Shown one piece after another: positions 1 through 64,000 of a stretch of 64,000 nt of DNA. Both the position numbers and the translations under genes were made by a program. The stretch spans positions 75,970,473 to 76,034,472 of the forward strand of contig NC_092349.1 of assembly GCF_963676685.1 (NCBI RefSeq), read 5' to 3'. Numbering within the stretch: the stretch's first letter is position 1; each line of letters begins with the position of its first letter. The stretch is from Mytilus edulis (lineage: Eukaryota). The notes below the pieces were generated by a model. That model did not search any database. It was not told the origin of the DNA and was given only the letters and a program-made list of their open reading frames with translations.

Positions 1-157
1 GCAATAGCACAGTATTGAGCAATAGAAAGAACTTTTCATGTGCACATTATTGGGCAATAGCAAGAACTTTTCATGTGCACATTATTGGGCAATAGCAAGA
101 AATCTTCATTTGCACAGTATTCACAATAGCAAGAAATTTTCAATTGAACATTAACAT
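1..157. repeat. Tandem repeat of ~35-bp unit (gcaatagcaagaacttttcatgtgcacattattgg), about 4 copies.
   Basis: Direct reading shows units at 1-53, 54-88, 89-123 and 124-157 with high identity. Confidence 0.8.
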
Positions 158-530
158 AAATCTTTTAACCAATTTGGATGAGATTAGTTTAAAGTCTTTA
201 AATTTTTGGGGGTTCTAACCTTGTATTACTATTTTGGATATTGGGTCCCATTTTTTAATTGGTCTACATTGATGTCCAAAGGGTCCAAAATCTTATTTTG
301 GATATCAGATAATAATACTAGGTAAATTAAATGTCCCGTTTTAAATTTTTATGATCTTTTACCACATTTATTTTTTGTCAGAAACCTATATTATTAAAAT
401 TGATTACAATCTAAATTCAGACATTATCAACCTTGAATATTTAGTTCAAATTTACCCCAACTGTTCAGGGTTGGACCTTTGCCGTTGGATCAGGCTGCCC
501 TCAGCAAACTATTTTATATTGAGTAAAAGA
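1..530 (+). repeat. Interspersed element copy (tandem 35-mer head plus body with the motif caactgttcagggttggacct). A second copy lies at 15483-15760.
   Basis: Shared blocks ttcagaaacctata...aattcag...caactgttcagggttggacct(t/a)tgc appear at both loci. Confidence 0.6.
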
Positions 531-799
531 TGACTTATATCTAAAAACTATTTCTTTAATTTCTGTTAAAATAGTATAACTCCATATAAAATAAAGTTTT
601 GAGGGTAACAGTTGTTGGTTATTGGGTCAATATTCAGTTCTTGGGAGTTCCCTAGAAATTGTGGTACCCTCCTATATAGTTGTGGACTTTTACATCCTTT
701 GGTCTCTGGTGGGGTGTTTTATCATTGGGTGTTTTATATTTGTTGTTTTGGGGCATTTTTTGTTTGCTATGTGCATATGTGGTATGGATCTTGCTTATT

Positions 800-898
800 G
801 TGGAAGGCTGTAAGGTGGTGGCCTATAGATGATAACTTTCACTTCATTTGTTCTCTGTTGGGGTGTTGTCTTATTGGCTATCATACCACATCTTCATA
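800..898 (-). repeat. Family A SINE/MITE-like repeat, truncated, reverse orientation (ends ...tcataccacatcttc).
   Basis: Reverse complement of the conserved family A head gaagatgtggtatga(t/g)tgccaatgagacaac. More than 10 copies occur in this window. Confidence 0.6.
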
Positions 899-907
899 TC
901 TTTATAG

Positions 908-1153
908 AACTTGAATCCAGATTCAGAAGGTTCCAGTAAGGAAGAAAGTAGTGATTATGATGATGATGATAAGGAGTGGGGTGATGATGATGATGAGGAG
1001 GAGGAGGAGGAGGAGGAGGAGGAGGCTGATGAGGAAAAGGAAGAGGAAATAGAAGAACTTTGTGATATGGAAGTAGCAGAAACTGATAGTGATGAAGAAG
1101 ACAAGAATGATGTTAGTAAAAATAATAGTACTGGGGAGTCATTTATATTCAGG
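908..1153 (+). CDS. Internal coding exon: poly-Asp/Glu acidic segment (SDYDDDDKEWGDDDDEEEEEEEEEE...).
   Basis: Open frame starts right after the acceptor tttatag (AG at 906-907). It ends at donor AGG|GTAATC (GT 1154-1155) in phase 0. A GAG/GAT trinucleotide run gives the coding microsatellite. Confidence 0.45.
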
Positions 1154-1289
1154 GTAATCACATTTTGCGGATTTTGTGAGAAATTAAACCATAATTTTTT
1201 AATGTTCAACGGATTGTAAATTATATTATTATTTGTCATGACAGAGAAATGCTATGTACATGACTTTTTGTTTACATACTTTCTTGTAG

Positions 1290-1399
1290 GAACCACTAGT
1301 AGGGGTTAAAAAACCTCATAGGTATACACCTGGAACTGTGGCTCTGAGGGAAATCAGACGTTATAAGAAAGATACAGATAGAGATACGGAGGACAGGAG
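1290..1399 (+). CDS. Exon encoding a histone H3 alphaN-helix-like segment ([23 protein letters not shown]), then non-histone sequence. The exon ends in phase 2.
   Basis: Acceptor ttcttgtag (AG 1288-1289) and donor AG|GTACAT (GT 1400-1401). The translation matches the H3 region [22 protein letters not shown] almost residue for residue. No histone-fold continuation follows. Confidence 0.45.
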
Positions 1400-2477
1400 G
1401 TACATGTATAAAACTACTAATTTTACTTCTTTTTATATCACTTCCTTTCCACACCAGTGTTGTTTTTGGTGCTATTAATAGAAGAGAATGTGGTGAATAT
1501 CCAAAACACGAAATCAGTACATGAACAGCATAAAACACAAAAAGCCTAATGGAAAAGGAACAGCACTTTCATTGCTGATCTTTTTGTCAAAGTCACTTTG
1601 AGGTCAAGCTTTGAATTCAACATGGGACACAAAATCTCAGTTAACTGCAAGTTTAAGACTGGCTCTATTTACTGGTTTCAGCAGAATTACTAAGATTTTT
1701 TTCAACCTGCTAGTGTGGTACTGTTAATTCAAATTCAGAAATTATTGCGTTGTCTTTATTATTTTGAAAAATGCGACAGGGTTATAATCGCAATAATTTA
1801 AACTCACATTTATTCATTTTTTAAAGCAATTGCTTTAATGCTGTGGCTTATGGCCATCTTTGTGACCCAGATCAAAAACTCCGCCTATAGTAAGCTAATT
1901 AAGGACATTAAGCAGATTCCTCGTGTAATTATTAAACACTGATTTATGTTTTCTAATGCAACACTTAGCTTGATACTGTTGAAAAGCATTAGTGGATTTG
2001 AAAAGTTTCAACATATGCTCTTGTATATGTATATTTGTTTTTGAGAGGACAAACGTTTTTCTATCATAGAAGATAAAAGTCTGCGCCAAAAAAGTGCATT
2101 TTTATACCTGCGTGAGATATTACAACAAAATATTGAATAATTTCAGATGTAGGTTTCAATATCAAAAATTGACTGAATTATCTCTTACACGGTTTGATGT
2201 TGTTCAGTTTGTGTTTCTCACTGGTAGAGGTCAAGTTACTCTTGTCAGAGACATACAATACAATTCTCTGCTCTTGTTCATTCATAAAATCATTATTCAT
2301 TCATAAATTTATCGTTAATAAATCACTACGCATGTTACAGTAATGCATAACGATGTTGAATGTCAATATAAAGCGAATGATTACCTGTACAATCTAAAAA
2401 AAGACAAACTGAACTGATCAACCTTGTTATTTTGTTTGCGCAAATAATTTTGTGGAAAGAGGCTAACCGGAATAATA

Positions 2478-2600
2478 ACAGTGTCCACTTAAGGGCATCC
2501 GATACAGTTTCAAGGGAGATAACTCTTGGCGCGACGTTAAGTGTTTGAATTCCCGCAAAACGTCAATTTTTGCGGGACGTAATGCGTGTAAATTTCCGTA
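2478..2600. repeat. Terminal block of a putative composite element. It is inverted relative to 6590-6640, sharing cttaagggcatccgatacag.
   Basis: The 20-bp core is seen in both orientations about 4.1 kb apart. The flanking GC-rich blocks (gcgcgacgttaag / gcgctaacgttgagg) are related. Confidence 0.3.
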
Positions 2601-3136
2601 ATAAGAAACGTAATGTGGAATTTCGATGCTCCAATTTCTGTTTCTCCCGCATGCTAACTTCTACGCCATTAATATAAGTGCATTTGATTCTAACAGGATA
2701 ACAGTCTAATAACATCATAAGAAATAAAACAAATTACTGTTTCTTTAAGATGTTCAACAAAATATCGTATAGTGAGATATTTTATTACAGCACAGGAAAC
2801 CAATGATATTTCAAAACTAATACCGAAAATGTAGGTACACACTGCTAATATAAACAATGAAACAACTTTTATAAAAGAACAAAGTTCTTATTTCTTCCAC
2901 GTTGCACGTATTTTATTTAACAAAAGGCAATAGCCAACAATATGTTTATACATCCGTAAAAATTTTGAGGGGACGTTTTATGGTATACAAATGCCCGCGT
3001 CCGTCTGTCCGTCGTAAACATGGTACAGCATATTATCCAAATTACATTAAACTAAACATGGTTCTTTTTTCAGTGAAGATGGTCAAACGATCTGTTTAAT
3101 TTTTGGTGAACTTTTTGAGTTACAGGACCTTGTAAC

Positions 3137-3486
3137 TAAAACAGAACAGGCTATTATTTGAACTTGGAATTATTTTTAATTATGGAATTTGCTTGATTTC
3201 TTGTTATTGATTTTTTTTATAAATTCCATGTTTATTCTGTACTGAAATGCTCTGTGCTGCGCACAACACTTTCTATTACAAAGAAAATACTGTATTTTCA
3301 ATAGAATGTACTGTGCCGCGCACAACACTATCTAACCAAAATACATTGTATGGAAAGTTTTATTAACCGCTCAAAAGATTATAATACCACATTAACATGG
3401 AATTTATTAAAAATTTTAAACACAAGAAATTATGCAAATTCCATAATTAAAAATAATTCCAAGTTCAAATAATAGCCTGTTACAGG
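3137..3486. mobile_element. Foldback/MITE-like element with ~60-bp terminal inverted repeats (aacaggctattatttgaacttggaattatttttaattatggaatttgc) and an internal direct repeat.
   Basis: 3137-3200 is the reverse complement of 3425-3486. The interior repeats gtactg..tgcgcacaacact(t/a)tcta twice. Confidence 0.7.
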
Positions 3487-3645
3487 TTTTTTTCACAGTT
3501 CGTGCTGTATCTCAAATACGATTTATGACTATAGCTTCAAAATTTACACACTTCTTAGTTATATTAATCTGAAGATCTGTATATACTTTTTGAGGATGAT
3601 TCAAAATTTGATTTTAGAGTTATTGAGTTTATGACAAAAAGAGGG

Positions 3646-4512
3646 TGTTTTCACATGTCGCATCGTATCTCAGAAACTATTATTGCGAACCCTATGATAG
3701 TTTTCCATAGATTCACCTGCAAGTTACCTGTCGATTTAAACTTTTGTAAGTTCTATTGTCCCATCTAACAAATACAACAGGTATTGTTCTCTGTTTAGTT
3801 TATTTGATGGGACCTTTAAATTTTTTCTAGGAGAAATATATCACTCATTGATTAATTTACCTGACCAAAAAATTATCTTCTTTTTTATTGAAATACTTCT
3901 ATAAACTCACATAAACTGTATGCAATATTGTATTTATTCAATATATCATTAATATATTTTCAATCTGTTCAATATAAAATCTGGTTTAATAATAAAAAGT
4001 TTATTTCAGACACATTTTTTAGTATTTTCCAATGAATTTGCATGTTTTTGTTGTTGTTCATTTATAGACTTATGTTTATGAAGACCTAGTTAATTTAGAA
4101 ATAATAATATTCAAATTTTTATTTATCAAACACACAAAAATATTGAATATTTGATCAGAAATCAACTTTTAATTTTTGAATCAGTATTAATATTGAACAC
4201 ATTAAAAACGAGTTATTGGTATTGAATAAATACAACACCACATGCAGTTTTCTGAGTCCTTACTTAGTATTGGTATAAGTATTTTTTCATCACTGACAGT
4301 TCAATTTTTTGTTCAGGTAAATTAATCAATGAGTGATAGATTTCTCTTGGAAGAAATTTAAAGGTCCCAGTGAATAAACTACACAGAGAACAATACCTGT
4401 TGTATTTGTTAGATGGGACAATAGAACTGCCAAAAGTTTTAAATCGACAGGTAACTTGCAGGTGAATCTATGGAAAACTATCATAGGGTTCGCAATAATA
4501 ATTATTGCATAA
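3646..4512. mobile_element. Large foldback element: ~210-bp inverted repeats (3646-3860 and 4300-4512) separated by an AT-rich spacer of about 440 bp.
   Basis: The string cacatgtcgcatcgtatctcagaaactattattgcgaaccctatgatagttttccatagattcacctgcaagttacctgtcgatttaaa... reappears reverse-complemented at 4300-4512. Confidence 0.8.
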
Positions 4513-5255
4513 AACTTCACATACTTTTTAGTTAAATTATTCTTATATCTGTATATTTTTATGTGATGATTCTTTAATTCATTTTTGAGTTCTTGAATTT
4601 TTATTGAGCTTCAATTTGGGGATCATATAAAACATGTTGTGATATACAAACTTCCTATTGAGCAAGAATAATGAATGAGTCAAGATATACTTAGCATGAC
4701 TTCCTGTACAACCCCCGTGTTATTTTAAAAACATGAGTTTTGTTTTTTTTATAAGACGACGGGCGTATCATGCGCTCGTAGCGCAGCTGTTTATTTTGTT
4801 CTTTATATTTTTTATAAATATATTAGAGAAATGACGGAATGACAGCAAATACAATGCAATTTCCTATATAATCATTATTTCTGAATGGCCTAACTCTTTT
4901 AAAGAATAGTTGATATGCACTGATTTTCGAACGTGTCCATACGATATCAGTTTTATAGAAAGTTAGCAAGAATTGTACACTTGAAAAATGTAATTAACCA
5001 GAAGGACCGGAAGGACAGACAGAGGAATGGACGTGCGATATTTTATGTACGCGCTATATGGTGAAAAAAATATATAGTTATTGACCAATAAAATTACGCA
5101 ATGAGAGAAGGATTTTAATCGCAACTAATCCAATCGTTTTTGCCAAATCAAAAAATTTAAAGTTATAGTTTCATTGTTTGGACAAAAGCATTCTTTAGCA
5201 AATTGAAGATTCTCCTTTATAAGATTTTGCTTTTGTTTTCTGACCACATAAAACA

Positions 5256-5455
5256 GAAGATGTGGTATAATTGCCAATGAGACAACTCTCAACAAGAGAC
5301 AAACATGACATAGAAATTAATAACTATAGGTCACCGTACGGTCTTCAACAATGAGCAAAGCCCATATCGCATAGTCAGCTATAAAAGGTCACGAAATGAC
5401 AATGTAAAACAATTCAAACGAGAAAAGTAACGGCCTAATTTATGTGCTGCAATTT
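5256..5455 (+). repeat. Family A SINE/MITE-like repeat, near full length.
   Basis: Contains the family A consensus gaagatgtggtataattgccaatgagacaactc...tataggtcaccgtacggtcttcaacaatgagcaaagccc...tagtcagctataaaagg..cgaaatgacaatgtaaaacaattcaaacgagaaaa.taacggcctaatttatgt. Confidence 0.8.
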
Positions 5456-5489
5456 ATGTACAAAAAAAGAAGTTCCATTTGCAGGATAA

Positions 5490-5640
5490 TGATGAGTTCA
5501 CACGTAATTCGAATTCGATTCGCATTAACTAATTCGAATTAGTTTAATTCGCATTCGAAATGTTTTACGTCCTAACGTAAATTCTAATTCGAATTGCAAT
5601 GCGCGTTAAATTTGATTTACTGTCCAAACGACGTTAACTT
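5490..5640. repeat. Cluster of short palindromic AATTCGAAT-type motifs (low-complexity palindrome cluster).
   Basis: Read directly: taattcgaattcgattcgcattaactaattcgaattagtttaattcgcattcgaaatg...attctaattcgaattgcaatgcgcg. Confidence 0.6.
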
Positions 5641-7507
5641 TTAATTAGTATCCACCAACAAAACCAGATTTCTCAGTGATTAAAACGTGAATAAAAGGAT
5701 TTTAAGGAATATTTGTAATGAAACAGCAGCCCACCAAACAAAACAAAAAAAAATCTAGAGGTCAACATACGGTATGAAATAATATACGAGTGTGTACAGT
5801 AAATGTACCTGTATGTCAAGTTCTAAATTGCGGAGTCTTTAATTTTAAAAGCCGTAAAATTAATTATCAACAGTCTGTAATAACTTTTTTAGATGTTTCT
5901 CACTTAAACCACAAACAGAGAGAGGTATTTGTTATTCAAATGATTTTATTTCCGGAAACAATATTACCAATTTATAGATAGTACTTTATAAGCAATATTT
6001 ATACATCTGAAAATGTCGCCGGTAATTTGCAGAGATAACGTCGAAATTGTCTGCCAACGACGTCGTGCACTTTAGCGCTAACGTTGAGGTTACAAAGGGG
6101 GGACGCAATTTTTAGGATAAATCGCGTTTATCATGGAATCAAGCACGGTGACCTATATTTTTTATTTGAGATTTGGAGAAAGCATGACAAAATGCAGTTT
6201 ATGCAGAAAAATGATAAAAATGACATTTTCAGAAACAGTTTCTTTCCCTTTTTTTAGGTTTAAAAAAATACCACTTTGAGCATCTGGTCCGCAATGTCAA
6301 GCAAGGCTTGAATAATTGTATAGTTATTCGTGTAGTGATTTATTTTTTTCCTTTTTGTCACTTATCACAGCTTCAGATTGAACCCGATCTTAATAATTTA
6401 CGATGAAAAATATCTGCTCCAAAAAATTGATAACGTTGCCTATTTTTTTACAAAATTGCACAAATCCCCAATTTTCAGCCTCAATTTTCTCGAAAAGAAG
6501 CACGGTGACCTATGTTTTATTTTGTGTTTTATTTTATAACTCGCCAAGGCCTACAACATATTACAAATTATAAAAATGACATTTTATCGAGAAACTGTAT
6601 CGGATGCCCTTAAGTCCATTGTTCTCAAGAGGAGTTAATGTAGCAAACTAAGTGAGTGAAATATTACGACCTAATTATTCAGATTAGAAAAAACCCTGTG
6701 TTATAACACATAATAATAAGTTTGTTTTCTGTAAGATTTATCGATCACCTTAATAATGAAATGGACCCGTCCATACGTGAAGTACAAGTAAAGAGGAAGA
6801 GATATTCACAAAAAATAATTTAGAATTATCTGGTCTCATAAATTAGGACACCAAAAAAGTTTGACGGATTTGGATATTAAATCTTATAATTCATGACAAA
6901 TGATGAAGCCGATATTATATCCTCGTATTTCCAGTGGACGAGTCTACTCCGTGTTTGAAATTGATCTTGTAAAGTCGTAGTCAGCCGTTGGGTGTCAGAA
7001 TAATCTTGGACAAGTAAAGTCGATGCTTTTGCAATTTTAGTTCGAGCTTGGAGATAATTATTTGCAACGTTCTTGAAAGTTGATAATATTAAAGCTCTAC
7101 TGTGATAGTCGAGTTTGTCATTTATTTATCTTGTTATAGATAGGATTTCAAGCTCCTGAAATACACCTTCATGTCTTTCCTAAATTCAAGGATTTGTTTA
7201 GTAAGATGCTTGCTAAATTGCATGACGATTGCACATATCAGCTTTATAGCTGAGCAATGATATTTGGGACTTAGATATAAGAAATAATGACAAAGTAGCA
7301 TTATAAAACAAAATGTTAGTAGGCCTAAATATATATATTAACTTGTTACATGTTTATGTCTTGTAAGTAAGATTTTTTGTGCCTTATATCTGACTGAGAC
7401 TACTATACAAGTATAGTAGTCTCAGCTTCTATGAAAAAATCCTAGTCTAAATACTTATGACGTCGTGCAAGGTTATTTTTTTCTGGAATGAATTGAGCTG
7501 AAATCGA

Positions 7508-7700
7508 AAGATGTGGTATGAGTGCCAATTATGAGACAACTCTCCATCCAAGTAACAATTTATAAAGTAACCATTATAAGTCAAGGCACGACTTTCAACA
7601 TGGAGCTATGGTTCACACCGAACAGCAAGCTATAAAGGACCCCAATATTACTAGTGTAAAACCTTTCAAACGAGAAAACCAACAGTCTAATCTATATTAA
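7508..7700 (+). repeat. Family A SINE/MITE-like repeat (diverged copy).
   Basis: gatgtggtatgagtgccaattatgagacaactctccatccaagt... is similar to the copies at 5256 and 57497. Confidence 0.75.
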
Positions 7701-8416
7701 AGCGAAAAATGAGAAACACTTCAACTGAATCATGGATATATTTAAATGAACAAAGATAAGTTAAAAATAATGACAATTATAATGCATTTTAAAGAAAAAG
7801 GAAGCTTGGAAATTATTTCCCAGTTGTATACACTCTTTACAAACTGCAGGGGATTGTATACTATTATGATTTCTTCATTGAGTTATTATCTTTCCTGTTT
7901 CTGCTCATATGTTTGTATCCACTGGTAAACATGCCACCTCCTTGGGAAATGTAAAACAATTTTAAAATGACTTTCTGTTGGATAAGTCTTTTATTGATAT
8001 ATAAAGTTAAAATATTCTTACTTCTAACTAGACAAGACACCTTTTAGGTGTATGCATGTGGATGAAAAAATGAAGTCTAAAAAATATTAACTTGGCAGCA
8101 ATTGCTTTAACATCCTTTAAGGCTTTGATTATATGATTGAAACAGGATTTTAAAAAATATCGCAAAAATTAAAATCGCATTTCAGTCTCAAATGACAAAA
8201 TCGCAATAATAAATGCACGCAATAATTTCTGAATTTACAGTATTGTTTTTATTACAGGCTTTTGATTTGGGACAGGCACATTAACTTGTTAGATGGCAAA
8301 CCCTCCCAGTAATCTGGGAAAGTCATTGAAAGTGGTGCGACAGCACAACACAAAATAAATATACAAAACAATGAACAAAAAAAAATATAAACAGCAAAAA
8401 ACAACACTGAGTATAT

Positions 8417-11020
8417 TTGTAGGACTCTAAAGTGCGATGGGGACGCTTAAATGCGATGGTCACGCTACAGTGCGATAGCCTACGCTAAAGTACGACGGTT
8501 TGATACGCTAAAGTGCGTTTTTCTGCAAATACATCGACGTTATAAACTTTCGACAGCATTATGACGAGAATGTTTGTCCAGATAAAGGATTTTTATTACA
8601 CGAGAAAAGAAAGAAGAGAAAAGAAAAACAAATGATCCCAATCTGGTTTTTTTGGTCGTTGCTGGAATAGGTTAACTTAATTTGTGAAACTGTAGAAATA
8701 ACTTTAATCAAAACATTTACTTATTAATTGAATTATTCAATACAAAAAAAATACTATACGGTTTGTTATTTCTGTTAAATAATAAATACTAGCATATGTC
8801 AATTAGACATCAACCTAACAAACCGATGTGTAGTATCATAATACTATATGATTGCCAATACGACAACTATCTATCTTCGACCTAATGGCATTGAAATATG
8901 CAACTTTAATTATGACCTTTAACACGGAGCATTGTCTTATAACATATTATTAGCTCACCTGTCCCGAAGGGACAAGTGAGCTTATGCCATCACTTGGCGT
9001 CCGTCGTCGTCCGTCGTCTGTCGTCGTCTGTCGTCTGTCGTCGTAAACTATTTCAAGAATCTTCTCCTCTGAAACTACTGGGCCAAATACTTTCAAACTT
9101 TAACTGAATGTTCCTTAGGGTATCTAATTTGTAAATTGTATTCGAAGTTTTGATCTATCAACAAACATGGTCGCCATTGCTAAAAATAGAACATAGGGGT
9201 CAAATGCAGTTTTTGGCTTATAACTCAAAAACCAAAGCATTTAGAGCAAATCTGACATAGGGTAATATTGTTTATCAGGTCAAGATCTATCTGCCCTGAA
9301 ATTTTCAGATGAATCAAACAACCCGTTGTTGGGTTGCTGCCCCTGAATTGATAATTTTAAGGAAATTTTGCTGTTTTTGTTTATTATCTTGAATATAATT
9401 ATAGATAGAAATAAACTGTAAACAGCAATAATGTTCAACAAAGTAAGATCTTCAATTAAGTCAATTTGACCAAAATTGTCAATTGACCCCTTAAGGAGTT
9501 ATTGCCCTATAAAGGCTTTTCACAATTTGTTCATCATGTTGACTTACTTTAAAAAATCTTCTCCTTTGAAACTGCTGTATCAATTTCAGCCAAACTTAGG
9601 CTAAATGAGTTTCAGAGTATCTAGTATAAATTTTATATTTTATTTCCTTATATGTCAAGAAACATAGATCCTATGGCTAAAATAGAACATAGGAGAAAAT
9701 GATTATTTTTTTTGGCTTTTGAAGAAAATAGGACGATCCAAAAAACATTTAAATAAATTGAAAAGCCAAAATAATCATTGATGAGAGATTTAACCAAAAG
9801 AATTAAGGTGAGCGATTCAGGCTCTTGAGAGCCTCTTGTTATATTAAAAAAGCGACTTCCACTACATTCCAGATGTACTAACATTATACTTCAGTGTAAC
9901 CATTACACCTTTTGAACAACTATCGTACTTTAAATAAACATAAGAAGATGTAGAATAAACTATCCATTCAATCCCAAATGCCGTTTATGTATGCGGCTAA
10001 TAATCATACGGCCGTCAACGTAAAGCATTGGTCCATGCCGCTACAAGCTATATAGGGTTATACAATGCCCAGTGTAAAACAATTCAAAAGATAAAGACTA
10101 CGGTTGACACATAATCAAAACAATAAACGAAAATGTAATAGGAACTCAGCAACAAACGAAAACCATTGCCTGAACCACATTCCCGTTACACCATCGGACT
10201 TTAGCGTGTCATACCATCGCACTTAAGGTAGCACTCCTCAGTTAGAAAATAAAATTAAAAATGAGCCCCAAAATGTTTTATCATTTCCTATTCCTGGATT
10301 TCTAATACATTAACCTTACTGTTTGTGTTGTACATGTGCATATGTATGTAATCAGTATCTTCCATAGATTTGATTTTCAAAAGTTAAAAGGGTGAAAGCT
10401 TAATTCCTTTTATGTGTATCCATGGCAACATTCTGCATTTATTTACCATAAAATATTGCAAAAAGGGGGGTGAACATGTCACATATCCCCCCAAAATTTG
10501 GATCAAACTAGAATTTCAATGCCTTTGAGTGATACCTTTTTAGAAACTGTTTTCATAAATCTTCCTAATGATCAAATAATAAATGGGTGTCTGGCGGCTC
10601 TGGCCCCTCATTTTTTCGTAAAATCCAATCACAAAGTTCGTGCGATAAAAATTTGGAAAATAACATTACAATAATTGCCAGACCAATGTATGGTATGGAC
10701 ATGCAAATACGGACTGTCATACAGAAAACAGCCTATATTACATACATTACATAACCTTGTTGTTCATATAAACCCAATACAAAGGCTATTTTAATACTCA
10801 GCTATCTAAAAATGAATTTTATTGCACACTAGCTCTCATATTTTAAAAATCCACAGGGACCAAAATGCGAAACTACACACCTAACTTTGGAGTGCTACCT
10901 AAGCATGATTTCTGATTGCACTTAAAAAACTAATAACCATCGCACTTTAGCATCTGACACCATCACACTTTAGCGTAGACCATTGTACTTTAGCGTGACC
11001 ATCGCACTTTAGAGTCCTAC
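8417..11020. mobile_element. TIR-bounded element about 2.6 kb long. Its ~100-bp terminal inverted repeats are made of 20-bp tandem subrepeats (ctaaagtgcgatgg...). A third, internal TIR copy sits at 10150-10232.
   Basis: Left end gtaggactctaaagtgcgatggggacgcttaaatgcgatggtcacgctacagtgcgat... (8417-8517). Right end 10940-11020 is its reverse complement and begins identically (gtaggactctaaagtgcgatgg). The interior carries family D and A-like repeats and no ORF. Confidence 0.7.
8950..9900 (+). repeat. Family D composite repeat (modules tcttctcct(c/t)tgaaac..., gtcaagatctatctgccctga, ttgggttgctgcccctgaattg, ctaaaatagaacatagg.. aatgcagttttt) with a (CCGTCGT)n microsatellite head.
   Basis: The same module order recurs at 60100-61195 and inside the 61200-64000 tandem units. 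The GTC-type simple repeat lies at 9000-9050. Confidence 0.7.
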
Positions 11021-11087
11021 ATATTTAAACCTTACAGATTAACCACAATTTCCACATGATTTTCAACTCCTGTATAATATTTTTCAG

Positions 11088-11178
11088 CAAGCTGGATGAC
11101 TTTGCAGGTGAATTTCCAAGTCTTATCCCGCCAGAAGTTACAATTGACGAGGAAAAGTTAAAACAGTGGGAGGCTGAG
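11088..11178 (+). CDS. Short coding exon (S)KLDDFAGEFPSLIPPEVTIDEEKLKQWEAE. It enters in phase 2 and leaves in phase 0.
   Basis: Acceptor tatttttcag (AG 11086-11087) and donor GAG|GTAAGA (GT 11179-11180). The entry phase matches exon 1290-1399 and the exit phase matches exon 12313. Confidence 0.55.
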
Positions 11179-11640
11179 GTAAGATACATTTATTCTTAAA
11201 CTCTATTCAGTAGCTTTATCAAAAGTTTTAACAAGAGTTTTTCTTTGCATTTTGAAAGCTTTCGTATGAGAAGAATTATAAAATTTAGATCATATGGTGA
11301 CCTGTATATTCATTGGGGCATGATAAAAACTTTTTTTTTCTTTTTTTCCAATTCCAGAAATATGGATATTCTTTCACAAAATAGTTGTAATTGTTTAATT
11401 GTTTGTGTGTTAGTTGAAAAATTACCGGTTGTTCATGGAAACATAATGCAGGATTTAATTCTTTATATAACAGTGACCATTATTTGTAACATGCAAATTA
11501 ATACATGTCAACCCCAAGTTTGACAGGGGTATAACAATACCTTACCTGGACTAACCCTGGTCTTCAGTAAAGTTTATTCTAAGATAGGGGTTTCCATTTC
11601 GTTGTGTGAGATGTATGATTATGCAGCTATGTATAAAAAA

Positions 11641-11812
11641 GAAGATGTGGTATGATTGCCAATGAGACAACTGCCCTCAAGAGACAAAATGACACAGAAA
11701 TTAACAACTGTAGGTCACTTTATGGCCTTCAACATTGAGCATTAAGCCCGTACCACATAGTCAGCTATAAAAGGCCTCGAAATGACAAATGTAAAACAAT
11801 TTAAACGTGTCT
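11641..11812 (+). repeat. Family A SINE/MITE-like repeat copy lying in the intron.
   Basis: gaagatgtggtatgattgccaatgagacaactgccctcaagagacaaaatgacacagaaattaacaactgtaggtcac.... Confidence 0.8.
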
Positions 11813-12312
11813 ATTTTTATTGAATTACATGTGTTGAAAGGTTGCAACACTATCTGCAAAAAACCTTTTTTTGCTTGTTACAGGCAAATATATTGTCATT
11901 ATAATCTCCAATTTCAAATCACAGCTGGAATTTCAAGCCCAACCGTAAGGCTTCATCCATGTCTGAAGACATTTGGTTTCAAAGAAAATTACTTCGAGTA
12001 CAATTGAATGGATCTCTATAATTAATGTGTTGTAAAACAGCACAGAAAAAAGCCTTAAATAACATAGACATTTAAAGAATAAAACCTTCATAAATTGAGT
12101 CTCAAAACAGCTATGTCCATTTTAATTGATTAAGTGATTTAAAATGGGGTCTGGTGTGACTTTTCAAATAGATGGGTTTTTTATTTTATTTTTTTATGTT
12201 TCTCCTTTTTTTTAATCTATGACATTGAATTAAAAACATTTGGAAAGTTGTTTATATTTACAAACCAGTCATAAATATTTATTGAAATAAATATCATTTT
12301 ACTTTTTTTCAG

Positions 12313-14208
12313 TTATATAGCAGTCACTGTGATTTACCTCCCTTGCCACCAGATGACAGTGATTTAGACAGCAATCTTTCTGTCAAAGAAACTGATGGTA
12401 AATATTACACTGCAGTCGCTGTAGACAGTAATGTGAATACAATTAACAAGTATTATGCTCCAGATTTTGACCCTTCATTTAAACTGAATGAGAAGTCTAA
12501 AACAGTACCATCTCAGTTAGTGGATATTCAACCTGATCCATTAAATGCATCTACATCTATGATGTATGAAGCAGAAAAGATAACAAGTACTCAACCTACA
12601 CTTCTGGACTACAATCCACATACAGCAGGTAGCCTAACTGGACCAAATCACTTACCACAACCTCTTAGCTATAGCCATGCTTTCTCTGGATATCAACCAA
12701 CATGGCCACATTATAGGCCAACATCACCATCTTACGAGCCTACAAGTCCTGCTATCCCAGAGTTTCAACCAACATGGCGAAGTTATAGTCCAAATAACTT
12801 ACCACAATCTTTAAGCTCTAGCCATGCTATCCCACAGTATCAACAGACATCACCAAGTTACAGTCCAACATTGCCAACCTACCAGCCAACAAGTCCCGCC
12901 TATTTTATAAAATCATCTCATTTTCTTAAGAATCTTGATGGGAATATGTCTCTCTATGATCCTATAACTAGAGCTATGAAGGAAACAGAGTTAAAATGTA
13001 ATGTTAGAGGATGGGGAGGAGGAAGAAGTGTTAGAGGAATAGGCAGAGGAAGAGGTGTTAGAGGAAGGACAGAAGAAGGTAGAGATGTAAGAGGAGGAGA
13101 AAGCTGGAGAGGCCAGGAATACACTGGTCAATGGCCAAGAGGTAATAGTCAGAGTGGCTGGAATCAGAAAGATGATATAAGAGGGATGGAAAGAAAAAAA
13201 GAGCAAAGAAGTCATAGAAGATTTGATGAACATTTAGATAAGAGGGAGTCTGATAAATCTAAATCTAGGAGTATATCACCTCCAAATAGTAGACGTAGAA
13301 GATCAGGAAAACAATTGCCTCCTTTCAGAAGAGCTAGCAGATCAAGCTCTTACAGGAGACCCAGTAGATCTAGAAGTAGATCTTACAGGAGGCCCAGTAG
13401 ATCTAGAAGTAGATCTTACAGAAGACCCAGTAGATCTAGAAGTAGATCTTACAGGAGACAAAGTAGATCTAGAAGTAGATCTTACAGGAGACCCAGTAGA
13501 TCAAGAAGTAGATCACATTACACCAGAAGAATGAGGAGATCAAGAAGTAGATTGCCAACTTATAAAAGATATAGTAGATCTAGGAGTAGATCAAGACATA
13601 ACAGAAGACATAAGCGAAGTTCTTCTAGATCATTAAGTAGGGAACGAGATAGAGATAAAGGAGAGGGTGGCAACATCAGTGCCAGTAGCCATGATAGGCA
13701 ACTTGAAAGGTCTAGAAGTAAACGATCAAGTCATGTGATATCCAGAAGAAGAAGATTTTCAGGGTCAAAAAGTAGGAGACGATCATCAAGCACAACCTCT
13801 TCAAGGTCAGGAAGGAGAAGTTCAAGATTAATGAGCAGAAGTTTATCAAGGTTAGACAGAAGTTCATCAAAGAAAAAATCGAGAAGGTCAGGAAACTTAA
13901 GTAAAGTGAAACAAGTGACTAGCAGAAGTACCTCAAGATCAATATCCAGAACAAGACAATCCAGACAATCAAGATGGTCTGAACTTTCACCTGCAAGATC
14001 CAATGAAATATGGAGTTCAAGATTGGAGATGTTGGCAAAATCTGATTATGATGGCTTTATGAAAGCAAAGAGAGATTTAGTTTCTTATGAAAGTACAAGT
14101 CCATCACCTTTTAAAGATAACATATCAAAACGTAGAACAGATGATGAGAGAAAACAGCAGGGACATCCCTACCTATCTTCTTATCAAGACATAACTGAAG
14201 GTAACTAG
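12313..14208 (+). CDS. Large exon of about 630 codons. It holds degenerate RNA polymerase II CTD-like heptads (YQPTWPH, YRPTSPS, YEPTSPA, YSPTLPT, YQPTSPA), an RGG-like block, and a long Arg/Ser (RS) domain with the tandem unit SRSRSRSYRRPSR. The product is an SR-related protein.
   Basis: The ORF in the six-frame track is 621 aa (12343-14208). It is open back to the acceptor ctttttttcag (AG 12311-12312). The stop is TAG at 14206-14208, overlapped by a possible donor AAG|GTAACT at 14201. The heptads and RS dipeptide runs were read directly. Confidence 0.75.
   Translation, partial: LYSSHCDLPPLPPDDSDLDSNLSVKETDGKYYTAVAVDSNVNTINKYYAPDFDPSFKLNEKSKTVPSQLVDIQPDPLNASTSMMYEAEKITSTQPTLLDYNPHTAGSLTGPNHLPQPLSYSHAFSGYQPTWPHYRPTSPSYEPTSPAIPEFQPTWRSYSPNNLPQSLSSSHAIPQYQQTSPSYSPTLPTYQPTSPAYFIKSSHFLKNLDGNMSLYDPITRAMKETELKCNVRGWGGGRSVRGIGRGRGVRGRTEEGRDVRGGESWRGQEYTGQWPRGNSQSGWNQKDDIRGMERKKEQRSHRRFDEHLDKRESDKSKSRSISPPNSRRRRSGKQLPPFRRASRSSSYRRPSRSRSRSYRRPSRSRSRSYRRPSRSRSRSYRRQSRSRSRSYRRPSRSRSRSHYTRRMRRSRSRLPTYKRYSRSRSRSRHNRRHKRSSSRSLSRERDRDKGEGGNISASSHDRQLERSRSKRSSHVISRRRRFSGSKSRRRSSSTTSSRSGRRSSRLMSRSLSRLDRSSSKKKSRRSGNLSKVKQVTSRSTSRSISRTRQSRQSRWSELSPARSNEIWSSRLEMLAKSDYDGFMKAKRDLVSYESTSPSPFKDNISKRRTDDERKQQGHPYLSSYQDITEGN
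13330..13545 (+). repeat. Coding minisatellite: 39-bp unit (agtagatctagaagtagatcttacaggagaccc), about 5 copies, encoding repeated SYRRPSRSRSRSY.
   Basis: Near-identical 39-mers lie in tandem inside the RS domain of the 12313-14208 exon. Confidence 0.8.
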
Positions 14209-14214
14209 TAAATA

Positions 14215-14460
14215 CAATTGAGAATGGAAATCCGGAATGTGTCAAAGAAACATCAAACCAGATCCAAGAGCAGAAAAAATCAGAAGGCCACCAATGGGTC
14301 TTCAATTCAGGGGGAAAAGCCTGCACCTAAAAATATGTATTAGTTGAATTTAGTTCAGTGATAATGAACGTCATACTAAACTCTAAAATATGAGGCGGGT
14401 TAAACATTCTTTTTAAGATCTTAACCCTCCTCCTGTACCTCTAGCCAATGTAGAAAAAAC
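14215..14460 (+). repeat. Family E interspersed repeat (aggccaccaatgggtcttcaat.cag...tagttcagtgataatg.acgtcatactaaactc). A second copy lies at 58320-58560.
   Basis: Shared blocks of 20 to 30 nt appear in the same order at both loci. Confidence 0.65.
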
Positions 14461-14809
14461 AAACACACAGCTATATGCACAGTAAAATTCAGTTTAAAAG
14501 ATGTCAGAATAGCTTCAATAGGTAACAAAAGAAACTAAACAAACTGACAATATTAATGATATATAAAATAACAAAGGACTACATTGTACTAGCAATTACT
14601 GACATGCCAGCTCCAGACCTTAATTAAACTGATTGAAAGATTATGTCTTCATCGTATGCATATCAAGCACAATCCCTCCCATTAGGGGTTTAATATCATA
14701 CCATCATAAAATATATGACAAAAACATAATCATGCCAACAACTGGTTTTAGAATACATGTGTTTATTCCATATTGACAAAACTTTCGTAGGTTTTTATAC
14801 ACCGGTTTA

Positions 14810-15440
14810 CAGGACGTTTTTTATACTGTTGTCCGTCTGTACGTCGTCAACATGTTGGACATTAACTCAAAAATGCTTTAATCAACTTGCGTAAAACTTT
14901 GGTGAAATGTATTTATCTATTGACGTGAGCTCCCTTTCGTTTTTTATAAATTTTAGATTTTACATTTTCAAGTTATGGGGTTTTATTCATTAAAAAAAGG
15001 GAGATTTTCCAGTTGTCAGACATTAACTCAAGAATGCTTTCACCAACTTGCCAGAAATTGTGGTGAATTGTTTATATTATCTATTGCATTGAGCTCCCTT
15101 TTGATTTTTATAGCTTTAAGATTGTACCTTTCCGAGTTACAGGGTTTTATTTATGAAAACAGAAGGGATTTTCCAGTTTTAGACAAAAACTCAAAACGGC
15201 TTTCAGCAGTTCTTTTGAAACTTTGGTGATTTGTTTATATCTATTGAACAACGCTCCCTTAAGAATTTTATACGTTTTACATTTATGAGTAATGGGGTTT
15301 TTATTCATTAAAAAGGGGGGGATTTTCCAGTTTTTGGACAATCAAAAATGCTGTCAGCCAGCCATTCTAATGAAACATTGGTGAATTGTTTATATCTATT
15401 GATTTAAGCTCCCTTTGGATTTTCATAAATTTCTAATATG
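14810..15440. repeat. Satellite-like tandem array: ~147-bp unit, about 4.3 copies (gggattttccagtt..agaca..aactcaa.aa.gcttt...ttggtga.ttgtttatat.tattg...gagctccctt).
   Basis: The periodicity is visible at 14996, 15166, 15315 (gggattttccagtt) and 14895, 15050, 15250, 15395 (gagctccctt). Confidence 0.7.
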
Positions 15441-16524
15441 ACATCGAGAAGTAATTGAACCTTATTTGTTTATAGTCTGACAACAAATTTACTTAGTATT
15501 GCGCAACAGCACAGTGTATTGCACAACAGCAAAAAATCTTTAATTGAATATAAATTCAATTCATATAACCAATTTCAAGTTCTTTGACTACATTTATTCA
15601 GAAACCTATAATATGTCAAATATTTAATTATAATCCAAATTCAGCCCCGTATCATGCTTGAGTATTGTGTCCATTTTTGCCGCAACTGTTCAGGGTTGGA
15701 CCTATGCAAGCATATTCAGCTGTGCTCATTGAAGCAGTTCATTCCATATTAGTGGGACTTTGAAAAAATAAGCATATTCACCTCGGGAAAAAGTATATTC
15801 ACCTCGCAAAACGTCACTTCAGTAAATGTTTTATTAGATGGGGATAGGGAAAACACTGGTAAAATAATTTTTCAGCAATAGTAAGATTATTTTGATGAAT
15901 TGCCATAAAATCTATTAATTTTATTAATTTGGTAGTCAAATATTTGCTCTTTGAGGTCTGTGTGATAGGAAAAAGAGGTAAACCCTAATCTCTAAAGCAC
16001 TAAATTATTTTGTCAAATCCTATAGATGAACTAATTGTACAATTAACTTTATTTTTAAGACACACCAAGGCACCTTTTGGAAAAGAGTAAAGTAAGTTTT
16101 TTGAATTTCATCTATGTATTTCCATTCTTAATTTTATGAGCACATTTAGCACACCAGATGATGAGTTCTTTATATACTGGATATTGAATATCCTTTTTAC
16201 TGGTATTTTAATTTCCATGAAAAGTAATTGTACTATATACATGTAATAATATTATCTGGAAACTTTAGTGCAGAAAGGTCACTTGTTGTGATGTTGTAAT
16301 ATAGTTTTATTTTGCATAATAGAACATACCCCCACAAAAATATAGATTCTTATATTTTGATTCTTGAGTTACAGTAAAAATCTAAATGCTTTTATATATT
16401 ATATAATCTGTCATTCTGGTCTAGAAATTTAAGACATAGTTTGGATGCAATGTAAAAACTTTCATTGCATCATGATTTTCTAAATTTAGATTTGGAGGCA
16501 TGAAGAAGTAGGAGAAATGCACAG

Positions 16525-16900
16525 TTGTCCTCCACCAATGGAGAAACATATCATTATAAAAGTAAGTAACAAAACGTCATGACAATAATCCTCCACCAAT
16601 GGAAAAACATATCATTATAAAAGTAAGTAACAAAACGTCATGACAATGACCAACAAATAAGTAACTTGTTAACAAGTTCAAACAATATAGCTAGCACAAA
16701 CCATGACCATTGTCAATAAAGTAAGTAACCTATCAATCTGTCCACACACTATAGCTAGCACAAACCATGACCATTGTCAATAAAGTAAGTAACCAATCAA
16801 ACTGTCCACACTTTATAGCTAGCACAATAAGGGATGCTTAAACTCTGACCATGGTCACAAAGGTAAGTAACAAGTCAACCTGTACATACACTATATAACT
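16525..16900. repeat. Two adjacent short tandem arrays (~61-62-bp units), each unit containing the motif aagtaagtaac.
   Basis: 16530-16590 is nearly identical to 16591-16650. The 16690-16870 array repeats agctagcacaa.ccatgaccattgtcaataaagtaagtaacc.atcaa.ctgtccacac. three times. Confidence 0.7.
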
Positions 16901-16907
16901 ATAGCAC

Positions 16908-17190
16908 TATGTTAAGGTGGTACCTAACACTTTAACTAAAATTAATTTGGCTCGTTTAATTTTCTTAAAATTTTGACAAAGTGTTTACTTTGACCCTTTG
17001 ACAAAAATATAAAAATTTCAAAAAATTTGAACCAACCAATTAATCAGAAAAATTACACTGGTAAAATAGCAGTTTGACAAACACTTATTTTGATCATTGA
17101 GAAGCTTAATATTCCCTCATGAACACAATGTCATTAAAACGTTCTGCTGATTTTACAGAGTTATCTCCCTGTAGTGTTAGGTACCACCTT
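16908..17190. mobile_element. MITE of about 283 bp with perfect 21-bp TIRs (gttaaggtggtacctaacact / agtgttaggtaccaccttaac).
   Basis: The TIRs are read directly at both ends. The interior is AT-rich with no ORF. Confidence 0.75.
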
Positions 17191-17965
17191 AAACCATCAC
17201 CATTGTCATGTAAGCAACAAACCTAATGACACACGTAAGCCAAAGACGCACAGTCTTCAGCAATAGACAGCTGTCTTTGAAATTCTCACAGTTGCTTTTG
17301 GGTTTTTTCTACCCAATAAACATATTCTATACACATTGACATGTTAATTTAATGCATTGTGTATCAATGCCTAATGGTAAAGCCTTTGCCTTTGGTCAAA
17401 TTTAGATATTGATGACTAAATCTCACAATAATGTATGTTTAAAAAAATCAAAATTATGAATACTCGTATACCTGTCGATTTTTTTTACAAATAAACATCT
17501 GTTTCATGTCATTTTTATGTTCCATGTAGATTTATAATACTTTTTAATTTTTCAATTCAAGAAGCCAAAAAGTTGCCTTTCATATCTTCTTCATGGCTGA
17601 TTAAATCTTTCTTGATAGATTTTTTTTTACAAGGCTGATAGTGCCTTCAAAATACAGAAAATAATTTGACAACTAGTTTTTTATTTGGTTTTTATTTTGA
17701 ACAAATTAAATCATTGGAATTTATGCATAAATTAACAACAAATTATTTCATGATGAGAAAAAAAAGAAGGAAAATAAGTGCCACCAAGTGTATATCCAAG
17801 AAAGGTTTGAATTCTGACTCTTTTAATAATACAAATAGTTCCGCTTGAATACTTTTCATTATTTTAAGGGAATGATTTTTTTTTAGCCAAATTCTTGCTG
17901 ACATCTGATCTTAGTACAATGTATTGAGAATTCTATTTTTCACTAACAATCTCCTTTTGTTTCAG

Positions 17966-18164
17966 CTTCAATCTTTAGGAATTGACAGTAATACTATAAA
18001 ATTCCACACAGTTACTATGGAGTCTGATAAATATATATGTGTCAGAGAAAACAACCAGCTGATCATATTTAACATAGATAATCCCAAACATCCATACAGA
18101 ACACCAGTACAGGCGGACTCCTGTATCGTCAATCCCAGAAAACAACATATTGTAGCAGTAAGAT
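17966..18164 (+). CDS. CLTC: Clathrin heavy chain exon (LQSLGIDSNTIKFHTVTMESDKYICVRENNQLIIFNIDNPKHPYRTPVQADSCIVNPRKQHIVAVR, ends phase 1).
   Basis: This matches the conserved clathrin heavy chain N-terminus [31 protein letters not shown]...[21 protein letters not shown]. Acceptor ttttgtttcag (AG 17964-17965) and donor AGAT|GTGAGT (GT 18165-18166). Confidence 0.85.
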
Positions 18165-18165
18165 G

Positions 18166-18512
18166 TGAGTTTTATTGCCCCATCTACAACAGTAGAGGGG
18201 CATTATGTTTTCTGGTCTGTGGGTCCATTCATTTATTAGTCCATCCTTCCATTCCTATATCGTACCGTCTGTCCCGCTTCAGGTTAAAGTATTTGGTCAA
18301 GGTATTTTTTTTAAGTTGAAGTCCAATCAGTCCAATCAACTTGAAACTTAGTACACATGTTCCCTATGATATGCTCTTTCTAATTTTAATATCAAATTAG
18401 AGTTTTAATCCCAATTTCACATTCCACTGAACAAAGTGTGAGTGGTGCATCTGTGTACTATGGACACATTCTTGTTAGATACAATAGATTACAATTTAAT
18501 GCCATGGTAAAA
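18166..18512 (+). mobile_element. Family C MITE copy: head ..gccccatctacaacagtagaggggcat, a (CCGT/CCAT)n-like core, then caggttaaagt.tttggtcaaggta...gtccaatcaacttgaaacttagtacacatgt...gtgtactatggacacattcttgtt. It is inserted directly after the clathrin exon donor.
   Basis: Other copies lie at 18757-18885 (partial), 20684-20862 (3' half), 33470-33592 (internally deleted) and 50118-50582 (with an internal duplication). Confidence 0.8.
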
Positions 18513-18756
18513 AAAGAAAAAAACAACCAAAGGCAAACAACACAGTACACAAATTACAACATAGTCCATCAGTTTTGCTGTTTCCTTTAAAGATTGAAAA
18601 AATACCAAGATGAATGTCAATTCCATGGTATATTTTCTCTTTAAGATCTTTAGACTATAAAGCTTTAAAATGTCCACACAATCATTCCCTTGTCAGAAGA
18701 TATCAGTTTAATTATCCCATGTACTCTACCGCTCTTCGTTACTATTCTAGTATATT

Positions 18757-18885
18757 TATTATGCCCCAATTATGGGCATTATGTTTTCTGGTCTGTGGGT
18801 CCATTTCTCCGTTCGTTCGTTCGTCCATCTGTCCATCCCTCCGTTCATCCCGCTTCAGGTTAAAGTTTTTGGTCAAGGTAGTTTT
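18757..18885 (+). repeat. Family C MITE, partial copy (tgccccaattatgggcat...(tccgttcgttcg)n...caggttaaagtttttggtcaaggtagttttt).
   Basis: Same head, simple-repeat core and following block as at 18166 and 50118. Confidence 0.7.
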
Positions 18886-20207
18886 TAATGAAGTTAAAGA
18901 ACACCTAAATGTCAAATAAACTTAATGCAATTTTTTCCCCTCCAATTGCAAGTTATTTCAAGCATAACTGTCAAGTTTTGTCTCAGTCAGAACTATAGTT
19001 TCAGAGAAAATCACTATAATGTAAGGCCATATCCTACGGCAATTTCAGTCCAATTTCTTCGAAAAATCCTAATTTCAGTGTATCATTATAAAATGCAGTG
19101 TTGACTAATATCTGATCATAAACTCATGATATATGCATTCAAACAATTAAATAGAATACAAAAGACAACTTTAAGATGATAAACAATTTTATTGCACCTT
19201 TTAGAGTTCATTTGAAGGTCTGTTTTGGTCTGTTTTGGTCCATTTTTCCTCCTTCCTTCCTTTTTCATCAAAACTTGATATCTTTTGTCTAAAAAATAAA
19301 ACAAATGGGATTATTTTCCCACAAAAATGAAATAAATGTAATGTTAAATCAATAATTAAAGTGTTTTAGCTGAAAGAACTGTCTCTATAAATGTTAACAG
19401 TCTACACGGAAGTTTCTATAAGCCCTTATGTGTAACTTGAGTTTTTGGTCTGTTCCCCTAGTGTGAGAAATAACGGTTCCCTTTCAGTCAAGCATTTATT
19501 GCTACTGGTATCAAAGTCTTTTTATTTACTCATAACAGTATATTTCTAATAGATTTACACAAAAAGTCCACTTTCTTGTATTTTACGTTAGAAAATGGGG
19601 AGAAAGAGTAATAAAAAAATACCTCAAAATGTTTTTAAAAAGGGTTATGTCCCTTGGAATGCTGGTACAAAAAATAATTAGTAAGAATTATAAAGTTTAA
19701 GTATGTGAGACTGGATTCTGATGTGTATAAATCCAGGACAAATAAGTGTTTAGATGAGTTATTGTCTGTGCAAAATGTAGACGGCACAATGGCAAATTGT
19801 TAACTTTTGCGGCCAAAACAAAACAAAAACATGATGATAGTTGATACATACTTTAATGCTGAAGTGTCATCTGCAGACCAATTCACATATAAGATTTTTC
19901 AACAGAATGCTCTTCAGAACATGGTTAACACTGAAATAAAAAATTCACATGTTGTATAAACAAAACAAAAACTGTAACTGTAAGGGTAATTTAAAATTTA
20001 ACACAGTAATCTAAATACAGCTTCGTCTGTCCACCCATTTGACTAAGAAAACACCTGTAAACCCCCATTTCAATGCAATTTTACCTCAAACGTACTTTCT
20101 GTGTCTAAATCCATTCCGAATAGTCCATGTTTACAATGTATGAACTGGTTTATTAATAACTTTTAAAAATGAAAGTACAATAGGGTCACGAGTGCACACT
20201 TAGTTTC

Positions 20208-20683
20208 CCTAAATAGGTGTAATACCACCATTGATTTTTCCCTATTAGTCTTTGTTAAATTGGCACTTTTAAAAAAATCGTATAGTATTTACCTTTATTT
20301 CAACCAAAGAAATACTTTGCATGTGTAAAGTTCAATCCTTTCCAGTGATACAGTGAAAATTTCACACTACATTTCATTGCATATAAGAAAGTAACCACCG
20401 CCGAGGGTAGACAACCCAATTTTTACACTGTTATTTACTGGTTACCTGCTTTGGTAACTATGTAACCTTAACGTTCCAAAATATTTTATAAGACCATCAA
20501 ATAAAAAAAGAATGATGCTTTCAGACACCCAACATACATATTTAAGACTCAGAAAAATTTAAGTGCATTGAAATGCAGGGTTAATTTTCTACAACTGTCA
20601 AATTCAAGGGAATATTTTTTTAGGCCTACTTTCGTATGCAACCGGATGTGACGTACCATGATTTGGTGGTATTACACCTAAAG
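20208..20683. mobile_element. Family F MITE (~476 bp) with perfect 15-bp TIRs (aggtgtaataccacc / ggtggtattacacct). A second copy lies at 57012-57472.
   Basis: The two copies align end to end, with a shared internal block ctacaactgtcaaattcaagggaatattttttt.g.cctactttcgtat.caaccggatgtgacgtaccatgatttggtggtattacacct. Confidence 0.8.
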
Positions 20684-20862
20684 TCCAATCAACTTGAAAC
20701 TTAGTACACATGTACCTTGTGATATGATCTTTCTAATTTTAATGCCAAATTAGAGATTTTCCCCTTTTTTTACGGTCCATTGAACATAGAATATGATATT
20801 GCAGATGGGGCATCTGTGTACTATGGACACGTTCTTGTTTTAGTATGATCTGAGATAGACTA
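20684..20862 (+). repeat. Family C MITE 3' half, directly adjoining the family F MITE (nested or adjacent insertion).
   Basis: aaagtccaatcaacttgaaacttagtacacatgtaccttgtgatatgatctttctaattttaatgccaaattagag...ggcatctgtgtactatggacacgttcttgtttt. Confidence 0.7.
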
Positions 20863-20978
20863 TCATAGATCCAATTTGCAATGGGTACATGTATCTTATA
20901 TTAATAAGTTTTTTGTCGAATTTATGCCAATTCTCATCAGATTTATATATATCATGTTTATATGAATTTTACATACAG

Positions 20979-21128
20979 GTGGCAAAACTATACAACTATA
21001 TGATTTACATAACAAGTTGAAGATAAAGGGATACCAGATGGAGGAAGATGTCAAGTTTTGGACCTGGATTTCTGATGATGCTGTTGCTATGGTGACAGAT
21101 AAATCAGTTTATTTGTATAATCATTCAG
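20979..21128 (+). CDS. CLTC: Clathrin heavy chain exon (CGKTIQLYDLHNKLKIKGYQMEEDVKFWTWISDDAVAMVTDKSVYLYNHS, phase 1 in and phase 1 out).
   Basis: Matches [51 protein letters not shown]. Acceptor acatacag (AG 20977-20978) and donor CAG|GTAGAC (GT 21129-21130). Confidence 0.85.
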
Positions 21129-21169
21129 GTAGACTGCTATGAAATTTTGCTAAATATTACATTAATTAT

Positions 21170-21480
21170 ACCCGCACTTCAAAAAAGTGGGGTATGCTGT
21201 ATTATCTCTGTCTGTCCATTCATTTGTCCATCTGTCAGTCCGTCCTTTCAATGAATATTTTTCGCACGCATCTTTCTCAGGAGCCACATTACAAGGATTT
21301 CTGAAATTGAGTTTCCCGGTTTATATAAGTCAACTTTTCCATGTGATGTGTTTTCAGATTCCTCACTCAACAACTTCCTGTTTACCAAATATTTGGGCGG
21401 GGGTATCATCAGTGAGCAGTAGCTTGCAGTTTCATTTGTTTAACAAGCACAGAGAGACATTATTCGATATGTAATTGAGA
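21170..21480. repeat. Intronic repeat related to family C (ctgtccattcatttgtccatctgtcagtccgtcc simple core).
   Basis: The core motif resembles the family C simple-repeat centre. The ORF at 21187-21474 here is not supported as coding. Confidence 0.4.
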
Positions 21481-21639
21481 GGGAGAGGATGGGGTCTCAT
21501 CCTGAAATCTTGAGAGAAAAAAATGACAGATCTCAAAAATTTTCATGTGATTAGTGTGTCTGTTCCTGCATCATGATCTAATTATTGCAAACCAAATGTA
21601 ACTTTTCCACAAAACCATCTCCTATTGGTCAATCTATTT

Positions 21640-21960
21640 AACTTGTGTAAGCTCTATTGTCCCATTGAATAAATACAATAGCTATTGTGGGGGGTGGGGT
21701 AGGAGGGGTCCTGATCCTGAAATCCCAGGCTTAAAAACATGAAATCCTGAGGTCCCGAATTTAAATAAATTTAAATCCTGACATCCAAAAATTCGAAATT
21801 AGAATTTCTGGATCCAGAAAGAGTCTATCCCGAAATCCCAAGCTTAAAAACACCTGATCCTGAAGTCCTGATAAAAGTCCTATCCCCCCTCTATTGTTTT
21901 CTGTGTAGTTTATTCAATGGGAACTTTAAATTTCTTCTAAGAAAAATCCATCACTCATTG
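21640..21960. mobile_element. Foldback element with inverted ends (ctctattgtcccattgaataaatacaatagc ... ctattgttttctgtgtagtttattcaatgggaac). Its interior repeats gatcctgaaatccc(a/g)ggcttaaaaaca.ctgatcctga(a/g)gtcc. Related in sequence to 32150-32400 and 3646-4512.
   Basis: The ends are visibly inverted. The internal motif recurs at 21700-21860 and again, reverse-complemented, at 32160-32400. Confidence 0.6.
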
Positions 21961-22646
21961 ATCTTCTGAAAGATGAAAATACATGTTTTTACTAACAAAA
22001 CTGCCTGCATGTAATTCAAGGATTTAATTCAATATCAATAATATATTATTAATCTGTTCAATGTAAACAATGATTCAAACATTTAAAATTTTCAACATAT
22101 TTCATATTAATTTGAATCAGATAATTTAGTTCCTCACTACAGACATAACATATATAGAAAATTATGCACCCCTGTAAGTTTTTAGGTAAAGATTGCATGA
22201 AATGCAATCAAAACCTTACGGGACTGATATGATATCTAAATCTTCCAAGACTTATTATACATTTTTTGATACACAATTGATCATAACATTCTATAATCCT
22301 ATCCATGAACATTTCCAGATATTTATTGATGTAATATATGCTCAGATATTCAAGGCACAAAATGATGTTATACTTGTCAAGAAAATTACATAACTTTTGT
22401 AAGGTGCAGAATGAGAATTCTAATATCTATTCTAAAAATATAAATGATCTCATTGCAAAAGTCATCTTTAAAACTCATTGGAGTTATCTTCCTTTGTCTA
22501 GAATTTCTGTTAAATCAACTTACAACCAATGCAATATTTTCTTCCCACTGTCATTAAATTGAAGCAATCTTTACCCTTAGTGCTTACAAGCACTTTGATT
22601 CACTTCAAAATTAAAAAAAAATCACATTCTTTCACTGTTTTTACAG

Positions 22647-22759
22647 ATGGACCACAGAAACTTTATGACCATAATAGAACGTTGAACAACTGTCAGGTGG
22701 TTGGATACAAGATGGACCCTGATGGACACTGGTCAGCCTTAACATGGATATTGAAACAG
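22647..22759 (+). CDS. CLTC: Clathrin heavy chain exon (DGPQKLYDHNRTLNNCQVVGYKMDPDGHWSALTWILKQ).
   Basis: Matches [39 protein letters not shown]. Acceptor tttttacag (AG 22645-22646) and donor CAG|GTCGTA (GT 22760-22761). Phases 1 in and 0 out are consistent with the neighbouring exons. Confidence 0.85.
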
Positions 22760-23442
22760 GTCGTAAAATAGAAAAAGATATAACAAAAAATGGAGGGATG
22801 GTGGAAATAAATCTTTCAATTCATTATGCTACAGGGGGATTTCATTTTACATACTCATTAGGAAAATGAATGAACAATTGCATGATGTATCATTTCATCT
22901 TCATGAACAAAAATGTGAGATGTAATAGCGATTTCTTTAAGAAGCTCACTGCACACTGATATATGTATCAAATAAATGAGAATGCAGGTCGTTATCAAAT
23001 TGAAATACTCATCCAGTTGCATTATTCACTTTTAAAAAAAAACTCACAATTATTTTGCAATCATACCAAATCTTCTTATTTTCATTTTGTCAGATCTCAT
23101 GAAATCAAAATGTTTGTAAGGCAGTCATGACATATTCCTACAAAATAAGATTGCTTTACATTCTTTGGATTCATACAGTTTCGTAGGTACCAATTTTCAT
23201 GGATTAAGGAAAACATACATGTTTAATTTCTTGATTTTGCCAAGGTCTTCATAAAAGCCTGTGGAAAATTTGTTATTTGTTAAGCATTAATTTCGTGGTT
23301 CACCTGTACCCACAAAATCCACAAAAACTAGAATCCAACGAATAATAATGACAGTATGTTTCATGTAGTTGAAATTTGCAAAAAAATGTTATTGAAACGT
23401 AAGGTCAAATTTAATGTATAAATATTAACCTTATTATTACAG

Positions 23443-23604
23443 GAGGATAGAGTGATTGGTTTCACACAACTGTACTCCTTACAGAGCTGCATCAAGAGAC
23501 TGTTTGACAGTCACACAGCAACCTTTACTAAGCTGACAGTAGATAATAATCCAGCTCCCTCTATGCTATTGTTATATGCCGTACGAGAGGACTATGGGGG
23601 CAAG
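23443..23604 (+). CDS. CLTC: Clathrin heavy chain exon (EDRVIGFTQLYSLQSCIKRLFDSHTATFTKLTVDNNPAPSMLLLYAVREDYGGK).
   Basis: Corresponds to [54 protein letters not shown]. Acceptor ttattattacag and donor AAG|GTAGAT. Length 162 nt, phase 0/0. Confidence 0.85.
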
Positions 23605-24458
23605 GTAGATAAATGAATATTTTGATTAAATGATGCTTATTTGTTTATGCCCTTGTAGTAGCGGAGAGGCATTAAGTTTTACCATTGTATGCCTGTACGT
23701 CCAGAAATTGATTTCTGTTCTTATGTTTGCCGCAACCAAATGTAATGAAACTTAAACACAATTATAGTTATAACTACAAAACACAGATCAAGTTTGAATT
23801 TTACTGGTGTCACTTTTACCTCTCTGGAGTTATGCCCCTTTAAAAATGGAAAATAGGTATCTGTTCTCTCACAAAACCAAATGTTATGAAAATGATACAC
23901 AATGCTTATTACATCAAAACTCAGATTAAGTAAATATTTGGATAGTGTCACTTTTACCGTTCTTGAGTGATATTGCTTTACAATTTTAAATGCCAACAGG
24001 GACACACTGTCTTCATTTAATTTAAATTTGTAAACCTTATTGAATAATGTAGATATATGATGATAAACAAAGAGTTGACAATTTGTTACACTTTCAGGTA
24101 GCAATAAATTTCAGAGTCTAAAGATTAATAAGTATGCTCATATGATTTGTGAAAGGAAACACAATCAGAAACACAGCTATAATATAAAAGATTTAAATAT
24201 TTAATTTTAATATCAGTATAGGCTTTTATAATACATGCAGTCAAACTACTTGAAAATGTTATAAAAATGGCATATTAAAAAAAATCAGGGTCAAGTTGTT
24301 CTTGCTTCTAAGGAAAGCTAAGTACAACTTATAAGCCATAGCTATTGTTAAGATACTGTTACTCAACAAACCAATTTTATATATATACTTAAAAAAGAAA
24401 TAAGATATATTTTTTCATATTAATTTGTACTGATTTTCTTTTTCTAAATTAATTCCAG

Positions 24459-24566
24459 CTTCACATACAAGAAGTAGGTCAACCCTGTCATGGTAACCAG
24501 CCTTTTACAACCAGAATTGTTGATATCGATTTCACAGACAAAGATGACTTTCCTATTGCAATAGAG
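24459..24566 (+). CDS. CLTC: Clathrin heavy chain exon (LHIQEVGQPCHGNQPFTTRIVDIDFTDKDDFPIAIE).
   Basis: Corresponds to [38 protein letters not shown]. Acceptor aattccag and donor GAG|GTAAAA. Length 108 nt. Confidence 0.85.
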
Positions 24567-24890
24567 GTAAAACTACCTGATATATTTAATGAAACATGTC
24601 CTGTTTTCCATTGAAAGAGAAACCAATAATCCAAAAAGGAGTGCTGCTAAAAATGTATGGCAATTAAACTGACCATTTAATATATGTAGAATGATTTCTT
24701 TTAGATCATCTGGTCAACAATTAAATGATTAGAAAAATGTTTAGAATGTCAACATACTTTTACATGCAATCTTTTTGGACCCAAATTATCATATATCTCC
24801 GTTTAGCCTCTTGTTTTATTTTATATTATATAGGTTATAACTATTTTATTATGTTCGCAAATATTTACATAATTATAATGGTTATTGTAG

Positions 24891-25058
24891 GTTAACATAA
24901 AGCATAGGGTGGCTTTCCTGATAACAAAAACAGGTTATGTACATCTGTACATGATAGAAACAGGGAGACTTATCTATACAATGAGGATAAGTGATTCTAC
25001 AGTGTTTGTTACAGCTCCTAACGAGAAAGGATTTCTGGCTGTCAATCAGGTTGGATGG
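24891..25058 (+). CDS. CLTC: Clathrin heavy chain exon (VNIKHRVAFLITKTGYVHLYMIETGRLIYTMRISDSTVFVTAPNEKGFLAVNQVGW).
   Basis: Corresponds to [58 protein letters not shown]. Acceptor gttattgtag and donor TGG|GTGAGT. Length 168 nt. Confidence 0.9.
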
Positions 25059-26836
25059 GTGAGTCATATAAGGCATATTAAATATTATACTTACTTAATG
25101 TACATACCTGTCAACCTGTGACAATGAAAAAGCAGGTCATGACCTGCATTGAAGAATGAAATCTCAGGTCATAACGCATACAAACTTTTTCGAGCTGAAT
25201 TTCAGTATTTAGGAGACATTTTTCTTATCATTCAAAGTTTCCAAAACATATTCACTTGGTTAAGTAATCTAAAATTTTATTAACCATTATTTCATTGGAC
25301 TTTTAAAAGCTTTTGATAAATTTGTGTAACACTGCCTCTATTTTTTTTCTTATTGATCTTCATACAATGTACTATATCTGATTGTCATTACGTGCATGAT
25401 ATCAACTTCAACCTCAAATATCATTTACTAATTTTATATTTTACAATTGGAACTATGTGAAGTCCTTTAAGGGCTTTTCAGCTCTTCAACATGTTATTTA
25501 ACTCCTGATTAATGAAATTAGAGTATAGTAAAATAAAGTTAAACAGTTAAAGGAAGTATAAATGAAAAAAATTTTCAACTACTAGTATTTATTTTATAAT
25601 TGTATAAAGGTATGAAACAATGAAAAGTAATATCTCAATATGTATTTGAATGCTATTTGTACGAGATTTAATCTTTTTTACCCCCAAAAACGTAAATATA
25701 AGGAACAATTTTGAATGGTGACAAAAAAGGGAAAGTAACTCAAGTTGTACACAAATTATTTATGACCTAAAGCTAAGGTATAAATTGGTGTTAATTAACA
25801 GTGTGTTTGACACCAAAGCTGTCAAGTGAAGCCATCCACTTCATGGGTCACTAAATTTGACAGTTGTAACACAGCTAGCTGAACTTCCTGTTCATGAAAG
25901 AATTACAAATTTGCCGGTATTTCAAAGGAAAATCACTTATGAAATCAATCTCAAGGCTAAGAAATCCAGGTCAAAACGGGTCATTTTCCGAATTCCCGGG
26001 TTAATCAATGACCCGGCGGGTGTCCCGGGTGATCCCTCAGAATTGTGAAAATCTCGGGTCTCACACGCAAAATAAGGGTCAGTTGACAGGTATGAATGTA
26101 ATTCAAAAACTATTTACTGCTGGTGTTCTTTTGTATGACCGTGCCGCTAAGGGAATGAGGCATTATGAGTTACCTTTGACCAATCATTTGTCTTTCTGTC
26201 TACCCCATATTCGTTTCCGCACTCTCACTTCAGTTTTTTTCATTTAAATTTGATAAATTCATACACAATGCTAAAAACCAATACTCACACAAACAGCTCA
26301 AATATGGAATGAGAATCACATTTCTAGAGTTATGCTCCTTTATAACTTTGAAGGTTGCAAATGTTTTCATTTCCACACACTACAATGGTGCTACTAGGCC
26401 TTGCCTACCAATATCTTGTATATATCATATTCTTTTTACTATTTAATCCAATTTCAATTGGTGGGGGGGACTTAAATATAATTGAAATTAAAAATATAAT
26501 AGTAACATTCCATTTTCTCAAACAATCAAAATTTATAAGTACATCTTTACAGGATTGTTTATTTGGGTTTATGACTCTTATACCTTTTGTACATTACTAG
26601 AAAATCCTGGGGAATGATTTTTGTCCACATCTATGCTGTTGGCAAATTTTTGTACTCAAATTAGAGGCAAACTGAGAACGAGTATATCTGAAGTGCAATG
26701 GTATTTCCCCATATGATAGTATGCAAGACATTTTTAGCTCACCTGGCCTGTAGTGTCTGGTTGAAAAAGAGGTATTTTCACCCTTAAAGTAGTTTTTTGA
26801 TTTTCTGAGTTTTTTTTTTATGTTTGTTACTTTAAG

Positions 26837-26941
26837 GTAATGTCAGTTGACATCAAAGAGGACAAGCTAAAATCATACCTACCAGAAAAGGTAACCAGTT
26901 CTCTGGGACCAGCTAAAGAACAGTTCCTGAGGCAATATCAG
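26837..26941 (+). CDS. CLTC: Clathrin heavy chain exon (VMSVDIKEDKLKSYLPEKVTSSLGPAKEQFLRQYQ). This is the last clathrin exon I can find in the window.
   Basis: Corresponds to VLSVCVEEENIIPY...LAGAEELFARKFN. Acceptor tactttaag (AG 26835-26836) and donor CAG|GTAATG (GT 26942-26943). Confidence 0.75.
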
Positions 26942-27354
26942 GTAATGATGTGACAACTTACAGTTATATTAAATAAGAATCATATTTACCACCAAAGTCT
27001 ATTATTGATGAGAGACATGCTAAAGAACAACTATAAACATCACATAAACCAGATAGAGGTCAATTCTGCTGTCCTTATGACAATGTTTAACTTAACTTTC
27101 ATTGTTATACTACCTCCTTGGTGGTCGAGTGGTAGCAGGTTCTCCTCAAATGCAAGAGTTTATAGAACTGATTCCATTTCTAAAAGGGAAAATCCATTGT
27201 TTTCCTTTTTATCTTTGTAAACTATTTTAAGATTAATTTAATACATTAAATGCTTTTTTAATACTTTATTACTAACTTGAGTATTAGATTTTTCATATTG
27301 GCTATAGAATTTTTACAAATTTTACAATATCTTGTAAATTTATTATGAAATGTT

Positions 27355-27700
27355 TCCTTCAATATACTAGTCCAAAGACCATTTTTAACATGTACACATA
27401 GCATAAAATTTGCTATCTGGTCGTTAGACCAAAACTGAAGAAGTGACTTTTTATTGTTGTAAAAAAAAACATCAATACAAACTTAATAAATACCAAATGT
27501 TTAATCCACAAATGTTTTGAATAAAGATTGTGGTCTTTCAACCAAAAAGAATGTTGTCAAACGATATTGTATTATTATGGTCTAAAGACCAAATATTCAT
27601 GTATTTTCTTATTCATATAGAAAAAACAACCAAACAATTAAACCAATCTATAGGTTGTTTGATACTCATAAACTGGTCTTTAAACCAAAAAAAAAGAAAA
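27355..27700. repeat. Cluster of five short palindromic motifs of the form TGGTC(N3-5)GACCAAAA.
   Basis: ccaaagaccattttt (27374), ctggtcgttagaccaaaact (27418), gtggtctttcaaccaaaaag (27524), tggtctaaagaccaaatat (27579), ctggtctttaaaccaaaaaaa (27674). The same motif class recurs at 53320-53900. Confidence 0.55.
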
Positions 27701-28334
27701 GAAGAAGAAAATGATTCGGTAGAATTTTTAGTATTTACTATTAAAAACAAAAGATCAATATCAACGAATAAAGGCCAGATAATAAAAAACACAAAACACA
27801 TCTAGGATTCACTGTCAATGTCATTCTAAGCGCTTTGGGTCTCTCACATGTTATCAATAAGTTACTACTAAGATATTTTGGAGAATAACACAATTTTTAT
27901 TAATGAAATATTTAAAATGTGTTCGAAACTTGTAATTACAACTGACAACTGTCTGAATAATATATAAGTTGGTTTGAAATAGAAGGATAGATATGTGATG
28001 TAACAATTCTTTCCCAAAGACTTAGGAATATTTTGAGGTAAAATATCAACACTAAATGCAAATATTCATCTATCAAAAGATAAATGAACAATGATTCTAA
28101 AAGAAAATATATCGCTAAGTATAATCTATGTTTTTGGTAATAACTTTTAGTTTTAAAAAAATAAATATATCTTTAACATTCTTCTTCCTTTTCTTTGCTT
28201 GGCATGTTTTCTCTGAAATAGAAGAAACGATATATTTACCTAAATTTGCTTAATGCATATTCATCTTTTTTTCTTCAGCTTTAAAGGAAGATATCAATAT
28301 GAGGTTGAAAATGGCGATACCTTCGTGACTATTC

Positions 28335-28820
28335 ACGGAAATATTCGATGATTTTTCATTTCCTATAGTTAATTATCCGTTTTTAGATGGTGACGTTCCC
28401 TTGTCACCATCTTACGGTGTTTATATATCTCAACTTGTACGATTCGCTCGTGTATGTAACAATGTTTTAGATTTTAACGAGAGAAATTTATGTATTACTG
28501 AAAAATTATTACACCAGGGTTTTCGATATCACAAACTAGTCAAAACATTTACTAAATTTTATCATCGGTATAAAGACATCATTCGTAAATATAGCTCAAC
28601 ATGCAGACTTCTAATACGTTCAGGTATTTCACATCCAATTTTTTATGGAAATATTCTTTATAAAGCACAAAGGTGTCAGTATTCACCTCAGAAACTTACA
28701 AAACCTTTGAATAGACTTATTAAGAAGGGATATAATTACGATACTGTTGTCAAGTCATTAAAGATTGCATATTTTGGCGTTAATATTGAGTCATTGATAA
28801 GGTCTTTGCATCGGAACTAA
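28335..28820 (+). pseudogene. Methionine-free open frame of about 160 codons (…FARVCNNVLDFNERNLCITEKLLHQGFRYHKLVKTFTKFYHRYKDIIRKYSSTCRLLIRSGISHPIFYGNILYKAQRCQYSPQKLTKPLNRLIKKGYNYDTVVKSLKIAYFGVNIESLIRSLHRN). Likely a C-terminal fragment of a degraded transposable-element ORF.
   Basis: The track shows an ORF at 28401-28820 with an alternative start. The frame is open from the stop at about 28332 and contains no ATG. Family B repeats follow immediately. Confidence 0.3.
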
Positions 28821-29139
28821 ACACATTTATTCTAAAAACAGTTGTTGGCATGACACGGGTTATGTTCTTCTCATATATGTTATGATGGTATGATACTAAA
28901 TCACTAACGGGAAGGATTGTGCCTGATGTTCATATGATGATTTCATAATCTTTCAGTCAGTTTAATTGTAGTCTGGAGCTGGCATGTCAGTTAACTGCTA
29001 GTAGTCTGTTGTTATTTATGTATTATTGTCATTTTGTTTATTTTCTTTGGTTACATCTTCTGACATCAGACTCTGACTTCTCTTGAACTGAATTTTAATG
29101 TGCGTATTGTTATGCGTTTACTTTTCTACATTGGTTAGA

Positions 29140-29400
29140 GGTATAGCGGGAGGGTTGAGATCTCACAAACATGTTTAACCCCACCGCATTTTTGCGCCTG
29201 TCCCAAGTCAGGAGCCTCTGGCCTTTGTTAGTCTTGTATATTTTTAATTTTATTTTCTTGTGTACAATTTGGAAATTAGTATGGCGTTCATTATCACTGG
29301 ACTAGTATATATTTGTTTAGGGGCCAGCTGAAGGACGCCTCCGGGTGCGGGAATTTCTCGCTACATTGAAGACCTGTTGGTGACCCTCTGCTGTTGTTTT
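29140..29400 (+). repeat. Family B interspersed repeat (gggaggtt.(a/g)gatc.c.c.aacatgtttaac....c.cat...gtcccaagtcaggagcct). A second copy lies at 59745-59960.
   Basis: Shared blocks are read at both loci in the same order. Confidence 0.7.
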
Positions 29401-30101
29401 TTATTTGGTCGGGTTGTTGTCTCTTTGACACATTTCCCATTTCCATTCTCAATTTTATTGTCAATTATCGCGATCGTAAACGATACTTTTTGGGCATACT
29501 TACCCTCCAATATACTTAAAATTTCTCAAATGATAGAACAAAATACAAATTACATAATACCTTCTGATTCTTTTCTATTTCCTTTTGATGTCTTTTTTTT
29601 GTTGTTTTGGCTGTACTTGCACCTGAAATGTACGAGTTCATATACATTGTAGTTTGTTTGAACAAATCACGTTTCTACATTTTGAAAATAACATCGAATG
29701 CAGATTTTTAAATAATTGATCTTTGACTTAACATATAACAGAAGACGATAGCGAAAAAAAAAGGTCACATTTAGTAGCGTGATCGACTTTTAAACATTGC
29801 AATGATTTCCACAGAAACAAGTATTAAAATGTGTAGTGGGTCGGTCTAAAGTTGGAGCGATATGACTGTTTTTTTATACTTTGCTCCATGTTGAAGGTTC
29901 ACTGTCACTTTCAAATGAAAAACGTAGAGCGCTGTTCCTTTGGTTTTTATTTCGTGACGTATAGTATTTTTGTGTCCTATATTGATAAACTATGTCTTAT
30001 CTTTTAGTTAAATGAACTCTGGAAAGCATAATATACGGACAAACTTTTCACATCGACTTAAAGCATTATTTATATTGTGATGCTCTATTTGTTTTACTTT
30101 T

Positions 30102-30851
30102 TTATTCCAATACAATGAAACTAGAGATTAAATTGATTAATATATAAAATGAGAAATGTGAAAACTTATATAGATAAGAACTAGACCGACTTACAAAACA
30201 TTCCTCTCGCTCATTTTCCAATAATCTCCTTAGTTCTGCTGGAATGTCTTGATCAACGGATGGTCTTTGTCTTTTCAATTGCTGTTTGGGTAACAAAGGG
30301 AGAATCCATTTTGCCTTTGATAGAACTTTTGTCCTTCTGTATGGCAGACTGTCTCTAATTTTTTCTAGATGTCCAAGAAATCCTCCCCACCACTTTTGCT
30401 CTGTATGTTCTATTTGATCAGTGAATAGACATTGCCACTGTGGTATTCTAGATTTGATCTTATTTATATCTATCTTCTCGAATTGAGGATTGATAACTTT
30501 TGGTATTCCCTTTGGTAAATTAGGTTTCCCGGAAATTAGTTGAATAATGCCATGTTCAGTTTTCCATTCGCTGTCTTGGAAAGCTTTGTACTGCATTTTC
30601 ACATTATGTGTTGCTAAATCCCGGATAAACTTATAATGCAAAGGTTTAGTATGCTTACGAATGTCGTTAAGGCTTGATGTTATCCATGAACGAATGTCAT
30701 AAATAGCCTCTATATCCTTAACGTTCGGAAGCATCTCCTTCAGACGAGGCATTGTTTCAGCATCATTCCTACGAAGAGTTTCAGCTATTCGGCTAAAAGC
30801 AGCATCCACATCTTCGTGTGTATGTCCTACTGGTAAAAATGATAAATGCAC
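30102..30851 (-). CDS. Terminal exon of a transposase-like gene: VHLSFLPVGHTHEDVDAAFSRIAETLRRND... about 249 codons to the stop. It carries the probable third catalytic acidic motif (HTHEDVD).
   Basis: The track shows an ORF at 30102-30851. On the minus strand an acceptor ttttcttttcag immediately precedes it. Phase 0 joins it to exon 32844-32960. Confidence 0.65.
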   Translation of the reverse strand: MHLSFLPVGHTHEDVDAAFSRIAETLRRNDAETMPRLKEMLPNVKDIEAIYDIRSWITSSLNDIRKHTKPLHYKFIRDLATHNVKMQYKAFQDSEWKTEHGIIQLISGKPNLPKGIPKVINPQFEKIDINKIKSRIPQWQCLFTDQIEHTEQKWWGGFLGHLEKIRDSLPYRRTKVLSKAKWILPLLPKQQLKRQRPSVDQDIPAELRRLLENEREECFVSRSSSYLYKFSHFSFYILINLISSFIVLE

Positions 30852-32149
30852 CTGAAAAGAAAATTTGCTATTTGTAACAGTAAAATAATTGGTGATTTAA
30901 ATACGCTAACCTGTAATGCTAGAAAGAACTAACATTATAAGTGTGTAAAATGCCAAATTGCTTGTATTTTAAGAGTTTACAATACCCATCGTATTGAAAG
31001 GCAGTAAACTTCAAAATGTATATGAATAAAGAGCACGTGATACGCCCGTAGTATTTTCAAAGAATTAAGTTCCAGTACTCCTAAATGTCATGTTATAAAT
31101 CTATATAAAAAAAAAAAAATTCAAGGGATGTTATATTGATAGATATAAACCAGCCTTCAAAAGTTTCATGAAATCTTTTTGAGTTGTTGTCCGAAAACTG
31201 ACTAATCCCCATCCCTTTATGACTAAAACCCCACAACTAGGAACGGTAATTGCCATAATATATAAAATCGATAGCATACTTCAATAAACTTCACCAAAGT
31301 ATCATGAAAAATGTTCAAAGCATTTGACAGTTATTATCCGAAAACACTGGAAAATACCCCTTTTAAATGGATAAAATTCCTATAACTTAATTGAACACGT
31401 AAAATCTAAAATTCATAAAAAAAGAAAGAGACTCACGTAGACAGATCTATATAAATAATGTTTGATGCAGATTGTTATTATCCGACATGTTGACAACGGA
31501 CGGACGGACTAACGTTCAGCGGTATACTATAATACGTTTTCTAAACAGATGTACATGTACTTATACAAACTGTGAGTCAACTAGCCTATTTTCAAGATGT
31601 GTGTGTTAGCTCTCTGGTTAGAAAAAAGTTCCACCTAATTCATTAAGATATAACTTCTATTCAATATAAGTTTCACTGGGAAAACATTTCTAACTAAAAT
31701 CGTAGAAGTATTTTACTTCCATGCTAAAACCTTATATTACAGGCATCATAACTTACATGATCAACCAAAAGTCACACAAAAAATCCCCAAAAGGGGGTCT
31801 TGTAAATGAATGTTTTACAGACAGACGTACCATTAGCATGTATAAACTATAATCAATGATACATACATGTGTGCAATTTCAGAGGTAATTATATGGATAG
31901 GCAATAATTAATGTGTCAATTGATCATATATTTTCATAGTCTGGTAAGATACAATGTATATGTATATACTGTGCACTGTTCTTTTTATCTACTTGATGTG
32001 AATGACCCCATGTGGTTAGCATCTTTATCTGTGGAATTATTGTTGACACAAGATAATTAATCCTTATTAAGATGTCACAGATTATATGTTAGAGAAGAAA
32101 TATATACAAACCATTAATATAGTATAACAAGAGGCTACGTTTTTCAAGT

Positions 32150-32400
32150 CCAGTCCTACATTTATAGTCCCTCCTCGTGAAAAAGAAGGGGGAAGACGGT
32201 TCTGATCCCAAAATCCCGGGCTTAAAAACATGAAATCCCGAGGTCCCGAATTTAAAAAAAAAAATCCCGACATCCCAAACTTCGGAAAGAGAATTCCCGG
32301 GTCCCCAAAGCGTAAATCCCGAAATCCCGAAATCCCGAGCTTATAAACACCCCGAAAAATGTCCTGCCGCCCCTCAAGACCATACAATTTCGAATAAAGC
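32150..32400 (-). repeat. Repeat related to the interior of the 21640-21960 foldback (gatcccaaaatcccgggcttaaaaacatgaaatcccgaggtcccgaatttaaa).
   Basis: Near-identical 50-nt blocks match 21700-21780 in reverse orientation. The ORF at 32082-32438 is rejected as coding. Confidence 0.6.
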
Positions 32401-32843
32401 AAATCATTGTATTTATTTCTCGAGTAATAATAACACATAAGAATTCAGTGCTGATGAATTTTAATGTACTATATTTTCAAGGATTTGAGGGATCACAGGA
32501 CCTTATAATTATCCAATACCCACCCCCTCCCCCGGTTGGATCTGCCTATACATTATGTTTAACACTTCCCACAGTTTTAACCCTTAAACCAAACCGTTTT
32601 AAATCTTGAAATAACCACACCGTTTAAATCTAGCAATAGCTAATACTTATTTCTTGAAGTGAAGAGGAAGTCCTCAACAAATTTGCCGAGCGGAGGTAAG
32701 AGGAATATATATATTTTTTTTGCGTAAAACTATTTTCACCTTTAAGGGTGCACACGCTCATATATATACCCACACAACCACCGGGTAACTGTTCCTTTCA
32801 ATAAAGTAACAAGAATCGCAATGATTTGTAAATTGCAACTTAC

Positions 32844-32960
32844 CTCATTGAAAATGCGTTGGTGAACAAGGAGTTCACAAAAACCCAATACATATCGATT
32901 TTTATTTTCCCGCCAACAATTATCTGCTTGCAAGTACAAAATAGGCGGTAACTTGTTACC
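32844..32960 (-). CDS. Transposase-like exon GNKLPPILYLQADNCWRENKNRYVLGFCELLVHQRIFNE. It contains the probable second catalytic Asp (ADNC).
   Basis: Minus-strand acceptor ttcttgtag and donor GAG|GTAAGT (acttac at 32838-32843 on the plus strand). Length 117 nt, phase 0/0, compatible with both neighbouring exons. Confidence 0.55.
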
Positions 32961-33469
32961 CTACAAGAACAATAATCATAAAATTACTTCAGTATAGTAT
33001 CTTACCACAGTTTTACCTTATAGACACATCGTTTTATAATAAACTTCTTATAATCACTCGTAATAATCCGTAAATGGCTCCCGAACAATTCATTAAAACT
33101 GTCAAAACTGTCGCAAAATGACCAAATCGTAAGGGTTTGTGAATGTGTGTGATCCTTAAGGGCTCGTTAGATAAGTTCGTGGATGTGAAACGGTGCAGGA
33201 TAACTGGGATTGTCCATAGATCAACTCAAACCATCTACAAAGTCAACTCGGATCAGCCTATTCAGACAAAGAGATGTTCTACTTTTTAAATTATTAAACG
33301 AGTGTCTACGAAGAAGACAATTCAGACCGTCAATGAAAATGCAGCGAGATTATTAATGATAATCATCTATAATAAAAAAGAATTCAATTTATGGAAAAAT
33401 TACGGATTTACATAAAACTTTTTGGGGGCACATTAACTCGATTTCAAAGGCAACAAGTTAAAATGGCAA

Positions 33470-33592
33470 TTGTTATGCCCCACCTACAATAGTAGAGGGG
33501 CATAGTGTTTTCTGGTCTGTGCATCCGTAAGCCCGTCCGTCCGTCCGTCCGTTCGTTCGTTCGTGTACTTTGGACACATTCTTGTTATGTTA
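33470..33592 (+). mobile_element. Family C MITE, internally deleted derivative: head gccccacctacaatagtagaggggcat, (CCGT)n core and tail gtgtactttggacacattcttgtt only.
   Basis: Both termini of the family are present, about 120 bp apart. The interior seen in the 18166 and 50118 copies is absent. Confidence 0.7.
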
Positions 33593-34197
33593 AATATATA
33601 ACAATTAACCATTCAAAAAGCATAAAACTCTGTCATTCAAATTATATGGCTAATCAGACGAACTTATTTGTTTTGGGTGTATAGATTAATTATTTTTAAC
33701 AAATTAAAAAGATATGTAGAAATGTGGATAACAGTAAAACTCGAAACCAATTCAATACTTAATTGATATGGTGTGCCGCTTGGATTCTGTTATCTCATTC
33801 TTTACATAATACTTTCGATTCAAAAAATGTATTACTTTTCATATAATGCCTAGGATAAATGCAACTTTTTATTGGTATGATTTTGTGTGATGTGTTCATA
33901 GGAGTTCAAATCTGAGAATCAGCTATTCCTTATGTCATGTTTACCTACAGCGAGACTTTTTGATGTGAAAAAATACAGGGCGTGTCATATAACAAGTAAT
34001 TGGAACTCTTTTGACCTTATTTCCGATTGTTTTCAAAGATATTCATATATTTTCAAGCTGGAAATGTGACCAATTCAAGCGGCACGCTCTATCACTTTGT
34101 ATATAGTATAGGGAGTGCTCATCACCACCCTCACCCCACCCGAGGTCACACATGTATTGCCTGATCATACGTTTAAATTGTGAAGTGTTTTACTTAC

Positions 34198-34359
34198 CAT
34201 AAGTTTTGAAATCTGGTGAAGAATTAGCATAAGGATATTCATGGTCAGGTTAGAGTCGTGCGCATATTGGTTCCAGTCGAGAAAGGTGAAAAATTTATTT
34301 TGTCCATGAGCTAAAACTCCGGTGACATGTGTCGTTAGTTGATCAACTTTATTCACAGC
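34198..34359 (-). CDS. Transposase-like exon AVNKVDQLTTHVTGVLAHGQNKFFTFLDWNQYAHDSNLTMNILMLILHQISKLM.
   Basis: Minus-strand acceptor ttttagtgcag and donor ATG|GTAAGT (acttac at 34192-34197 on the plus strand). Length 162 nt, phase 0/0. Confidence 0.5.
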
Positions 34360-34985
34360 CTGCACTAAAACGTGTCAATAAGACAACTACATATATATGT
34401 AAGGACCAAAGTAAAAGATATATACAGATATAGATTCGTTTTAAATTAATTTTTTTTACTATACTAAAGAAATATAATAAAAAATGATTTACAAGGCATA
34501 CTAAAAAGAGGAAGTCTGTAAAAAACTGACAAAATCAAACGCTGTGTACGGAACAAGTTAATTCGAAACACAATTGCCATATTCCTACATTTTTGTAGCT
34601 TGGTACATAAATTCTAATTTAAAAAAATGGAGGTACAATGTCGCGTATGACTGTATGGATCTGTCATTTAATTTACAGTTGTGGCGTGGTCGTAAATTCG
34701 CGAATAATTCCTCTCAAACTGCCGTCTAAAAACTTGCAATGAGATAAAAGCTTAGTATGATAAATTAATTGTACATAAAAAATCGCTCTAAATGGATAGA
34801 TTGATTTATTGTTGGTTGCTTAACCTCTGGTGCTCTTTAAAAGAAAACGTTTGCATGGTAAAAGATACAAAATAATGTCTGAATAATTCCAAAGTTCCAC
34901 ATCAAACTCTATAATCGGAAGAAAACTATGATGTTCGTACATTTCCGAAGAGGGAATTTTCTGTTATACAAAATACCTAACTTAC

Positions 34986-35026
34986 CTTTGCCATTCGACC
35001 AACAAAATGAGGAAGATTCGTTTTTG
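34986..35026 (-). CDS. Micro-exon (41 nt) KTNLPHFVGRMAK of the transposase-like gene.
   Basis: Minus-strand acceptor tgttttcattgtag and donor AAG|GTAAGT. Its phases (1 in, 0 out) bridge the flanking exons exactly. Confidence 0.4.
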
Positions 35027-35476
35027 CTACAATGAAAACAAAATTTAAAGTTCATGTTATAAATAGGTAAAATTATGAAAAAAATAGGCAATCTGATAAA
35101 CTGTTTAAATTGTCATTTCAGTCATCCAAATTTGATTTAATAGAATAACATCACAGTTAAATTCCCATTTGGAATACAAAAAAAAAGCGGAAAAAAATAA
35201 TTCCTTATCGAATTCGTTTCATTAGTTTGAACAAAATAGAAAAGATTTTAACTTCAATGTTTTTTCTGTTCATTCCAGATCTTATTGGTTATGCCTTTAA
35301 AGTTATCAGATGCTCAAAGGCAATGAGAAATTGGCAAACTGAGTCAATAGTATATCGACTTATACAAAACTGACGCAATTTTAACTGACTTTTACAAAAA
35401 TGACCGACCATTAATCTTACGGTCGACTCATTTTTCTCTAAAAAGTCCAAATATTTAGCCGTAGATCATAACTTAC

Positions 35477-35568
35477 ACTGATCCATTCCATCTATAATTA
35501 AGCTTAAATATTGTGATGGGGATGTCTTTGCAGCGTTTTTCTTTGTGTAATAGTACTTTCTTTCTAAC
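35477..35568 (-). CDS. Transposase-like exon ...LERKYYYTKKNAAKTSPSQYLSLIIDGMDQ(S). It contains the probable first catalytic Asp (IIDGMDQSK).
   Basis: Minus-strand acceptor ctatttttgcag and donor CAGT|GTAAGT (acttac at 35471-35476 on the plus strand). It enters in phase 2, so at least one more 5' exon exists that I could not place. Confidence 0.45.
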
Positions 35569-36601
35569 CTGCAAAAATAGAAATTAAACATGTTAAAATA
35601 TTAGTTTGCTGTTCAGCTTGCTTCTAGTAGCAAGCAAAGTCCACAAATACAACCCGATAAATTGATTGTCAGATTTTAATTTTATTCATATTGTTAAATA
35701 TCAGCTGCTAGATACGATATGGAGCTTTTTGAATTCGTTTGCTGCGCTCACTCGACAAAAAACTTCTTATCGTGACCTGCAGCTTACCATTAATATACAG
35801 ACATTGTCAATGTAACACACAAACATAAACAACAGGACACGGTCGATAAATATTATTGGCTGTAGCTATAGTAAATTTATATTCTTCTATGTGTAGTATA
35901 TATTATAACTTGACTTTGATGTCATATTTATTAATTGCATATTTTATACATACATCTGTCTGCTATTGTGTTCTCTTCGTTCAGCTCGCAATTTTTCTCT
36001 CATCACTGGATCATGCGTGGTCTCTATCTGTCTTTCCAAACTTGTACATACTGTGCATTTCGAAAAGGAATTGGTCTGAAAGTGTAAATACAATTACAAT
36101 ACACATAGCATATACTGGCAAATGTTTGCGCTACATACCAATGACTAATTTGTAACTATTTTAGTTGCACTTTCACATCTACATATACGTAAGAAGTCTG
36201 AATTTATAAGTTAAATCCACAGTTAACGTTTTGCGAATAATCAAGTCAGTGGCGGATCCAGAAATTTCATAAGTGGGGGTCGACTGACTGCCTAAGAGGG
36301 GGCCAGCTCTGGTCATGCTTCAATGATTCCCTATATAATCAACCAAATTTTCCAAGAAAAGGGGGCCGCCTAAATCCGCCTCTGCATATACAATTATAGT
36401 GAAATTGGTTAATATTAAACTGTCCAAAATATGTCCTGGTTTACAGCATCACCTTTGTTTCATAATGTACCCCATATAATGGAATAACAATTATTGGTAC
36501 CATTTTTTTCACGCAAAGGAACATACACGTTTCAGACCTTATTTTTTTTAATATAAGTTTTAACTTGATTAAAGATTTGTGCCTAACTTGTTTGTTTTAA
36601 T

Positions 36602-37194
36602 TTATACCTTTTTGACTTTAAGATTGGGTAAATATTTTTTCCACATTCCGTAGAAGGCTGATGGCATTAAAAATTCTTCTGATCTTTCCTTCATATCTTC
36701 TTTATATCTTATATAAATCATGCACTGTCGTGTCCGATAAGGTAGTAAGAGTGTATTACAGTCGGGCATCCTGTCAACGTAATATGTAGCGTATTCTTCC
36801 AGCCAGTTTATAGCTTGGAGTGATTTTATGCTGGCACAGTAGTGTCTCTCCGATACAGAAAAACGTGCTCCTCCTATGAACTTTTTTCTATTAGAGTAAT
36901 AGAAATTTTTGTGAATTCCAAGCATTCTCATCAATGCCTTTGGACAAACGACATGTCCGTTCTGTATACGGAAGTATGGTGTATACTCCATATTAGTTTC
37001 AGAGAACTTTTTTAATAACCACTGGTTGCGACCATTTATTGTCTTTGACCAGAATTCCAATCGCATGTTTTTAACCTCCACAAGAGAGAATTTCTTCGTA
37101 CAAACTTTACTACAACAGCGCCTACATGACTTTAAATCCTTCTGAATACTTGCTACTTTTGTATGACGAGCAAGGAGACGACTTCTCTCTGGAT
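36602..37194 (-). CDS. Terminal exon of a second minus-strand gene: (H)PERSRLLARHTKVASIQKDLKSCRRCCSKVCTKKFSLVEVKNMRLEFWSKTINGRNQWLLKKFSETNMEYTPYFRIQNGHVVCPKALMRMLGIHKNFYY...KVKKV, running to the stop. It has a Cys-cluster (CRRCCSKVC) domain.
   Basis: The track shows an ORF at 36602-37081. The frame is open upstream to the minus-strand acceptor catttttgtag (ctacaa at 37195-37200 on the plus strand). The phase-1 entry matches the donor of exon 38509-39439. Confidence 0.55.
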
Positions 37195-37954
37195 CTACAA
37201 AAATGTGATATGATAGTTTTGTTAATAAACTAAAACACTAATTTTATGTATTTATTTGTTTTTATCTATTTTAAGCTCTCTTTGTTATTTTTCCCGCTTT
37301 ACTTAAAGCTATTTTTCCCGCTTTACTTAAAGCTATTTTTCCCGCTTTACTTAAAGCTATTTGATCATCAAACGTAATCAATCAATCTTATGTATTTGAA
37401 CATGCAATTAACCGTAAGTGTTTCAACCACATGTGATTTAATCAACTGACTAAAGAAAAGATTAACGAACAATATGTAACATATGAATACTGATAAAGAA
37501 CAATTGACCTTCACAAAATATCTCATGAACCTTTAAGACCATCAATTAACGTTAGCCATAATGAGCACTCATTGAAACATTATTCTCAAATCATGACAGA
37601 TTTTAATAGGATAGTACAAATCATTGCTCTTCTTTTAAAACACGAAAACAATACGCAATAAATTAAATGCGTCCGATGCATTTTTCTAGATTAACCTCCA
37701 CCAAGAACTCACAAAGCTTCGATGCATAAAAACGATACAGTTGAATAGCTATTTAATAAAAAAAAATCACTTAAAAATAATAGCCAAAATCCTTCAAATC
37801 CTTCAAACGCCAACTTTGCCTAAGGTAGTTGAAACGTTTCTAATTATGCTAGTAAACACCAAATTTTATTAAGGAAATTCACAACCATTTAATGTACTGA
37901 AATAAGTGTATTATCGTTTGTCGAGCAAAGGCAAGTCATATTTCTCTTTAGAAT

Positions 37955-38400
37955 GAAATTCAAAACAGTGTGGCTGTGGCTATTGATTGACACATTAAAT
38001 TCATCCATTGGCTGGGACAATTTAGGTGAACGTTTGTTTGTAACAACCACTGCTCACTATGTACTTTTTAAAGACACTTAAACTATTGGGTCACCAAAGG
38101 TTCTTCACCAAATGTTCTCAACACCTTAATAAAGTAATTCGAAAAATTAATCAGAAATAACACGATGTTTTGATTTATACCAATTATATAAATCAAAACA
38201 TAAAGGTTATTCCTGATTAATTTTTCGAATTATTTTATAAGTAAAGGCGTTAAGAAACCGTTGGTGACCCCACAGTTTAAATGTCTATCGTAGGTACGTC
38301 GTGAACAGTGGACGTTACAGACAAACGTTCACGTAAATTGTCCCAGTCAATGGATGAATTTAATGTGTCAATCAATGGCCACAGCCACACTGTTTTGAAT
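37955..38400. mobile_element. Near-perfect palindrome/foldback element of about 450 bp (cagtgtggctgtggc...gccacagccacactg) with a palindromic AT-rich centre. It sits in the intron of the 36602-39439 gene.
   Basis: 37960-38060 is the exact reverse complement of 38290-38395. The centre 38115-38240 is itself palindromic (taataaagtaattcgaaaaattaatcag...ctgattaatttttcgaattattttat). Confidence 0.85.
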
Positions 38401-38508
38401 GTCATTCTATATTACTTTCTAACTTATGGATAGAGAGTTGTCTCATTGGCACTCATACCACATCTTTCTATCTCTATTATGATAACAAACAAAAAAAAAA
38501 ACACTTAC

Positions 38509-39439
38509 GTGATTGCGATTCAAGCAAAGGTTTTGTTTCTTCTTGGGGAAATGTAGCTCTAACATCATGATACATTTCTGTCATACCAATTGATGCATCT
38601 GAATACACTGAAACATTTTCATTTATACTGCTTTCTGAGCGAGAACTAGCAAGATATGAAGTTCCTTCAAAACCAGAAGATAGTGACAGTATTTCGGTTG
38701 ATGCTAGATGAAGTGTTTCCGTATCATCTTCGTTGAATTCATAAGGCGACGAAGGGCAAATATTACATCTCAGTTTTGTGCTAATTTCTGAACCCATATA
38801 ACAAGAACTTTCATGTTCACTGCTGGAAATTCCGAACGTTGGTTCTAACTCGATTAAAGTTCTATTTACGGAATAATCAAACAGTCCAAAGTCATAATTA
38901 TCATCTGATATGTCTGCCACCCCACTAATCACTGGTATTTTTCTTGGTGTACTGGTCATTAAAGCTTTGTTTGGCGATTTTAATGTTGTGTCATAATTTA
39001 CTGCATACTCTTCAAATGACTCTAATGTTTTTGTTTCTAGAATCAACGACAGGCTGGATTCAGCAGTGTTGCTTAAGTCTCCAAAACAATATGAATCAGA
39101 CTGTCCAAGATTATGTAAATCAGAATCTCCAAGATTATACGAATCCCCTAAATTATGTAGCTCCGACAATGAATCTCCTAAATTTACCCCGTGTTTTTCG
39201 GTATAATTTAAACACACTACTGAGTTTTCCGCTGATTCTAAAAAATGAGAACCGACAAGATTAATTGAATTTACAAATGTATATTCATCAGTAGCGCTCG
39301 ATGCATCAGCGAAAACAGTCACATCGTTCAATCGATTATTATGAGCATAAACTAAAAGTGACAATGGATATTTGTAGCCGTATTTTATTCGCTGAACTCC
39401 GGCAGTTTGTGTTGTGTTTCTGTTTTCATGTATACCCAC
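38509..39439 (-). CDS. Exon encoding a Ser/Asp/Asn-rich low-complexity protein segment (…NLGDSYNLGDSDLHNLGQSDSY…SSEHESSCYMGSEISTKLRCNICPSSPYEF…PLLESQS). The 5' boundary is undefined.
   Basis: The track shows an ORF at 38477-39439 on the minus strand (alternative GTG start, no clear ATG). A canonical minus-strand donor TCAC|GTAAGT (acttac at 38502-38507 on the plus strand) gives a phase-1 end that joins exon 36602-37194 in frame. Confidence 0.5.
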
Positions 39440-41271
39440 GATCTCTTATACTCGTATATATATTCATACGGTTAAAATCAGAAAGCTGATGAAGCCTTGT
39501 AACGTATGAATATTGAATAGACTAAGTGATAAAATTAATATATATATACTGCATACATATAGTGTAAACGTTTTGAAACTGTATTGCATGACTGTTTTAC
39601 TATTGATAGTTTTGAATTCTTTACGTTTTACTTTACGTAAATGAGTGTAGGGCAAAAAAAAAAGGGGGGGGGGGTCCTCTGCGCTACAATGTATCAATCA
39701 AAATTTATCTTCTTCAAAATTCAATAATGAATATAAGCTATGAGGGAAATCAGATGGATTTAAATTAATTTTTGTTGTCAACGGCCTCACACAAAAAAAA
39801 TCAATCAAATTTGGGATCAGCATATATTTTTTAGGAAAACAAATCATAATCCCCTCCCCTTTGAAGTTTAATGGTCGTTCTCTAATTTTGGTGCTATTTT
39901 CACATTTCCTGACCGGTGTGAGAAAAAAAAATTCTCCTCACTATTGAAAAATCTGTTCTCGGCAAATGATTGGTTGAAAAGTTAATTGTGACGTTTTCTT
40001 CTTAATTTAACATACACAATTCAATTGAATGTCTTATTTAAGTCTCATCCCTCAACAAGTACATGTAAATAAATACATTGTAACTTGAACTAACACTAAA
40101 TAAATTGAGAGCCATTATCAGAGACTATAACATGCTTAGATATAATACACTAAACAATATGAAATAAAATACTATTTACACATGTACATACGGAGAGTGA
40201 AATCACTTTATATAATAATATCCATTATTCAGATGACGATAGGTCATAAGTTGGAAATAAGTACCGACTGTATACCATAGCAAAAAAGAAATTAAAAAAC
40301 AAACAACTACCAACTAATTTAAAACACTACATGGAAAATACGGAAATGGGGGTTAGCAATACGAGCGCATTAAAAAAAATCTTATCGCATGTGCTGGAAT
40401 ATAGAAAAAAAAGTAACTGTAGGTCTGAATAAATTACCTATTTTTTTTTTTTTTTATTTATTTAGAGTTGTCGTCTTGCTTTATTTATACAATATTATAT
40501 AGGCTTATTAAACAGTTGTTACAGTATAGCTAAAACAAATAGCAAAGAAACAATCACCACTGCTTAAGACGTAATCCCACTGAATGTGTGGATCGTAGCT
40601 TTTAAGTTATGCAATGTCCAGATAAAATGTTACAGAATCTGCGCCCCGTGGTGAAAATTGCCGTAAAAGTAATGTATGTATACTAAGTATTCCGATCTAT
40701 AACGAAAAATCTCACCCGCGATCACATCCTCAAAGCAAGAAAACACTTACATGTAATGCGATTAGCTCTCCAATTATAACATTTAGGAGGATTAATACGT
40801 TACTATTAACAGGATTATATTAAAGTCTGTTTTGTGAAAATTCGTAACTTGATAAACTTGTCTAAGTGGTTTTTTATTAGATGTCCGCTCCTGACCCCAT
40901 ACTTTTGAAATTTATCATTTGATATCAGTCCTGTGACTGAAAACAAGCTCAGCGTCACAGGCCGTAGGAAATTGTATATGGAACGTCGAAAATAGGATAG
41001 GAAGGTACAAACATGTACAGTTCCCATGAAATTTTTTTTGTATATATAAAAAAACAAAGGAAACATTTTAGTCTTGCTACCCACGTGTAACTAGCAAATC
41101 GATGTTTATCCTCAAGAATACCAGATTAACCTTTATTTGATTTATTAGGTTAATAAGGTCCACTAATTTTCCCTTATCTACTAAATATTAAAGCATACCC
41201 AAAGAAAAGTGATATATACTGTATGATCTGTCTGCATTGAATATGTTAAATTCATTAAAAAGGAGTGAAAG

Positions 41272-41470
41272 ATATAATCACAACAATAAATCATAATAAA
41301 AGAAGATGCGGTATAATTACAAAAAAGGCATTTCTCCGCAAGAGACCAAATTACACAGACATTAACCACTATATGTCACCATACGGCCTTCAACAAGACA
41401 AATGTTAATAAGTTCAAACGAGAACACTAACGGCGTAATTTATGTACAAAATAAGGATCGAACAAAATAA
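41272..41470 (+). repeat. Diverged family A SINE/MITE-like copy.
   Basis: gaagatgcggtataattac...tatgtcaccatacggccttcaacaag...caaacgagaacactaacggcgtaatttatgtac. Confidence 0.55.
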
Positions 41471-42067
41471 TATGTAAAACAGCAACAAACGACAACGTTA
41501 CCACTGAATTACAGGTTCACGAATAGGGACAGGCAATTTTAGAATGTGACCGAACCAAGTATATATAAGCGAACGCCTTACACCCCTCTTTTTTCTGTAG
41601 AGTATACATTCGGTTTTTTAAAAAAAACCGCCAATAACTACCCAAATGTATCTTGAAGTCTTTGATCATGAATATTTAAAACATTTTAATTATAATAATA
41701 TATGTGAACCTCTATATCTTTGAATTAATCATTTTTTTTTTTATTTTTTTAAAGATATGAATATTTCAAATTGACTTACCTCTGAAACTGGGTTGCAGTT
41801 CTCTCTTATATTCGTCTTGACACCATTCAAAGTTTGAACAGATAACAACACGCTTAAACACAAAGCCGATAAAAAAATACAGCAGTCCATTATGTTCTAA
41901 TTGGAAAGTAAGAAACACATGGTTTAAAAATATACATGTAAAAAATGCGCACGTGTCTAGCAGGCGTGGCTTCGCAATGCGATTAAATATAACCAGTGGT
42001 GTGACATTGTAGCAGTCCACTATTTTTTTTCTTCTAAATCGAGATCAAACGGTCATATTACGCAATA

Positions 42068-42190
42068 ATGTCGGGTTCAGAGAGATGGAAAATCATGATT
42101 GAAAACGGAAGACTTTGTGTAGAGGAAAATGGTAGATATTTTGAGGACATCGACAATGTTGGAACAACAAGAGAATTTGGAATTATCAAG
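42068..42190 (+). CDS. First coding exon (ATG at 42068): MSGSERWKIMIENGRLCVEENGRYFEDIDNVGTTREFGIIK.
   Basis: An ATG followed by an open frame ending at donor AAG|GTGACT (GT 42191-42192). Phase 0 joins the next exon. Confidence 0.6.
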
Positions 42191-42926
42191 GTGACTATAT
42201 AAACATTTTAGTAATTTACAATTTTATTTGGTCAATTGTGGATAAGAAAAGCCATCGGAAAAAAAACTACAAGCTCAACAAACTTGTATTGAATGCAAAT
42301 AAAAATATTCAAATCAAAATAATACATAAAAGTAAAGAGATACTTTTAAGTATAGAGTAGATAACTTTCTATTAAAAGTTGCATTTAACTTATATTAAGG
42401 ACGTCACTAACACAATTAGTGTACTACATGTATACTATTGTTTCTTAACACATTGTTTTGGAGTTGTAAACATAGGAAACTCTAAAAATATAAACTGAAA
42501 TAGTAAAACTGTTTTCTTCTTCTGTATTGAACATTGTTGAATTACATCTTCAAATGTTAGGGCAAGTACATTTAGATTTTGAATTCCTTGACATCATGTC
42601 AGTGTTTTAAACAAAATCATTGATTGATCTTGTACATCTCTCTACATAAATATCTCAACTCTCGTTTTCAGAATGAAGTTTACTTTTATTAATGTTAATC
42701 CATCAATAAGCTGCATATTCTTTATTACATTTACTCTTGTGAAGTAACAACTGTTCATTTTATTGTGGAACGGTCATACAATTCACATTTGTTTTTATTT
42801 TAGACTTAACACATTATCAATCAATACATGTATATTAGTTTTCGTCAATACAGAAATACGACTGTTGGCTTCATGTTCAATGTCTGTCAACGTTCACAAA
42901 AACATGATGTTTTCTTATAATTTAAG

Positions 42927-43047
42927 GTTACATATGAATCTGGAAAAGCAAAAATGTATAGTTTGAAAAACTTATGCGAAGGTCTTGGTTTTGGGCCAGC
43001 TGTCAAGACTCGTTCAGGTTTTATGAAAATATGGAACTCCTTGAAAG
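42927..43047 (+). CDS. Exon VTYESGKAKMYSLKNLCEGLGFGPAVKTRSGFMKIWNSLK(G).
   Basis: Acceptor ttataatttaag (AG 42925-42926) and donor AAAG|GTGAGA (GT 43048-43049). Only one frame is open and the phases are consistent. Confidence 0.6.
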
Positions 43048-44180
43048 GTGAGAAATGTATTTAAAATGTGTGTGTTGTTCTTGTATCATGAGTACATAGT
43101 ATGTGTATGAGTATTTGCTTCTCTTGCATTCGTCACAACTCGGCCGATTCCGTACCTCCATCTAAAGATAGAAGGAGAGTAGCGGTAACTCCGAGGATTG
43201 CCAACTGCTACTCTTGATTTTGACATTTTGTCCGATATTCGGAATCCTCTAGTTTTATCCATGTAGTACCAATAAAAAAAAAAATACACTACCAACCCTT
43301 ATTTTTTTATTCATATTTTTATTACATATAGTTAAACTAGTCATTCATGAAAATCTTATACAATTCTTGTTATTTTTTCATAGTGTTTGAAAGAAAAAAA
43401 GGTACCAATTTTAAATGTGTGAGCATTCTAAGAGAGAATCATTTCCCGCAAAATTTTCAATTGATTATATCTTAAAAACAAAGTCGCGGACCTATTATTT
43501 TTTCCTGCTTTTTAGCCTAGGTTCAGTTATTAATATACTATCAATTTATACCAGTTGATCAAAAAGCTAGTTATTGTCAAAAAGAGAAGCGAACATCCTT
43601 AATCAAACTAAGGCCTTAGTTGCTGTCGTATATATTTTAAACATTGAATTTTTGGCGATGTCAAGAGGCTGATATTGTTTTTAAAAAAATGACTACCATG
43701 AACAAACATTGATAATACCGTATTTCCATGACTAGTAATCCTCGCTCCAAACTCCACTGGACCTCCTACGGCACCCGCTGGTACTTGTAGTTAAATATTT
43801 GATTGTATTCAACAAATTAATTTATGAACTGCATGTACGTGACGCTTATATACCAAATGGTCAATATTAATCATCCGTGTTATTTGCTCTATGGGATGTT
43901 TGTAAAATTTCAACGGAGGCAATGTCTTGGCATGATAATATCAATGAGCTTTTATTCGTATATTTGTCAAGTCTTTGTATGTGTTTTATTTCGTGATAGG
44001 AGGGGGAAAAGAAAAAAAGGTAAAAGGGGGTGGGTTATTGGCTGTCTTTGCCTACAACAATGTACTAGTGGGGTGCGTGTGAGTGCTTTTCTGTGTTTAT
44101 TTGTCCAATTGGACTTGTCGTTTTTTTTACTGAAGAATATAACTGTAGCAAACAAGTTTTAACTATATAATTTTTTACAG

Positions 44181-44264
44181 CAAACGTAGACAATTATCAG
44201 CTACAGACATCTTCAACAGATAACATTGATCAGCCGGAGAACCAAGTTAATATGAATATTTCAG
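44181..44264 (+). CDS. Exon ANVDNYQLQTSSTDNIDQPENQVNMNIS (phase 1 in and phase 1 out).
   Basis: Acceptor ttttttacag and donor TCAG|GTAGAT. Only the phase-1 frame is open, matching the phase of the previous exon. Confidence 0.6.
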
Positions 44265-44692
44265 GTAGATGTGATTCTTTTAATACATATTTGATATTTA
44301 CACACGCTTTCGTGAAATCAAGTTACTAAAGTAATCCATAAATATGATAAAATTCGGATTGAAAAACTCTTACCATAACCAATAATATTAATTCATATTT
44401 TTGCAATAACCCTATAATATTAATTCATATTTTATAAATAAAAGAAGTTATAGTATACTAGTATGCGTATGTGAGATGACAAGTAACGATTCTAGAGGTT
44501 CTATTATCGCCGTATTACATTTACGAATATTTTTTTTTAAATTGCATCTTCGCTTTTCTGCACAAACCCCCATAATACATGTACAATGTTCAAAAGGGGG
44601 GGGGGGGGCTGTATCCGTACAATCTTCAACAATAATGGACAGGCCGGCTATACGGACAAAAGTGCAATCATTAAAAAGACGAGGTACATTTG

Positions 44693-45243
44693 TACGATAA
44701 GGCCCGTTTTTTGGCCCCTCCCCCTATTTTCTTATTTTTCAAAAACTGTTTTGGAAAGCTTGTTATCACGTTGACGTTTGTTTGGATGAACTTCAAAACC
44801 ATTAATTTTAGAAAATGGTTGAGATTACTGGGTTAAAAAGGTATCAAAAACGCCAAATGATTCTTTGGCATTGTTTCTATAAAAAATCTAACACGCGCCG
44901 GAGAAAATAATGGCGATTTAGACAGCAAAAACTGTTATGACATGACATTGGAATTAAAAAAAATCCTGTGCCACGTTGGCGCAGGCACCTAAAAACTAAA
45001 AATTCGTTGTACGGAAGACCTGCAATTTTAAGTGAATGATAATTACAATATTTGAATTATAAAAGGAAGTTTACTCACTCACCTTACCCAGTTGCTAGTA
45101 TTAGTGGTTTTGAAGTTCATCCAAACAAACATTCAAACCTCAGGGAATATTCTAACATAAGACGTAGCTTTCTAAAACAGAATTTGAAAAATGAGAAAAT
45201 AGGGGGGCCAAAAACAGGCCTTATCGTACCAGAATTTCCAGTT
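44693..45243. mobile_element. Foldback element: ~120-bp inverted repeats (44693-44800 and 45105-45243) around a ~300-bp spacer. It lies in an intron of the 42068 gene.
   Basis: gtacgataaggcccgttttttggcccctccccctattttcttatttttcaaaaactgttttggaaagc...gtttggatgaacttc reappears reverse-complemented at 45105-45243. Confidence 0.75.
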
Positions 45244-45584
45244 TTCCTGCCACACCGACTTCTTGCAACAGAGATTGTTTTTGTTTCTGTTATAATTAAG
45301 AGTTTGTTTTTTTTACTATTCACTGAATCATAATATGAGTCATGTGGTCAATTTTATTCGTTGAACTTAGTTCTAAAGCATAAAACATGACGCGGACGTT
45401 ATGATTTTGTTCGAGTATCCGGACAAAAATGATACAAGAAATTTGGTATCTGTTGAAGATTTTTTTTTTTACAAAACATACATTAAAATTAACATTATAA
45501 TAATTGTGTTTGCAAAGTTCCATTCTTTTGTTGTGACAAATACGAAACATCTAATTCAAGATAATGCTTTTTTTCTGTGAATAG

Positions 45585-45716
45585 ATGTACCAGGAGGGGA
45601 GGATTTAACCAGCACTGACGACAATGTAAACACATTGGATAATGTGCAAAGAAAATCCTCGACGCAAAAATCACCAGTCCAAAAGAAATTATTGTCACCA
45701 ATGGACAGTTCTGAAG
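45585..45716 (+). CDS. Exon DVPGGEDLTSTDDNVNTLDNVQRKSSTQKSPVQKKLLSPMDSSE (phase 1/1).
   Basis: Acceptor ttttttctgtgaatag and donor GAAG|GTATTT. The other two frames carry stops. Confidence 0.65.
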
Positions 45717-45980
45717 GTATTTTTTTAATCCTCCTTCTTGCAAACAATTGATCTGCTGCTTCGTAATACTAGTCATGTGAATTCGGCAAACAAAAATCAA
45801 TAGTAAATAAGATATGTATGCAAGTAATATAAAATCTATTGCACTTAATATATATGCTTTTACAATAAAACTGGAAGAGACCAAGAACAAGTTAAAAATG
45901 TTAATGAAAATTATTTACTATTTGAATAAAAACCATAATTACGATGCGAAAATTTTATGTATATTTTTCTTTTGCAACAG

Positions 45981-46112
45981 ATGCATCGACAGTTGAAGAT
46001 ATTCTAGGACGTAGCGTGGGTTCTTGCACTGAAGCGCACATAAATACAGAAGACGCTTCCGATAGCACACCAGTTACAGTGGAGCAGTCAATTTTGGACG
46101 ATTATTTAATAG
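45981..46112 (+). CDS. Exon DASTVEDILGRSVGSCTEAHINTEDASDSTPVTVEQSILDDYLI (phase 1/1).
   Basis: Acceptor ttttcttttgcaacag and donor ATAG|GTATGA. Only the phase-1 frame is open. Confidence 0.65.
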
Positions 46113-46194
46113 GTATGATATACCATCTTCATTCTCTTAATAGGCGCTACTCATGGTATGAAGTATAGAAACTTTTAATATTAACTTTTATACT

Positions 46195-46302
46195 GACTAT
46201 ATGTTGAAGGCCGTATGGTGACCTATTATATTTGTTAATTTGTGTCATTCGGTCTCTTGTGGAGGGTTGTCTCATTGGTTATCATACCACATCTTCTTTT
46301 TT
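46195..46302 (-). repeat. Family A SINE/MITE-like copy (reverse orientation) in an intron.
   Basis: ...gttgaaggccgtatggtgacctat...gttgtctcattggttatcataccacatcttc. Confidence 0.7.
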
Positions 46303-46741
46303 TATACTTGTCTGTTATTTTGACATCGCCAAACATGTTTTATCTCTAGTTGCTGTTTTTGTTTAATGACCATTTAAGAAAAATAATGTGCAAGTCTTAG
46401 TTTTGAACAAACTTGGGGATCGAACACACGATTACAAGGATCACTTCCAGAGGCAAGTTCTCCGAGGATGTTATTTTTTTTTATTGCATATACGGGTACT
46501 GGAAACTATAACCATATCAACTTCAGAAATATTACTTTTACATCAAATGTTCAAACACTTGCTCATTAAGTGAACAACATATTTTTTTTTATATATTTTG
46601 AACTCGAAAAATTACAGCGCCCCCTTACGGTCATTGTCCTCCTGAAGTGATCAAAGTGATCGTAATATAACGACTGGATTATTCGGGTTATTTGAATTGT
46701 TGATTTTCCATTCTAAAGTGATAGCATTTGTTTTCTTTTAG

Positions 46742-47510
46742 GAGACGCATTAAAGGTACATATTCAGAACTTAGTTATACCTGCCGATGATCGCTGTTTT
46801 CGAAATCTGGACACGAAACATGCTCACTGTCTAAAACAATTTTATGAAAATCAGCAAATGTGTCATACAATTCTCATTGGCAACATTGTCGGCGATGTTA
46901 CTACTGATAAAGGTAATTTGTCAAAGTTTCTTCAAGAACCTGGCAAAGTAGCAGTTGAAACTTTAGGTGGTAATCATACAAGACATGCGCTACAATGTTT
47001 ATTCGCAAGCCAAACGAAGCCTATTAGCATGGTAACATGTCGGTTATACAACAAATTACCAGACGAGTTGGCGCTACAATTAGGGTATGAACACAATGCA
47101 TCTAATACATTAGGAAAACCGACAAGTTTTGTTGATTTAGTAAAGATGTTTCGAAAAGAAGCAACAAAAATAGTAGGAGATACAGATATTAGCTGCATGC
47201 AAAGTAGTGAAGTAAAGCAATGGAAAGATATTATATGTACTATTCTAGGGATGGACAGAAAGGCGGAAGAATTTCATAACAAGTACAAGATTGTTTTAAA
47301 AATTGCAAAATCAAAGGATTCCGTATGGAGAAAATTTTTAGAATTCTGTTCCGCTTTCGAAATGAATGAAATTAGAAATACTCCAAGAGGATCCTTAAAG
47401 ATTACACAGTTGAGAGATTTTTCAATGCTTTCTAGTGATAACCAAATACATATTTTGGAAGAAACTTTACAGACAAAAGACTGGAGAGTATTTAAGAGAG
47501 AAGTAGAAAG
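46742..47510 (+). CDS. Large exon (768 nt, about 256 codons) carrying a ParB/sulfiredoxin-like motif (…CHTILIGNIVGDVTTDKGNLSKFLQEPGKVAVETLGGNHTRHALQCLF…). It ends either at the stop TAA 47512-47514 or at the overlapping donor AAAG|GTAAAT.
   Basis: The track shows an ORF at 46858-47514 (218 aa). The frame is open back to acceptor gttttcttttag (AG 46740-46741) in phase 1, matching the previous exon. A long ORF in AT-rich sequence is unlikely by chance. The GGxHxRxA pattern resembles the sulfiredoxin FGGCHRYAA motif and the ParB GERRxRA motif. Confidence 0.65.
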
Positions 47511-48404
47511 GTAAATAAATGCAAATCATGTCGTGTGTACTGGAAAAAAAATTCACTGCACTACATGATTTTCTTAAAACTTGATTTTATATTTGTAACT
47601 TGGTTTGTAAAATATGCTTCATAAAAAAGGCATTCAGCATACATTTACGTTATATCGGGAATATTATTAAAAAAAAAAGAACCGTGGTTTTCGTAATTTA
47701 ATTCACAGTTTAAGGAATAATTGGAGCATTTCATTAACCTTGAGGAATCTCATTTGTAATATTATGATATTAAAAATGAGTTATGAAAAAAGGAATGTAC
47801 ACACCAATTTTTAAAAATTTATCACCTATAAAATTGTTCACGAAAACAAAACACAAAAAAAAACCTAATAAACACCAAGACAAGAATAAAAAAAATGTAC
47901 AGGCAATGTTAATGAGAGACAGCAACCAAACGACACAAATAAACTAAAATTATCTAGAGACAACACATAGCCTTAAAAATATAGGCGGTCTCCATGCACT
48001 TTATCAAGCTCTTAATTTTCCATTATATACATCTTGTGAATAAGTTATACAAAGACTACCAAAGATCTTTCGTTTAATCTAAATCCCCCCCAAAAATGTA
48101 TTTATGAAATGTCAATCGCAAAGTCATCTCGTCAACCTTCTTGATAGGTCGGGTATTTGGTGGTTGATGTAGACTGCAGCCTTGTAATTTTGTAAACTTA
48201 TGTTTTTTTTTTTTGTTTTTAATGTATAATTGGGCTAAAGTGCAATTTCAAAGATCTAATCGATATTTATGGTAATAAGCCCACCTTTCATTTAAAAAAA
48301 AACCGGTATATTGAAATATTACAGAAAAGAGCTGACACTGTACGTACATGTATATCAGTAATGAAGTTACCGACTTAGATAATATCACTGGATTTATTTT
48401 GTAG

Positions 48405-48482
48405 TGTAAGTTCAGATCGAAAGAAAACGATTGGGAAAACGAAAGCAGATCCGTCAGATGTTGACAGAAAGATCAATGAAAA
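48405..48482 (+). CDS. Candidate small exon (…SVSSDRKKTIGKTKADPSDVDRKINEK), phase 2 in and phase 2 out.
   Basis: Acceptor ttattttgtag and donor AAAA|GTATGT. The phases are compatible with a splice from 47510 and into 48957. Weak evidence on its own. Confidence 0.3.
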
Positions 48483-48956
48483 GTATGTTAGCATTTTAAA
48501 CGAACATACAGAATAAGTTTCATGCATCCATTTATGACAATATTTTGTTCAGTTTTATCATTTCACGGGATTTCCAAATATCATTGATTTATATGATTGC
48601 GTACTTTAATGTTTGAACATCATTTGGTGCATTTCCGAACGTGCATCTAAATTATAAATTCCTACTGGCGGCACAAAACTGCCATTTTGATTTATTTTAG
48701 TTTACGATATTATTTCAAAACTGTCCTTTTGTTAATAACTGTTAAGAGATATTTTTTTAAATTTTAAGGTTTTAATTTGTTGATGAAACTTTTCAATATT
48801 ATATACCTGCAGACTCTCAATATTCTGTTGAAAGCTGGTTTAACTGTAGTAATAAGAGAATAGTTCACTCCTCCTCCATTACAAGTATTTAAAATGTGCC
48901 TTTGCTTATTTGAATTAACCCATTAAATTATTGAGCATTTCATTATATTTATCTAG

Positions 48957-49260
48957 TGAGTGTAAAATAAAACAACTGACTGCCGAAAGAGAAAAATTGG
49001 CAACTACTTCATCAACATTAAAATCAAAGTTGACAGAAGAACAAAAGAAAACAGAGGACTTCGAGACATTGTTGAATCAAGAAAGGAAAAAATGCAGTGC
49101 ACTTGAAACTAAATTACAGCAACTGAGGAGATCAGAGAATGAACTCAAAGTTGTCTTGGATAAGCAGATTGATAAAAATGAAAAATCTAGTAATCTGCTA
49201 CAAGTTGAAAAAACAAAATACCAAACCCTGGAAGAAATGTACAATAAATTGTTAAGTTGA
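48957..49260 (+). CDS. Coiled-coil exon (…ECKIKQLTAEREKLATTSSTLKSKLTEEQKKTEDFETLLNQERKKCSALETKLQQLRRSENELKVVLDKQIDKNEKSSNLLQVEKTKYQTLEEMYNKLLS). The 3' end is ambiguous: stop TGA at 49258-49260 versus the weak donor AA|GTTGAG.
   Basis: The track shows an ORF at 48931-49260 (109 aa). Acceptor tttatctag (AG 48955-48956). It has heptad-like charged/hydrophobic periodicity. Confidence 0.5.
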
Positions 49261-49609
49261 GTACTCTGTTTTTTAGGGCTGTAATAGCCCTTTTGACAAA
49301 ACGCTTATTATTTTGTTGATGATATATGGAATAATATTCTGCAACAGACTTACGATAGTTATCAGATCACATTAATGATGCATAAAGAGTTGTTCAATTG
49401 ACCATGCAGTCTGATGATCTTGATCTTGCATTACATAATTAATCAAACATATTTACCAGCTTAGAATAAATACCAGAGACAACAAAGAAAAATAATTTAT
49501 ACAAGAAACATCTTACATGTTATGTACTTGTATTTAAACATAATAAGAAAATATTCCTTATTCAAATGTTCTCAATACGCAAACTCTGAAAACAATGATG
49601 TTTTTACAG

Positions 49610-49711
49610 GAAGAAGCAAAAGCTTGTTTAGAAAAGAAAGTTCAGGAATTTGAAGAATCTAGTAGATGTCAACATATTGAAAAACACAAAAGCCAAGTAG
49701 ACAACTCTGTT
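49610..49711 (+). CDS. Exon EEAKACLEKKVQEFEESSRCQHIEKHKSQVDNSV. Alternatively a first coding exon starting at ATGATG 49595.
   Basis: Acceptor gtttttacag (AG 49608-49609) and donor GTT|GTAAGT (49712-49717). Phase 0/0 joins the downstream Tudor exons. Confidence 0.5.
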
Positions 49712-50117
49712 GTAAGTTTTATAACCTACGTATATATTTACCTTACAATTAAAAAAAAATGTCCTTTAATTTTTGTTAATTGTTTGTTCAACAAATGATA
49801 TTCACTTTGTTGGTCTGAGTGAACGTAATTAACTTAAAATCGGGAAGATGTGTTGAGTTTCGTACGTAATTCTTCTTTAGAAGTAAGTTACAAAATAATG
49901 TTGACCCCTGTGTTCATAATTTCTCATTTTTTAAATTTGGTCTGATTCTGTTATTCATATGCATTTGCTTTGCAAATGAATGATTTTCATTGGATAATTT
50001 TACAGTTTTTCCTTTTTATTATATTTTATTATAAATTTTAGTTCCAACGTGTGTATCGTCACGTTTGTTTCATCAACTATTATCTATATCAGTCTATATC
50101 AAGTTTACGTTAAGTTT

Positions 50118-50582
50118 TTATGCACCACCTACGATAGTAGAAGGGCATTACATGTATGTTTTCTGGTCTGTGCATCCTTCCGGCTGTACGTTCGTTCGTT
50201 CGTCCGTCCGTCCGTCCGTCCGTTCGTCCCACTTCAGGTTAAAGTTTTTGGTCAAGGTAGTTTTTGATGAAGCTGAAGTCCAATCAACTTTAAACTTAGT
50301 ACACCTGTTCCTTGTGATATGATCTTTCTTATTTTTAAACCAAATTAGACTTTTGACCCCATTTTCATGGTCCACTGAACATACAAATTAAAAGTGTGAG
50401 TTTCAGGTTAAAGTTTTTGGTCAAGGTAGTTTTTGATGAAGTTAAAGTCCAATCAACTTGAAACTTTTCAGGCCAAACTAGATCTTTTACCCAATTTCAC
50501 GGTCCATTCAACATGGAAAATGGTAATGCGAGTGGGCATCCGTGTACTTTGGATACATTCTTGTTCAATATAGATTTGTATA
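50118..50582 (+). mobile_element. Family C MITE, full copy with an internal duplication of the block caggttaaagtttttggtcaaggtagtttttgatgaag.t.aagtccaatcaactt.aaactt.
   Basis: Head gcaccacctacgatagtagaagggcat, a (CGTTCGTTCGTCCGTCCGTCCG) core, the duplicated block at 50228-50300 and 50404-50470, and tail gcatccgtgtactttggatacattcttgttc. The ORFs at 50049-50375 here are rejected. Confidence 0.8.
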
Positions 50583-50707
50583 TTAAGTTTGTTTGCTGTT
50601 GATGACTACATATTACTGTAACTGTCTGTGACTTGCCATTGTCTTTAGAAAACTTTTCATAATATCTCTTAAAAAGATATACACAACATATTTGTATATA
50701 TTTACAG

Positions 50708-50803
50708 GTATCTGGTAGAGATTTGGCTCCAAAACAAAAACTAAAAAATGACTGCAGTCACAGTGACAACTTAAACAAGAAGAAAAGAAGGATGAGTTCA
50801 AAG
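50708..50803 (+). CDS. Exon VSGRDLAPKQKLKNDCSHSDNLNKKKRRMSSK with a basic, NLS-like KKKRR stretch.
   Basis: Acceptor tatttacag (AG 50706-50707) and donor AAG|GTAAAT (GT 50804-50805). Length 96 nt, phase 0/0. Confidence 0.5.
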
Positions 50804-51221
50804 GTAAATAAAAGAATAAAAAATGTGTACAAACAACTATAACAAAATCTCTGATTACAGAATAATTCTGGACAGTATTGGCGTAAATAGACAGTGGGCA
50901 AATTTGAACATTCTGGACATTTCTGCCTCTCTAATATTTTTTTCTATCCAGAGCAATTTTGAAAAAAACTGATAAATCTGGCAATGTAATTTCATAGAAG
51001 ATTTGCTAAAAGGTTTACAGATAACGACAATACATGTTGTACGATATTTTTAACCTACTTTTAGGACGAGTTTAACTGCTGGACAGGTGGAGACTAGTCG
51101 GCCATGTCTTTAAACCTTGTCAATCTTTCGGGTCTAGACACAAAGAAATACACGGTGTGGTATAAACTCTATCATATGTTTTGTGCAGTTGTAAGATGCT
51201 TATTTTTCATTTATGTTGTAG

Positions 51222-51309
51222 GAGTTTGAAGTTGGTACGTCTGTTGAAGCATTTTGGTATCCAGACAAGTGTTGGTATACTGCAAAAATACTAATGAAGA
51301 CAGGAAAAG
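51222..51309 (+). CDS. Tudor-like domain exon, first part: EFEVGTSVEAFWYPDKCWYTAKILMKTGK(G).
   Basis: Acceptor ttatgttgtag (AG 51220-51221) and donor AAAG|GTAAGT (GT 51310-51311). The pattern GxxVxAxWxxDxxWYxAxI is typical of Tudor, SMN and 53BP1-type barrels. Confidence 0.65.
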
Positions 51310-52347
51310 GTAAGTACTGTTTTATGAAAACAAAATTTGGAGGGCAAATGTTATCAGATATAATATCAGACTGTACAAAGATAATTCTGTCGTATAAAGA
51401 AATAAAAGTGGAAATGTTTTGTACTCAATCAACACATGTACATATAAGTTGAAAAATAATCATATTAGTAAAAGTTTTCAATTCATGGTAGCTATCCTGA
51501 TGAAACAATTCAACAAAAAAGACGACGTTTATTTTTACAGAGGAGCACTTGTACTAAACTATCGTTTCGGTATATATTTATTTAATAAACTTTTTTAGTT
51601 TATGAACTTTGTTTTAAATCCATTTGCAAAGAGAACGCCAAGTATTAAATTTACGGTAATACAGAATTTTTTCAAAAGTACTACTTTTAGGCGTTGCATC
51701 GTCCTGAACATGCTTGTACTATTTCCCATTGGACGTCATTTTTTAGGCTTGTCACACTTTTTTTACGTTTTATAATGTTTTCTTTAAAATGAGCTAACTG
51801 CGAATGAGTTTTTTTTTTATAAAAAGGACTTCATAATGGTCGAGAAGATAATAATCCAAAGACTCAATATGCTGATTTTTTTATGAAAGAAACAGTAGTT
51901 GCACCAGTAAACCGGTTAATCAGTTGATCAGTTAGGGTCAAACATTCAGTCAAACATTAAGTCACATTAAGTCTAGGTCAAAGTTAAGGTTAGGTCAAGC
52001 ATATTTGACTTCACAAATCTAATACTTAATTTAACAAGGACCAGAGCAGAAGATATTGGCATGTAGTCATGTATTCTAAAACCAGGATTTATGACACTTA
52101 ATCTATCTGAAAAAGTACCGATAAAAGCATTACATGCTATATAATATATAATCACACATACTCCTGTATTTATCAGTAATTTATATGGCCAGGGGTACTA
52201 TTTTGAACCGACAAAAATACATCTTATTAATCGAAGTCAGTTACTCTTTACTAGTATCATTATAGTTTCAACATTCAAGTAAAATAGTCCACAATTTATT
52301 ATTCATTAAGACTCAGATCTTTTTAAAAAAAAATGATTTTTTTACAG

Positions 52348-52433
52348 GCTATGAAGTAAAGTATGATGTTGATAAATTTGTCAAAGATCTCCCCTTAAAG
52401 TATGTGAGAGCGGAAAAAAATTCTACAGAATAG
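52348..52433 (+). CDS. Tudor-like domain exon, second part, terminal: (G)YEVKYDVDKFVKDLPLKYVRAEKNSTE then a stop.
   Basis: Acceptor tttttttacag (AG 52346-52347). Phase 1 joins the previous exon. Stop TAG at 52431-52433. An AATAAA lies about 600 bp downstream, near 53042. Confidence 0.65.
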
Positions 52434-53147
52434 ATCGATTAGCTGAAACAAAGAAGAATGACCATCATTGGAGGAAAACTATGATGCACTTGCTAGCCAA
52501 AGTGGAGAAATATTTGACGAACATGTGTTTTTTGAATTATTATTGTTGTCCCTATAGAAATAATATAGATATTGTAAATAATGCGTAGTTGTTAATTATT
52601 GTCATAGAAAGTATCATATAGCTTTACTCTGCGTAAGGAATTTACAGCAGTCATTGTGACAAAGATGGGGATTTCTTTATCATTTACACCAGAAATTTGC
52701 GAAAAACAAAAAGAAAGCAATGGAAAATACCAATAATAATAATTATAATCAGTCACGTTTTGATTCATTGTGCTTATTAATTGCATTTGAAGTTGGATGG
52801 CGATGTTTAATTGATAAATGATATGAAAATATCATTGACTTTAAGTGTTCTACCATCTTAGATGAAGCGAATTAGTATCTACAACGCATATTTCAATATT
52901 AAAGACAGATACATACGACCGGTTCACAAAATCGTTAGAAAAATAAATCTAATTTCAAATAAAGAGTTCCAAAGTAATATGCAATTTCAATGTAATCAAT
53001 AGATCTGAAAAAAGAAACATTTATATGAAATTCATCTTTAAATAAATACTTCGACTGGTATGGTACACGTTTTTGTTTACCAGAAATATGCATCATTTCA
53101 GGGCCTTTTATTGTTGAAGATTCGGTATGGATTTTGCTCTTTTTTGA

Positions 53148-53238
53148 AGGCCATACGTCACAGTAAACCTATAGCTTTTTTATGTCATTTGGTCCCTTGC
53201 GGAGAGTTTTCTCATTCGCAATCATACCACATCTTCTT
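53148..53238 (-). repeat. Family A SINE/MITE-like fragment (reverse orientation).
   Basis: ...gtcatttggtcccttgcggagagttttctcattcgcaatcataccacatcttc. Confidence 0.65.
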
Positions 53239-53329
53239 ATTGAATATTTGAAAAAGAAAATGTTACCGGTTGATTATGATATACATGTACTGTATGTACC
53301 TTTCTAATCTATGAATAAGTGTGATTAGA

Positions 53330-53545
53330 GTAACGTTTTCACGTTGTTCTTGGTCTAAGAACCAAAAAGCAAATTTACGCATTATATTTTACATTCAATT
53401 TTGTTCTTGGTCTAAGAACCAAAAAGCGATATACGCATTATATTTTACATTCAATTTTGTTCTTGGTCTAAGAACCAAAAAGCGATATACGCATTATATT
53501 TTACATTCAATTTTGTTCTTGGTCTAAGAACCAGAAAAAATAAGA
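53330..53545. repeat. Tandem array: 61-bp unit, about 3.4 copies (gttcttggtctaagaaccaaaaagcgatatacgcattatattttacattcaattttgttc), each unit containing a GGTCTAAGAACC hairpin.
   Basis: Near-identical units begin at 53347, 53408, 53469 and 53530. Related GGTC..GACC motifs occur at 53585, 53707 and 53866. Confidence 0.85.
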
Positions 53546-56500
53546 TTGATAATAATTTATTTGATATCATTCGTTTAGTTGGTCCATAGACCAAAATCTG
53601 GTGGACAACAGCTCTATCATCTGCGTGAATGTAACATTTTTTTTGTTTAAATTAGTTAAATATAAACAACTTAGCGCTGACGCCTAATGTCCAAAGTGTT
53701 TCTGTTTTTGGTCTCGAGACCAGACTTTTTCAAGCATAAACAGTTTTATGCAAGTAAATACAAATAACAGTTTGTTGTGTTGTTTTCAAATGATGGGTTC
53801 ATGCAGGGATTCAGCCATACCTTTTATATATTTAATGTGAGAACTTACCCGTTTTTTTATATTCTGGTCCAATGACCAAAATATGTATACACCGATCTAA
53901 AAATGATTCCAATTCTGTTAGACAAAACTGTTATAATTTATCAAAAAACAATTTGGGGAAATTTCAATGTCACTGCTAGTGATATATCAATGGTATGGGT
54001 GTTAGAATTTTCAAAATTATTCAAACTTTGCAATGAAGTCAGTTAAATATGTCGATCTGCATTGGTATTTTAACTAGTACATGAATGTATAATGGTTGAC
54101 ATGTTTCAAAGAGGAAAAGAATGCATTTTCCCTTTTAGAAATGGATTCAGTTATAGGTATTTACTGCTCCTCCACTACACATGCAGTGTTATTGTGTGAG
54201 AGCAAAGTCAGTTAGAGTGAAATGTATCCTGCAGACTGTAAAAGCATGTAAATATCTTGTTTAGAGTGTGGGCCAATAACACAGCAGGGTTAGAATTTAT
54301 ATCTCATTATCATGTTCCTGTCCTAAATATGCATTTAATTTTCTACTGGATGTCAACCAGCCATCCATTCATCCTATGTTGCACACAGATCCTTACTTTT
54401 CCTTTCTTAAATTTGATATATATAGTTTAAAAAGCCATAATCTCAAATCTTATAAAACCCTTGTTTCTATTTTAAAGTTTTTAAAAGAAGAACGGTACTT
54501 ATGTTAAATGTTAGAAAAAATTAATAATTCCTGTCCAAATTTTTAATGGCTTTATATCTTATAAACAAGGATGACAGATCTGTAACTTTTGTTATACATG
54601 TAAGTTCTGTTATTTATATTAATTATTTTACTATCACTATATTACAGTCTCTTAAAAAGCATGTTATTATGAAAGAGAGTAGCAAAACCTCCTTACTTGA
54701 GTTAATATATCTATATGTCTGCTATCTATATTTCACTTTAACACCCTGAGTTGAGACTACTATGTTGAATTAGTTTCAGAAGGACCCAGGACAAATCACC
54801 CCACTTTTTCACAAACTAGTCTGACTTTTACGTCCCAAAATGGTTTATCAACTCACCCCACTTGTAAAAAGGTTTAAATCCTGTTAACTTTTCTCCTGCA
54901 GTGGCATCGACCAAATGGTGTAAATAGTTATCAAAGGTACAGGATTATAATTTAATACGACAGACACATGTTTTGTCTACATAATTAGACTCATCAGTGA
55001 CGCTCAGATCAAAATAGTTATAAAGCCAAACAAGTACAAAGTTGAAGAGCATTGAGGACCCAAAATTCCAAAAAGTTGTGCCAAATATGACTAAGGTAAT
55101 CTTTTCCTAGGATAAGAAAATCCTTAGTTTTTCGAAAATTTTAAAGTTTTGTCAACAGCAAATTAATTAAAATGACCATATAATGACCATATAATTGATA
55201 CAGCTCCCAACATTTGCTTTATTGAAAATACAAAAAAGCGAGACATATCTCTGTGATAACAGTTTATAATTATTTATTGTTAATTTGTTTTTTTTTAATC
55301 CTGAAACTATATATAAAGTGACTTCTCAGTGATAATGTATCCACATATCAAATACATAATTGATCAGATGATTATGGCCCTTTTTCGTTGTAGGAAACTA
55401 AAAGAGAAATAACAGAAAATAAAGAAAACAAAGGTATTTATAATATAACAATTAATATAGAGGTACATGAATTATAAGCAATATATAACTTAAAGAAACA
55501 TGTTATGATGGATGTAGACTTGCATGTGTATCAATAATGCAAAAGGGTCTTAACAATAAAGTTCTTTGTGCTAATGACCATATATTGAATTCCATTGAAA
55601 AAACAAATAATTTTGTATCTTTGATTTCATACAACAATTGGTTTTGTCAACACATTGTCAAAGACGTTACAAATTCAAAACAGATTGAGAATGCGTCAGA
55701 AAAACTTTAAGCTCCTTCCATTTTCTACTTTATTTCCATTAAAAAGCCTACAGTCAATGTGATTAAAAGATTAATTGATCCAAAAAGTAAGGTGCTCCCA
55801 TGCAGTGACCAATCATAAGAAAATGAGCGAGTGTGGAGATTTAATTTTAGTTAAGATTTATTCAGAAATTATTGCAATGTTTTTAGTATTATCAAATTTT
55901 CACAGGATAGGTTTTCTCAAAAATTATATAGCTCTTGAATTTTGATAGTGGGGAATTAACAATTTTTCAGTGATCCTAAAAATTTTCCCATCAATGCTCA
56001 TAAAAGAACATTTTTTATAGATAATTTTATTTTTGAGTATATTTAATCCATGTGTTTATCTTATATTTTTTCCATTATTTACAGACCCATCAGACTTGGG
56101 AGGAATATGGCAAGGACTTGTTAGGGTGAAGAAGAGATTGTCATTGATGGATGCATTGCCTCCCTTATATGAGGTTAGCTAAGTTAAATTACCTCCCCTG
56201 CATGAAGTTTTTTGATAAATAAAGATTTACAAGTACAAGATTTATACTTGGTGTTATCCCGTGTCTAGTGTATATTTTTGCATGAAATGCTTAGAACCTG
56301 TATGAAACTTATTTGAGAACAAATTGCAAGAACTTCAGGATACTTTGGGGATAAATGAATGGCTTCGGGGATTAGTCAATGTGAAGAGTCAAAAATTAGT
56401 TTAATGGTTCAATAAATTCAAAATAAACTATTGCCATTCATTGTAAATAAATTTCTATCAAAAATAAGGCGCAAAGAACTTTTTATATAATTTATATTAA

Positions 56501-57011
56501 CAAAAACAACGTACACACATGTGTGTCGCCATCAAAATTGACAACATTGAAAATAAAACTAAATAATTTTAACCAATCAGAAGACAGTAATTACACCAAA
56601 ATTATTTATTTAATAATAAATCATTTCAACATTCAAGACTACAATTAGTATCAAAGCCAGTCACTCTCTCTTGACTACATTTTATAATATACCCATTCAT
56701 TTTTGGAAAGGTCAGGAAATTGAGATGTAAGTTGATTTTACAGGGAGAATTTTACAAATTGACACCATATCTTCGGTTTTCTATATTTACACATTGATAT
56801 TGTACATTTTTAGCAGCATGCATGTGTCTTATGGCTGATATTTATTATGGGTTATTTTAATACACAGAAAAAATAAGGTAATCTGTTAAAAGTGCTATTT
56901 CTGGTCTCATCTTTGTTTGATTCCTGCTTTATAGGGTTTACACTTGATTAAAGTTGAAGTTTGATAATAATGTGACATCGCTGACAATTTTACAACTTGA
57001 TACCAGGTGTA

Positions 57012-57472
57012 ATACCACCATTGATTTTCCCTTATTAGTCTTTGTTAAATTTGCACTTTTCAAAAAAATGTGCAGAATTTATCTTTGTTTCAAATAAAGA
57101 AATACTTGGCATGAGTAAAGTTTTATCCTGTCCAGTACTATAGAAAAAAATTCACATAACATTTCATTGCATATAAGAAAATAACCATCATTGGAAGTTA
57201 ACCAATCAAATTCCTCCCCTTAATGTATCTGTGTACAAGGTTTAGTCACCATGTAACCTCAAGATTACAAAATTTTCTATATAAATCCCAAATAAAAATA
57301 ATTGTGTTTTGAAATACCCAAGACATATGTTTATGATACAGAAATGTTTTTACTGCAATAAAATGTAGGAGTAATTACCTACAACTGTCAAATTCAAGGG
57401 AATATTTTTTTAGACCTACTTTCGTATACAACCGGATGTGACGTACCATGATTTGGTGGTATTACACCTACC
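57012..57472. mobile_element. Family F MITE, second copy (15-bp TIRs aggtgtaataccacc / ggtggtattacacct).
   Basis: Aligns along its full length with 20208-20683. Confidence 0.8.
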
Positions 57473-57496
57473 AGATCTTTGTAACATAATAGATAT

Positions 57497-57605
57497 AAGT
57501 AGATGTGGTATGGGTGCCAATGAGACAACACTCCATCCAAGTCACAATTTGTAAAAGTAAACCATTATAGGTCAAGGTATGGTCTTCAACAGAAACATGT
57601 TTGGT
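57497..57605 (+). repeat. Family A SINE/MITE-like 5' fragment directly abutting the family F MITE.
   Basis: gtagatgtggtatgggtgccaatgagacaacactccatccaagtcacaatttgtaaaagtaaaccattataggtcaaggtatggtcttcaaca. Confidence 0.7.
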
Positions 57606-58319
57606 TTCACATATAATAAACATAAATGTATTTAATTTTACAAGAAGAATTTTACAACTTAGAGACCAGACCTATGTATTAACATGTTCAGTTTCACATC
57701 TTATATACATGGTATTTGATTTTACAGGGACAATTTTACAACTTGACACCCGATCTATGTGACATGTTGGGTTTATCATACAATAGAATACATGACATTC
57801 TAAAGTTACAAGGACTTTATTCCTTAGGTAAGAATAACACATTTTATTATCCTGAAAATGGAATATTGTGAATCAAATTCATGACATAAAATTCCTTTGA
57901 TATCCTTGGATAAAACAAAGAAAACTAGAACAGACAGCTTAAATAATTCCTCATCTCACAACTAAGAGCATTCATAGCTTACACACCATTACAAGTTAAA
58001 TTACCCCTAGCACTGGTTTGATCATGATTTGCTGCATGTCAAGTACATACAGAGCATATATCTGTTCATGATAGATTCTTTTTTAATTATTTTCGTGTCT
58101 TATATTCATACCTACTATCTACTTCAGGTTTCTTGTGTTTTATATTTGTAAAATTTTCTATTTGAAAATAGTCCACTGTAGGTTTGGACAAACATTCAGT
58201 TCAGCCTATCCTGTTATGTGAGTCCTCTGCACATTTTCATATAGAATTAAAGCAAACAATATTAGCTCTTAAAAGTATATATATTAAAACCCAGTTAAGG
58301 TGTTGACCCAGCTGTCCAA

Positions 58320-58560
58320 TGAATAAAATTGAGAATGGAAATGGAAATGGAGAATGAGTCAAAGAGACAACAACCCGACCATAGAGCAGACAACAGCCAA
58401 AGGCCACCAATGGGTCTTCAATGCAGCGATAAACTCCTGCACCCGGAGGAGTCCTTCAGCTGGCCCCTAAACAAATATGTTACTAGTTCAGTGATAATGG
58501 ACGTCATACTAAACTCCGAATTATACACAAGAAACTAAAATTAAAAATTAAAATCATACA
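58320..58560 (+). repeat. Family E interspersed repeat, second copy.
   Basis: ...caaaggccaccaatgggtcttcaatgcagcg...tagttcagtgataatggacgtcatactaaactc. Confidence 0.65.
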
Positions 58561-58735
58561 AGACTAACAAAGGCCAGAGGCTCACATATTGTAGACTTGT
58601 CATATATGAATAGGTTTTATTACTGACATTTCAGCATTTGGATCATACTATCATAATAACATATGCTATATCTCTGTGTCAACAGTTTAGTCTTTGCTTT
58701 TAAGATTTGAATTTAGTTTTTATATCTTTTTGCAG

Positions 58736-59058
58736 GTATCAGTGTGCAGTTACTAGCAGAAAGAGTCCTTGCATCAATCTTAATCTTTATATTCTTAATA
58801 AATGAATATGCAATTATAGACAAGACTATGATCCCAGATGTCATGATTACCCATGATGCATCTGATCATGCTGTCGACTTCAGAATCCTGTACAAAGGAA
58901 AATCTCAAAATGTGAAACTTGTAAAGAAAGAACTTGTTATTGTTTATAAGTGGTTGTTACAAATGAAAAAGGAACACTCAAATCTCATCAGGGATTTAGA
59001 ACTAGGGAACAGTGTGGAAGATTTCTTACGTAATTTGTATTTTGCATGTAAAATTTAA
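58736..59058 (+). CDS. Candidate terminal exon (..SVQLLAERVLASILIFIFLINEYAIIDKTMIPDVMITHDASDHAVDFRILYKGKSQNVKLVKKELVIVYKWLLQMKKEHSNLIRDLELGNSVEDFLRNLYFACKI then a stop) of an unidentified plus-strand gene.
   Basis: The track shows an ORF at 58744-59058. A good acceptor tatatctttttgcag immediately precedes it. Candidate upstream exons at 55397-55437 and 56091-56170 are not phase-compatible, so the linkage is unresolved. Confidence 0.25.
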
Positions 59059-59744
59059 ATGTAATACTTGCAGTAAAAAATTAAATGACCAGAGGAGTTT
59101 AAAAGACATGTGCAATTATGATTGATTGATTGATGTTTGTTTAACACCACCTTAGCACAAAAAGGCTTCACTGCTGCTATTTGCAGTTATGATGAAAACA
59201 AAAAGAGTACCGGTACTAATAGTTAAAAAAGAATACATTGCTGCATCCTTAAGATAATAAAATTCATAAATTTTTTGTCTGAATATTTTATTAATTATTA
59301 CCTTCTGTAGTATTGTAATAATAACCGTAACATTTTTGAGTGATTTATATTTAATTCTGTGATATGTACAGTACATATGTGATTCTATATTATTTATACA
59401 TTAATACATTTAAATTTGATCTTTTAATAAAATACACAATTATGTGATATGTGATACATTATACATTAATCTTTTAATAAAATACACAAGCAATTGAACA
59501 TTTATCAGTTTCTGATTATGACATTAATGTACTTGCTTAATCTATGATTTTTGAAAATTTGTCCATATTATACAGCTGTTGGCTTTTAAATATTTTTGGC
59601 ATTGAGCGTTCCCAATAAAGGATGCAGATAACAGGAAAGTTTATAAAGGCCACGTCCACTCTGTGTATTATTTACATTTGTATCCATCTGATGAGTAAAG
59701 CCTTTTTCAACAGATTTTTATAGTTCGTTCTTATGTTGTAATGG

Positions 59745-59960
59745 TTACACTGTCCCAGGTTAGGGGAGGTTTGGGATCCCGCTTACATGTTTAACATCGC
59801 CACATTCTGTATGTATGTGCATGTCCCAAGTCAGGAGCCTGTAAATCAGTGGTTGTTGTTTGTTGATATGTTACATATTTGTTTTTCGTTCATTTTTTGT
59901 ACATGAAATAGGCCGTTAGTTTTCTCGTTTGAATTGTTATACATTTGTCATTTTAGATCC
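59745..59960 (+). repeat. Family B interspersed repeat, second copy.
   Basis: ccaggttaggggaggtttgggatcccgcttacatgtttaacatcgccacat...gtcccaagtcaggagcctgtaaat. Confidence 0.7.
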
Positions 59961-59984
59961 TTTTATAGATGACTATGCGGTATG

Positions 59985-60098
59985 GGCTTTGCTCATTGTT
60001 GAAGGCCATATCATGATCCAATGGTTGTTAATTTCTGTGTCATTTGGTCACACTTGTGGAGAGTTGTCACATTCACATTATACCACATCTTCTTTTTA
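59985..60098 (-). repeat. Family A SINE/MITE-like copy (reverse orientation).
   Basis: ...ttgttgaaggccatatcatgatcc...gttgtcacattcacattataccacatcttc. Confidence 0.7.
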
Positions 60099-60099
60099 G

Positions 60100-61195
60100 C
60101 TCACCTGGCCCAAAGGTTGTCCGGCATTGTTAACTTTTACAAAAATCCTGTCTGAAACTACTAGGCCATATTTAACCAAACTTGGCCACAGTCATCATTG
60201 GGGTATCTAGTTTTTAAAAAAATGTGTCCGATAACCCAGCCAATTAACCAAGACGGCCGCCATGGCTAAAAAAAGAGCATAAGGGTAAAATGTAGATTAT
60301 GGCTTATATCTCTGAAACCAAATCACTTAAATCAAATTTGTTAGGTGCAAAATTGTTAATCAGGTCAAGATATATCTGCCCTAACATTACCAGACAAATT
60401 GGACAATCCTTTGTTGGGTGCTGCCCCTGAATTGGTAATTGTAAGGACATTTTGCAGTTTTTGTTATTACAATAACAATTTATTTGGAATATTATTATAG
60501 ATAAAGATAAACTGTAAGCAGCTATAATGTTTGGCAAAGTAAGATCTACAAATAATTCAACATGACCAAAATGGTCACAATCATTTGGTATCTTGTTTAC
60601 AAAATGTGTCCGATGACCCCACCTGCCAACCAATATGGGCGACATGGCTGAAAATAGAATAATGTGGTAAAATGCAGTTTATGGATGATATCTGAAACTA
60701 GAGTAGTCATAGCAAACTTTACAGTTGGTCAAGATCTATCTGTCCTGACATATTTAGACGAATCAGATAAGCTGGTGTTGAGTTGGTGCCATTAATTTTA
60801 AGGAAATTTTGCAGTTTAGGGTTATTATCTTGAATATTATTATAGATGGAGATAAACAGTAAATAGCAATAATCTTAAACAAATTAAGATCTACAAATAA
60901 GCCAAACTACCAAAATGGTCAATTGACCCCATAAGGAGTTATTGCCCTTTAAAGTCAAAATTAACAATTTTTTGAAATTTTTGTAATCTTTTATAAAAGT
61001 CTTCTCCTGAAACAACTGAGACATGTTTAACCAAACTTTACAACAATAAGCATTAGGGTATCTGTCCAATTACCTACCAACATGGCAGACATGGCTAAAA
61101 TAGAATATAGGAGAAACATGCAGTTTTTTGTCATATATCTGAAAATAAAACAAAAGTATAACGGTTGCATTACTTCATGCATCAATTGTAAAAAA
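60100..61195 (+). repeat. Family D composite repeat: about three tandem sub-units of the module set (gtcaagat.tatctg.cctgacat, ttgggtgctgcccctgaattg, gtccgatgacc, catggctaaaatagaa, tatctgaaa).
   Basis: Module order matches 8950-9900. Sub-units start near 60100, 60560 and 60910. The ORF at 60304-60645 is rejected. Confidence 0.7.
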
Positions 61196-61199
61196 AAAA

Positions 61200-64000
61200 A
61201 TATCAGGTTGGCGACACAGGTTCCTTGGAGCCTCTAGTTTATATCTACACAGTTTTCAGTATTAACATTAAACAACTATAACTGTTGTCAATAATCCGAG
61301 AAAGATAGGAAATATAGCTAGATGAAGAGGGTGAACACACATAAAACATAAAACTTATGGGTTTTGACATGATGTAAAATTGTCCAAAAAATTGTTTGGA
61401 CAGCTTAAACATTGAATAATACATTTCACTTGCCTGGATTTTATTCCCCCTTCCTTTAATAAATCCTTGATCTGGTCCAAATTACTTTACCTTACATTTT
61501 AAAACATTTGAAACAGGTGTCCAAACACACGGACAAAAAGTTACTAATGTGGCCGTCTACAGAGATCCATTATATGTTAACTCTGAGGTTTTTAGTTTCT
61601 TACTTTGTTCATGCATGGTGAGCTGTGTTTGACTTTGACGTACTTTACGTTTTATGTACATACCACTTTGTTGTTGGAAATTATTTATAACTGAGTTTAA
61701 GCAGTACTTCAATGATGGCTACGTAAGACAGAGACCGGTACAGAAACTCTCAAAATACGTAAACGATAAATTATTGTTTTATTCAATATGAATTTTGTAT
61801 TTTGTCAAATCATCCCCAAAATTAGATTGAATACAAAAACGTGTAACAAAAATACCAAACTCCAATGCAAAGTTAAGTTGAGTTTGTGAGTCACCAGTTT
61901 ATTTTACAAATTTATCAAAAAAAAAAATCAACTGTCGAGAGTGGATAAATACCGTATCACACGAGATTTGGTGGTGCAATATGTTTCTGTAATGATTTTA
62001 GAAGATATGCAAGCAATATTAATCCTTCTTTTCAACCTTCTTTTCAATTGACCCCATAAGGAGTTATTACCCTTTAAAGGCAAATTTAACAATTTTTTGG
62101 AAATTTTTGTAAACTTTTATAAAAGTCTTCTCCTGAAACAACTGAGACAAGTTTGACCAAATTTGACCACAATAAGCATAAGGGTATTTAGTTTAAAAAT
62201 GTGTCCGATGACCCTGTCTGCCTACCAACATGGCAGAAATGGCTAAAATGTAATTTAGGAGAAACATGCAGTTTTTGTCTTATATATCTGAAACTAAAGC
62301 AAAAGTATAACGGTTGCATTATTTCATGCATCAATTGTAAAAAAAATATATCATGTGGGCGACATATATAGCTAGGTTCAATGGAGCCTCTAGATTATAT
62401 CAACACAATTTTCAGTTTCACATTAAACAACTATAACTGTTGTCAATAATCCGAGAAAGATTTAGGAAATACAGCTAGATGAAGATGGTGAACACACAGA
62501 AAACAATAAACTGATGGGTTTGTCATGATGTAAAATTGTCCAAAAATTTGTTAATCCTGGACAGCTTTAACATTGAATAATACATTTCACTTGCCTTGAT
62601 TTTATTCCCCCTCCTTTTATAAATCCTTGATCTGGTCCAAATTACCATACCTTACATTTTAAAACATTTGAAACAGGTGTCCAAACACACGGACAAAAAG
62701 TTTCTAATGTGGCCGTCTACAGAGATCCATTATATGTTAACTCTGAGGTTTTTAGTTTCTTACTTTGTTCATGCATGGTGAGCCGTGTTTGACTTTGACG
62801 TACTTTACGTTTTATGTACATACCACTTTGTTGTTGGAAATTATTTATAACTGAGTTTAAGCAGTACTTCAATGATGGCTACGTAAGACAGAGACCGGTA
62901 CAGAAACTCTCAAAATACGTAAACGATAAATTATTGTTTTATTCAATATGAATTTTGTATTTTGTCAAATCATCCCCAAAATTAGATTGAATACAAAAAC
63001 GTGTAACAAAAATACCAAACTCCAATGCAAAGTTAAGTTGAGTTTGTGAGTCACCAGTTTATTTTACAAATTTATCAAAAAAAAAAATCAACTGTCGAGA
63101 GTGGATAAATACCGTATCACACGAGATTTGGTGGTGCAATATGTTTCTGTAATGATTTTAGAAGATATGCAAGCAATATTAATCATTCTTTTCAACCTTC
63201 TTTTCAATTGACCCCATAAGGAGTTATTACCCTTTAAAGGCAAATTTAACAATTTTTTGGAAATTTTTGTAAACTTTTATAAAAGTCTTCTCCTGAAACA
63301 ACTGAGACAAGTTTGACCAAATTTGACAACAATAAGCATAAGGGTATTTAGTTTAAAAATGTGTCCGATGACCCTGTCTGCCTACCAACATGGCAGAAAT
63401 GGCTAAAATGTAATTTAGGAGAAACATGCAGTTTTTGTCTTATATATCTGAAACTAAAGCAAAAGTATAACGGTTGCATTATTTCATGCATCAATTGTAT
63501 AAAAAAATATCAGGTTGGCGACACATGTTCCTTGGAGCCTCTAGTTTATATCTACACAATTTTCAGTTTTAACATTAAACAACTATAACTGTTGTCAATA
63601 ATCCGAGAAAGATAGGAAATATAGCTAGATGAAGAGGGTGAACACACAGAAAACAATAAACTGATGGGTTTGTCATGATGTAAAATTGTCCAAAAATTTG
63701 TTAATCCTGGACAGCTTTAACATTGAATAATACATTTCACTTGCCTTGATTTTATTCCCCCTCCTTTTATAAATCCTTGATCTGGTCCAAATTACTATAC
63801 CTTACATTTTAAAACATTTGAAACATTAGGTATCCAAAAATACGGACAAAAAGTTTCTAATGTGGCCGTCTACAGAGATCCATTATATGTTAACTCTGAG
63901 GTTTTTAGTTTCTTACTTTGTACATGCATGGTGAGCCGTGTTTGACTTTGACGTACTTTACGTTTTATGTACATAGTCCACTTTGTTGTTGGGAATTATT
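61200..64000. repeat. Higher-order tandem array: ~1150-bp unit, about 2.4 copies, running off the window end. Each unit embeds a family D module plus ~800 bp of unique sequence.
   Basis: Landmarks repeat with period ~1150: tatcaggttggcgacaca.gttccttggagcctctagtttatatctacaca at 61203, 62351 (diverged) and 63499; ggacaaaaagtt.ctaatgtggccgtctacagagatccattatatg at 61540, 62688 and 63842. The ORF at 63361-63588 is rejected. Confidence 0.85.

Follow-up and report, generated by a model that had tools for sequence, protein, structure and literature searches.

We find that positions 42068-52433 on the plus strand of the window (the whole stretch of 64,000 nt that was analysed, the sequence of which is Mytilus DNA) form one predicted gene of 12 exons with a single open frame of 701 codons, that the 701-residue product combines, in N-to-C order, a ParB/sulfiredoxin (Srx) fold, a helical domain, a coiled coil and, at its C terminus, a Tudor domain (Table 1), and that this architecture recurs across animal phyla in a family that is bilaterian (invertebrate) and previously undescribed. 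Taken as a whole, the reading that we regard as reasonably probable is that of a single 12-exon gene from this undescribed bilaterian family, the product of which would act as a chromatin-targeted, nucleoside triphosphate (NTP)-regulated ParB-like switch.

Table 1. Exons of the predicted gene, in window coordinates (a slash marks the exon-intron boundary)
Exon	Position	Strand	Residues	Phase and splice sites	Content
1	42068..42190	+	1-41	donor AAG/gtgact	ATG at 42068; N-terminal module, first half
2	42927..43047	+	42-82	phase 0 in, 1 out; GT-AG	N-terminal module, second half (GLGFGPAVKTRSGFMKIWNSLK)
3	44181..44264	+	82-110	phase 1-1; acag/.../gtagat	Acidic/polar linker, predicted
4	45585..45716	+	110-154	phase 1-1; from splice sites and open frame	Low-complexity linker
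5	45981..46112	+	154-198	phase 1-1; from splice sites	Acidic linker
6	46742..47510	+	198-454	acceptor tttag/GAGACG, phase 1; donor GAAAG/gtaaat	ParB/Srx-fold domain (~198-320), helical domain (~325-452)
7	48405..48482	+	454-480	GT-AG	78 nt; basic linker SVSSDRKKTIGKTKADPSDVDRKINE
8	48957..49251	+	480-578	5' splice site TTG/ttaagt, T at 49252	Coiled coil
9	49610..49711	+	579-612	phase 0-0; GT-AG	Coiled coil, continued (EEAKACLEKKVQEFEE...)
10	50708..50803	+	613-644	phase 0-0; canonical sites	Basic linker
11	51222..51309	+	645-674		Tudor barrel, first half (EFEVGTSVEAFWYPDKCWYTAKILMKTGK)
12	52348..52433	+	674-701		Tudor barrel, second half (GYEVKYDVDKFVKDLPLKYVRAEKNSTE), then TAG

The exon phases are consistent throughout, with AG at 11/11 acceptors and GT at 10/11 donors, the donor of coiled-coil exon 8 being the sole departure from GT-AG in the gene. 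The original prediction had tied six exons together between 42068 and 47510, and all six were recovered with GT-AG sites and matching phases; exon 3 is probably its sixth exon, and its large exon is exactly our exon 6, for which acceptor, donor and the boundaries in L001 (a genomic homologue from another animal, 58% identical, in which both ends are placed identically) agree. The three peptides that it quoted lie on the plus strand at 46864-47004, 51222-51293 and 52350-52406. Further downstream its chain needed amendment: a 78-nt linker exon had been missed, and once exon 7 is inserted the phases work between exons 6 and 8; the coiled-coil exon is real but ends at 49251, at a non-canonical (TT) donor, rather than at 49254; and 49610-52433 does belong to the same gene but resolves into four exons rather than one. 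Public gene models join exons 6-7-8(-9-11-12), exon 7 being present in P0005, P0006 and P0154 and exon 9 in P0006 and P0154, and the phase-1 junction between exons 11 and 12 (G/GC) reads GKGYEV, as in P0004 and P0154. Exon 10 is found in the M. coruscus model (P0006), is skipped by the M. galloprovincialis model (P0154) and is probably optional.

Toward the N terminus, exon 1 can be aligned with the N-termini of the paralogues P0162 and P0105 and of the amphioxus proteins P0026 and P0032, W7 and G22 being invariant, and exon 2 matches residues 63-84 of P0162 and 62-82 of P0105 (tblastn) and is 92% identical to M. coruscus with zero indels. The ~80-residue module that these two exons encode has no match in Pfam or the PDB and is family-specific. 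Across its 84 nt, exon 3 has just two substitutions relative to M. coruscus and is free of indels, which do occur in the flanking intron; the exon may be optional. Exon 5 is strongly conserved and indel-free in both M. coruscus and M. edulis.

The domain at the start of exon 6 has a ParB/Srx fold. A ParB- or Srx-like core had been guessed from its beta-strand, spacer and GGxHxRxA arrangement, and profile and structure searches both bear this out: when the family was searched against the PDB, the sole matches were Srx structures aligned at the motif, a separate hhalign comparison with Srx gave 86% probability over 86 columns, and Foldseek aligned ParB, Noc and KorB over about 245-270 columns with probability 1.00, spanning the N-terminal and DNA-binding domains, such that the helical domain superposes on the central helical region of all three. 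Of the sequence-profile matches anticipated, Srx was thus obtained and ParB (PF02195, TIGR00180) was not; nor did the family profile yield a sequence alignment with B. subtilis Spo0J. No Pfam or NCBIfam model reached its curated cut-off, the below-cut-off matches being to DndB (Pfam; 5/45 members, E >= 0.0028) and DGQHR (NCBIfam; 2/45 members, best E 2.5e-4). The motif itself, LGGNHTRHA at 46957-46983, conforms to a family signature, E-x-[LI]-G-G-N-H-[TS]-R-x-A, that is near-invariant across the family.

Neither of the two obvious identities applies to this domain. It is not a sulfiredoxin, the catalytic Cys being Asn in essentially all members, which excludes sulfinic-acid repair chemistry. 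Nor is it a canonical ParB: CTP-binding ParBs have an arginine-rich patch, GERRxRA, that is not conserved here. Aligned on Srx, Thr80 stands where ParB has R80 and Srx has R101, and the Arg is displaced by one residue. Because polar, invariant or near-invariant residues stand where Srx and ParB hold phosphate-binding residues (H79 at Srx His100 and H27 at Srx Lys61), the domain may well bind NTP at the strand-to-helix GGNHTR loop. R21 is spaced, as judged by eye, like R39 of ParB box I.

The coiled coil, ~130 residues in total, exceeds chance expectation: hydrophobic occupancy of heptad a/d positions is 0.61 against 0.49 +/- 0.03 in shuffled sequences (0/500 shuffles as high), and the 99 residues of exon 8 contain zero Pro and zero Gly. 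The C-terminal barrel, called Tudor-like in the original prediction, is on sequence grounds a true, PHF20-like Tudor domain. The family profile matches PHF20 Tudor-2 in the PDB with E 1e-11, followed by PHF20L1, UHRF1, KDM4, SMN, LBR, 53BP1 and TDRD3; exon 11 resembles the Tudor domains of paralogues and has sub-threshold matches to the Agenet and Tudor families of Pfam; and the aromatic cage (W, Y, Y, D) is intact, its positions Y and D lying in exon 12 (D being the invariant D39 of alignment A3). The domain is a candidate for methyl-lysine reading and chromatin targeting.

The family comprises 161 representatives at E <= 1e-3. Long relatives occur in bivalves, abalone, annelids, nemerteans, sea urchins and amphioxus; all have the N-terminal module first, then the ParB fold with its helical domain, then the coiled coil and lastly the Tudor domain, and every one of them is annotated as uncharacterized. 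The architecture is kept in Mercenaria, Mya, Mytilus californianus, four species of Haliotis, three species of Branchiostoma and others, and at least six phyla have it in gene models from RefSeq or elsewhere; in Mytilus itself, P0154 joins the same exons. The combination had been put forward as undescribed, in agreement with our literature search, which found no paper on the ParB-fold/coiled-coil/Tudor proteins. A 2025 survey of ParB folds applied a Pfam cut-off higher than the family scores.

In the reading that we favor, the ParB/Srx domain would bind NTP at the GGNHTR loop, the coiled coil would form a parallel dimer and so take the role of ParB's C-terminal dimerization domain, and the Tudor domain would dock the dimer on methyl-lysine marks of histones or other nuclear proteins, giving a ParB-like switch, perhaps a clamp, that is regulated by NTP and targeted to chromatin.

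The most serious competing possibility, less probable than this reading yet far from negligible, is that the locus is a decaying or dispensable copy, the fusion protein not being made from the present haplotype and the frames being recent relics. The donor of exon 8 is TT here but reads GTAAGT in M. coruscus, in M. edulis and in the reference sequence of M. galloprovincialis, and translation would stop short of the Tudor exons both on read-through, after ...YNKLLS, and when a cryptic GT one base upstream is used. The derived G>T change at +1 probably keeps exon 8 from being spliced normally to the Tudor exons in the present allele; if the donor fails, the product would be a 580-residue protein with the ParB fold and coiled coil and lacking the Tudor domain. 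Orthologues in M. coruscus and M. edulis have frameshifts, in-frame stops and deletions affecting exons 1, 4, 6 and 9: in the former the ATG is missing along with part of exon 1, exon 4 carries a change of -14 nt, and exon 6 contains a TAA and +4/-1 changes; the latter has +4/-1 in exon 4, +2/+1 with a TAG in exon 6, a degraded exon 9 and no counterpart of 47473-48408. The M. galloprovincialis reference shows small indels, and the locus looks fragile or dispensable. Against decay, all 12 exons are open, and 701 stop-free codons would be unlikely in a long-dead gene; the main exon is under purifying selection (dN/dS 0.17, dS 0.20); and a near-identical intact exon-6 frame occurs in seven public sequences (P0001). 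The T at 49252 may be either a rare allele or an error of sequencing, and faulty assembly may account for some of the lesions in the other long-read genomes.

We consider it unlikely that the ParB/Srx domain is an enzyme, whether an ATP-dependent phosphotransferase or kinase like Srx, SerK or SbnI or a nickase of the kind found among ParBs, brought to a methylated protein or chromatin substrate by the Tudor domain and coiled coil. Besides the Asn in place of the Srx catalytic Cys, the ParB-like helical domain is kept, unlike in Srx, SerK and SbnI (~250 columns aligned over both domains), and the coiled coil, which we infer to dimerize, matches the layout of clamp-type ParBs. The working model that we consider most likely is a switch, possibly a clamp, and not a sulfiredoxin-type enzyme.

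Just as doubtful is a role in genome conflict, as a gene carried along by a transposon, one domesticated from a mobile element, or a defence factor that evolves fast; the ParB fold would then serve to recognise or mark the DNA of the element, a function proposed for ParB-like accessory proteins reported from algal transposons. Such a reading is about what the gene does biologically and does not conflict with the architecture given above. The patchy range (members in molluscs, annelids, nemerteans, echinoderms and amphioxus, but no detected ones among vertebrates, arthropods or nematodes), the several paralogues per genome (Dreissena has eight proteins of at least 90% identity on four chromosomes), the lesions frequent in orthologues, the defence-island nature of the nearest sequence clade (DndB/DGQHR) and the giant-virus DndB-like proteins among the BFVD matches would all suit such a role. 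They are countered by the 11 spliceosomal introns, by synteny over >12 kb in at least three Mytilus genomes, by the purifying selection on the main exon, by the absence of recurrent PADLOC model matches and by the lack of transposase, integrase, reverse transcriptase or other mobile-element domains in all 20 long members scanned (0/20). That there are two genes, a ParB-like one ending at TAA 47512 and a separate coiled-coil/Tudor gene, is highly improbable: the exon-6 frame does run into that TAA, ORF callers on short contigs give a stand-alone 218-residue ORF (P0001) and the M. edulis and M. coruscus annotations have two models at the locus, but the TAA is intronic and overlaps a strong donor (AG/gtaaat) conserved in L001, the phase-compatible exon 7 and models P0005, P0006 and P0154 span the junction, the two assemblies with split models have frameshifts or deletions at those places, and the same N-to-C domain order occurs within single proteins of at least 10 genera.

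Among known systems, Srx (PDB: 1xw3, 3hy2, 6ky4) is a ~110-residue single-domain enzyme with catalytic Cys99, which is Asn in the present family, whereas the 701-residue mussel protein adds a helical domain, a coiled coil and a Tudor domain. DndB/DGQHR (PF14072, TIGR03187) are the sole Pfam/NCBIfam families matched by more than one member, and the motif D-G-Q-H-R is the closest to G-G-N-H-(T)-R, but DndB regulates phosphorothioation operons in prokaryotes, and neither dnd context nor such domain partners accompany the animal genes. Other eukaryotic ParB-fold proteins are Tox-ParBL1, which includes metazoan members (Zhang et al., 2012; PMC3482391), and the ParB-methyltransferase transposon accessory proteins of algae (PMC12477816); these differ in signature ([ST]...[NT][RT][RT]), in range (pan-eukaryotic or algal) and in partners (toxin modules or a DNA methyltransferase), and both lack a coiled coil and a Tudor domain. 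The mussel barrel is a single ~55-residue Tudor of the histone-reader type, not the extended TDRD/SN type, and has its W/Y/F(Y)/D cage positions in common with PHF20/PHF20L1 Tudor-2, 53BP1, UHRF1, KDM4 and SMN, all of which lack a ParB/Srx fold. Compared with the ParB/Spo0J, Noc and KorB CTPase clamps (PDB: 7bnr, 7ol9, 7nfu, 8qa9), the present family is eukaryotic, intron-rich and Tudor-bearing, is only ~10% identical in sequence, has GGNHTR in place of GERRxRA with no arginine patch and, unlike ParB, lacks the LG[KR]GL ParA-binding motif and a ParA partner; common to both are an N-terminal ParB/Srx fold with a helical domain after it, a conserved strand-loop-helix motif at the box II position, a conserved Arg after the first strand with box I-like spacing, and a separate dimerization element, which in the present family would be the coiled coil.

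Twelve plus-strand exons, when joined, form a single open frame of 701 codons, in a window with an AT-rich base composition (∼32% GC) and few long ORFs, as is usual for eukaryotic genomic DNA. All six upstream exons of the original prediction were recovered, the big exon (exon 6) with the same splice sites, and the three peptides quoted there were found at the positions assigned to them. The coiled-coil exon and the block at 49610-52433 can indeed be joined to these upstream exons, but the coiled-coil exon ends at 49251 rather than 49254 and the block consists of four exons; in addition, a 78-nt exon had been overlooked (exon 7), which passes the phase of exon 6 on to the coiled-coil exon. The TAA at 47512, considered as a possible end of the gene, is the stop of an open frame that coincides with the gtaa of the exon-6 donor. 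Because the exon-6 acceptor and donor are found at identical codon positions in a 58%-identical genomic homologue from another animal (an unrelated sequencing run), the boundaries of this exon are real and old. Predicted proteins of Mytilus galloprovincialis, M. edulis, and M. coruscus match its product at 96-100% identity. Over 46.7-54.2 kb the window is 98-99% identical to UYJE01010266, the reference contig of M. galloprovincialis, and it can therefore be assigned to the M. edulis species complex. Exons 1 and 2 encode a module of ∼80 residues that is shared with the N-terminal ends of Mytilus paralogues and amphioxus proteins; W7, G22, F63, F73, and W77 are invariant in the alignment, which supports the ATG at 42068. 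The module (aa 1-82, window 42068-43047; W..F...NG ... F..KW, from mussels to amphioxus) has no sequence match in Pfam or the PDB.

Exons of the gene, in window coordinates
Feature	Positions	Strand	Remarks
Exon 1	42068-42190	+	ATG at 42068
Exon 2	42927-43047	+	
Exon 3	44181-44264	+	
Exon 4	45585-45716	+	
Exon 5	45981-46112	+	
Exon 6	46742-47510	+	acceptor tttag/GAGACG, phase 1; donor GAAAG/gtaaat
Exon 7	48405-48482	+	78 nt; used in public protein models P0005, P0006, P0154
Exon 8, coiled coil	48957-49251	+	
Exon 9	49610-49711	+	
Exon 10	50708-50803	+	phase 0-0; skipped in P0154
Exon 11, first Tudor half	51222-51309	+	
Exon 12, second Tudor half	52348-52433	+	ends in TAG

Public models of the locus are fragmented or chimeric (P0003, P0004, and P0007 from M. 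edulis; P0005 and P0154 from M. galloprovincialis). P0154 takes an internal Met as its start and lacks exons 1-5. P0004, named "LRP1B," and P0007 are fused to LDL-receptor class B (YWTD) repeats, which are absent from the window, and we reject this fusion as a gene-model chimera. P0003 uses the ORF at 46387-46566 as an exon; it does not fit the phase chain, is missing from the paralogue architecture, and was likewise rejected. Just 5' of exon 6, a ∼230-nt block (46372-46602, followed by an alignment gap at 46602-46691) forms a separate aligned segment in both other Mytilus species and contains the ORF CASLSFEQTWGSNTRLQGSLPEA, taken as an exon in the M. edulis annotation; the block is probably a repeat or a conserved intronic element, not coding sequence. 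The intron between exons 3 and 4 carries inverted-repeat arms (44720-44836 and 45070-45206; 41 nt at 90% and 61 nt at 80% complementarity) that have the appearance of a foldback or MITE-type insertion and that account for mirror-image spurious ORFs on the two strands ("KIGGPKTGL" and "KIGGGAKK"). The intron that separates exons 9 and 10 contains a (CGTC)n microsatellite (50189-50229), from which spurious ORFs arise on both strands ("SVRPSVRP" and "GRTDGRTD"), and ∼0.9 kb 3' of the stop codon there is a 56-bp tandem repeat (53344-53538; 3.4 copies, 97% identity), also present in the M. galloprovincialis reference contig.

The original prediction had read the motif in the big exon as ParB/Srx-like and expected an HMMER search to recover such domains. 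As a single sequence, the exon matches neither Pfam families nor PDB sequences, so this simple test would fail, and word-indexed protein searches returned only five to six close relatives, even with a 45-sequence profile. The family was revealed only by an exhaustive HMMER search of 1.84 billion representatives, which yielded 161 relatives at E ≤ 1e-3. GGNH[ST]R is present in nearly all of them and close variants of it in the remainder (consensus E-x-[LI]-[GD]-G-N-H-x-R-x-A). The glycine-rich, phosphate-binding strand-to-helix motif conserved in the ParB/Srx superfamily (GERRxRA / GGCHR / DGQHR) occurs here in a new variant form. In the 45-sequence alignment, R21, G77, H79, and N119 are invariant, and P14, H27, E73, G76, N78, R81, A83, Y103, L106, H118, and R138 are at least 90% conserved.

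With two sequences as input, AlphaFold leaves the N-terminal (ParB) half of the big-exon product at pLDDT <50; with the 45-sequence alignment and no templates, it returns a highly confident ParB/Srx-fold model (pLDDT 95.9, pTM 0.90), with the beta-alpha-beta-alpha-beta-alpha-beta core of that alpha+beta fold and the E-x-[LI]-G-G-N-H-[TS]-R-x-A motif placed at E72-76/H78-89. When the model was compared with the PDB by Foldseek, the first 26 places were all taken by members of the ParB/Srx superfamily (probability 0.99-1.00), with an abrupt drop to noise thereafter; among them are ParB from M. xanthus, C. crescentus, and B. subtilis (with CDP or CTPgammaS), Noc, KorB, PadC, pNOB8 ParB, and sulfiredoxin. 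In a viral structure library, the matches were phage ParB/Spo0J and giant-virus "DNA-sulfur modification-associated" (DndB-like) proteins, over ∼250-270 columns. Profile comparisons point the same way: all six weak matches of a PDB profile search are sulfiredoxins aligned at the motif, hhalign places the family profile on human Srx with 86% probability over 86 columns, and DndB (Pfam) and DGQHR (NCBIfam) are the sole families matched by more than one of the 45 members. Against a single B. subtilis Spo0J sequence, hhalign gave no alignment (probability 0.3%). Given the structural matches and the independent agreement of the sequence profiles, we regard the assignment of the big exon to the ParB/Srx fold as solid, in line with the original reading of the motif.

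At the other end of the protein, the split Tudor-like barrel proposed earlier is borne out. The exon 11-12 junction reads ...MKTGKG/YEVKYD..., within an SH3-like barrel of ∼55 residues, and a profile of seven family barrels identifies the second Tudor domain of PHF20 in the PDB with E 1.1e-11 over 51 columns, followed by PHF20L1, UHRF1, KDM4B/C, SPF30, SMN, LBR, 53BP1, and TDRD3; all 60 of the matches listed are Tudor, Agenet, or chromo-barrel proteins. Single-sequence Tudor matches in Pfam stay below threshold (Agenet, 24.0 versus 27 bits), and UniRef labels the M. galloprovincialis models "Tudor domain-containing protein." The alignment predicts an aromatic cage formed by W (AFW), Y (WYTA), Y (VKY), and D (DVD), with the D invariant among the seven barrels; we take these residues to align with W97, Y103, F120, and D122 of PHF20.

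The exon between the two domains was rightly called a coiled coil: its 99 residues include neither Pro nor Gly, and hydrophobic occupancy of the heptad a/d positions is 0.61 versus 0.49 ± 0.03 in shuffled sequences (0 of 500 shuffles reach 0.61). Its donor is AAATTG/TTAAGT in the window and AAATTG/GTAAGT in the M. coruscus, M. edulis, and M. galloprovincialis reference sequences, which makes the T at 49252 a derived substitution of the invariant first base of the intron (+1). Read-through past exon 8 ends the protein at ...YNKLLS*, and a cryptic GT one base 5' of the donor shifts the frame, with a stop after five codons; the predicted outcome of either route is loss of the Tudor domain. The T at 49252 may be a real null-for-Tudor allele or a sequencing error. 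A search for the read-through ORF in public assemblies, meant as a gauge of how frequent the TT allele is, returned no record, but the start-codon call of the query is uncertain and the result therefore says nothing about that frequency.

Other copies of the locus look damaged as well. The M. coruscus orthologue (CACVKT020005623, aligned to window 40.8-53.7 kb) lacks the beginning of exon 1, start codon included (window 41898-42135), is 14 nt shorter in exon 4, and carries +4/-1 indels with an in-frame TAA in exon 6. In the M. edulis orthologue (CAJPWZ010001978, same interval), exon 6 has +2/+1 indels with a TAG, window 47473-48408 is missing, exon 9 is degraded, and no exons 1-3 are seen in the 10 kb that lie upstream. 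In the M. galloprovincialis reference, exon 8 and the terminal A-run contain small indels. Some of these lesions may be assembly errors, and in the M. coruscus and M. edulis assemblies the gene is probably a pseudogene or mis-assembled; jointly, the lesions suggest a dispensable, fast-turnover gene. Exon 6 compared with M. coruscus gives dN/dS 0.17 (dS 0.20), that is, purifying selection.

The original prediction placed ParB-like, coiled-coil, and Tudor parts in one protein, and the 701-codon frame has its counterpart in full-length relatives from Mercenaria (P0013/P0155), Mya (P0060), Haliotis (P0015), Mytilus (P0160, P0162, P0105; M. californianus and M. galloprovincialis paralogues), and three Branchiostoma species (P0026, P0032, P0029). 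All share the order of the window model: N-terminal module, low-complexity linker, GGNHTR domain with helical domain, coiled coil, and C-terminal Tudor-like barrel. The Haliotis relatives, from four species, are at least 90% identical. Further members occur in Dreissena, Saccostrea, Solemya, Mactra, the annelid Owenia, the nemertean Tubulanus, and the sea urchin Diadema; one match in an amoebozoan transcriptome may be contamination, and no member was seen in vertebrates, arthropods, or nematodes at the sensitivity of the search. Databases annotate all members as "uncharacterized" or mis-name them (LRP1B, tag-278, CENP-E-like, dentin sialophosphoprotein-like).

Gene structure, folds, and shared architecture are demonstrated; for the mechanism, we infer a switch. 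The coiled coil would bring the protein into a dimer, which the Tudor domain would dock on methyl-lysine-marked chromatin or other methylated nuclear proteins; the ParB-fold domain would bind an NTP at the GGNHTR loop, and, in the manner of ParB, Noc, and KorB, the dimer would alternate between an open and a closed form through nucleotide-dependent engagement of its two N-domains, the closed dimer possibly surrounding DNA held by the helical domain. We hold the architecture by itself to be highly probable and architecture and switch taken together to be reasonably probable; the switch mechanism specifically is a tentative proposal. An unlikely reading is that the bacterial NTP-gated DNA clamp of the ParB type has in this family its first counterpart in eukaryotes: a coiled-coil dimer would close its ParB-fold N-domains once nucleotide is bound, so as to entrap DNA or slide along it, and the Tudor domain would load it at methyl-lysine-marked chromatin.

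The damaged-looking orthologous loci and eight Dreissena polymorpha proteins (P0022 and P0168-P0174) with at least 90% identity on four chromosome-scale contigs, a sign that a family member was recently duplicated to dispersed sites or is mobile, form a pattern that fits a conflict-related or mobile-element-associated role, kept as a rival reading of the biology, as well as it fits a housekeeping chromatin role; no transposase-type domains were detected in the 20 long members scanned, and PADLOC gave no recurrent defence-system match. For the switch itself, the main mechanistic rival is an enzymatic role, phosphotransfer or nicking, of the ParB-fold domain. A division of the locus into two genes is excluded, since single full-length relatives have the same part order.

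A literature search found no description of a ParB-fold/coiled-coil/Tudor family, which agrees with the earlier view of the architecture as undescribed; Tox-ParBL1 (Zhang et al., 2012; PMC3482391) and the algal ParB-methyltransferase transposon accessory proteins (PMC12477816) are different families. Recent work counts the ParB fold as a third class of nucleotide switch (CTP, also ATP or GTP), known so far from bacteria, archaea, phages, and plasmids. A 2025 survey of the ParB-CTPase fold, which concluded that the small enzyme Srx is its main representative in eukaryotes, used PF02195 with its gathering cut-off for the eukaryotic search and would miss the present family because the family falls below it. 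We conclude that the ParB/Srx superfamily here gains a new family with a new architecture, in which a ParB fold with a ParB-like helical domain and a putative dimerisation element is joined to a histone-reader-type Tudor in molluscs, annelids, nemerteans, echinoderms, and amphioxus. It is a concrete candidate for nucleotide-gated chromatin binding in animals and a case study of a prokaryote-type module built into a eukaryotic chromatin protein; if the clamp analogy were true, it would be a nucleotide-switch chromatin reader without analogue in model organisms, given that no member was detected in vertebrates, flies, or nematodes. Standard domain databases are blind to the family and Pfam by itself overlooks it, so profile- or structure-based annotation is needed.

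Compared with its known relatives, the mussel protein is not a sulfiredoxin. Srx FGGCHRYAA and the family motif align residue for residue, but the catalytic Cys99 of human FGGCHR falls on Asn78, and Srx is a single-domain protein of ∼110 residues that acts on peroxiredoxin, whereas the window protein is multidomain. Nor is it a canonical ParB, since it lies below the PF02195 and TIGR00180 thresholds (PF02195 ParBc matches neither the window protein nor any of the 45 members even at E ≤ 5; one member matches TIGR03764 at E 0.016) and has GNHTRxA in place of the GERRxRA arginine patch, with N, H, and T presumably at the positions of ParB E78, R79, and R80 in the Srx register; parS sites and a ParA partner, further hallmarks of that group, do not apply to an animal genome. 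By sequence, DndB/DGQHR is the nearest clade; the window protein is not a member, having GGNH(T)R in place of DGQHR and no match to PF14072 or TIGR03187, which are matched, below threshold, by 5 and 2 of the 45 members, respectively. Polar residues are kept at positions that bind nucleotide phosphates in this fold (His79 for Srx His100, His27 for Srx Lys61); Arg21 follows the first strand with, in an alignment read by eye, the spacing to the next Asp of the ParB box I arginine, and an "HN" pair (118-119) lies in the next helix. Srx, SerK, and SbnI have no helical domain, whereas the mussel protein keeps one (aa ∼325-452), which in the predicted model co-aligns with the NTD+DBD of ParB, Noc, and KorB over ∼250 columns (TMq 0.45-0.55), and the counterpart of the C-terminal dimerisation domain of ParB would be the coiled coil.
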